DNA of 64,000 bases from Marsupella aquatica (lineage: Eukaryota > Plantae > Marchantiophyta). The notes beneath the pieces are model-generated. The model saw nothing but the letters and a program-made list of their open reading frames with translations, was not told the origin of the DNA and made no database searches. Every line of letters starts with the position of its first letter. Position 1 is the stretch's first letter. Positions 1-64,000 of this stretch are shown here, one piece after another. The position numbers and the translations under genes were made by a program. The DNA is taken from positions 6,534,234-6,598,233 of the forward strand of contig OZ316894.1 of NCBI GenBank assembly GCA_973895155.1, written 5' to 3'.

Positions 1-1163
1 GAGTCCGAATTTCGAAGACAGCAAAATCCACTAGTTGAATCAGCCTAAGGCCCGTCTTAGATCATATACTGCTCTGAGTCTGTAAGACTAAGTCCTTCCC
101 AATCGGAAAACCTTAGCAGGATCGGCTCTGTTCTGTCTTGCGATCTTGTCACCGGTTGTAAATACAATCTTACCTCTACATTCAAATAAAACCATGCCCT
201 AAACATGGCTCCTCTCTCTGCTCCTGCTACTCTAGCACAAATTTTGATCATCAAGTGGAAGTAATATTCGGGATACCTTTAACCTAAGTTAGTTTTGAAA
301 GGAAGATGAAAAGTTTCTCTTTCGGCAGCGATACTCCATTCATTTTAGAGAGTACTTTCTGTGCTTCATATGCTTCTTCGTATCATTTGCCACAATCAGT
401 GTATCACCATATATGAGGCGGAGAAATTGACAACTGCAAGAAAATGGTTGAAGCAGAATCGTTTGATCCTCTGAAAAACCTCAGCGAGAATATTGATCTA
501 CCATCTGTCGATTACGAGCTACAGCCGGACTTGATGGAATACTTGTGCTTGGTCGATCTAGCAGCAGTCAGGCGTATAGTTTAAAGGCCAAAGGTGCCAT
601 CCATTCCACTCCGGTGCAGTTGCACAGCAGAGTCAACATCTAAAATGTCCAATTACGGATGGCTGTTCTCTGATTTTTCACCCACATATTTTGCAAGATT
701 TGGGTCAAATTGTAAATGACATTCAAGTAGTCGTATGCAACCCAAAGGCCGAAGCTGAAGCGACATGAGCGTAGCTTGCATACATCCACGCAAAAGGAGA
801 CGGCGCCCTGGCTCCTATCGCGGTAATTTATGACTGGACTTAGCGTGCGATGCATGGAAGAGAGCAAGAGGCTGCACTGTGACCGCCACAAGATCCCAGA
901 AAACCTCCGAGGGTTTCCAACGGTATAGTTTCATCGAACGAAACTTCCGTGGGGAAGAGATCGAAGCGGCTCGAATACAACCTTGCTATGAGAGACTAAG
1001 CATTATGAGTTTATTTGTGAGGCATGCAGACGCAAAAAGCATGCCTTCGGATGCGAAGATCGAGAAGTGGCTCGAAGATAAACCTTGCAATGGGGAATTT
1101 TGCATTATCGTTATCGTTCAATTTTGTAGTATGGAGAGGTGAAAATGCCCTTAGGGTACGAAC

Positions 1164-1340
1164 CTGATCGAAGTATTCTTCATCCAGATCACCGGCATCA
1201 TCGACATTACCGAACATAAACCCCAGCATGCGCCCTTTTCCGCCTCCCTCTTCATTCTCCTCATCTTCCTCCTCGTTTTCCTCCTCCTCCGCATTCTCAT
1301 CGTCCATCCCTCCATATGCCGACGTTCTATAAGCGGCCAT
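1164..1340 (-). CDS. TAF1: TFIID subunit 1, first coding exon (N-terminal TBP-binding region); the gene continues off the left edge
   Basis: Translation MAAYRT...acidic tract...RMLGFMFGNVDDAGDLDEEYFDQ matches the TAF1 TAND motif LGFxFGNxDxxGxL. The 177-nt exon ends in phase 0 at a CAG|GTTCGT donor. Confidence 0.88.
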
Positions 1341-2711
1341 TTATTCTCTTTTCACGGACCTGTTTCGACCTTGAAGGAGGGGTATCCTGGCCCCTCGGGT
1401 TTCACCATATGTACTCAAGTTTGTCACGGACCATAAGCATCTACTCAGTTCAAGAAACTCGTTGTGGCTTTACGAAACGTGTTTGCAGTGCCACGCCCGA
1501 AGGTCCTGTATCTTGTCCTAGAAGCCGATCAGTAAGAGGAGTTCTTATACTTTGTTAGCTGCCCGATCGAACCAAAGAATTTCTCAACCGGGGTATACTT
1601 GTTTCTGTAAAAAATACTGAGCACAGATGCACGTGAAGGAACTGGACGACTCCGTTGTATTCAATCCGTCTAGCGTCTGCGAACGCTTGATTGGTTGCAG
1701 GAAACGCATTCATTTCTCCCGCATCCCGAAATGCTACAAACGATCCAGAGTGTATATGAATAAGGATCGGTGTAGGGCAGACCAGTGCAGAGCTGGATTT
1801 GGCTAGGTTACGATAGGGCTAAGACGAAGACCTTCTCAAAAACATAAAACTCATTTTTGCCTTTTGCACGAACTGTAAGCTGTTCTTCGCAAGCAGCTGT
1901 TGGCCGTCTGTCTACCTTTCTCTTCATATACATTGGACAACTTTGCCTCTTTCCGAGAATCCGCAACGATCGTCCTCGCAATTCCTCGCTCACAACAATC
2001 CTTCATCAGTCCTTGCTTTCGAGTTCGTTCCTAATCCTTTCCAACGGGAATCTTCATCCGAAACCTCTTGACGACGACGACGGGCTCCATACTTCGACAT
2101 CAAAAGCGCTCTCCCTCCCTTTCCGCGGGCGGACATGCTCAACAGAGAGGAGTCGAGAGGAGAAGCTTTTATATCTTCCATCGCCGCTCCACCTGAATCG
2201 GCCGACACGTTCGTTTTCTAAAATAATAATAAGCCCATGTACTCTAGAACTAGTACTGTGCCGTACCGTTCCCGCATCCCAAGCTATGGAACCCGGTACT
2301 ATGGACGGGATCCACAATCGCCAGATCTGGGCCGTTCATGCCAGTTCTCTCAGGCACATCCAAGGACGCGTGGCTCCTTCAAAGGGTACAAGCTCTGGTA
2401 GGCCCAGACGGAGACATGGCCCTGAGGACTTTACTATAGTTGGAGTCAAGCTGAGGTGGAGCCTGACAGTCCTTGTCCCATTGGCTGTCCTTTCCAAGGA
2501 AGTGGGAACGGATGCACAATCTACGGTACCCTATTTTTGCAAAACACCAGCTTGGGAAGTACACAAATTAATGCACAAATGGTGAGCCTGAATACCTGAC
2601 TATGGTGCGTTCCATGGTGCCTATTTCCACTTCTAGCACTCCCAGCGCCGCTCCCCCTCCCCAACCCTGTCTAGTTGTGCCCTAGAGTCATGGTTTAGAG
2701 GAGTCTCGTTT

Positions 2712-2937
2712 TTTTGCCCAAAAATCCAATCATTTACCTAAAAAATAGGCAGGCCAATGATATTCAGGCTGAAATTTAAAATTATGTTTCATTCGCCACC
2801 ACCTAATGCACTATGGGGGAATGTTAGCCAGAAAATACTCTATAACTGAAACAAAGTATTTCATAACTAGACCTCTGCTTGTCTTTAGGGTAAAATAGTA
2901 ACCACCTTGCTATGCTAATGTTTAAAACCAAGAAAAT
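2712..2937. repeat. Dispersed repeat, copy 1 (copy 2 at about 40455-40696)
   Basis: Shared collinear blocks CCACCTAATGCACTA, AGGGTAAAATAGTAACCACCTTG and GCTAATGTTTAAAA.CAAGAAAA. Ends are approximate. Confidence 0.8.
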
Positions 2938-4040
2938 CCTTGTCATGAGCCTGAGGAGGTTATAGTCCCTTATTGGCAAGTGGGGATGAACGTAAGCCCC
3001 CATTTGAATGTTCGAAACATCCACCTCACTTTTAAGCTGCAAAAATGTCTGCCTAGTTGTTTGCCACTTGCATGCTCTTATTCAATTTGAGACTTCCCAG
3101 ACCAGGCTGGGGCACAGGGGTTTTGTGGACTCATTGGTGGGGTAATGCCTCAGAACCCCTACACAAACTAAGAAACAAAAATGCATGACAAGGGTTTATG
3201 GCCTTTAGTCTACCTGACAATCAGGCTTTGTTAGATAGATTGCTATTGAGATTGGGCGAAAATCTTTATAGTTTCATGAGCTTCCTATAACTTTACATTG
3301 TCATGATTTGGAAGTATAAGTTTTGAGTCTCCAAACCAACCTTTGTATGCATGGGGGCTTTTATTTCAAGAAAAAATTCCTAGGTCTGCCAAAATGCTCC
3401 CATGGATCCTTGCAACCTAGATGGACCATATTGTACTCACAACCCTACAAAGAGTATCCTTAATTCATTCATCTGGGTTGCATGGTTTTGATCTAAGGTC
3501 CATGGCAGCATCAAAACTTTAAAACAAGAGTTATACCTCAAAAATACAGATGAACAGAATGAACCCTTGGGTTTGTTGGTGGGTGTCTGGTTGGGTATGG
3601 AGGCCATTGTTATCTTTGTCTGTCTGCCCTGTGGGATTCATCATGCAAACTTAAAGTAGATCAAAATTCCTGAGCTCAAGAGTGAGCGACATAGGGTAAT
3701 AGCGGGTATAAAGATAAGTCCTTCCTTCCGCTTCTTCTCCTACCTGAGAAGTTTCAGGTGACCTGGGAGCTACAGCGAGGAAACTTGTTAGGATAGAAAG
3801 CTTACTACTAATTGGCAAACAAAAGCTAGAGTTGGGTCTAGACTTTTAGAGCGAAGCCTCTAGACCGTAATGTTAGGGCCAGACCAAATATATGTTGATG
3901 CATGTATGGTATGTAAAAGTGACGATCATGCATGCTGATTTTTGTTATCACTTTATTGTCATTCAAAGAATAGGCATCCTGGCTAGTGAATATGTATTGG
4001 ACAACTGTGATCTGGACTGGGGTTACTAGCCTATAATTAG

Positions 4041-6878
4041 GGATCCCCATGGGGAGTTCCTTCCAAAATTCATTGATGCACGTGTAGTCACATCAGCATG
4101 ATTTATTTATTATTGTTTGAAAAAAGGTCACTTCTAGGCATTCGATTATGGGAATAGTAGGTACCTCTGGAAATGGTTACACACCAATAACCTGCACTCT
4201 CTACATACATTACCATTGAGTACTCACATTCAAGGAGGAATGAGCACTACTACGCTAGGCAGCATGCAGTTTGGAAGTGGAGTGCTAGGATTTGGACCCA
4301 GGTGGCAATAATTGTTGAGTATTGCTCTTAGTCTTGTGACTCTAGGGCTAACCATAGTTAGGCTAACTCAGGTTAGGACTTAACTTAGGTTAGTAGTGAT
4401 GCATGTTGTATATAACCAGAGCTGATGCTAGCCCCTGGTGGATCTTCAGTTCATTGTTGGAGTGGAGCAAGAGAGAAATAAAGGTCTCTTGCTTTCCCAT
4501 GAACGTAGCCTCGGTCATGAGGTTGAACCACACATTCGTTGTGTCGACTACTTTGTATGGTGTAACATGTGCATGGTGTCTCAGGATAAGGATTATCTCC
4601 AACAATAATGCCAGGAAAATGTTCTGCCAAACAATCATGTTGTTAGCTATACTATACATTCATTTTCTTTTGGATCATATAACAAAATAATGCTTCAAAT
4701 GACTATTATTGAAAACTCATAGCTTGTTCATCATATTTTCATTTGATCATATCACTTTAACCCAGGGCAGGACCCAGGGAAAATAAAGATACAATTGTGA
4801 ATCAAATATTCAACAAAAATATTAGAAGCACATTTTATTTTTACTCATGACCCAATTTAAACTCAGTTTGAGCCAAACAATAACCACATGTTCCCCTATA
4901 TTTCCTTAATCTTAGAGCAGAGTTTCAGCCCATATTGTTGAGTAGGGAGAAAATTAGAAATCATTAATTAGGATTTGGCTTAATTTTGGCTTAATTTTGG
5001 CTTCAAGTTAGTCAACCCGTAAGTAATTACTGACCCGTATGTAATTGGTTTTTACCATTTTGTGAGTGACAACTACCATAAATTTAACACATGCTACAAT
5101 TCTCACATGAACTACCATTCTCACATGCATTCCAATTTGAACGCAAGAGAATCCATTTATTCTCACATGCACTATAACTTTTACACAAGATAATTCAATT
5201 AATTCTCACACTCACTACAATTTTTGCACAAGAGAATTCATTTATTCACTAACACATGTTGTATGATTCTCACCTTGATAAATAAACATTAATGCCTATG
5301 AATAAGTTGTTATCTTTTATTGTTTCAAATACAATATCCAAGTTTCTATTTGAATTTGACATCAAAGAATGTGTAACATTGTGCATATGAACTTGACATT
5401 TTTTTCATGCTTGTCACACAAGTGTCTTCATGGTCACACCAGTGCTACAACAAGCTGCACAATGTCCACCATTAATAATTAGTCTGAGGACCCTTGGGGT
5501 ATGTAAGCTTGTTACGGACCCCATGAGAGGTCCCTTCCAAAATTCCTGGCACCACAATATGTCAGGTCAACAACAACCGCAACAAACAAGACTCATCAGT
5601 TTGTGAATCAAACTTGTAATTTTCATTCGTGTTTGTGTCAATTTGGGTGTAAATTTTGGGACGCCATGCCGTAAAAAGAAAAGTAAAAATTATAGAAATA
5701 CAAAGAGCAAGACGGTTGAAACTATCACTATATAACAATTTTAGTTACTTGTCCAATTTTAAAACTTAAATTCAAAGATTTGAAAAGGATTTTTTTTCAT
5801 ATAATAAATAATGACTAATAACTAACTTGATAACCTCCTTGTTAAGGGGTAATTGACACCTGGAGTAAGATTTCCGGCCCTTTGCAATTAAGGTAAACGA
5901 CTACCCATGGTCCAAACTTGAACTCAACGAACTGATACAATTCATTTGATCAGACGTTCATCTAATTTCAAATGGACTTGTCACGGATTGAATTCTGACT
6001 CTCGTAGCTTGAGAATTTGGTAGCATGTAGTGAAAAGGCCTGATTTTGACAACTGCTTGTGATAACCATGTTGTCAGTTAGCCAAGGGGTCCACGAACTA
6101 ATTTTATTGAACTATTTGTAGCCATGAAGAGTTGCACATTGGAAATAGATAGATGAGAGAATAAAAATTAAATGGAGTATTCCAGATGAAGTGAAATAAG
6201 GTAGTTAGGATAATTTCATTGAAGACAAATAGGAGTACATTCATGGTAATACTAAGGGTAATTCTCTGAGCAAACTCTTTCCTTTAGTATCTTTATGTCT
6301 ATACAATACATGTAACATTCCATATAGTTCATGTAAAATATTATTTTATGCATAGTAATTGAAAGTTCTTAGAGCCCCTTGGTATTCCTCTGCCTAGGAT
6401 AGTAATTATGGTTTTTCTTATCTTTGCTTCTTATTCCTCTATCCATAGTAGTCAAAGTGTTTTTTCAGTTACCTTGGTAAGTTAGAGAAGTTGAAAACTT
6501 TACTGGGTTTCTTATGTTACCTTGGTACATGTTAGAGTAGTTAAAGAGTTTCTTTTCTACTTGTCATTATTTCAAAAATGTGTAAATTAAATAGAAAATT
6601 GAAACCAGAGAAAACTGATATGTCAATCATAACACATCCAAAAATTATTTATTTTCACCCCTATTTATCATTTTCTTTGTTTACTTGAAATATTACTTTT
6701 CAGTTTTCTATTGTTTTTACAGTTACAAGGTCTAATTATTTTTCTTTGCCTTGCCTCAAATACGAGTAGTCAAATTTGGTTCTTCTTGCATAACTAACGG
6801 TTCTTGTTTGTCACAAATCATACTCTTGTGATTACACGTGCATCAAGGAATTTTGGAAAGAACTTCCCATGGGGATCC
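4041..6878. mobile_element. Non-autonomous TIR DNA element of about 2.8 kb (possibly PIF/Harbinger-like)
   Basis: 52-bp inverted repeats at 4041-4092 and 6827-6878 with 4 mismatches (GGATCCCCATGGG.AGTTC.TTCCAAAATTC.TTGATGCACGTGTA.TCACA). AT-rich non-coding interior and TTA/TAA-like flanks. The superfamily is inferred. Confidence 0.7.
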
Positions 6879-7150
6879 TTAAATATAATACACCTAACAA
6901 GAATTAATGATGATATGTAATTTTCTCTAAATTTATAAATATGCAGGAGGCTCTAAATGGACCATACAAGTCCTTTTAAAGCCACTCAGTTGATCACACA
7001 TCAAAATTTGGTAATATATTATGTGCACTCACTAATTTAAAGAATCATTGATTAAAAAAAAAGAGGATGAGCTTTATCATGGTATAGAGTGATTTGTGAT
7101 CCAATCTAATATATTTTGATGTGCAAATACTGCTACCCCTTGAAGGCTTT

Positions 7151-7207
7151 ACCTTAGGGCTAACCAGGTTTCATGGCCACCTTAGGGCTAACCAGGTTTC
7201 ATGGCCA
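7151..7207. repeat. Tandem duplication, 28-bp unit
   Basis: ACCTTAGGGCTAACCAGGTTTCATGGCC occurs twice in tandem. Confidence 0.9.
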
Positions 7208-7520
7208 GGGAGTACGATCACTCCCTCTTAAACCCCCTGGCCCCAAGTACACCATATGTCAATGTGTACATAGTATTTTATATGTATGATGTTTGACTTT
7301 AGAGCCAATGAAAATGAACTGTACTCTCACTACACAGGGGAACAATGGTCCCTAGATTTTAACAGGGAGTGTGAGGGAAAATCATACTCCCTACTTCACT
7401 ATATATTTGTGCACTCTTCACTCCCTGGAAAAGCTGTGATCTTATTGGCTTAAATATGTTGACACACATGTGTACTCTTCACTCCCAACCTCATGGAACC
7501 TTGCCCTTAGGCAGGGAATG

Positions 7521-7654
7521 GGTTCACTCGACATGTAACTGGTTACGTGACATGTAACCGTCCAAGACTCAGGCAGGTATAAGGACGGGTTCACTGGACA
7601 TGTAACTGGATTACGTGACATGTAACCCGTCCACGAATCAGGCTGGTACAAGGA
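7521..7654. repeat. Tandem duplication, unit of about 67 bp, with four GACATGTAAC sub-repeats
   Basis: GGGTTCACT.GACATGTAACTGG(A)TTACGTGACATGTAACC..GTCCA.GA.TCAGGC.GGTA.AAGGA occurs twice. Confidence 0.85.
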
Positions 7655-8107
7655 GTCGATCTTAACGTGAACAAAGTTTCAGAGTTCCAGCTCTCGGAGA
7701 CGGAAATTGGCCTTGGCAGACAGATTTGAGGAAATGTGACATCCACGGCAGTGTCATTGAATTATGGATCATTGTGGAAAAAGCGATTACCGTAGCCTCG
7801 ATCGTTTTTGCCCTCGCCGTCCAATTCGACTGACCAACTCGTCGAAGTATTTGTACTTCGTTTGCTCTTCGTTTGTAGTAAAGTGGTTGTTTTGTGTGTC
7901 TGACTGGTTTGCTGCCACAACAAGCTCGTGATGTGTCGCCGCGGTAGAACGCACTTCTGCTCTGGTCTTGGGTCTCATCAAATACCCTGCAAAACCTAAA
8001 TCTGATTTGGTGCAGTGTTTCGATCTCTTGCTCTCTCTCACATCCTTTTTGAAGTGAAATCGGCTAAAGAATTCCGGAAGGGGCTGGTGTGCGACTTATT
8101 TCCGAAG

Positions 8108-10985
8108 ATGATGCAAACCGCAGGAGATGCACTGCGGCAGGCCTTTATGCCAAAGGCAGAGTATGAGAGTCTTCGGGATGAACAGCGGGCGTGGAAGAAG
8201 TTGGAAAGGCCTCTGGTGATGAGTGTGGTCACGACTACATGGGCGTGCGTTGCCATCGCATTTCTGGTGATTATCGATATCGAATTTGCAGTGACGGACC
8301 ATGACTGGCCGTTTTGCCAACGGAAGCGATTGGAGAGCCTTCATGTTGTGGCAGAAGAACCTTCTCCATCCGCCATGGGAGATTCTCGTGCTACTTACTT
8401 TATGACGGAAGAGGAGGCAGCGGAGTATTTCTGGATCGTCGTATTTCTTCCCACGTCAATCATATTCGGCGTGGCTATGGTCTACCTTCTTGCGGGTATG
8501 TACAGTGCTTGAATGAAACACTCAATCAAACGTAGCCTTTCGGACTGTCCGCCACACTGAAAGCGAACGAGTTTATGGAATTAATTGTCAATGGGGCCTT
8601 GGCTTAGGAACTCCGAGCACTATCAGTGTTCCTATTATCGGCATTAGAAAAGAATTGAAAGTCTTACACAAAAGCGTGGGCCCAGCTCGGGGAAAATGTT
8701 ACAGCTTGAATAGTCTTTACCTTGGGATGTTGTTCTCAAAGACTGTTCCAGAGGATGAGGAGATCAAATTCCAATTGCGAAGTTGGCTGAGAAGTGAGAG
8801 CTACTCTGTAATTTTAGTACCATGGAGTGACTGATTACAATTCAGCGTTGGTCACCAGAATGGAAGAGCCAGGTTCTGAAGGTTCTATTTGAAAATTTAT
8901 GATATCTGCTAGTTTGCAAAGCAGTATTTTTACATTTGATTTAGCTCGTTCTAAGATTTGAGTAGAGTACAAGTTGGTCAAAAGTCAAATAAATCCACGG
9001 GGGCGCCGTAAAATTCGCTGTGGACTTCCCATGCAAAGTAAATGAAAGTTTTGCGTCTCCTCAAGTTCGCAAGGGTGGTGGAGGAGCTCTCTACCATGCA
9101 ACTGCCAGCTTTAATTTCCGTTGCCCACCACAGGAATTAGTGTCCATAAGGGGTGCTGCTACTGTCCCACTTGTGATAGTGGGCTAGAGGATGCATCCAG
9201 TGTGGTTACCCTTTCAACCGATTATCTATCCTCCAAAAGCTTGAATTGAGCCAGGATTTCGAAGCCAGACATCCTAAGAATGCTTCCGCAAGAGAGGGCT
9301 GACCGAAAAACATTTGTTTACTCGCTAATGCTCTTGACAGGGACATAGGATCAATGTTGTCTTTACTCTAGGGTTTCCAATACCTTAAACTTTGAACTGC
9401 TGCTTCTAGGGACCTGACCTAATTACTCTATTTTTCTTGCTTGCTTGCTTGATTGGTTCTCCAAACAGGATAGCGGATCGATTTCTTGTTTGTCTAGGGC
9501 TTTGAATATTTGATCTCAGTTAATCTTGGATTAAACGTTTTCAAAGGTGAATCTTTGGGGAGCAATTTTTTCGGTGTTTTGAATGGTCTAGTGTCCTTTT
9601 GTTCGGTGCTTTTGTGGTTGCCGTTCATTGCAGGAAAGACCTGATGCGTTTTATAGTAGTATTTCAAATGCCCCGAAGATTGTCGACTTTCATGACGAAT
9701 GATCTTTGTTGTTTGCACAGGGATCGCCGTGGCATACACTGCTCCCCTGAGGCATCCATGCTTGAAGGTTGTGGAGAATAATTGCTGTGCTTCATCACGT
9801 GGTAAGTCCGTTCGTCACCCATACATTGCGTCTTTTAAGATGTGTAGTTGCAGGATGCTAATCTTACAAACTTGGGTTTGGTAGATATGGACAGCTTTCT
9901 TATCCAGAATAAAAAACCTGTCGCAGAGGATTTGAGCTTTCCCAAGATGATAGATGTGCCAGGCGCTAGCGTCATTTCGTATTATTTCTTAATCCTTGTC
10001 CCAAGCCGCCGATCATCAAAAGTTGGTCTTGGTTAAGTATACTGTAGTTAACGGAGAGACCAATCAGTCTTTAACTTTCAGTCAGAAAACATTGTTGTTC
10101 AGAGAAGAGCTTGTGGCATGAGCAAATGATATTCCAAGGACTATGGCGATGTATTGGCTGTCTTCACTTATCATAGTTTGCTGTTGTGCACCCTATTTTT
10201 TAAAGCATCGATTAGTTGAGAGAATGCTTATTGTTACCTGCTATTGTACTAACGAATCATAGAACTTGGTCACTCTGGTTGTACAAAAGGCTACTTATAA
10301 ACGTTCATCTGCTTTGTCATGCTATGCTGTGAAACTCTTACATCGTATGGTTGAGATCCGGCTTATCAAGAGTCAGATCCGCAGTCCATGCCTGTTCTAA
10401 CTACTGCAATATTTATGTGAAGAAATTTGTTGAATCTTTTTACTTGACCGATTAGCGCTTGCATGATGTCTGGAAACTGTTTGCAATCTTCCGCGTGTGG
10501 CTAACTCGCCATCGGATGTGACAGGTGGTGTGCGCTGCCTAGCTTTATTGAACATGTCATTTTTTGTTGTGTTTGCACTGCTGGCATTATGTTTTGGATC
10601 AACCATTCGTACTCTTCAAACAGACTGTTCCATTGCACTGTTCTGGTGCTACGAAGTTGTTTGCTGGGGTACTGCCTTCCTCCTTGCCGGTAGTGCGTTC
10701 TTTCTACGTCGCAAGGCAGCTGTTATTATGGATGTTGGTAGTCATTATGGATCGCGTAATGTTGGAGTGGAGCTTCTGGAGGCTCCTCCTGTTGAGCCAT
10801 ACCATGTAATTGAGGAACGAATTTTAGAAGGATTCAAAGCTTGGTCAGGAGGCCTGGACTCTGACGGAGACCAGGAAGTTTCCCACGAGGATAATTTTGA
10901 CTGGGAAGAGGATGACGAGGTTTATGAGAGTTATGCTGCACCTGTAGATATTTTGAAACACACACAAGGTGAAGAAGATGTTTAA
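8108..10985 (+). CDS. Conserved plant multi-pass membrane protein of unknown function; exons 8108-8495, 9721-9801, 10525-10985
   Basis: Two phase-1 GT-AG introns join into one ORF (…YESLRDEQRAWKKLERP…YLLA/GIAVAYTAPLRHPCLKVVENNCCASSR/GGVRCLALLN…LFWCYE…EGFKAW) with about 4 hydrophobic segments and an acidic tail. From memory it resembles the Arabidopsis At5g11280-type family, which is unverified. Confidence 0.85.
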
Positions 10986-11808
10986 TAGGATCATCTATTT
11001 TTGTTAGAGGTTGAGGATAGGATCCTTGAAACGCTGCCCGGCTCCACAACCTGTAAAACTGGCTTTTCGGATTCGAAGTCAAAACATTTGATTTGACTTT
11101 AGTGCGAGTCCGTTTTTGTTGAGTCAGATTTGTATATTAAAGAATGCCGAACGGTTGAAGCCGGAAGCTCAAAATAGCAGAGCCAAGTTTCCATGTAGCC
11201 ATAGGGGATATTGGAGAAAGAGACTGTAAATGCGACGTTTTTTTGACAAATATGGCTGTATCTCGGGATACCTTGACTTAGGACTTTCCTGCAAACTTTC
11301 ATGGCTAGAATCCCAACTTCAAGGTTAAATTATCGAAACTGGGCTTGGGAATGTAATGAATTTAATGTTCATGAAAGTTTTTGGTGCTGTTAAAGTCGTG
11401 GGATTGATGGAGGTGTATATCTTTTGAGAAGATAAAGCTGGATTGTGAGAGCAGTCATTTAATCGAAATTGAAGGTTATGGAGTTCACAAGGTGTATACA
11501 TAACAATTCTCTCAAATCATAGATACAATATATGTACAATCACGGTTAGTTCTCGATAGACCTGATGTGTGTGAAGTGGTAGTTGACAGAATCTTGAAAG
11601 TATGATTATTATGACACAAAAACTAGGTGTCCTATTGAGGACTTATCAAGTTCTTGGGCATTTCACTTCATAATGGTGTAACTTATCTCCCTAAAACATC
11701 TGTATTCATATCGTGGCTGAAAAAGAATCATCACTGAAAAGAATCATGGATAACTGATATAAAAATTCATATAAGGAATAACCCTTGCTATGTTGCTATG
11801 TTGCTATC

Positions 11809-14056
11809 TCAAACAAAATGTTCAGTGGGGTAATCTTGTTGGAAACCATTGTAATCGTAGTACAACCGTTCCCCTTTAGGAATGTCTCGAATGGCAATCA
11901 ACAGAGCTCGTGCCTCCCCATCTACGTCAAATCTAACACACCTCACGTTCTGCTTCTTTTTGCCATATCTGCATATCATAACTCTGTTAGAATGAGATAT
12001 AAATCTACTAATCCCCGAAAGTCTTCAATCTTCCACAACTGTAGGGTGGGCTTTAAACGCTACCATACAAAAACTGACAATCCAAAATGCAAGGACCATA
12101 TGAGCAACTCACGGCGTATGGTTGTTAATGCCGGACACAAATCTTGCAAGGTTCCCACGTTTATCTGGACAAATGACCAGTTCCTTCCAAGCGTCATGAG
12201 TGAAAAGAAGACCCATAATACTGTCCCCCTTGTCATGTACGCGATTACACATGAAATCCACATCCCCTGTATACTCGGAAATTATTGTCAAATCCTTGAT
12301 TGGGCTATCTGCTTCCACTACAAACCTGCACCTCAACAACAGAGAGTTGTGAAGATGTCAAAACCCATTCGCCAAGCCTACAAGACCGGCTTGAAAGAAC
12401 AAGAATGGACTATCCCACTACTTTTCATTTTCATACATAACTTCGGATATTCAATGCATGTTACAACTAACAAATTCACTCACCCTTCAAGAGGATCATG
12501 AGTCACCATGAGAGGGGGCCATTGTCCAGATCGACACATTGCTTTACTCAGATCAAACGTAGCCTTATCTTCTCTCCTCATCACCTGCAAGAAACATCGT
12601 CAAAACCGTAGCTTACAAGAAAGATCCTAATTTCTAACGAACCTCCAATTAGAGAGAAACCTAAGATCGAAAAGGTTCTTTCCATGATTAGTTACCATGA
12701 AACAACTTCATTGACAGGCGTTGGAAGAGCGTCAAGTACTAACCTGCATCCCACCTTTTTCCAAGGAGGCACAATTGGATGACCTTGGGGCAAGACCAGG
12801 AAGGTATGTGAGCTCATCACTGAAGGTGACCCCTGTGCTCATTAAGGCTGTTGCAAGCGATGCCATCTGCTCCAGTCTTCTTTTCAAATCCTTGGTAGGA
12901 GTATGCAACACCAGATTCCGGCTCCTCTTTGGTATAGTCAGACCTCCACTACTCCTCCTTCGCTTCTTTGATTCAGGAGAAGGTATTCCATGATGAAGTT
13001 TTTGTATTTGGAAAAAATCAATAATCTTCTTTTGCACCTTCGGGAATTCTGCCGAACAGAGAAAACAGAAACATAACCTGGCTTGAGGAGGTGATTTCCA
13101 ATACTTTAAAGCTTAAACTCATCAGCTTGAGAGTAACCACTTCATCAGCAGTACAGAGTGTCTATGGAGACGGTTAACCCTCTACGGTTTTCTCTGAACT
13201 CAGCGCACATACCATTGTAGAAGGCGTAGAAACTGTCTTTTGAAATTGGCATAACTCATACGACAGTTTTGTAGAATCGCACAAATCATCGTTCCAGAAA
13301 CATTCACAAAGTGTTCCCCACATCTCCGCACCATATGTCCGAGTTTGTAATGTAATGTAATGTAGAGGCATAACATCTGCATCCAGAAGTGTGGACATTG
13401 CTGTGGAAAGAATCTTTCTAGGGGTTGGGGGATGGGGTTTGACATTTCCTCCAGCGATGATCTCAAGAATATATTCTCCAGCTGGCAAAAAAAATCCTAG
13501 ACAGAGCGGGTGCAAGGAAAGAGCCTGTAAAAGGTGCCGATACCCAACATCTCATGCAGATTGAAGCCGATACATTTATACAGAGAGCTTTGATGACAGT
13601 TTGCACGAATCGAAGGAGTCCTCTGAGCTACAAAAGTGTCGATCAGACACAACAACAGTCATATGCGTAAATTTAAGTTATAGTCCAATCTGCGAGGGAA
13701 AACTCAGGTCAACTTCATCTAACTAGACGAGACCAATCGGAAAGGGAGCAGTGCTCACCAAGAATTTGAGGGCGTCGGCTGCATGACGGGCAGAACCAGT
13801 CTCCTTGTGGAAGTGAGGTTGCTCTGGGTCTGAGGCAGTACATATGAAAGCCTTTGTCACATTTGTCGCACAACAGCAATTGCTCCTCATTGTCACCCTT
13901 CGAGCATTTCTCGCAATTAACGTCATCGTAATAACTCGACCCGCATTCGCCCTCGCCAGCCCGCGCATTGTCTTCTGCTTCAAGAGCGAGGGGTCTAGAA
14001 ACCTCTGTTGAACATGATTCGCGACGCCCGTATGCTCGGAGAGCAAATTTTACCAT
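11809..14056 (-). CDS. ATXR6: ATXR5/ATXR6-type histone H3K27 monomethyltransferase (PHD, PIP box, SET); exons 14056-13759, 13048-12744, 12584-12484, 12325-12113, 11968-11809
   Basis: PHD finger CEKC…LLLCDKCDKGFHMYCL…WFCPSC, PCNA-binding box QKKIIDFF, and SET motifs EYTGDVD, RGNLARFVSGINNH and GERLYYDYNG…YPTEHFV*. All introns are GT-AG and in phase. An upstream in-frame ATG at 14119 is an alternative start, and ATXR5 versus ATXR6 cannot be resolved. Confidence 0.93.
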
Positions 14057-16717
14057 TCTGTCGCCTCGCCCGCGACGGTAGGCAACCCATATTCTACGGG
14101 TGCACAACTTGTCTGACATCCCAAGTCACGCAAACATGATCCTCTCTAGTATCGCAACAGTCCGTGGAAAGACCCACAAACTCCGACAACAGGCAGACCA
14201 TGCTCCCGATTCTTGATAGCAAAGGATCCCTGGCCAGGTACTCAGGCAAAGGATATCGGGAATCGCACCTCGCAGCCTATTTTCTCTGCCCGACTAGACT
14301 CACTCAAAACGAAGAAAATCTGGAGTAGAAGTGAGGACGAAGAAAATCTAGAGTACAAGTGAGGGCTCTCCCTAACTAAATTGCTGTCCATCTATTCGTA
14401 GGGAGAAATCGCACGGGTCAGGGGAAGAAAAGGGCGAGATTCTGAACTTTTGTCAGTTGCTTGTTAGACCACGATGATACCCGGGAGTCCCGATTGCCGC
14501 AGAGAAGTTCAAGACCCATCAATGCAGCAATTTTAGAGCGTCAAATTCAAAGATCACCGAATGCTCGAAATGCCCGTGCACAGACAGAGTGGGTGTGTTT
14601 CTAAAGCTAAGATTTCTGTGCTGAGCTCCAACAAACTGCTTCAGCCGAATGTAGTAGCGAACGACAACGACACAGAGCGTTGGTAGAGTGCTACTATTTC
14701 TTTCCGGAAGCTTGAGAACAAGCCTCGACGAGTAATGGACGACTTGAACGAACGAGAACAGAGTGAGAAGGAGAGAACAGAGTGAGAAGTGAGAGAAGGA
14801 GAGATCGCGACGAGAGGGAAAGATAGCGCACATATGAAAGCAATGGCGGGAACCAGGGCAAAAACCAACGCTACTGCAGCACATGTGAAACCAGTGGCGG
14901 GAACCCATAAGAAACCACACTACCAGTGGCGGGAACCTGGGTTCACAGCATCTGCACTGCAACAATGATATTCACTTCGATTTTCAACACTGCACCAACG
15001 TTTTCACTGAACTTTATTTCTACTAGGCCCGTGACCAGAGAAACTTAGTCACAATAGCTCAGTTTTTCATTAAGAAACGAGCCCTATGCCCGAGCTTTGC
15101 ACGGTGCAATGAGGGCTGGCCCACAGGGCGGGGGGCTGAGAAGCAAGAGAGGGCAAGTGGTAATCGAATCGAATCGAATGGATACAAAAATCCTCTAAAA
15201 TATCTAACGGCCAGATTTGATTCCCGCCAATTCTGTATTTCATAACGGGACGAACGACAAAAAAAGGCGGGATCACTTATTATAGTTGTAGATTGGGAAA
15301 ATACTATTAGGAAAATACTAGTAGGAAAATACTTTCCTCTCCTTAGTGTAAGCCATCATTGAGATAAAGTGGGGCCTAGTTACAATAAGTGTACATCCTG
15401 GGGTCTTTTTTGGGCCCCCATCACAAGTAGTGATAGCCACTTCTTTTTTCAACTTACACCAGTACACCAAATTTTTCACTGAAGTTTATTATACCAGGAC
15501 TGTCATAATAGTTTAACTTTTCAATAAGAAAGTGGGAAATATTAGTGGGAAAATCTCCTCACTGTAAGCTACCATGACAATATAGTGGGGCCTAGTCACG
15601 ACAATTGAATACTCCTCACTATAAGATACCACCACAATATACTGGGCCTGGTTACAAAAATTGTATATGCCATTCAACAAAGTTTTGTAGACAAGTATTG
15701 TAGACAAATACATCCTGGCCCCTTTTTTGGGCCCCATCACAACTTTCCAACAAAGTTCAGTCAATATTTGCAATCTGAAACTACTCTTTTGGCCTTGTGT
15801 AGAGGGAAGCCTGTAGACTATGAGTCTGTGATATAACTGAAGTTGGGATGCGAGTGAAAAGCAGGGATTATAGGCATCTAGCCTGTAATCATGATCAAAA
15901 GCTATTTGCCCGGGCCTATTTCTAGAGTGAAGCCTCTAGACTGTGACTTTGAGGGCATGACTGAAGTTTGGGTGCGAGTGGAAAAGGAGGTTTGGGGCAG
16001 GGTGAGTCTCTGAAAATTACATAGCGGGCATGAATGTATACACCTCAGCACTTGCCTAGACACTCAAGTTAGTTCTATGAAAGAGAACGGTGAGATTGAA
16101 GATGGATAAATTGTTTGAGGCAGAAATAGTTGAGTGGAAAATTAGGTGATCTATGCATTGGCCCCCTTTGTCATGTGCCTTCTCTATACCCTCATTGTGG
16201 CAAGAGTAAGGGGTTGACACCCATTGTTTTCCCTTTGCGCACTTCAAGTCACTTCAGGCCCGGGTTCTAGCCCTTAAGAGGTCTTGGGCCCTCAGTTTGT
16301 ATGTGGTCAACAGTCCCACATACAAAAGGAGTGAGGGAGCACACTTGCAATGGAAGGGGGCAGCCCGGTTTAGAGTTTTTTGGACCTGGCTCCGGCAGGG
16401 CCAACTGTGCCTCACCACATGACAGCTGACCAATGGCATCCGCCCTTGGGTTACCTACTGCAGTTACCTTAACCCCACATTCAAGATGGGGGTGCAGGTG
16501 ACAATTATAATAGTTTGGGGAAGAGGTTAGCAATTTCAGTCAACTTGGGGCCAGGGACAGGTTAGCAAAAAATGATCTAAAAAATCCATGTTACATGCCA
16601 ACTTTTGATAAACAATTACAAATAATTTAAGTAGGAATCCCTCTGGATTGATTAAGCTCGGTTTGACCTTGCCTGTCAAATTGGGCGTTGGAGGTTGTCA
16701 AACCGTCATTCTGTCAT

Positions 16718-16892
16718 CCCGGTCTCGCGGAGTTGGGTTCGGGTCCGGGTTGCAGGGTCGGGCCGGATTCGGGCTGGGTGTTAAAAGTGTTTGGCCGGGT
16801 TCAGGAGGGGTTTGGGTGGGGTCATGGCCGGGTTGGGCCTGGTTCGGGTGGGCCGGGGCTGGGTCGAGTCAGAGTCCGGGGGAGTCCAGGGG
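16718..16892. repeat. G-rich cluster of CCGGG/CGGGT motifs, resembling hAT subterminal repeats
   Basis: Many closely spaced CGGG(T/C) and GGGT units inside AT-rich surroundings. Confidence 0.5.
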
Positions 16893-18199
16893 AATCAGAC
16901 GGAATATGCATCAAATTGCACATTTTACGTGCTAAAAAAAACCAGGATACTCTGTCTAGTAAGCTCTCCATGGGATATATAAAGAAGTGCATTCGATCAA
17001 GATAGATTTAAATTAAAAACCTTTGCTTTCACGTCAGGAAGATTTTGGGATCCCGTCCGAGATTATGCCTAGTGATCAAAGCGGGGATCAAAGACAATCG
17101 TACAAATACACAACTAGCTTTCTGTTTTGGAGGATCCACATGCATGAAGTACATTCCGGCCTGACGTAGACCATTGATGCAGGAGAAGGCGACGCTGCGG
17201 CCTTTCACAGTTCTCCCACCACATCTTTTGATCAAAACCGGTTGGCAAATAGCATGGCTGAAGCGGTGGGCAATAACCTCCAGTGTGCTCAAGAGAAGCA
17301 AGAATATTTGGGGCATGACCATTGTGGTAAGCAAGAGAACTAAGAGACTCAACTGGAACAACAATAGCAACTCTTAGCTGATGGCCCTAACAGTGTGCAA
17401 GACCTCTCATATTGTGAACATCCATCAGAACTACTAACGATGTTTCATCTGTTCAAGTGTGCTGTCCATATTGGCCAACAGAATGAACTCAAGACTTGGG
17501 TAACGATTCTTCCTATGATTTCGTTGATTGATCTAACTCAAACTAGGGGACTTAAGTGATTCTTTCTACATCAAGAAAGTGGGTTGCATAATTACACAGT
17601 TGATATGTAGATTGTTAAGTGTATAAAAATATATATCAAATCAACAAGCATTTTGGATATAGACATCCATGTTGCATTGCCCTTATATATTTTAAATAAT
17701 GTCAGCATATTAATTATATATCCAATTTTTTACTTGAAGATTAAATTAATAGGTTGTACATAACTAGTAGGATGATTTTGGTGATCTGGGATATACATAA
17801 CCACTAGTCTTCACTGCCCATGCATGACCTCGGATCGGATATATATATATACTCTAGGCCCTTGACCTCCACTCCAAAGGATTAAGTCTACCATTCTTGC
17901 ATTCTAAATTTCAATCCATGAACCCTAAACCCTGAAGTGTTCAAGTGGACCATAGCATAGATTGATCATTGAAGGGCCTACATTGCTTCTTCCTGGTATC
18001 CAATTCAATGGTCTAGGTTATCCTTATCAATTCATGTTTTCCAAAGCCTCTACCCCTCCACAAGTCTGAACCCTCATCTCCCCATAACTTCAATCCAAAC
18101 GTGAACCCCTACTAGTATGCCTTTTGAGAAATTCTTGCCTTAGGATACTTAGGCTAGTATTAACATGTAAACGTATCCATGGGGTTGCCATGTATACCT

Positions 18200-18457
18200 A
18201 TTATAATAGGATGTCCATGTGTACTATTGTTATTATGATACATATCTTCATGGGCCTACTGTAGCCTCTCCCGTTCCACAAAAATAATTTGCTGAATGTT
18301 ATTTTGGTTGAATGATTCTTGCCTAATTATAGCTATTATAATAGGACATGTGTACCATTGTTATTAGATGCATATCTTCATTGGCCTATTGCCTCTCCCC
18401 TTCCACAAAAAAAATTTGCTGCATGCTATTTTGTTTGAATGAGTCTTGCCTAATTAT
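18200..18457. repeat. Diverged tandem duplication, unit of about 130 bp
   Basis: TTATAATAGGA…CATATCTTCAT.GGCCTA…TTCCACAAAAA.AATTTGCTG…TCTTGCCTAATTATA occurs twice. Confidence 0.85.
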
Positions 18458-18847
18458 AAAGGTGTATTGGAATATAAGTGGAGGTTACTGATGAAATACA
18501 ATGGCTTTTACAGCACTATAAGAATGGAATAAATTAACCATGCTAGCACAATTACGGATGTATGTACAATTGTCACACATCCATCTATTTTGTAGAATGT
18601 TCTAGTGCCACAAATGTAATACTACTCAGTTGGAAAGGATTCTTCATGTGATTCATTATTTCTAAATTGCCCATCAAATGTTAGACAAGAGAATTGTTCA
18701 ATGGACTAAGTGTAACATTCAGCTCATTATGAAATACATTCAAACAATTATCATTGCTGGATGCCAGAACTATGGTACCTACCCGGGTACCTACTTAATA
18801 CTAAATATTTTTTCCATAACATGACAAAGTGGTCCTTTCTCATGTAG

Positions 18848-21044
18848 GCTTTAGGAGAAGAGACACCTCCTTGCAGAGTTGCCTTTTTGTTCTTAACAAG
18901 GGGAGAGGTTGCTTTGGAGCCAATTTGGAGGCGTTTCTTAAAGGCCATGAGGAGTTTTACTCCATTTATGTGCACACTCGTCCAGAATTTTCCTTCACAA
19001 ACGACTCCTTCTTCTATGAGCACCAGGTGCCAAGTGAAACAGCAGAACGTTTTCACATGACACTTGTTGATGCTGTCCACAGGTACCACAGCAAAACTGA
19101 TGTATCAATATCTGTTTGTCTTGCTATCAAAAAGTTTCTTCTGTATGTTGAGTGGAACTTGAGAAATGGAAATTATTAGTATTCCAAGTAAATTGATGTA
19201 GGTCAGAAAAAAAAGGTGAACTGATTTAAGCACATTCGTCTTCTTAGTTTGCTGAGTCAAGTAACACACACATGGGACTCAACGATGAATTCCAAGTTTT
19301 TAAGTCCACACCAGACTCCACACAAGAGATTGAGTATCCCCAATACAACTTAAGGTTCACATTCCCTATGCCTAGCTCTAAAAACAAGAACATCCCATAC
19401 TCAGCCTGTTTAGTCAGAAGCAAGGAAGGTCTCAAATTTGAAGTATACGCAAGGGCATTCAAAGAGGTTTACATGTGTACATTAAGGCTTTACTTACTCA
19501 ACAAAAAGGAAATGTTTGCCCATTCAGAGTGCCTCATAAAAACTAGTTCAACTCTAGATGCAATGAGTCCACGCATTCAGCTCAACCAGCATGGAGAAGT
19601 TCACTTTAGGACCTTGGTGAACTTTCTACAACATCTATAGCAGTTCATGATCTGGAATCAAAAACAATCTCCAAAATAAAGTTTTCAAATTCAGCTCAAA
19701 TAATTGTTGAGTAAATAACCATTTTATGAGGTGTCATAATGTCCTCTAATAGTGACTCAGAAAGCAGATGATAATGTATTCACGTGTTTAGATGAATTAA
19801 TCCAACCAATGCAGGTATGGGTTCCACTGAAGGTAGGATTTTCGAGTTTGCTTAATTTCAGTGCGCAAATTAATAGTGTAGTAGTATGGTTACTCAAACC
19901 AGTGAACTCGTCTCATCCACAGAAGGGTTGTTATCCTAGGCCCGTGAACAATGGATTTTGGGTCATTCTCCCTCCTCCCTCGAAATGTATGCTCTGCAAA
20001 AAGAGGTAGCCCCAGGCTGGCAGGAGTGGTGCCCACCCATATCAATCAATTCACTACTTTTCAGTCAATTAATGAATGTGTTTGACATGGATTGAGAGTA
20101 GGCCAAGATAGAGCAGAAAGCTGGCTTTTAACGGTTGAAGTTCATACTTTGTTGACATGGTACTTGTGTAGGTTGTTGGCCCACGCTATCCTCGATCCCA
20201 TATATGGAGCCACAAATTCATGGTTTGTTTTGGCATGTGAGGCTACCATCCCAATTCGGTCTTTCAAATTCACATACAATAATCTTATGGAGTCCCAACA
20301 CTCCTTCGGGAATTCATTTAAACCACACGATCGGCCCCTCCTATGGTTTGAATTTACAAGTCAGAAACCATTTCCCAGAGATCAAGCACGAAAGGGTGAA
20401 ATGTGGTGGGCAATGAAACTTCGTCATGCACTCATGGTACTGGAGGATTGGGACCTATATTACAAACAAGCGACTTTGCATCTGGTATTGTGCGCCTGAT
20501 GAGCAATACATTCCGACTCTGTTAGGTACGTGTGTATCATCACCTATATTACAGAAGGCCAAAGCCCAGCTATGCTTGTGAATTGCATTTCTCTGTTGTG
20601 AAAAATTTGTAATCTGTTTTCAGGATTGCAATATCCTCATTTGATTCTCCCCACTCCCTTGAGAGAGGTCCCGCTTAAATGAGCTTGGACATACTGACTT
20701 TTCTATGGTGATTTGACACAGGTATGAAAGATCCAGAAGGCATTGAAAATAGAACGGTGCATTATGTCAATTGGGGAGGAAAGCATGTTTCTTCTCCCAT
20801 TGTACACGAAGCTAGCGACCTGACAGCTGACTGGTTTATAGACATTCAGAGCCGTACCATTGATCGAGATGGGCAATACTGCGACACCTCCCTGGATGCA
20901 CAACGAAGTAAGACCCTCCGAGCATCCCGAAATTGCTACTATAATGGAGTTGCAAATTCCACTTGCTTTCTCTTTGCAAGGAAAGTTACACGGGTCGCAA
21001 GAGACCATCTTGAGAGTTTACCAGAAAGCGTTTTAGAATATTAG
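18848..21044 (+). pseudogene. Core-2/I-branching beta-1,6-GlcNAc transferase-like (GT14-like/DUF266, BC10-type) gene with two frameshifts; exons 18848-19082, 20172-20525, 20722-21044; 5' part not found
   Basis: Family motifs VAFLFLTRG…W, KGHEEFYSIYVH, RLLAHAILD, FVLACEATIPIRSF, RKGEMWW, CAPDEQYIPTLL, NRTVHYVNW and CFLFARK are present with intact splice sites. The frame changes at about 18936 and about 20470. Confidence 0.85.
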
Positions 21045-22074
21045 CTTCGGGTAAACGTACAATGTGAGAGAACTGTAAGATCCGCACTAGATGTTCATTA
21101 GCAAAACTTTTACATTCTGATTTGTTTTCCAACCTGGTAAAGTGTGCTGCGGGTTCCAATCAGATACGGTCAATACCAATTTGACCTCCTTCGTCTTCAA
21201 ACTCAGAAGCAAAATGTAACATAAACTCTGAGTTCGCACAGAATCTCATGAAAGAATCTCAAATCAAGCTGAACTTAACAAGTAGATCAACTCCGAGTTC
21301 GCCCAGAATCTCGTGAAGGAGGTCTGTGGGAAAAGTGGTGCATATTTATACTTAGCGGGAACATTTCCTGGTGGGGCTAATTGCTGGTTTTGCCTCAGGA
21401 CTCTTTTACTTGTCCTCAGTGTTCTTCTCTTTTCGGACTTTTGTCGTTTGGAAGTTCTCTTGGTGCATGTGATTTTACTTGCTTCCTCGAGCGGCTGAGC
21501 AAATTATTGACATCTCATTTGTATAAAATACTTTCCAGAAACTTATGTTGTGTGAGATAGACATTTCTTTAGCTCAAAAGTTGGTATCATTCAGTTTGGC
21601 GATTTGTGCAAGTAAAGTTAACACACTTGACAAAAAGGGCAACTGAGGTTAACTGAAGTAGAAATCAACTGGTGCTAATGAAAACTTGGACACCATTGCG
21701 ACTGCCAATCAAGAATCCGGTGACAAGAAATGTGCAATACATACGTCACGCCAAGTAAAAGGACAAGAAAGAATCAACCATGATTTATTATCGTGGATCT
21801 TACAGGAAACGTCCACCTATGAGAACAGAACGCATTCCCAGAAGATGAATGCATCCTTGTACTTGTCCATTAAATCTCTCTCCTGATCCAAAAGCAACTC
21901 TTAAAACACTATCCAGTATTAATCACAAGTTACATCCGATTGCGCCACTGCTCTTCATTTTTGTTCCTAGTAAGTGCCAAACAAAGTATTCATGGCTTCA
22001 GCGACACGAGTCCCTCCATAGACGTGCCCTAAACGGCAGGAGGAAGATCCCAACTCACAAGTTCTGGAGAAAGG

Positions 22075-22190
22075 CTACTTCTTTTTGTGGAGCAAGTAAG
22101 TAGCAACTCCCCCCGCTATAAATACAGCTGGGGATCTAGCTAAAACTGCTCCTGCAATGGTGGCTGCTATTCCTACTCCAAGTGCTCCAT
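22075..22190 (-). CDS. FIS1: FIS1 alternative (distal) last exon encoding a second tail anchor
   Basis: It has the same acceptor TTCTGGACAG|ATGG and the same phase as the proximal last exon. It encodes DGALGVGIAATIAGAVLARSPAVFIAGGVATYLLHKKK*. Confidence 0.75.
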
Positions 22191-22298
22191 CTGTCCAGAA
22201 ACGAAACAAGGCAAAGATATTACTTTGCGTTTGTATGTCTGTACTTAAGGGCCACCACTTAGCGAGCTCACGGTTCATCTCAAAGATCCCAGTCAAAT

Positions 22299-24060
22299 CT
22301 ACTTCTTGCTCTTGATAAGCAGAGCTGCAACTCCACTAGCTACAATACCAACTGCCGCAGCCGCTATCCCTAATCCAATTGCGCCATCTGTCCAGAACAT
22401 AGTTGATGTGTCGGTTAGCTTAATGAGGTAGCATCCAGTCAAAATGGTGAACTCTTACCCTTGAACTCAAAAATCAAGTCTGTAAGACACTCACCCTGTG
22501 CAATTTTGTCCTCGATCATTTTCTTCAGTGACCGAGCTTGCCGAAAATCAGGAGCAATCTGCCAATGCGAGCACGTCAGTCGAAGCCCAGACAATCAGCT
22601 GCCATTTCGCTTTCACTAGTGCGGTTTCTCGAGATTTACTACCCTTATCGAACTGCAAGTCTTTATTGTAGGGTTCCATGAGAAGCTAGTCATTTGGCAC
22701 TAAAATTCCAATGAGCTGATGCGATATATACAGATCGACTGTTTACGTCACACGTCGTACGCAATGCACAAAACACCCAGAAGCAAAATACTCAAGCTAA
22801 AATTCCTGCTGGATGGCGGAGTTCACTATGAACGAAAGTAATTCAGGGTCGGTTGTCAAAGTTGCTGACAGGATGGGATAAAAATTACCTGGAGTGCATC
22901 ATCAACCAACCGTCGACTTCTTGTGTAATCACCGGCCCTAAAGTAGCCTACTGCTAACAAATATAATATTTCTCTCTTTTGAACAGCGTCCCCGTTAGCT
23001 CCCAAAGACGCTGCAAACAAAAATTTCGAAAAGTGAACAAACTTAATCAGTGACAAAATTTTCTTCTTCCCGAACTCAAGCAGACTATCACCAGAAGTCG
23101 TTGACAAGAAAAGAATCCGACGGCCGGGAGTTGGTTCCCAGACGACAGGGTTAAAAAACTATAGTTAGATATCCATACATACCTGAGAGCATTGCGATCC
23201 CGCGCTGTACATCTACAGTTTGAGGGGAATGCACCAAGGCCCACGCCAGCCTCATGATACTCTTATTTCTATCAGTTTGGCCCGTAAGACCTGCTCCCTC
23301 TTGAGCGGCTTCATGTTCACATTCCTGCAGAAGGTAACGTAACCTTTTCAAAATTGAGATCTGAACCACGAAATTTTCTGAGTGCAACAAATGAAGACAA
23401 ACTAGGAAAGTTCCACCAAACAAACAAAGTCAGTCCAGCTATGACACCAAATTCTCCTCCCACTATTCCTCCTTTGAACCAACCCAAAAGTATGCAGGAA
23501 CTTCCATCTGTCCCTCTGTACTGTAGCCCGAAACCAGGCTTCAGTACGGTTAACACCGGAATGAAGATCTATCCATCGATCCATCAGAGCATTTTCACAG
23601 CGAGAGATTATCAGCCAGCTAGCCACAGGATTTGAATACAATATAGCCTGAGTTGCTATTTGACAATTTGGCATGACAGTCATATTCCGAGGGACAGAGC
23701 TCCTTAGACAAAACCAAAGTTCAGGAATGAGGAGACTATGTACTCTCTAAGTCTCCAGACTGAGAGACAAGCACTCGAGAGTAATCTACAGTGACTTGAT
23801 CTCGGAGAAAATCGAATGGCAAGTCCTCGGCACCTCTCCAACCACACCGACACACCGATTGACCTAAAGAAACCTAAAAAAAAAACACCCGACGGGGACT
23901 AATGCGAAATCTAATTTAAAAAACCACCGCAAATTGCAACATTGATAGAGAACAACAGCGTCGACGAGAGCATGCTTACGATGATCATATCCGAATCCGA
24001 CCAAGGCAGGGCATCTCCCCCTGAAAACTTCGCAATGATGTCGTCGACCCATTTCGGCAT
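22299..24060 (-). CDS. FIS1: Mitochondrial/peroxisomal fission protein FIS1; exons 24060-23980, 23324-23183, 23010-22889, 22558-22495, last exon 22387-22299 (proximal isoform)
   Basis: LPWSDSDMII/ECE…SIMRLAWALVHS…DVQRGIAML…KREILYLLAVGYFRAGDYTRSR…IAPDFRQARSLKKMIEDKIAQ/DGAIGLGIAAAAVGIVASGVAALLIKSKK* gives the Fis1 TPR-like domain plus a tail anchor. All junctions are GT-AG and in phase. Confidence 0.93.
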
Positions 24061-25826
24061 TGTGCCCGCGCCCCGGGTGCCCGAATTTGCTCGCTCCCTC
24101 CGTCGGTCCCTCGTCAACGAATTCAGCTCGTGGCAAACGGTGACAATTGGCAATTCCAATTCTGGTTTCTCTCAATTCAGCGAAGCAGAGACGAGAGAGG
24201 ATCAGGATCCTGATCGAACTGTTGGACAGGTCGCAGAACACAAGTGGCTGTTTCAAGGAGAGGGAAGAAAACTGATGTTTGCATTTCAGTCTTTGCTTTG
24301 AAGTTACGTTTGTCCCGTCACCGCCCTCCATCGGGCTGCATGGAACCGTGACCACGTGCTGACTGTTGAAGTTCCCCTCCCCGGCCGTCGGCGCGTATGC
24401 AACCGTGACCGTGTGAACAATAATGGTATGGAAGTTTCCGTCGTCGACGGTAGGCCGTTTGCGACGGTGCCAACTCATATAGTCCCTTTTTTTGTTCCCT
24501 TGTTTTTTATGGACGTATCTGCTTGGTGTACCCTTAAACCAAACTTTTCTCTCCTAACCCAACCCCATGAGATTTTGGGTAAGGTATCTATCTTGTCTCA
24601 ATTAATCCCATCAAATAACACTCTTCATTTTGGATGCTCAACAAGCATACATCTCCTCTTTTTTGACATTTTTAAAATTTTTAAGGAGTACTTTGCATGT
24701 AAAAAGTAGAACCCAGTTAAAAATAGAAGTAAAACGGTCACAACATATGTTGTTGTTGGGCAAATATTGTACGATACAATGTCACAAGGAACCTGTGTAC
24801 AACATACGGTCAACATGGACATAAAGATAAATGGTTCACCCTATCTAGGCTATGTCCACCGCAGTGAGATGGAATCACTATACACAACACAGTGTATCTG
24901 CCATAGCGTGGTAAGCTCGCAAGCATTGAAGGAAACAATCTTGCTGACAACCAGCTTTTGCACCATTGGGTCCCATAACTGCCCTTTCGTAGCCAATACT
25001 AATTAAACTACCCATGTGCATGTATAGTTCCCGGAAATTCTAGAAGACAAGCCAGTCTATTACTAGAATTACGTCCTAACTTGGAGACTGTTAGATGGAA
25101 CATACATATACCTCAAAGTTTACACCATGATCTTGTTTACAAGGCCATGGTTTCCCTCCAATAAAACACTGATAACATGATCCCATTCAACAACACCTGC
25201 TCACATATCCGTCAAGAAATCTCAATCTGAGCAATGCATGACCCGTTTTATTCAGTAATTGAAAATACACAATCAAAAAATTGTCAAATGCCAGATCACA
25301 TATTTCTTGATCCACCATAGCTTGGCAATCAAAATTGCAAGCACCTGTATGAGCTTTCCTCTCCTCCCTCTCTCTCCAATCTCCAACTCCTGAAGGCTAG
25401 TCTCTAGTATGAAATTTTGAAGCTGCTATATGGTGAATCCAACTCTCATGTTTTGTCTTATTCATGTTTGTGTATCATGAATTTTTATTTGAATGTACCT
25501 TAACAAGGGGCATCCTTTGTATCACATAGACTTTTAATTCATTTTTGGACCCCTTTAAATTTTTGGTATTCTATAGTGTTTAGAATTTATTTTGGCAGCC
25601 CCCTTAATTTGTATAATTTGTAAACTTTGTTAAGTCCTAGAGAGAAACTAAGGGCTTCATTTTCTAATGCTTTTAAGTATACTTATGAGTGAGAGGAATG
25701 ATTCTAAGAAATGTCAGCACATCTTGTCTTAAGCTCCCCTTGTGGCTTTCTTTCCTAAGTTTATGGTTTTTATTGAATAAAAGTCATTAATAAGACACAC
25801 TGAAATACGTGCACAATTCGTAGGAT

Positions 25827-26008
25827 CTTTGTGTAATAAAATTGTACTTTCCATTGGTCACTATGTGCTTTTATTGCATGTGTTTTATTTATATTATTTG
25901 ATTTCATTGTGCACAACTCGTAGCAACTTTGTGTAATAAAATTGTACTTTCCATTGGTCACTATGTGCTTTTATTGCATGTACTTTATTTATATTATTTG
26001 ATTTCATT
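25827..26008. repeat. Near-identical direct repeats of about 81 bp at 100-bp spacing
   Basis: CTTTGTGTAATAAAATTGTACTTTCCATTGGTCACTATGTGCTTTTATTGCATGT..TTTATTTATATTATTTGATTTCATT occurs twice. Confidence 0.9.
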
Positions 26009-27463
26009 CATATTTAATATGTATTCTAGTCTTACTCTTTAATTTTGTCCACTTAATATCACTACAGGACAAAAAGTAAAGCATGTTCCAGGATGAGCAT
26101 GCTATATGAGCACACTGAAGTGCTCCTCCAGGGTTATACCCCCTCTCTACTAGTCTAATGTCAGCAACCCTTACCCATAGTTAAATTGCACCCTAGCTAG
26201 TTATCCTAACTAGGCACTAGAGTTAGATACCAACACATTTGGTCAAGGACCAAAGTCAATGAGAGGCCAAAACACATTCAGCCCCCATTACAAGAGTAAA
26301 AATGGGAACAAACCAAAACAAAGAACCACAAATCTAAGGGCCAACTCAGTCCAAAAATCAATGAGAGGAGCAATGGGCGTTGGTTAGTTGGCCAGGGGAT
26401 TAACCGAGAATAGAGAGGACCCACGTTCAATTCTCTCTCCACATGAAAGGGTTGTGGAGGGTATGTGTGTGTGTTGGTGGAGTGTAGTGGTGGGACTCCT
26501 AGTTTCTCCTCAGCCCCTAGTTGGTCCACTTTGGGGCTTTCGTTTCAACCCTCTCAAATCTCATTGGATTCCTAGGTATAACCCCCTTGTGGCTACCCTA
26601 TATCCTCTCTTGGATGGGTCAACTTTTGGTTTCAAATCATAAAGAAGAAGCTGATGCTGTCAAGAAGTTAATGCTCAGAGGGACCACAACATTTCACCTC
26701 GGAACTCAGACACTCACCTTGGAACGTAGACATACTAAACACTTTTTGAAATCCAAAAACACTAGAATTAATACAAACAAAGATGCTTTCGTGAGTAAAG
26801 GGAATGTTTCAAAGTGGTACATCCTAGTTTCAATAATCCATCTGAGCATCTGATCAAACTTTTGCATTCTGTGGGAACCTCACTTTTGGGTTCTTTAGTC
26901 TGTTTCAAATCGTAAACACAGACTCTCGAATATCATCATTGTATAAGCATGTTCTGTTATACGGGGAAGCAGTACTTTACATTACTGTACATTACGGTTT
27001 CACAGTTCTCCGTATGACGGTAGCCCCACGGTAGCCTCCAATCCGGACCCCTCAACGGAAACAGCACAGCAAGACACCAGGCCCCAGCCGGGAAGAAGCA
27101 TCCCGTGCGGTGCAGCCAGCCGGAATGTTCCACCGGCTTTCGAGTCGTTCCACAGCGCGTGTAAAGACCACAAGGACCTACCAGTACACCTTACTCCGGT
27201 ACTACCCGTCACAGTGCTCCTACGCCTCTCCCTTCCGGTCACGTCCCGTCCTCTCCTCCCGCCCTCCCGTAGCTGCTGGCGTGAGAGAGGGCCTCCCTCC
27301 CCGTCCCTCCTGTCCCTAGAATGCCCGTCGTTGAACGCTCGAACGGCGAACGCCTCGTCGGGGAATCATCATCATTCATATTCATTCTTTCAGCGCCGCA
27401 CTCCACAAGAAAGACAAGACTAGGACCACGAGCCTACGAGACGCGACTGCCGTCGACTCGTAG

Positions 27464-27496
27464 AGAGGAGGAGGAGAGGAGGAGGAGGAGGAGGAG
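27464..27496 (+). repeat. GAG microsatellite upstream of the Rab gene (a GA-rich tract also lies at 27927-27960)
   Basis: (GAG)n run read directly from the sequence. Confidence 0.85.
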
Positions 27497-28013
27497 TAGC
27501 TCTGAAGAGATTTGCAGTACTAGCGCATCGATACTACTCAGCGCAGGAAAGTGAGCGAAGTAAGAGGAGGAAGAAGTGCGGCCTTCCTGGCCAGTAGTCA
27601 ATCCCGCAATCCCGTAATCTGGCGAAGCCGATTGACCTAACGTTCTTCTGCCCTTCGTCGTCCGAGCAGAGTAGAGCTTTTGTTAGTGTTACGGACAACA
27701 GCAGGCAGGGCGGTGCACTTCTCCGCTGTTGACGACAACGCAGATCGGTCGGTAGACGCTATCGGACACTCCTAGGGCTCGGTTGTTGCTCTCTCGCGGA
27801 TCGGAGAATCGGGCAAGTTGAGGTTGCTCTCGGTTTCTTTCATCACGAGCGAGCGAGAGATCGAACTCGGTGGGTTTGGTGTGTCTAGGACAAAGTTTGG
27901 GAGAGGATTATCGAAGTTGTATCGGCAGAGAGAGAGGGGAGAAGGAGATAGAGAGAGAGATTGCCTCTTGGGGGTGGAAGACGTCGTGGTGAAGCGAAGG
28001 ATTTTAGAAAGAA

Positions 28014-28631
28014 ATGTCGATCAATCCGGAGTATGATTATCTCTTCAAGCTGCTCCTGATCGGGGACTCGGGCGTGGGGAAGTCATCGCTGCTGCTCCGG
28101 TTTGCCGACGACTCGTACCTGGAGACCTACATTAGCACGATCGGTGTGGATTTCAAGATCCGGACGGTGGAGCTCGACGGAAAGACGGTGAAGCTTCAGA
28201 TCTGGGACACGGCGGGGCAGGAGCGCTTCAGGACGATTACGAGCAGCTATTATCGGGGCGCACACGGAATCATCGTCGTGTACGACGTTACAGATCAGGA
28301 GAGCTTTAACAACGTGAAGCAATGGTTGAACGAAATTGATCGGTACGCGAGCGAGGACGTGAATAAGCTGATCGTTGGGAATAAGTCCGATCGCGCCAAC
28401 GACAAGGTGGTGGACGCGCAGACGGCCAAGGCCTTTGCGGACGAAGTAGGTATCCCCTTCCTTGAGACGAGTGCGAAAAGCGCGATCAATGTTGAGCAGG
28501 CGTTTATGACCATGGCTGCGGAAATCAAGAGGAGGATGGCCAGCAAGCCGACCATGAACGCTGGAAAGCCCGCCACAGTGCGGATGAACGGCCAGCCTCT
28601 CGCGCAGAAGCAAGGATGTTGTTCCTCATGA
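28014..28631 (+). CDS. RABD: RabD/Rab1 (Ypt1) small GTPase, 205 aa, intronless CDS
   Basis: [66 protein letters not shown] and a C-terminal GCCSS prenylation motif. Confidence 0.97.
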
Positions 28632-31600
28632 GGAGTTTCTTGATTGGATTAGTAGGTAGTGTTGTACATACGTCCAAGTTAGATTGGATTTATTGGGTTC
28701 AGGGTTATCAGCATGATCCGTGATGATGTTGCTGAGATGATGATAAGACAGACAGGTATGTTCTCGCAATTGATTCTAGTTCTAGGATAAAACATCGGAA
28801 GTGTTAGAGTTGATGGTGCTGTGTCTTTCTGGCTCGTGGAAAACACACTCTAGTTGTTCAGTTCAGGAGTTCGGTAAGGGACAGCGGTGTTCCTGAGATG
28901 GTGTGAACGCAAATGTGTTATTGAAATTGGCCCGGCCCAGTACGTTACATGAATATCAAAATGTTACGCAGGTGATCATACCATGTCTTGCTGGTGGTGG
29001 AAGATTAGAGTTGGTTTAGTAGTTGGAAGAGCTTACCAACCATAGATTGCCTCAAGTCCTAGGTTTAGACATTTGGCCTATACATCTATCAGCCGAGTAG
29101 AGCACTTCTGGAGGTAGAACGTTCTTAGAGTTGCGACATGGGTCAGCATATACATTATGGAATGTGGACCGGAAGAAGTTGCTGCTCTACACGGAACTTC
29201 TTCTAAATCATGGAATTATGGTCGTCATCCAATTTGAGGTCATTCATCTCCATTGTTGACACGAATTCAGCAACATTTGATGGCTAGCTAGCGTCACTAT
29301 AAGTCAATATAAGTGCGTCATGTATATACATTTTTTGAACTTGGGATCTCGATTGAACCCATTTTGTTCAGATGTTTGTTTTCATCGTTGATCAATTGCT
29401 CGTCGATGTTGTGCCTGTAAGATGACGAGGTTTCCAAAAGAGTACCTAAGCAGGTTTTCTCAGTGATTTGCGGTGCCCAGGCCCAACCGAGTCGTCAGCT
29501 CACGTTTATCCGGAACGTTGCTTTGGAATATCATTGAGCTGTTAGTGCCAAGCTGAGGTGATTGTGTTGTACGGTATTGCCGTGTGAGTTTGTGAACATA
29601 TTGTTTGGTTACCAGCAATTCTGCAGTTAAACAAACAGGATATGCTTATACTCTTCTTTGCCGGCAGAGTGAAAGGTCTGAATGGATGGAATCCGTGCTC
29701 GTACCACTGCCTTACTGCTTGGCTTGGTGTTTTCTTACCTTTTCCTTTCCTTGTGATGCAATTCGATACTTTTAGCGAGTTTGTCTGTAGCCTGGTCTGC
29801 TATGCAGTCGTCCGCAACCCTCCTTAATTTTGGTTGCAAGTATTAGCGCCATCTCGAGTCTCGACAGCAAATTTCACGCATCCCGCTTTGTTTTCCTTCC
29901 TCGTGTGAATCCGGTGTGTTCAACTTTGTTTCTTCGATAGTATTTTGTGCGGACAGTGGACAGCAGCATAACTCAGAAACGGGGTGTGTCGGACGTGGAA
30001 CAAACTGACACACAAGGTTAGGTATCCAATCTGTTCCTAGCATTGTACTGGCAGCCACTCGTGTTGAAGTACCTTCATGGCATGGCGTTTAACTAATGTC
30101 ATGGACAAATCCGTTACCCTACATTGAATTCAGCAAATTGTATGTATCGATGCGACTAAAAAAAAAGATGTAGAAACTCTGATCCTCTCAACTCTAGTGT
30201 ACAGAAACTTGTGGAAAGTCCACTGTAATTTCGAGACATCCTGGTCAGTTTGCGTTCATTTGAAATTTAGTACCTTTAACCCAGTTACGATTAGGAAACT
30301 TGAATGTAGCGCCGCTTTAAAAATCGGGAAATGTAAGGGTAAGTCAGCGCCCTTATGTTGCCAGATGGGTTTCTTGTGCAGTCTAGCAAGAGGTAGTGTT
30401 TGATTGTAGCTTCTATGATCTTTTTGCGATTGGCATTGGCAGTGGTCTCACCTAAACAAGTGAAGAAAAACCGTAGTCTCTGCTTATGAAAAACTTGGTA
30501 TACCTTGGACTCTAGAGAGCCTCGACTCATTGGTGGGCTGTGAATCTTCCTAAGAGGGAACTGAAAAATTATCTTGGAGCTCGAGGTTTTTGAGTTGCAA
30601 GTAGATATTCCATGCACGTCAGTGATTGCAGCTCTCGAAACCTATGAAAGTTAGAGGTCGTGTTTGCAACTGATAATGTTATGGACATAGTTGGAATAGA
30701 TGCCATCCACTCAGAATTTGCGGACTTATCCAGTTCATCCCTTGTCTAAGTCGAAACTGAAATGAGTTTCGTCATTTGTTGGCCACGGTGTGGTTTTCTT
30801 GGGAGTGCTTCCATCGGTGTTCGTTTTGGCTCTAGGCACATGTGGGACACGACAGTAACCGGTTCTGACATTCGACCCAAGGTGAGAAGTTATGTCCTTG
30901 AATACAGTGAATTGTCACATCATATGTTGACCATCGTGAAGAGTGAGGAGCCTGTCATCTCAATTGTTGACCATCGTGAAAGCGTGAGCTCGTGTTTTGC
31001 TGACCCACTGCAGGCCATTAAATAGCCATGCGTTTCGATTTGGAAGGGGTCTGGTCCAAATTCCCCTCCCTAAGGACCTCCTTAGTTCAAGACTGGGTTG
31101 GGGTGTGTCATGGGGCGGACTTTCATATGAAGCATGGAGTCTCATGCTAATTATGTTCATGTTGGACAAATTCCTGGTTGCCTGGTTCTATTCTTCATTC
31201 TCCTAAGAGGGCGCAGTTCGGAAGGTCCATTTCTTTGGTCCAGGTAATTGCACACAAAATATTACAATATATGGTAATATATGGTGTGTACAGCATCCCT
31301 CCCCAGTATATTGCCACATTTTATGTGCAATTATTTGGATTGCATTTGCATTTGTTCTGGGTTCCATTCAAAATATTACAATATACGGCCTAGAGCGTCA
31401 CTCCACCATTCATGACCACATTACCATTCATGACCACATTTTGATGTGCAATTACTGGGACACCATTTGTTCTGGGTTCCATTTTAGGACTTACCTTGGT
31501 TTGCATTTACTGGGAGCCATTTGTTCTGGTTTCCATTTTAGGACTCACCTGCAAATCAAGCCGCTGTTCTGTCCTTATGGATGGAAAATAAATTATGTGC

Positions 31601-32234
31601 CTTTGAAGACATTGAGCCGAGTCTGTGTATGCCTGTAAGGAATCTAATACTACCTAGTTTGCGACTCTACTCAAGCAAGACTGTTATATGCAAGTTACCA
31701 TAATTAATCAATAATGCTCTTTCAACACACTAAACCTAAAGTATACCATTTTGAGGTTTGGGGTCAGTGGTGGTTTAAATGCTGTAAGTGAGCTAACTTG
31801 GATTAATGAACAATTCTTTTAAAAACGACCATCCTCAAAATTTCATCACTCTTGTATCACTGCTTATCTGAGTTTTGGATTTATCAAATCCCTAATAATC
31901 CATTGCATTTTACTCAACATTTCACAAATTTTAGTAGTGGTCAGAGGAAGAAAGGCCCTCACCTTGAACATAACTCCTCTGAAAAGAACACATCACATGA
32001 GAAAATGAGATACAACCAGAGAAAGGAAAGAAGTAGTAATAAAGGAAAGGACAACCAGAGAAATCAAAGGAGAAGAATGGACAAGGATTAACTAGAGAAA
32101 GCAAAGGGGAGGAAAGGAATGAAAAATGCTACAACCATAGAAAGCAAAGGAGAAAAAGGAAGAGTATAACCAGAGGAATCAAAGACATGAAATGAAAGGG
32201 TTACTTCTCTTCACTAGCCAGTCAAGGACTAGAT

Positions 32235-33045
32235 AATTAGTTCGAGGACCCCTTGGTTATGTAAGCTTGTAAGTTTTATTGAACTATTTGGAGTCATGAA
32301 GAGTTGCACATGGAATTGATAGATGAGAGGACAAAGATTAAATGGAGTATTATAAATGAAGTGAATTTTAAAGGTAGTTGGGACAATTTCATTGAAGATA
32401 AATAGGATTACATGCATGATAAGTCCAAGGGTAATTCTCCATGCAAAAAGTTTCACTTAGTACCTCTATGTCTATACAATACATGTAGCATTCCATATAG
32501 TTCATGCAAAATATTAGTTAATTTGTCCATAGTAATTGACAGGTCTTAGAGTCCCTAGCTTGGTATTCACCTACCCACGGAGTTATGGTGTTTCTTACTT
32601 TGCTTGTTACTCTCCTATCCATAGTAGCCAAAATGTTTCTTAAGTCACCTTGTAAAATGTTAGAGAAGTCTTATGGGTTTCTTGTGTTACCTTGGTAAAT
32701 GTTAAAATAGTTGAAGACTTTCTTCGTACTTGTCATTATTTCAAAAATGTTTTAAATAAATAGAAAATTTAAATAGATTACTAGAAATTGATATATCAAT
32801 CATAACTCATCAAAATATTGTTTTCTTTTACCTTTATTTTACCATTTTCTTTGTTTATTTGAAATGTTACTTTTTTGTTTTCCATTGTTAAATTTTTACA
32901 TTTATAGGATCTAACTGTTTTTGTTTGCATTTGTCTCAAACACAAAATAATAGTTAAGTGTGGTTCCTCTTGTACAACTAATAGTTCTTGTTTGTGACAA
33001 ATCAAGTTGATATGGTTACACACATCCAAGTAAATTCACATGGGG
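32235..33045. repeat. Dispersed copy of the right arm of the 4041-6878 element (homologous to about 6102-6875)
   Basis: Collinear similarity runs from TTTTATTGAACTATTTG…CATGAAGAGTTGCACA through TTCTTGTTTGT.ACAAATCA and ends in a decayed TIR (…CATGGGG). Confidence 0.85.
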
Positions 33046-33452
33046 GTAAGTAAATACATGTTATATTTTAAGGGGGGTACTGATGCCCTTGTCAGTCTTC
33101 AGGATATGTTATATAGCCCATGTCGGCAAATATTGGTGCTTCAGACATACAAGATTGATAGCTGCGTTGTCACCTTTACCACTAACATCATTCTACACCT
33201 TTGTAATTTTTTTCCAATGAAACTACCCGCAAGCAAGCTCTGCACTATCTACCATTGGCTGATCATTGCTTGGTGGAACATTTCCAATTTCTGAAATATT
33301 ACAGGGTCAATTTAAATGCAGCATATTTGAGTTTGTCACACTGGATAATAAAAAATGCAGCCAGTGAGACACCATTAACAATTTGTACATAAACATTGAA
33401 TGGTCAAACAGTAATGAAAGGTAGAGTTGCATTTAAGAACCTTTGCACGCCA

Positions 33453-33534
33453 AACAAATTCCTGATTTGTTTTTTGAATCAGTTCTCTAGTTTCTAACAA
33501 ATTCCTGATTTGTTTTTGAATCAGTTTTCTAGTT
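33453..33534. repeat. Tandem duplication, unit of about 42 bp
   Basis: AACAAATTCCTGATTTGTTTTT(T)GAATCAGTT.TCTAGTTT occurs twice. Confidence 0.85.
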
Positions 33535-35730
33535 TATTCGTTTTACAGGAAACTGCCTAGATCACGGTCGTTGTATGCTTGTGTCCAATTTTATATAATT
33601 CTTCCTGCTGCCACAAGAAGACAAACCCAACCAAAACACATTTACGGACGAATTTATAGACTGGAGCAGAACTCAGGGACAAGATATATATAGAAATGGA
33701 CTATAAGTTGGATAAGAATGCATTGCAGGATGGGTACCATCATTACAATTACAAACTGGTAATTGGATCAAATTCCGTTGCAAGAGGGGGACCTGACAGG
33801 GATTGAATTTGACCACCTTGCTGACCACCAGGCCCACTTAGTGCCTGTTGGATTTGAATGCTTCAATTAGAAAGAAAGGTCTCAAACACAACCAAAAGAT
33901 GTTTTCTGCGTCCAAACAGAATTAGTGTTCCAAGGACATATTTTCCGCTAAAGTAAGAAATTTATTAATGGTTATTATGTTAAAACATGGAAATCAGCAA
34001 TTGAACAAGCAAGAAAGGTGATAATGGAGAGGTGCCCAACCAAGGTGAGATTAGGTGAGATCAGGTGAGATTGTCTTAGTACCACTGCTCAATGGGATGC
34101 CTTCTATAGAAATGGCAGAAAGATAGGAAAGGGAAACGGGCATACACAATCAAACCAACTGAGAGAATTTGCACAAGACCAGAAAAATTATCCAAATGGA
34201 CCAGGACCAAGGTCTATAAATGAACTGTTCGGTTACATAGCAGTAACAATTAGTGGCCATGGCCTTCCAATTGAACCATCCTATAGGAAGTTCAAAACCG
34301 CAATCCTAAGATTAATAAGAATCCCCAACCACAGATGAATTTGTTGTCAATGAGTTCTCTATCTACTTCGGAATCATTTCAATTCCTATCGTGACAGTCC
34401 ATCGGGAAATAAAATTCTAGAACACGAGATTCTCCTAGCAAAGATCTGTTTTCTTGATAGAATGTAACACCTTCGACTTAGCTTTGGCTGCTCTCTTCTA
34501 GCAACACAAAATTAGAAAGTTTCGACAATTGTATCTAATCATGACTGGAACTCGTCCATTTTCCTTAGCTTCGTCTCGTTCTTCAAAATTGTCACTAGAC
34601 AGTAGTGAAACACCTTCAATCAATCTATTTTCGTGAAACTTTTGCGACTTAACATTGGACCTGGTTCACCACAACCTCACCTCATTTAAAAACAAGCTCT
34701 GGCTTCAGTCGGACTTTCCTAGGATAGTTAAGGAATTCTTCCCTTTCTGTGACATTTGATGTCCAGAAAGTAGGTGGTCCTTGGCTTCTGTAGAAGGACC
34801 ACAGCATTGACTGACCACCGTTGATAGATGTTGGCGACGTCTTCTAGATGCAATAGAATCAACAGAGGGCGAATTGACTCGGGATCTTACAATTTAGGGG
34901 CCTTACCAGTTCAGACCGACAAACTAAAATGGGCACTACACTGAGATATATCTCTAAGATCTAGTAGATGAAGTATCGCGGACCAACGGATGGACTCTAC
35001 AGGGAAGCTTTTCAAGCCGATCATAAGAAATTTGATCATTACAATTGTAAAACATGCAGGGGAGCCCTTCAGTCAGTAGACCTTGACAAGTATACAAGAC
35101 ACCCACCCAAGACGTGTAGTGCCTTTCAAACCGGGCACACTTTGATGTTCAGGTCAAGCGAGACCTTAGTAAGGCAGGGGGCTTGGGACGAAATGAACGA
35201 GAGTGCAGACTATATAAAGCTTTTCAATTTCCATGTGAACCTTGCAAACGCTTGTAACCAAATTGGATGAAGTGCAGAAGCCTTCTAATATTGGACTGTC
35301 AGCGGGAAAGACCTTGTTCACAGATCTAATTCAAGGCAAACATGTGATTTGAGATGTTATGTGCTATTTCCACTCAAATGTTCACCGTGCTAAAGAATCT
35401 ATTACAGCATTCCCTAGATTAGACACAAAGGAAGACGAGGTGAAATGAAAGAAACAAACGGGTCTACCTTGCATCACACACTTTAAACTGCTTTCAAGGA
35501 ATACGTACCCTTGAGAAATGAGGTCAAACCATCGGTTTCTTTTCCGGAACAAGCGATATAAGCTTTCACAAGAACAGAATTCAAAATTGCATTCATTCAA
35601 CGTACACAAATTCTATGGCTTCTAGAATTTTGCAAATCTTACCACTCAAAGCAGCGAGTTGTCTGGCGACCAAGCTCAGAAAAAGCGCATCACAAGCCTG
35701 TGCAAGCACAAAACCACACACAATACGGGA

Positions 35731-35851
35731 TGGCACGCTCCCTACGCAGGAATTATCCTGTTCAGGTGCGAAGGGACTCTCTCAGCCTGCTCTGGTGAAC
35801 AGTACTAGCGAATGAGCTGGCACTGCCTCAGAACAAGCACCCCCGGTGCCA
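35731..35851 (-). promoter_or_regulatory. TPP riboswitch aptamer in the THIC 3' UTR
   Basis: The minus strand reads TGGCAC CGGGGG TGCTTG…(P3)…CAGG CTGAGA GAGTCCCTTCGCACCTGAACAGGATAATTCCTGCGTAGGGAGC GTGCCA. It has the conserved CTGAGA and ACCTGA motifs, P5 CAGGA/TCCTG with a TAAT loop, and P1 TGGCAC/GTGCCA, about 425 nt after the THIC stop. Confidence 0.96.
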
Positions 35852-36275
35852 AGTCTCGTTAGCCACATTCAGATGATACATTATTAACTTCCATTTATTG
35901 CAAACCGTAAAGGTATGACTCCGGTCTACAAGATCAGGCAGAAACAAGTAAACCTATCTAACCATCTGACTCTGATTTTGCAGTAAGAGTGGTTACGCAT
36001 CTCTCCATCTACAGATTGATGACGAGCAGCCCATCCACATGAAGAGCCTGCAGGATGACTCTACCGAATAAACTCTTCTTTTTAGCCCCCTCACCACTAC
36101 GACATGCCATTGCCATCTGATAATACCACCTGCAAATAAAACATATGTGTGCAAATCAAGCATCCGTCAGAAACATTTCAAAAACAAATATTCGAATGAG
36201 ATCTTACAGGTTAAGCAATAGGCTCGCCTTTACAAACAGAGGAGGGCTCAAGAGATGATATGCAGACCTCATTAA

Positions 36276-39196
<2,921 letters not shown>

Positions 39197-40454
39197 AACT
39201 TTAAAATTTCCCGAGCTAAAGCAGAGTGATCTCCCAGAAAAGCTTGCTGTCCGTCTGAGGATGGAAAGCTCGGATTGCTGCTTTACTGCTCTCACTGCTT
39301 TATGTGTAAAGAGCTCAACTCGAAGATGCACTTTCGTTCCTCGACTTCCTCTTTCTCGAGCTAATCGGACGGTGGAGGCGCGGTGCTATCCTCCGATCTC
39401 GTTTCATCCATTGCTTCCCTGTATTTAAGGTGAACCACACGATGTGTCCTCATTGAAGAGTAAAATACCAATAAAATATCAACTTTCTGCATTTTTATAA
39501 GGAGACAGAATAAACTGCCTGAAACAGCGGTAACAAGGTCCAAGAATGTTCTGTCGGAAGGATCGAGCTCTTGATGGACCCCACTAAAGCTTTTGGGCAA
39601 GCTCAGAGTTATCCAAAGCCTCCACTGCAGACAAATTCCTCGCTTTACTATGCTGCTTTTCAGTTTGTTGCTGACTAGGGAATGCCTGTTAAGCGGTTCA
39701 GTTTTTTTTGTGCACATTTGTTACCAGATAAATTGGCTTGCGAATGAATGCAAAGAGATTTACACTGTCATAACGTGTTGGTGCAAAATGAGGCTTCTCA
39801 CCTCCCCATAAGTGCCACCTCCCCAGAATAGAAAAGGAAACCCTGCTGTGGACCCCCCTCTGTCTTCCATATATAGCATTTCCCTGCCAAGCACCTGAAA
39901 TGAGTAGACACATTTAGCTGGTTGCAAATTCTCATGAGGAGTGAATCAGGACACCCAAGATCCTTGAAATAAACCCATGAAAACGCCCAGGACAAACTAT
40001 CCTCGGTCACAAAGTGCTACCTCATAGTCATTTAATGATGTGCTTAGATGCTTGCTCATCTACTGAAGAGTCCAATGCCATTCTGTGAAACCATATAAAG
40101 TGGATGATGCAATGTGTGTTTATTATGTCCTGAACCCTAAATGCAACAATCTTTTGTGGATCGATCCCTTTTAATGGATCAATTTCTGTTAATGATGTCC
40201 TTTGCTCCACAACATTTTTTACATATCAACTTCATTTTAGGAAAGATATTTCTTGCATAACAACAACTTTTGCATTACGACATCCTTTCCATAATGTCAT
40301 CATTTTTACAACTTTACACAACATCTTTTACACAACATCTTTTGGGTGATAATTTCTTTTATGCAATGACATCTTGTGTGCAACACATACATATTCAGCT
40401 AGTACAAAGGAAAAATCAGTTGATAAAAATGGGTCAGGCCAGCCCTTTTTTGTG

Positions 40455-40696
40455 GGCAAAAATTAGCCAATCACTTACCTAAACACAAGCAGGCTAATGA
40501 TACTCTGACTGAAATATGAAAATTTCTGTTTCATTCACAACCACCTAATGCACTAGGGGGGAGTCTTACCCAGGAAATACCATACAGTAGTAAAAAAGGA
40601 CTGTATAATTGAAGGAAAATACTCCATAACCAGACCTGTGCTTGCCTGTAGGGTAAAATAGTAACCACCTTGGCTAATGTTTAAAAACAAGAAAAA
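40455..40696. repeat. Dispersed repeat, copy 2 (copy 1 at about 2712-2937)
   Basis: Same shared blocks and same orientation as copy 1. Confidence 0.8.
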
Positions 40697-43600
40697 ATAT
40701 AGCTGATCAGGACCAAGAACTTTTCAAACACAACTCCATGGAAAATCTCAAATAGGACATGCTCCAATGAGTATGATGCTCACATATGTGGACCGTCAAT
40801 AGAAATCATGCAAGTGAGATGGACTATTCTTTGTAAGAGTTTAAGTAAATTGCAGTCCATTTGGGTTACAAAAATACACAGGAGCATTTTCGCAAACCTA
40901 TATGTCTAGCAGAGCTTCAGTTAGGTTGAATCATACAAACAAAAAATCAGTCAATGAAAATGAGACAGGGCAGGCACAAGTATTGAGCTAGTACAAAGGA
41001 GAAATTGAGTGTGTGGAAAAGTATTTTTTGGACACTTAGTCAGAACATGTGCCCACTCCCTATTTCAACAGAACACATTTTTCCGAGACTCAAATGATTT
41101 TTTCCAGAATGTCGCAGCTAATATTTAATTTATTCCCAATTTCCCAAAAATGCCGGTCTAATTTTCCCTGCTAATTTTCTTTAACTGTCACTCTATTGGA
41201 TTGAGCACCAACTTTTCTTTAAGTAGTTATCTATTTGTGTCATCATAATTACCACTACCATATAGAGACTGAAAGATTTATCTGGCATTTATCTAACTTA
41301 TGATGGGCGATCGAAAGCTGCAGTACTTCTTGAGCCTTTGGTCTAGTCAGAGTGAAACCTCTAGATTCTAATAAGTCTAAGTGCCAATTCTTTAGAGTGA
41401 AACCTCTAGTCTCTACTAAGTCTAAGTGATGGCATAACTAAAAGTGAAGGGCAAAGATGAACAAAAATAAGGGGAATTCTCTTTCATGCAAGGTTTTTTG
41501 TGGTCTCCTCTATTTACGTTCCGGGCAATCAAGCTACTGTAGTCCACTGAATACTCCTTACTGTGGCTGCGAGGCAAATGAGCTCCCAGGGAAGCAATAG
41601 CCACTTTGCCACCCCTTCTGTAGTAAGAAAATAATGCCTGGTCTAGGCGTCTGGGCCTCGTGGTTCCCATCTTAGTGGGTCCCTTCATCACCTTCGACCT
41701 TTGAGATGGGTCTAGGGCATTTGGTGTTTTGCCTCCTTTATTAGTGGGTCTCTTCACCTTTCGACCTTTGAGACCTCGTCCTCCTCTACACATTTCTATC
41801 AATGGAACTAATGAATGTCTCACAGTGGCCGTTACTGATTCAGCTGCGTCGTTCTAATGTACTTGTCAAGGTCCTGTGACAAATTATTGTTCATGTTGTA
41901 AGAAGGCTCACCTCACCTCAAGACGGATTTTATTGCTTGTTGAGTGAGGGGTTTCGCGAAATGTCAATCCGAACCCGTCGCACACTCATCATCCGATCCT
42001 ACCCGGGGAATTCTGATGACGAGGAGCATGAAGAGAGTCGACATTCTCCTGCGGGTCCGCAGGTGTGCGATTGTTTCATTCCGTTTCGATTGGTTTTCGA
42101 AAACGCGCTGAAATTGAGTTTTGGAAATTGAGTTTCTTGCGTTTGTGATTCCATTTTCAATTGTGAATTCGCAATGCACGGACCGAATTGGATCCGCTTC
42201 CGTGTTGCTTTCGGAGTCTGGTAAAGTCCGGCCAATTTTGAGCATCGCATGTGCCCTGTGTAGTTGTAAGCTTGCCCTGACCTCGAATTCAACTCCATTT
42301 ACCGGCAGAATATCAATGAGATAGGTTTCTCTCAGAGACCTCAAATTGCACCAATGTTATGCGTCATTTATAGTCGATAGTTGTTGACAACGCTAAGGAT
42401 CGTCATTGAACAGACTCGGAGTTACGAAACAGAGGAAGAAAAGTGTTCTGAGCACGTTGAAAAGTCTAGAGTCTAGCCTTAATGGACGATTGGAGACGAG
42501 ATGAGCGCGACAATTGCTTCGACATCGAAAGGTAAAAATAAACTGAATTCTTAATTCATTGAAAATGGATACATCCCTATCCTTCCCTGAGGTACTCCAT
42601 ATCATTCTAATATGAGCGACTGCAAATACTACTCTTGTGTCGTTGTCTGGATGAGAATGAGAAGCGTCTTTCGACGAAAAGGAGTTAATTTTCATGCCGG
42701 AGGCAAATTCATTGAAGACGAGGTCAGTCGGCCTAGAGGTGATCGTACAATCGCATTTACTAGGCGAAATCGTCGAAGATTAAGATTTGTTGCTTTCCAT
42801 CTCATTGCGATAAGTCGCGGCAAGTTTTGAAACTGCACCACGATCCAGGTCCTGTCCCCGAAGAGATCCCAGCAGTGACATTCGATCGAGGAGCGATAGT
42901 CCATCTGTAGTTAAGTAAGTGGGACAGCCGGAATGCCAGAAGCTCCTTGCAAGCCGCGATGCAACCCAAAGCGCCAGCCCGGCTTACGTCCCCTAATTAA
43001 TTCATGAAAGGGTTGCGAGAAGGACTCGATGCCGTCGGTGAATTGACCCGGAATATCTATTCCCATGGAGACCGGCCAATCTGAAGAGGGGGTTAATCAC
43101 TCTGGTTCCTAACATTTATCCTCTAAAGATCTGCAGAAGCGTTATCGCAAGATATCGTTATAATGTTCAATTTCGATCCGTTTTCATTGCAACTCCATGG
43201 TGCCCGTACTTTCCCCCTCCAACTCGCTCAATCGATAGCTAAAGGCAATGGCAGAATTGGTCCGCTCTAGAGGACTTCGCGCACTGACACGAATCCTGTT
43301 CAGCGTCCAGAGTAGGGGAAGAAAAATGTTCCTCTCGAGGGATTTCCACAACAGAGGCATTCTCTGAGCTGGTTTATCCTGCCAACTGACCTCTGTCATT
43401 AGAAATCTTGCTGATATCAGTCGGCGTGATTCGATTTCGTTTCGGATAGCAGAAGGAGAGATAAATGCAAGCACGCGAATTTCTGTCCGCATGATGTTCC
43501 TGCCAACAGAGTACAATCGTGGAAAGTGGGGCAGAGTCGATCTTCACTATCTACTCTAGTATGATGTAGAGTAGAGCCTCTTTTCAGTTTTCACCGGTAG

Positions 43601-44241
43601 TCGTAGGTAGCCTATGTGTCAAGCAACCTACTACTGTGGGTCGTCAATGTGGTGAAAGACAGGGTCGTCACCGGATACCGGAGTACCCAGATCCCTAACT
43701 TCGGAGTACTGGACAGTGAACTGGAACGAGGGCATTTTGACTCGAGAGCGTTCTGTCCTGCACTCTCATGGAGTCTCGATCATGATCCACATTGGAATTT
43801 CATGTCTGGAGTGAGCCCTTCGTTAAGTTGTGGAGGTTATCTGTGCAGGGTTTGAAGCTGAAACCTCGGTCTGTCGCTGACTGGTCTTGGATTGTCTCCT
43901 CAATGATCCTCGACCTGTGAATAGCCGCTTTCCTTCACCTGCCTGATGTGTGATGCACCAGTGAGTAGCCATTCAATATGGGTTTGCCGACTGTCGCGGT
44001 GTTAGAAGAAGAGGTTGGGGCCAGGGATGGCTCGAATTCTGCTGCAGCGATTAGTGGTCACACAAACGGTGATGGCTCTCTCTCTCGATAGTCGTAGCTT
44101 TCGTGAGAGCGAGGAGGATGAAAGTTCACCCTGCTTTACTACTTCTTGCGCTTTTAGGAAACCAAGCATTGTCGATGGTCTGATTGGGAGAGCAGTGTGA
44201 CCAATGCCAAGACCTCTGACCGTTGTCTTCAATTTTCGCAG

Positions 44242-45612
44242 ATCCTGCCGATCTAGGAGATATTGATGCGGTAAGTGACTTTCTTAACACATTGTCGCTG
44301 TGTTTATATTGGTCTACACGGAACAAGAGTCTCGTAGATGAGAGTTTTATATGGTTACGTTTTTGTATGTCGGGAGAAATGGTTGAAATTGCTTCCCCTT
44401 AGTGACATGGGGTCAGGCCTGTCCCGTGACCTCTCTGTTAATTTGAAAGCAAGGCAAATCCCGAAAGGTCCGAAATGTTACTTTCGAAGTTAGAAAACGG
44501 TACTCTTACAGGAATCAATACTCCCTGCTAATCGGCAGACTTGGGTAATGCAAGTAAGGATGGTTTGTGCAGATCTTGGAAGAGAGAGCGAAGAAAGCTC
44601 TAGAGTGTCCATGCTTGGATGACCTCCGGGGTGGCCCGTGCGGAGGAGAGTTTAGTACAGCATTTCTTTGTTTCGTCAAAAGCCAACAACCCGAGAAGGT
44701 ATGGTGTGGAAGCCTTGCTGTCTTTTGATTTATTAATTCTAGAATACACAGGACCGCTCATCGCAAACGCTGACCAACAATTTTATGCTAGAAATTTCCC
44801 GACCTTTTTGACAGGAACTATCCTGATAGAGGCACTTATGAAATGTCATATTTCCTCATGAATACACAAATATCTTTCGACCAAGATATTGCGATCAGCC
44901 TTACTATAGATATTTAGATTGTGGAAGTGCATTCTACGTGTAATACATGGATGGATAGAATGGGTGACTCGGGAAGTTTTGGTGTGTAGGACATGTGATT
45001 GTTAGTTTTTGAAAGGGCACTGTTGGAAGAAATAGGAGGTTTGAATTTCTTCGCAAGTTGATATGTGTTGCTCGTCCTTTTGTCGCCACAATTCATGCAC
45101 TTTTTCTCGTTTTTGTCCGAAGACCATTGCCAATCGACAATGTTGATGACAGAAGGTGAGAAAGTCTCTATGAGCTGGTTCCTGTCCGCATCACCTAACT
45201 TCCAGTAAGCTCAATTGCGCTTTCACGCTGTGTTTGGAAAGCTCCGAGTTGCTTTGGAAAGCAAGCTATAAAATATTTACATGCAGTTTTGTCCATATGG
45301 TGGCAGGGATCTGATTGCGTTGCGCCATTTGAGAAAATGCAACACTGCATGAATAACAATGCCGACAAGTTTTTAAGTGCGAAAGATTCTGACACACATA
45401 CGCCCATGGCTAGACAGGGGTACAAACCGCCTTCCGAAGAGGATGAGAGTGAGGCTGAGGATGAAGACGACGATGTAGGCAACGATGACGAAGAAGTAGA
45501 CGATGATAGTAGTAATGGAGTGGTTCCTGCTCCTCCACAATTTCCAAGTAGTTCCGTCAGACTTCCTCCTTGGTATCAAAAGAAAGTCTCCGACAACAAT
45601 GAATCCAGGTAA
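44242..45612 (+). CDS. MIA40: Mitochondrial IMS import oxidoreductase MIA40/CHCHD4; exons 44242-44270, 44573-44698, 45307-45612; start exon(s) unresolved (probably 41.9-43.1 kb)
   Basis: The spliced translation ILEERAKKALECPCLDDLRGGPCGGEFSTAFLCFVKSQQPEK/GSDCVAPFEKMQHCMNNNADKF contains the CPC motif plus twin CX9C. Junctions are GT-AG in phase 0, followed by an acidic tail. Confidence 0.92.
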
Positions 45613-48600
45613 ATTTTGAGAAATATGCTAGTCCAGAACTACCTAATCTGAAGTCCACTTAAATACCAACAGAGGATGTAGGATAGTGGCGAATCATACA
45701 CATCGAGTCCTACAATCGTTGAAGTGCTTTGGTAGGGTCAAGACGTCGTTATTTGGGGCAGTGCAAACCTATCGCCACCGAGACATCAAATGTAGTAATT
45801 CTCTAACGTCAAATGCTTTATGAGTCTGACATTGAGGGAACCAGGCATAGGTGGATCTTGTCATGCTGGGAAGTTTCTTACGTCAATACATCCCCAAGGT
45901 TTCAGAGGAACTCCAATTGGAACAAGGTGCTGCTGGAGTCCTCCTGAACTGTTGAACTACACGTAACGCAACGGATTTCTCCTTTTCCAAGATCTATGCT
46001 CATGGAAACATTACTGGAAAAGGTTTCACAGTTACCATCTGCGAGATCGTCTGTTTTAAATAAATCAATTTTGCTACAGCAGTCAAAGTAGAGTACATAC
46101 TTGAGGAGCTTCTAGGTTTCTTTTGGTTTTTTTGTTTTGTCCCACCTGTTTGTCTTTAGATATTTGCCTTTATTTTCCCGTTTGTCGATTTCTCGGTTCT
46201 TTCTGAGAAATCAGGATGGCCAAGCACGCCAATAGAAGACATTGTAATCCACATAGAGCCACAACACTACGAAGTGCAGTCCGGAATCAGCCAGAACTGA
46301 TGAAACTGTTATTTTGTTCCCATTACGATTCTCAGTCTTGGTAGGATGTAAGCAATTGCCCTTCAACTTGAGGATATGTTAACGCTCGGGTGAGCAATCA
46401 ATGTCCTTGTTGAAGGGAAGAAGGTCAATTCAAATTTGTCTCGAACTCAGGAAATTTGGTCGCGAAATTTCCAGTCATTACCTGGGTTTCAGTAGATTGT
46501 ATCTGAGATCTAGTGTCGAAATGTAGACCATCCGATCTCCTATTATGGAGACATTGAGGTAGAAACCACATGTGGTACATCTGAAAGAGCCTAACCTGCC
46601 TCAATAGATGGAATGGATTCAATTTTCAGTCGGAAGCTGTCTTCCTCAATTGAATTCCTTTCCTTCTATTCTCGTTTCTAGCTTGAACGTTTTTTATTCT
46701 TTAGATCTCCAGCTTGCCCCCTTCACCACTTGTTTCCAGAGTATTCCACAGCATTAGTTTAGTACCTGTAACTGGTGCACTCAGAAGACGGTTTCACATC
46801 AGAGGGACTACTTTTGAGCATGAAATCTTACACCAAGCAAACGAGTCGAGTTTTTCACTCTGCTCGACGAGAACTCAGTTGGAGGTGAAATCTATGCACT
46901 TGAGTTCGAGTAAGTTTTCTTCATAGACATGCAGACTATGCCGTCTTCTCTCTCATAGTCATAATTTATGAAGTTCTTCACATTTATGGTGCAAACAAGA
47001 TACCCTGGAAATGGTGGCCCCTTTGTGAAGAGGGTAATATGGTTCATTGGCTACTGCAATAAAACCTGTGGCTTGGGATATATAGCCTATGCACATCTTC
47101 AAGATGCAAACTAAAGACCTTTTACATAAGGAAATTCATCTTTGCCACTCTGTCGGCACAATAGAATCTGTAATATTGTTTAGAATGAATTATCATCATT
47201 CTCGTATGGGGGTCTTCTACGAGGTTAAAATCTCTTTCAAAGATGTTTGGAAAAGGTTGTCTTGTATGTGGGAAAGGAAAATGCAGGAGATATTTTTTGT
47301 TCCTAGCATTTGTAGGAACATAGAATAACATACATTCAAGTAACAAATTCTAATAACCAAGTTGTCTACTCAGAAGACATACACACTCGTCTTTGGACTC
47401 CAATTGCCTTTCAACACATGAAGAGTCCCATAACTCATTTAATGAATTTGTCGTAAATCCTATTAATAAATTAGAGTCTGTAAGTGTTAACTTGAAATTC
47501 CACCTGTATTCATCCCGTATGGAAATAAGATTTGTTTGTTTTACCTGTCTTAAGTGTTGAATCCATTGATGTTAAAGAAACATTCGGAGCACATCAGGGC
47601 ATGATAGCTGGTGTACTCTATCCAGGCATATTTGTTTCTGCATGACAACCTACATGTCTCTCTTGGCTAAGCTGAAATCTTCCTTTAAAGGCTAAGCTGA
47701 AATCTTAATTTTAATCTTGATTACAAAGAGTAGTAGGCACTCAACACCAGAAGATTTGATTACTATCTCTCGGGTTGCAGTGATGAAGATAAGACGTCTC
47801 GAATGAAGAATGCAAGGTCAGCAGGGAGAGCTAAAGAGGAAAGATCTGGCAAGGTTCTGCATCGCAGCAAACAGAGGTAATTACACTGTAACCAAGTTGC
47901 CAAACATTTTAACTTAGTTTGAGAAACCATCTCTGAGTCTAAAGATGCTGAGCCACCACTAAAAGCTTTACACTTTCACGGATGAGGGCCTCATCCTATG
48001 CTTGATCCTGGGAAAGCCTGATACCCCAAACACTAGGTGAAAGTAGCCTAGCTTAGACAATTTTTTCAAACAGTTTGACAACTAAATAATGAGCGAGACG
48101 ATGAGAATCAAGTACTGATTCTAAGTCTAATCTTGAGAGCTCTAGAGAAAGTTCTGGAGCCCCTGCTCTAGAGATGATAGATGTTAACACAGAGATAATA
48201 CAATGACAGAATATGGCCCACCAATTAAAATTTGAGTAAATATTTAGAATGATGTACTTGCCACCATCATTTTTCATGAAAGCTATCATTCTTTATAAAA
48301 TTTTACATGTACCTAACGTCAATCAATATATCACTCATTCAAGTTATGCCACCTGGTTAGCCACAAGGCAGAAGAGGAGATGGGCACTTTTCATCACTTG
48401 GTTGAGTGGCTCGGCCGGTTAAAATATTAAATGAAATAGGGATAATCGAGGGGATAACCACTTCCCTCAGCGTATTACATGTACAGTAAACATATAAATA
48501 ATATTCTTTCATCATTAGCATAACTTAGTAGGAACTCTCATATAGATCCGCCTCTATTCCTGTAGACAACAATATTTCTTGGATTAAATACAGTATCAAA

Positions 48601-51600
48601 ACATGAAATGTTAAGATAGAATAGACATCCAGTTTTTCTTTGCTATAGCCTGACAAAATAAGTAATCATGTTCCTGCAGGATGACCATCTGTAATGAGGT
48701 TGAAACTAGGTCTTCTAAGGGTTGTTCTAAGCCTAGACAACAAAATCCAAACTCTTAAATAGTCTTATAAAACAAAATGTACTATAGATGATGAGCTGAA
48801 CACCTATTATAATCTGCCTGGGTGCTAGTTCCTGAATTTAAGTCAGTCTTTTATGATGTGATTATAACTCAACTGAATATCAAATTGTAATATGGGAAAA
48901 GTGCATAAATTCATAACAAATGAATCAAATTAACATTTTTGAAAAAAATTCAACTATGGAGGCAAACTGGGTGGTATGCGCGTACAATCAGGAGTTAAAT
49001 TTGCTGAAGGACACTTCAGCAAGTTCCTCTAGTTTGTTCATGCATCACATTGAGAAGAGCAGGTGGTCCCTTCCATGATTGTTGTAAACAGCGTACATAC
49101 TAAAGCTGCTCATCAGAATAATTTAGTTGAAACTTTGGGACAGTAAAGTGAAAGATCACAATTGAAAGGAGTGTCCTAAATCTCTGAATTATATAATTCA
49201 AATATTGTATGAAAACATAAGAGTGAGTATGAAGAAGAGGAGTGGGTCACTTTGACCATGTGTATCCGTTTTCACAATGCAGAGTGCCTGACATTTGAGC
49301 TCTGAAATTCTCAATTGCATCTTCGAAAACTGCCATTTGATGGCAAAGTGCAGAGAGGAAGTTTTAGTACCTGGCCTCCTTGGCTGGGCGCACCCGGCCA
49401 TCCATCATGTCATTCAAGTTCAGTGCATTGTTTTATTGTCATTTAACAAATTTTTGCCACATCACCCAAGAATTAGGCCAGCGACTAGTACAAATTAAAG
49501 AACTAAAATAAAGTCGATCAGTGAAGTTTTCAGCCAAATTCAAATTGACGTGTTGTTGCTTTAAAACACTGGTAGCAATTCTCCTTAAAGCACCACTATC
49601 TATGACTAAACCTGGATTCATCAAGTTTCACCATTTTTAGTACATTTGTCTTGAAATTGTGGAGCTAACTCACCCTAGAGGAGAGGAGACAAACAAAGGC
49701 CCTTCACCAAGTTGAATTCTCTATTTCATAAAAAGTGGATTGTTTTGGGGAGTTTGAGTGACCCATACTATTAAAAAGTGGCTTTGTTATCAAAGATCAC
49801 TCTGGAGGAGAGAAAATACTACTGTATCTTTCAAGAGCATGAATTAATATATGGGCGCGTATCCAGACCTCCTCTTGTGTACATCTCCGTGTGCTACCAT
49901 TGAGCTAGGGATCCAATATAGGTGCCTGCACCTGGCCTTCACAGGTTCTAGTGCATGTACCTGGCTTTGTACTGAGGACCTCTTGTCTACATCCTCTCAT
50001 GAACACTTTAATTCACTCCAAGAGAAATTCCTTATCTTTCTGGCTCTCTATCATGTAATTGGAACAGCTCTAGCTGTATCATGTTGGAACTTTTAATAAT
50101 ATGGATTGGTTAGGAAATAAGCCCTACTTAGTATAAAGGATCTTCCTAAGTTGTAAATTATGGTAACTCCACCATTGAGCTACAAGCCTTAATTGTATGT
50201 CTACATCTTCATGGGTTAGAGTCCTGGTTAGAGTGTGGTTCATTTACTTAGGCACCCTACGCTCAGTTGCACCCAATTTATATGTCTACAGGCAAAGAGT
50301 TGGTGAGGCTCCCCACAACCAGTAGCTCAACTGGTAGTGATAACCCGAGTGATATTATGAGTAAGGTGAGGCCTCCCACAACCAGTAGTGATAACTCTTG
50401 TATAATAGGCAGGGCTGTACATTTTTATAAGGACTAAAAAGTTGGCTAAGTTACCAAAAAAACTAAATTTCCAAAAAATTAGGTTGGGTTTCCCACTTTT
50501 AAAAACTTTTTAAGTACAAAAGGTTTGTTTTTCTTCCTTTTTTCCACATAAAATTAAAAAAATTCCTAATCAAGTTGGAATTTTGATTAAAAGATTATTT
50601 TGAAATTTTGAATTTTAATAAAAATTCTATAAAGCTGGCTAGTTTGGTTTTAATCAAGCTTTATTTGGGGCTTTATTACATCAAAACATGTTCATTTTTT
50701 TTCCTAAACTCACACTTTTGGATTCATTCCCGATTCCTTGAGTTGAGGGGTACAAGAGTTTAGTAGACTATGAGACCTAACATAGACAATTGGATATAAG
50801 ACCCCCGGGGTCCTCACTTATTTCCTCTCTACCCATCACGCGAAACTAAGTATAGGGTTTGTTTATTGGGTTGAGAAGAATACTTTTAAATTTCTATAGA
50901 AGAACATTAAGGTTTTTTAAATCCAATTTTGAGAATTATAAGAGAAGATAGGGTTTCAAAAATGATTTTTGGGAACATTTTTAGAATATTCCAAAAAGAT
51001 AGGGGTAGAAAAATAGTTCAATTTTTTTTCTTCTTATTTTTTAGGGTGTTTAATAGCTAAAAACATGGAGCGTGTTATGAGACCCCCTTTATAGTGAGGC
51101 CCCCAAGATAAGACCATTCTAAGGAATTAAAAACTTGCATTATTTCTTAAAAAAGGAGTTGCATATATACCTGGGCTAGTGATAATTAATATGCCCTTCA
51201 TAGCAAATGGAATGAAGTAATAACTAAGAATATATATAGTTAGTGGGGATGAGGCTCCCCACAATGTACCACCCGGACAACCACTAGTGATAATATGCCC
51301 TACATAGCAAATTGAATGAATGAATTATCTGTGTAGCCCCTTATTTCTTTGCATAATGAGGTGTTTTAATTAATGAGCTTAGTTGGAGTTAGTGTTTCCA
51401 ATCATTATCAGCAGCATTGTTGTCATCATTCTCACCAGGGACAGCTGTTCATTGTGAAACCCATTTGCTTTTGCATGAAAATCTGTTCTCAGATTCCTCT
51501 CCCTCCTTGAAAAAATTCAGGAAATCTGACTCTTTCTGCCATTTTCATACCTTTGACAGATTACACTCCCTAGTACCCGTATTGCTAGGAAAATAGATTG

Positions 51601-53279
51601 CTTGGAGGGAAGAGAGTCATTCAAGTGCGCATGATTGATTTTGATTGCGCATTTGCAAAAATATAACTAAAGTGATAAAGTATTTTGTAGGCACATACCC
51701 CGTTTCTTCCTTGTGCTGAAGCTAGACCTGCATAAAACATTCATTTGGAGAAGCGGTTTCTTTTGCGAAAAATGCCTGCCCAGCGCAAAATGTTGGAAGC
51801 AATACAAAAAAATTCATTGTGTGCATGAATGAGTTGGCATGCACATGTACATTCAAGCACAAGGAATCAATCACCTTGACCTCCTCGAGGTTTCCATAAG
51901 GTCTAGGACGTTTTGTCAAGCTAGATCAATAAAAATTGTTCCACGAGGAGAAATCTGAGTGTATTAGTCTTTCAACTTTGCAAGTCTCCAGTGGAGATCA
52001 AAGGCCACGTGCAACATTGAAAATTTCTCATTGAAATTTCTGAATTTTGGTGGCGTTGAATCTCATCATTGCTGATTATTTGCTTCAGACATGCTAAAAG
52101 CAGTAGAAAATTGCCAAGTATAAGATTAGCCAAACCTCTAAGTTAATTACACAATCAGGGTAGAGTAACCTTGGGTTAAGTATTATAGGTCTGCTAGTAT
52201 TTAAACTCTGTGAAATTGAGGAAAATCTCATTTACAGAGACTAAGTTTTGGACAGGAGGAATAGGAAGAACTCTGTACCAATAGATCAGTCATGGATCAT
52301 AAGCTTGATAGGAGTACGTCACAATTGCAGCGATTTGGGGCATGCATGGAAGTAACTTGGTCAATGAAGGCTACAATGTTCTGCTGGACAATGGGGAGTT
52401 GTGTGCTTTAGGGCCAAGCGCCCAAAAAGCTAGACTGAGCAAAGAAGAATAGAGTGTAGGAACACAAAAGCGGAGTTGTGTGAATCATTTTGTCAACCAG
52501 TCAATTCAGGACGTCGGGAGGATGGTATATGTACAATTTCTTTGTGCAAGTAAATGATGATGTTTACCAAGCACTACTACATATTACACTCATTTTCTAT
52601 GCTACATTTTTGAAAACAAATTGGCATCCCATTCTCTAAGAATTGGACAATCCCAGGCATACTCACAAATGGCAACATGCCATACTATCAGAGCCTTTGG
52701 ACATCTTGATTTCCAATTGAAAGAACTGTGGAATTTTTTCCGATGCACAAAACTTACAACAAATCTGATCCGTTAAAAACTACATTGGACCCCTCCAACA
52801 AAAAACATATTCACACATCTGATTGTTATTGTAACAAAAATGGTGTGCATACGTATGTAATCGGAAATGTTCTGTTTCTGATGACAACGGACATTTGATC
52901 CGAAGATAGTTCATGGATTTGAGCTTTAGATACGTTGTTCAATCTATCAAAATGAGAAAAGGTTTTTGATTATGACATAATCACAAATATTGTTTCCAAA
53001 ACTATTATTATTGGATGCTGATCTGGATAGTTACTTTGAATTGTCATATGGGATTAAGTTCCCATGCTCTGGACATACAAAATTGTATGGGAAAGATGTC
53101 TATAGTCACTCTCTTTATTACTAGTAAGGGATGAGTAACAACAACATAATATGATATAATGAATGAGCCTAGAGGCATAAAACATCAAAGGTCATAGGTC
53201 AAGGTTGGGGCCAAAGTGTATGCGTCAACCATGTGTCAATTGGGTCTGGAACATGACCAAGGTAGGTAGGGCATCACAA

Positions 53280-54810
53280 TAGATCAATCTGGATCATCAG
53301 CATATATATGGCAAGTTTAGAAACATTGCTCAAGATGATGTGGGAATGCAATGGGTCCAAGGTTCTCAAATTTGAGCTCACAACACTAGCTGTTTTCAAC
53401 CACGTAATATCACATGGATCCTCCTCACAAGCCCTGTTATGCCCAACAAGGCTCGGCTTGAACCATTTGCACTTTAACACCACTTCCTCCAAAGTAACTT
53501 GAACATGATCTCTTTGATGGTAAGGATCTCAGTGTCAGGTGTGTTGCTTTGTGAATCTTGGGTAAACCAACCCATAATCCCACAATTTTGTGTTGCTGCC
53601 CTCTTATTGTCAAGGCGTTCTACTCGGAAATGCCTTCCCTTTGACCACATTGCTGTCCAAGTAGAGACCACAAGTAAAGGTCCACGAACCATGGTACATA
53701 CAAAGATGATCTGTCACCATAATTCAACACTGTGCTAAATTCATTGGTTGTTCTTCTCTCAACACGGTGTCAATTATATGCTCCAATTTGGACCTCATGT
53801 AGGGAAGAATATTTGGGATAATACGTGGTCTCCAGTTTTGTCGCTTCTCCTCCTCATAAAAGTTAATCCATCCCTAGACTACATCATTTAATTGACGAGT
53901 TGTACAACATAAATGTTGTGAGTTTTTATGCTCAGCAGAGCCTAAAACTTGTTCTCCCAGTGCACCTGTCAACCTAGCTATCATCCTCATAATCGGCTTC
54001 CAATCCCTTGCTACCTCATCTATCCACCCTTGGTGCATTTGGGTCAAGTGTGGCAAGTATGTTTGTACAATAGAACATACTTTTGATTCCAAGATGACAC
54101 TCCGCAATGCTACCACCCTGGCCGGGACCCTGGCATGACTTGTAACATAGGATTTTATGACTCCCATGTAACGCTCTTGGACCCATTACATCCAACGGCA
54201 ATGTACTGGGCCTGCAAGTGCCACCTCACACACTAAGTGGATGAGACAATGAACCCGAGTGGCCATAAAAAATGAAGGAGGAAGCACCCTTTCTAATTAA
54301 CTTACACACCACCTCCACCCCAAATATTTCCATAGCAGGGATTTTGTCTCTCCTTAGCTCCTTATAACAGACCCATCTCAAAAGCCGACCCAATGACCAA
54401 ATGGCATTGATCATGCAAATGAATCATCACTACCCAACCCAATAATAGCCACTGGAATTGAATGATACGCTGCAACAAACAATGGAAGTCATGAGTTTTC
54501 AAATATGATGGCCATAGTGGAGAGTCTGCTCCCCCAAATGCCTCACTTGCAAAGATTTTCTCCATAGCCAGTGGGAAATCTTATTGATCCTATGTGTCTA
54601 CAAAACTCTGTTCATTCCTCTCTAGCTTGTCAACACCCAAGGAGGATGGACAGTTTGAGTATCACCTTGGGGGTCCAATGATTGCCAAAACCCCAAAATT
54701 AAAGGCCATGCATGTCCATTTCCTCACAACTTTCTCTCTAGTTATTATCCTTCTCACCATATGTATAGATGTCGGATCAAAGATTGACCAACATTCCCCT
54801 GAATGTGCAT
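53280..54810 (-). mobile_element. Decayed CACTA/En-Spm transposase (DUF4218/DUF4216-type region)
   Basis: Ordered fragments LKTHDFHCLLQRI, GPVHCRWM*, KSYVTSHARV, ATQNCGI and VVLKCKWF match the CACTA motifs LKSHDxH, GPVxxRWM, YVxNxAxPE, TQNSGV and VLFKCxW. There are several stops and frameshifts. Confidence 0.8.
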
Positions 54811-55057
54811 AGGGTCAAACAAATGTTTCAGTAATCTCTGAGTTATCAGTCATCTTCATTAGTCAGCCTGATATCAGTTGTGGTTCAAGATTGTTTTTCT
54901 TCAAAATCTTAGCCTAAGGGAGAATTGTTTTCACTATGGGGTTGTGATGCCTAGACAGGAATCACTCGGCCAGTTAAGTGGGTAAAGCAGGAAGGCACCC
55001 TAGGAACACCTTAGTATAGGGACAAATCAAGGAAAATATAAACCATTAGGGGCAACC

Positions 55058-58000
55058 ATGGAACCCGGGCCGAGACCGGAGGTAAGGACGCTGAGGGTGA
55101 AAACTCAATTAGGGTTAGGGCGCGTTAAGTGTCGGCGGCTAGGAAGGATCAACGGGAAGAAGGACCGGCAGAGGAGAGGGGTAAGGAGCGCTTGCAGGAG
55201 ATGGTGGCTCATTTGCGAGCACGAACTAGGCAGACGACTACGGGAGGCCAACTACTGTCAGCTGCTTAGGCAAGCACTCGGGGAGAGAGTAGATACCGAC
55301 GATCGACCTAAGGAGGGTATGAGCAACGTCAATCAAGCGGCACATTTCTGGGGATGCCTGTTCGAACGGGCAACTGAGTACATCAAGACTTACGAGGACG
55401 AGGAATCAGAAAGGGCAGCTCGAGAACGACAGGAGCTCGCTCGATTGTGGGAGCTGCAGAAGACGACTTTCTTAGGAGGCGAACTCATCAAGGACGAGTT
55501 CCTGTGGACACCTACTTCCAATCAACTTGACGATCTTTTGTTTTGCAAAGACAGTGTCGTCGGCATCCGAGAGGCCATCAAGAACTGCAACGACATACAC
55601 TGGGAATTAAAGGGTAGCACAGAAAGGTGGACCCAGGCAACGGTGCTAGGAGAAACCTCCACGGCAGCAGAGATGAAGAGGAAGGGAGCCGTCAACGATG
55701 AAGCCACCCCGGCAAAAAGAACGAGGTCGGCGGCACCAAAGAAGCCAGCCGAGCAGCAGAGCAGGAGGCAGGGAGAAGCCGAAGAGGAGGAGGTCGATCC
55801 CATCAAGGCCATTCCAACCAGGGATGACACCTGGAAGGGCTGCGCGGCAACCCTACCGGTGGAGGTGCAACTACATTTTGCACGGGAGGAGGAGGCATGC
55901 TTTACGGCCATGCAGACCAAGAAGTACCAAGGCTTCATGGCCGGATCCGGCTTAGAGGCCTTTGTAAGATTACCATGGCTGAAGCCGGAGGTACCGGAGT
56001 CAGACCTATTAGAATTCGTGGGGTCATGGGAACCCGAGACCAATTGCACGAGGATATATGGGAAGGATTTCTATCTTACTCCCAAGGTAATTGCCGAAGT
56101 GTTTGGCTTGCCGATAGGCAATAAGACCAAAGTTGATACCAGGAAGACCTTGCCTGACAAGGAGTTCCGGTCGTTCCCCGGGCCATCAACGAAGAATGGC
56201 TTCTTCCGGAACACCTGCACCAACCCGCACATAGGAGAGATGATCGACTTCTTATGGGTGACCATGCATTGTAACTTGCCGAGGGAAAAGATTGGCAAGG
56301 CACAGGTCTATCTGGCAGAAAGGCCAGACCCAAGCCGGGACTACAACGGGTACCTCCTCAACCAATTGAAGAAGATCTTAAAGGAGGAGCAGCAGGTAAT
56401 CGGCATGGGGAGCGTGTCGCGGCTTGGCTATCACATGCCGCTGTTGTGCCGGTATGCCAGAGGTCAGACTTTTGCCCCAGTACTTCCCCTGCAGGTAAGG
56501 GCACCCGAGGAAGCTCCAACGCCGAGGCCGTTGGCTGAGAAGCCTCAACCACCTGTTAGCCCTACGATCGAGCAGGTGGTTAGGCCCAGGAAGGAGGACT
56601 TGCCGATGCAGCAACCAGGCATGCAGAGTCTGCTGAAACTACTCGAGAAGGAAAAGAAATCGGCATCGGCAACAACAACGGCAACGGCAACAATGCAGGA
56701 CACTACTACAGAGGTAGGCCTACACCGACTCACAAGAGAAAACCCCTTTGCTGGAGACAAGGAGAGAATCAGGCCGGAATCCAAGCCAGGTGTTCGAATG
56801 TATGTGGGAATCTCAAGCCCCGAATCTGAGGCAGAATTGCCTGAAGCTCCTACCGACGAAGAGGAGAGGGAGAAGCCGAACGTCCAAGAGGTAGAGGAGG
56901 CAGTGGAGGACTGCAGCCATGATAATTCCGGCTATGGGTCGGATCATCACGTTCCAGGAGTAAGGACCTGTGGCCGGTTTGTCCCCACACTTCCAAGGGT
57001 AGTGCGAGGGGACCCCAACCAGCAGAGTAGCCCTGAGTCTCCCCCACCAGATGTTGCTCCCCCGAGCTTCGACGACATAAAACAGACGGTGCAGGAATTT
57101 CAGGAGCGAATCAGGATGGAGCAGGAGGCAGCCCTGGCTAGGGAAAAGGATTTACCAGGAGGAGATTGGCCGGAGGACATCAGGCGGCTAGCCAAAAAAG
57201 GAAGCAAACCTCTAGCCACGATTGAAGAGATCCGCAAGACGGCTTGGGAGCAGAGGCCGCGATGGGCGATGCCGATCACTTCTACTTACTCCACCTACGC
57301 TAAGAATAGAGCCATGGAGTATGGTGAGATGTGTGGGGAACTTGCGCTCGGCATCTTTGGAGAGGAGTTGGAGGTAGGACCCTTTTTCCATAGGGAGCAG
57401 TTGGAGAAGCACCAATTAGAAGAAGCGGTGGCTTTAGAGAGAAGCAAGAAGGACGAGGTCATTCGGCGGCTTAGGAGGATGGAAGCCGAGATTGAGGATC
57501 TAAGGGCGGCCAAGAAAGCCCAAGATGAACTGCGGATTAAACGGCATGAGCTGAACATCATGCAGGGGCAGTTGGACACCGCGCAGGCTGATAATCAGAA
57601 TATCAAGGATAAACTGACGCAGACGCAGGGAGAGTTGGCCGACACGATCAAAGAGAGGGAGAAGTGGAAGCAAGAGCTGAAGAATACAGAGGAGGCCCAC
57701 ATAACAGCCAACAGCCGGGCCATGGCCTCGGGGGGGTCACTTCCACGGAAGTGACACATCACGTGCGACGAAGTATAGGCCCATTTAAATGGGTGTGGCG
57801 GAAGACTTCCAAAGTTTGGTGGAAGAACACATAGTGCATGTTTTATTGATTGGTCGACTTTAAAGAACACATAGGCCTATTTAATTGCAAAAAATACTTT
57901 CTATAAAGTTTTTAGGGGTTTTTTAATAAAAAATGACAAAATTTTAAGAAAGAAAGGGCTTTGCAAAAAAATATTTTTCACTTTAAAGTTAGGGGGGTCA

Positions 58001-59029
58001 AACCCTAAAACGTCGCACGCGATGTATGACCCTCCATATAGTGACCCCCCCGAGGCCATGGCGGAGACCCAAAGAAAGGAATGGGCGTTGAAGGGGGAGC
58101 TCGAGAAAATCCGCGGAGCCCTTGAGCAGAAGGAGGCCGAGTTAGGGAAATCCTATCAAGGGATTATGGCGCTGCAGCAGGAGCTTGTGTCCCTGACGGC
58201 CAGCTTCAAGGCCGACCTAAGGGAGAAGGACGAGATGCTCGAACAGACTTACGCCAAGATGAACCAGATGGAGTCTGTCATCATTGCAGAGCTCGACAAG
58301 GAGCTAAGAGCAACCCGGGAGGAGAGGACTACCTTGAAACAAGAACGGGAGGAAGCCCAGAAGGAACTAGAGGAGGCACGCAAGGACCTGGATGAGACCT
58401 AGGAGGAGTTGGAGGAAATCACGAGGAAGATGGAGAACCTCCAGCGGCGGGCCGACAACCAAACTGAGCGGCTGAAGAAACAAGCCGCAGTATTTAAGTG
58501 CTTGTCTTCATCAGGCCCAACTCCAATTGGGGCAACCAAGTTACCAGGAGTGGTACTGGCCGAAGAAAAAGCCGCGCCACCTGCACCAGTGCCGGAAGTA
58601 AGTGGGAAGGGGAAGGGACCAGCTGCCGAACCAGAAAAGAAGAAAAAACGGAAACCTTCAGGGTCAAGGAGTAATCCGACTCCACAAGCCGTGGTGACCA
58701 AGGAGGTAGAACCAGCACCATCCTCCGACATGAATACGGCAATAGATCCCGCTATCATCACAGGTGGGGGTGGTGCGGCCCAAGCCGAACTACTCAGTAA
58801 TGAGGCCGGTATTCCAGATCCGCCTCTTGAGCAGGCCGGGGAGACCGTAGCCGAGGCTGAGGCCGTAACCGATTCCCGAGCCGATGCCGACGCCGATGGT
58901 GGACCCAGTCAGGCCGATGGAGAGTTGACTCAGTCAAGGGCAGGTAATCTGTCAGAGAATGAACCTACGGCAGTGGCTGAGGAGGAAGCGTTGGGGGCGT
59001 CCATTAAGGATCCACCACCGGTGTCGTGA
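55058..59029 (+). pseudogene. Large intronless retroelement-associated ORF (Athila-ORF/'putative plant transposon protein'-like domain plus long coiled coil), interrupted by a MITE and one TAG
   Basis: ORFs 55058-57754, 58022-58402 and 58409-59029 share one frame. The segment LLEFVGSW…IYGKDFYLTPKVIAEVFGLP resembles the EFY…xrGxxxxxxpxxIxxxlGLP pattern of Ty3/gypsy accessory ORFs, judged by eye. No RT or integrase motifs were seen. Confidence 0.65.
57727..58054. mobile_element. 328-bp MITE with 44-bp imperfect TIRs, flanked by duplicated GCCATGGC
   Basis: Termini CTCGGGGGGGTCACT…AGTGACCCCCCCGAG are a perfect 15-bp inverted pair, and ACATC.CGTGCGACG also pairs. GCCATGGC lies at 57719-57726 and 58055-58062. 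The core is AT-rich inside a GC-rich ORF. Confidence 0.93.
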
Positions 59030-62000
59030 CGGTGCAAGGGCGCCGTTCCTTTTAGGGAGGGCGGACGTGGAGGGAGGAGGCGTGAGTGGGCAGGGCGGGC
59101 GCTGATCTCCAAGTTTAGGATTAGGATCAAGACCAGGAGCGGCCCTGACACTTAGCTTAGTGGGATTGCGGTCCCACTGGTAGGAGCAACACTTGTGCTC
59201 CTGCCTTGCTGTACAAGGTAGATTCAGGCAAGTAGATTATTGTTAAGTAGATTAGGCTTACGATGCAAAGAATGGCGGATCCACTACCAGGATAAGTACC
59301 TGGGCAGCGGGGAGCTCAGGGCCTCTTCTTTAGCAAGTTTTTAGTTTGCACCAGCCGGGCTGGGATCAAGTAGTACGAGAAGCTCTCGGTTAGTCATACA
59401 GTGACCCTTGTGTATATTCATGTTTCCTCATGCCTAAGAGCTGAATAGAGTTGGCCTCACGGCTTAGTTCGCAGAGCTTGTGTATGAGATGTACTGTTTG
59501 TATGGCAAGTGCATGGTATGACTCAGTCAGAATGAGTCATTTTGCTATTTGTGTGTCGCATTAACTTGTGTGAAGAGTGCCCACATCAACCAAAAGGAAG
59601 GAAAGTAAGCAGGGGAGTGAGAGTTGGATGTGTCGAGCTGAGAGAGGTCTTAGCGGCTTAACCAAGCCTATTGGGGATCATTCCGGCGGCGGAATCCAAA
59701 CATACCGAACAAGACGGAGGGGAAGATAGGGGAAGGCCTAGATTAGGCCGGCTACGTATCTCATGACCCGATGAAGGATCTGTCCAGTATATGTGTGTAA
59801 AATGTTAATAGTAGTAGTAGAAGGTTAGCAGCGTCCCATGCCGCTAAGCCGCGGAAACGGCCTCGCCAAGCGCGAAACCTGCGGGAATCGGCTTGAGCTG
59901 GGGGGTTTCTTGGGTTTAGGGAGCCATGGGACGCACCACAAGCCTGTATATATCCACACAGGAATCTTGTCGGAGAGGAACTGCTTGATGTGGTATTCTC
60001 CTCTCCCCGGACTGGTTGGGCTATGACCAACTCCTATAGGCTGAAGTTGTAACAATTCGGGTCAATCTGTAACTTTGGGAGTACGTTCTTTGAATTGTGC
60101 TTTCCAAGTCCTGCTTGAAACCTTAACCTTGAGATCAAACAAACAACTGTCATCTTCAGAGACTCCTTACTCTTTCTTAACAGTCACTTTCACTTTCCTG
60201 ACTGTGACCAAAGGTTCCCCCGCAAACTAGGTCTTTCTATTCCTAGTCCACGAACCACGGCTTTTATACTTAGCCCACCCAAGGAAACAATATGGGCCTG
60301 GAAGTTGTCTCGCTTCACTGAAATCCACACCTATACCAAGTAAAATAGTTATTATCTCTATGCTGTACGTATATTCATAAGTATTTGGTTCTAGTCTTAG
60401 CTAGTACTTTTGGTCAAATCTATTGACACGTTCGCAACCACTCTGCCATCTAGATCTACGTACTGAAATGTGCAATCCTCTTGAGCTTGCTTATTACAAT
60501 ATATTACTTACTATGTGCAATCCTCTTAAGTTTGCTTACTAAATATATTACTTACTGTATAGCCTTCAGTTTTACTGCTAAATGCTCTGCTAAACTTTCA
60601 ATTTCACTGATAAAGAATAATCTTGATTCCAAACCTGTACTTCATTGAAATCGAATTTGCATCAAAACAGATGGTATTTACAGGCGATATACAATACAAC
60701 AAGGTATCACTGGGATTGCTTGAGAAACATGGAACTCGAAGGTCTAGAATACCATGTACGATCGCTCAATCTTGATCGACCATATATAATATATATATGA
60801 CTCCCTTAAAATGAAATAGATTCAATGTATCACATTCCTGCGAAGAGTAGACCTCATTGCTTACCAAACGATTTCAGAATATTGAGGGGATGCATGTACG
60901 TCCAAATCAGCAGGAACCTCGATCATTCAGTATCTGCGGGGCCATCCAGGGTTGTCTTTAATTTGACGGAGATGGCGCAACAGGTCTATGTCTGAACAGT
61001 TAGAGATAGACTGCCCTTGAGATGTGTCTGTGGTGAAAACATAATCTGGCTCTTTCGAAACCTCCTCAGAAGTAGCGGGTACCTAGCTCCTCAGAAGAAT
61101 CGGGCGTATATTTCTCATTTGTACTCAATTCCTCCCACCACTGGCCTAAGCTAACTGTTTCAAACGAAAATCCTCGGTAAGTCCTCCAAGTCACTGTCAG
61201 TAATTGGTGAACCGCCCATGACTTGATCGACGGTTCAGCTTGCCTTGTTTCCTGCGGCCACATGTTCCGCTCAGTTGAATGTCCAACAGCAAACACAATA
61301 TCAGACAAATGAACATCGAAATTGAAATGGTTATTGGGCCAAGATAATATGTCCATTGATATATAGTTGTTCATATATATTAGAGCCAAAGTTTATATGA
61401 AAATCTCAGATACCAACCAATCAAACCCCCTCGCTTCTTTAAATACGGCTGGCTTGTAGGTACCTTAGTTATTTGAACATAAAGATCACGTACGTACTTG
61501 AAACATAAGAGAACTGAAATCTCTCTCTCTCTGTGTCTCTCTCTGGAGCCTGTTTTGGAGCCTGATTTAACTGAACAAAACTCAGCAAAATTTTATCCTG
61601 ATCTGTTGCAACATATGATGATCGAAACTATGCCACCCACACCACTAGCTAGACTGCGCATTCTATATTCAAATTCCTAGCTATTGGAGATTGACCTGTA
61701 TAATAATTGGATAGATGGAGTAACTAGTCTTCTACCGTAATGGAAAGCTAGGGAGGGCCAAGCGCAGGTGGAAGACTACCCTCGAACTCCCAGCAAATAT
61801 TTAATTCGATCAATATTCTCCTTGTCACGAAACAAGGTACATGCAACAATCCAAAAAGTACGGACATGGGTAACTCTATATTCTTAAGCATGTCTATGCA
61901 GGAATCCATACATATATCACCAAGCTAGTAGAACGTTGAATGGTAACTCCTTGGGACTCCTTGGTGGATGATAAAGTTTTACTTCAATTCGATTAGTAAC

Positions 62001-63439
62001 GTTGAAGATAGTGAGACGACTTTAAACCCTAGACATCAATCTTCACTACCCTAGCACTCGAAAAAAAGAGGGAGCAAGTACTTTGAATTTGGTTAGCTCT
62101 ATCCATTTAACGTACACCAAACCAAGTTCTCATAAGTCTATTACCAACCTTTGGACCAATAGGCAGAGAAGAAAGTCACAAATTTATTCCAACGATTGAA
62201 GCAGCCAAGATCATCCAGACTACATCCAGAGTAATTGATCGAGTCACAACTCTGGCCTGCGTGCGGGTCAACCTTGAATCACAAGTCCTGCCGGACCGGA
62301 GGAGTGGAAACTCAAAATTGATAGAGAAAAGAGTAAGTGCGCAAGGTCTTCAATAAGGTTAGCGGATGTGCGCAAGGTCTTTAATAGGGTTAGCAAAAAT
62401 GACCAATGACGATTGAATATATGACTACTGAAGTGTCACCCAAGGAGCATGCACTCCATCACTAATTAAGGCTTCATTCCAGGCTGCACAGTATCTATTT
62501 AGTAGGTCCTGACTCTCACACTGGGCAGGAATCTCCTTTGCTCCCGTTAATGACATGTATAGTTTGCTGTAGGCCATGCAACTAGCTTTGAGCCCAGGTC
62601 TGACTCTATAACATACAACCACGCCTATTTTCAGCCCCGAGGCCATTTTGGATCAGCCATATCTATGATCAAATATTCAAAATCATATAATCTGGGCCTG
62701 TAGGGGATTTCCACGTACCCAACCTAGCTATCTCCCCCTCCCCAGCCCAAAGGCAGCATTTTATTGCATGGTAACTACTTTGGGCAGCCAGGTAGGCAGC
62801 AGAAAGAAGGATCTCTTCCATTCAGACCTGCCCAGATCCACCTGCCAGGAAGGGGAATTGCATTGTTAGGCCGGACTTTAGGGAGCAGGGTGTGGAGCGG
62901 ACGAGTATGATGGGAGAAAACTCTTCCATAATTGCCAGTCGTACCTGACTTCCTTGACAAATTAAAAGAAGCTGTAACAGTGCATTGGTGGTTACTAGTT
63001 TAGGTGGAGAGCTATATACGCTGTCTGAATTTGGTGGGGTTCAGTGAAAGACTCTTGCTTATTACGTAGATCCCTCACCTAAGTACCAATACAAATTTGT
63101 CTTCTTACAAGTCGAATGGTGTGGGGTTGAATGAACAAAACTCCTTCCATCCGCGCTTTGATCGATCTATGCGCTCCTACCCGGGTCTTGATAAAGCATG
63201 CCGTTCGTCTGCCAGGGGTAGACGAGCCAGGTTGCGACAACGTAACGCATCCCATTCATCTACCATACACTGGTGGTTAGTTTATGCAGGCTGCGCTCAA
63301 GCTGGCGGGTACTGCTATATATAGAGGTTCTTTTCTAATCCCACTCAATTCATTAATCTGCAAGCTCTAATTAAGGATTCAAGCATAGCATTGCTTGGTG
63401 ATCGATTACTTTAGGCAGCTGGGCCCTGCCGGTAGCTAG

Positions 63440-63668
63440 TAGGCTATTTTTCTTCTCTTCATTTCCGTCTGTAAGAAGTCTTAGTCGTCGTTCGATCTCC
63501 TACTCACGTATTCCCCTCTGAAAGAAATGTAGCATCTCTCGTGGACAATCAGTTTAGTAGCTATATAGGCTATTTTTCTTCTCTTCATTTCCGCATGTAA
63601 GAAGTCTTAGTCGTCGTTCGATCTCCTACTCACTTATTTCCCTCTGAGAGAAATGTAGCATCTCTCGA
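63440..63668. repeat. Tandem duplication, 126-bp period, downstream of a TATA-like TATATATAG (about 63316)
   Basis: TAGGCTATTTTTCTTCTCTTCATTTCCG..TGTAAGAAGTCTTAGTCGTCGTTCGATCTCCTACTCAC…AGAAATGTAGCATCTCTCG occurs twice. Confidence 0.9.
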
Positions 63669-64000
63669 TCATGGACAATCAGTTTCAACCGGGAGTACCT
63701 TCTCAATCCTTCCGAGCTTCGAAGAATTAAAGCTGTCCGCTCTCTTGTATTTAGTCTTCATCTCCCTCGATCTACTGTCTTGCTTTTCTCATTTTCAGCT
63801 TGTATGAAATTTTCAAACGATCTTTCGAGCTTCGAAGAAAGTTTAGTGTTTCCTTGTACTTAGTCTTCCTCTCCTATCCCACTTTTTTTGGTGCAAGCAG
63901 CCTATCCCGACAGTTCTCAGTTTCTCCTCAGTATTTAATCCTTCGAGCTTCCAAGATAGCTGTCTTTTGTGTTTCTCCCCGACTCAGCTAGCTAGTGAAA

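Follow-up and report, generated by a model that had tools for sequence, protein, structure and literature searches.

Splicing that alters the membrane anchor of a tail-anchored protein has been described for mammalian ALDH3A2, a single gene whose C-terminal splice choice yields FALDH-ER and FALDH-PO (PMC5450235). Human capping protein beta, an example of the "multiple poly(A) site" type, has homologous last exons in tandem that agree in phase and are similar in length, and the same source describes strict mutually exclusive exons as an internal cluster flanked by further exons (PMC3228551). In plants, mitochondrial tail anchors including those of FIS1A and FIS1B are reported to use a dibasic motif (PMC4154396), and in a review on dual targeting FIS1 is handled as a single protein with two locations (PMC9549241). 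The FIS1 of Marchantia, whose tail is of the type called A below, is reported to surround mitochondria and to overlap in part with a marker of peroxisomes (PMC5496855). For monotopic proteins of the ER and of lipid droplets, a hydrophobic hairpin with a proline at its centre is described as typical (PMC12687448).

The window analysed here, 64,000 nt of the liverwort Marsupella aquatica (contig OZ316894.1), carries on its minus strand a FIS1 gene with two last exons in tandem, A and B. As with FALDH, one gene would offer a C-terminal splice choice that alters an anchor region. FALDH keeps its transmembrane domain (TMD) and changes the charge of its tail (-1.1 versus +9.1; PMC5450235), whereas FIS1 here keeps the charge and would have its hydrophobic segment replaced by a duplicated and remodelled copy. 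Retargeting is proven for FALDH and putative for FIS1-B. The exon pair resembles that of capping protein beta, but in the proximal form of FIS1 the distal exon seems to be part of the UTR, which points to alternative acceptors with one 3′ end. We consider it probable that a duplicated last exon and a choice of acceptor give rise to either FIS1-A or a FIS1-B predicted to have a bent anchor: the last exon is duplicated in tandem, and the single donor of exon 4 would be joined to one or the other of two acceptors that lie 197 nt from each other. Splice-switched tails and homologous terminal exons are already known kinds of arrangement; for a duplicated FIS1 last exon in plants, no report was found in a literature search whose coverage of subscription journals was small.

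The gene begins with coding exon 1 (23980..24060, ATG at 24060), followed by exon 2 (23183..23324), exon 3 (22889..23010) and exon 4 (22495..22558). The translations of exons 2 and 3 exceed the Pfam cutoffs for Fis1_TPR_N (PF14852, 40.5 bits, cutoff 25) and for Fis1_TPR_C, which starts in exon 3 (PF14853, 37.9 bits, cutoff 25.3), and thus identify the protein as FIS1. All introns between coding exons 1–4 are GT-AG. X1, a sequencing run of relatives whose kind we guessed as RNA, contains contigs from which all four introns are missing, with breaks that coincide with the intron boundaries or lie a few bases off, and with joints at 23323/23979, 22558/22889 and 22387/22495. Exon 4 provides a phase-1 GT donor for both last exons. 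Intron 4 up to acceptor A (22388..22494) measures 107 nt. Last exon A (22299..22387), which encodes the single-helix tail anchor, contributes 29 aa including the split codon and is spliced in two X1 contigs. It is separated from last exon B (22075..22190; 38 aa including the split codon) by a 108-nt spacer (22191..22298) that would be 3′ UTR in form A and the end of the intron in form B. The protein is 165 aa long via exon A and 174 aa via exon B. Downstream of B lies an out-of-frame relic reading Q-N-L-stop (22055..22066), which matches how tail B ends in Calypogeia fissa, within a likely shared 3′ UTR (21784..22074) that has an AATAAA at 21789 and one-mismatch hexamers at 21965 and 21959; X1 record 1 reaches 21869.

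The sequence-only reading had described two homologous in-frame last exons, and their coordinates, phase and translations were confirmed. Both exons start in phase 1 and end K-K-TAG, and the final 10 intron bases are identical ahead of A (22397–22388) and B (22200–22191). Together with these bases the two copies form a 38-nt direct repeat of 87% identity, 197 nt apart. The local DNA alignment of A with B scores 82; 1975 random 200-nt windows score 21 on average and 42 at most. Across the 30 aligned codons, stop included, eight are identical, nine synonymous and 13 non-synonymous, so that the earlier description of the changes as largely synonymous or conservative holds mainly for the first ten codons. 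An AG-free stretch of about 30 nt precedes both acceptors (29 nt at A, 30 nt at B), as in two of the three other introns of the gene, and the pyrimidine tract is stronger at acceptor B, at the 3′ end of the spacer (14/20), than at acceptor A (11/20). The identity of the 10-base acceptors despite many diverged synonymous exon sites may reflect selection on the balance between them or gene conversion. With their homology, shared phase, similar length and intact splice sites, A and B have the make-up of homologous alternative terminal exons. They are not mutually exclusive exons in the strict sense, as both are terminal.

Two other observations were made in the window. On the plus strand, 28008–28631 encodes a full-length small GTPase of RAB1/RABD type (Ras, 223 bits) whose frame is not broken by introns. 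As introns are usual in the RABD genes of plants, this gene may be a retrocopy. Two further plus-strand stretches, 18820–19179 and 20086–20499, match the Core-2/I-branching enzyme profile (PF02485, 26.6 and 39.2 bits) at partly overlapping profile positions and could represent a split, duplicated or decayed glycosyltransferase gene.

The FIS1 of Marchantia polymorpha is encoded by one gene (Mapoly0147s0019). Compared at the protein level, it resembles the gene in the window in its TPR core (67% identical) and in tail A (24 of 28 residues identical, against 16 of 28 for tail B); unlike the window's gene, it has no B-type tail among the listed proteins. A search with full-length FIS1 gave 445 matches, and tails were judged among the 120 listed. 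Leaving aside the leafy liverwort C. fissa, 118 of the 119 other listed matches have a single-helix A-type tail and one has no readable tail, so that in land plants the anchor of FIS1 is almost uniform. The RSP insertion that characterises tail B occurs in none of these 118 tails, and neither a second last exon nor an RSP-broken tail was found among the listed Marchantia, moss and vascular-plant proteins.

With tail B as query among longer proteins, one match was obtained from 248 candidates, the FIS1 of C. fissa. Its cluster comprises two genes, both with models ending in tail B joined to a core that is 87–89% identical to that of the window (119/136 and 121/136). Set against 67% for the Marchantia core, this makes the window likely that of a leafy liverwort. 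The two C. fissa models are gene predictions, and as predictions they imply an exon 4-B junction; we assume that they stem from the assembly of 10.1101/2025.04.01.646537, where a recent genome duplication in C. fissa is reported and according to which RNA-seq of the species is available. An A-type C. fissa FIS1 protein was not found among the 120 listed of the 445 matches. Another B tail is P0209, a 49-aa JGI/IMG gene call that was the sole match (E 5e-6) in a search of 1.84 billion representatives and is 59% identical to tail B. It keeps RSP, the basic end and the intron-side letters of the acceptor, and these letters suggest that its acceptor is similar. RSP is invariant in all four aligned B tails.

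A metagenome scan with the FIS1 alignment, in which 80 of 98 loci were kept, yielded no RSP-type tail in the 64 loci with a tail match (for the remaining 16 the DNA retrieved did not include a tail), and a metagenome scan for tail B produced 112 pattern matches, none of which was confirmed. Nine genomic loci with Sphagnum-like tails, some of them likely the same gene, have one tail and no second one in the 0.5–2.3 kb downstream. Since the B-type tail was not found in these other FIS1 proteins and loci and the Marchantia tail is nearer to A, the comparison indicates that A is ancestral and B derived. The last exon was likely duplicated within the liverworts, after their split from the mosses. 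In loci L007 (1702) and L025 (1151), 44 nt of the FIS1 tail exon recur almost exactly some 1 kb further downstream, with no matching acceptor; each copy is likely a captured fragment or a chimera.

The two tails differ in their hydrophobic segments. Tail A has a 23-residue hydrophobic run (GRAVY about 2.35) and ends KSKK, which is the layout of a single TMD with a short basic tail. Tail B proved to be nine residues longer and to contain the RSP break that had been read from the sequence; it consists of 16 and 13 hydrophobic residues split by RSP, its best window of 19–23 residues has a GRAVY of 1.75, and it ends HKKK. Summed values on the Hessa scale are about 0 for A and +4.4 to +5.0 for B. 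The charge is about +3 in both tails, each of which ends with three lysines. Both also fit the plant dibasic motif, with two basic residues within 0–4 of the C-terminus and no following Glu, and the dibasic end therefore does not separate A from B. Neither tail, at about +3, has the markedly higher charge of peroxisome-specific tail anchors, for which values of +4.9 and +9.1 are reported in mammals (PMC5450235).

AlphaFold2 modelled the four B tails as two helices, 2–18 and 20–36, with a break at residue 19 (pLDDT 81, pTM 0.37, no membrane modelled), and straight helices fit this model poorly (rmsd 7–8). In the full-length model the tail is disordered, with a pLDDT under 50 for 143–177. A fold search with the 37-aa B-tail model was uninformative (best Z 4.3), the ESM Atlas gave no usable match for tail B, and Pfam gave nothing above cutoff for the B tails. 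The central proline within the hydrophobic stretch, present as RSP in all four B tails, is shared with the monotopic hairpin proteins ANKRD22 and UBXD8 of the ER and lipid droplets (PMC12687448). In tail B basic residues follow this stretch. Tail B shows no sequence homology to these proteins; its hairpin topology and droplet targeting are predictions. The anchor of FIS1-B is thus predicted to form two short helices bent at the conserved RSP. FIS1-B would carry the same cytosolic TPR domain on a segment that bends or forms a hairpin so that both of its ends face the cytosol, and the changed anchor would shift the host membrane, to one of ER or lipid-droplet type, or alter how stably FIS1 sits there. 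Going by this modelled shape, we tentatively propose, at somewhat less than an even chance, that the bent or hairpin anchor changes membrane preference, targeting or topology, or stability.

Both forms could instead be made and reach the same organelles, with B being redundant or a weaker anchor that tunes the amount or half-life of FIS1, which we regard as rather unlikely. Such an arrangement would agree with the three lysines and the expanded dibasic motif at both ends (PMC4154396) and with the Mpfis1 knockout, reported to be without a growth or mitochondrial phenotype (PMC5496855). However, a nine-residue insertion with RSP that occurs in 4/4 B tails and in 0/118 listed A-type tails is hard to explain by redundancy.

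The sequence-only reading had proposed that the choice of last exon or of poly(A) site yields one mitochondrial and one peroxisomal adaptor. This we find quite unlikely, although tail charge and TMD hydrophobicity are reported to steer tail-anchored proteins in mammals, FALDH splicing switches between ER and peroxisome (PMC5450235), and the lower hydrophobicity of B could shift the balance. The split is left unsupported by the equal charge of A and B and by the dibasic motif that they have in common. Moreover, the A-type FIS1 of Marchantia is found on mitochondria and in part on peroxisomes (PMC5496855), and a second tail is therefore not needed to reach the latter. Arabidopsis FIS1A and FIS1B offer no model for such a split, since each of them is reported to occur at mitochondria, peroxisomes and chloroplasts (PMC5496855). 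The bent or hairpin anchor is favoured over the division between mitochondria and peroxisomes.

The poly(A) part of that proposal is likewise at odds with the contigs. In both abundant X1 contigs exon 4 is spliced to A, and the transcript then continues unspliced through B, in record 1 as far as 21869. No hexamer within one mismatch of AATAAA occurs in the spacer; contigs by their nature do not map transcript ends. Because the A-spliced contig runs through B and the spacer is free of AATAAA-like hexamers, it is likely that two 3′ acceptors compete within transcripts that end at the same place, and that the choice is not between separate poly(A) sites. FIS1-B would be reached by skipping acceptor A, and FIS1-A and FIS1-B would share the downstream poly(A) region. 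The term mutually exclusive, used for the two exons at the outset, holds at the protein level and does not describe the relative's transcript, where the A form has B within its 3′ UTR.

The expected junction 22495>22387 was seen in the relatives' X1 contigs, whereas 22495>22190, from exon 4 to B, was not found in the contigs of four runs (X1, X3–X5), where only X1 has spliced contigs and rare variants are dropped. FIS1-A would be the commoner form in X1, the sole RNA run seen. X1 record 4 (22495–22918, depth 10) represents a third related FIS1 sequence in which intron 3 is retained and intron 4 spliced; it stops 14 nt beyond the junction and fits exons A and B equally, with one mismatch to either. 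The X3–X5 runs show no joints at FIS1 intron boundaries, and X3 has no coverage across both last exons. In these DNA runs, 22424–23020 is represented by divergent intron alleles with indels, such as a 4-nt insertion after 22942, which suggest two haplotypes, homeologues or mixed relatives.

Three other mechanisms were considered and rejected. For RNA structure as the selector, there is no stable fold over 22040–22500 (z -0.23) and no convincing inverted repeat. Stop read-through from A into B would be out of frame and meets a second stop two codons further. An A/B hybrid through an internal GT of exon A has no donor-like site of at least 5/8 in the coding part, and the candidate GT is altered in both X1 genes.

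An open frame of 38 codons in B has a probability of about 0.09 of arising by chance and is weak evidence alone, and the case for B therefore rests on homology and conservation across species. Absence or degradation of the distal exon in relatives had been named as an outcome that would speak against a second tail; an in-frame B is instead present in C. fissa, X1 records 1 and 2 and P0209. Tail B is identical to both C. fissa models at 33 of 38 residues (87%), on par with the core (119/136). In X1 record 1 (depth 482), exon B differs from the window at 5 of 113 nt, giving three synonymous codons and one conservative A>V codon, and positions 22128–22210, across acceptor B and including the last 20 nt before it, are unchanged. 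The spacer (10/108) and the downstream UTR (31/186) differ at 41 of 294 positions when pooled, significantly more than exon B (Fisher p = 0.005); the comparison of exon B with the spacer alone is not significant (p = 0.19). Exon A differs at 7 of 89 nt, which is not significant against non-coding sequence either (p = 0.15). X1 record 2 (depth 111) comes from a more distant gene in which A is followed, after a spacer longer by one base, by B in frame, and its two listed substitutions yield residues present in P0209. The extreme end of B is labile: the stop follows KKK in the window, C. fissa continues with QNL or QDL and P0209 with RW, and X1 record 1, which does not have the window's TAG, reads on for seven codons and ends QDL like one C. 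fissa gene. From these comparisons both exons look selected as protein-coding sequence, in line with the initial impression, and both are present in relatives; we hold it very probable that B is a spliced coding exon.

Alternatively, exon B may be untranslated, as a 3′ UTR element or a slowly decaying duplicate, with the C. fissa models mispredicted. Its presence in contigs only as 3′ UTR and the variable stop codon among relatives would fit, but the frame, the pattern of hydrophobic residues and RSP are retained where protein identity is down to 59%, the changes in exon B are mostly synonymous and 22040–22500 lacks the stable fold of a structured element, which leaves this highly doubtful. 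It is extremely improbable that B is translated alone from the 3′ UTR of the A transcript as a small peptide from an in-frame ATG at 22278: the frame of B has no stop in the 48 codons before the acceptor, and in X1 record 1 it likewise stays open and keeps the ATG, and P0209 was called as a stand-alone 49-aa ORF, but the Met of P0209 is at a different place, the spacer of X1 record 2 is one base longer, and the spacer codons of X1 record 1 in the frame of B show six non-synonymous changes and one synonymous change, so that the coding signal starts at acceptor B.

For annotation the exon pair is a warning, as the C. fissa models have only tail B and the transcripts seen, those of X1, carry A. 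The job of plant FIS1 is itself unsettled, because the Marchantia knockout has no mitochondrial defect. With the same TPR domain, the same tail charge and a different hydrophobic segment, FIS1-A and FIS1-B would be a natural test of how far the sorting of tail-anchored proteins in plants depends on anchor shape as opposed to charge. It is unlikely that leafy liverworts evolved a splice switch by which FIS1, otherwise a protein whose tail anchor spans the bilayer, becomes monotopic with a hairpin. If it were true, a DRP3 adaptor would come to sit on a new surface (lipid droplets, ER subdomains or the liverwort oil body, for instance), and FIS1 would have a function beyond the fission of mitochondria and peroxisomes.
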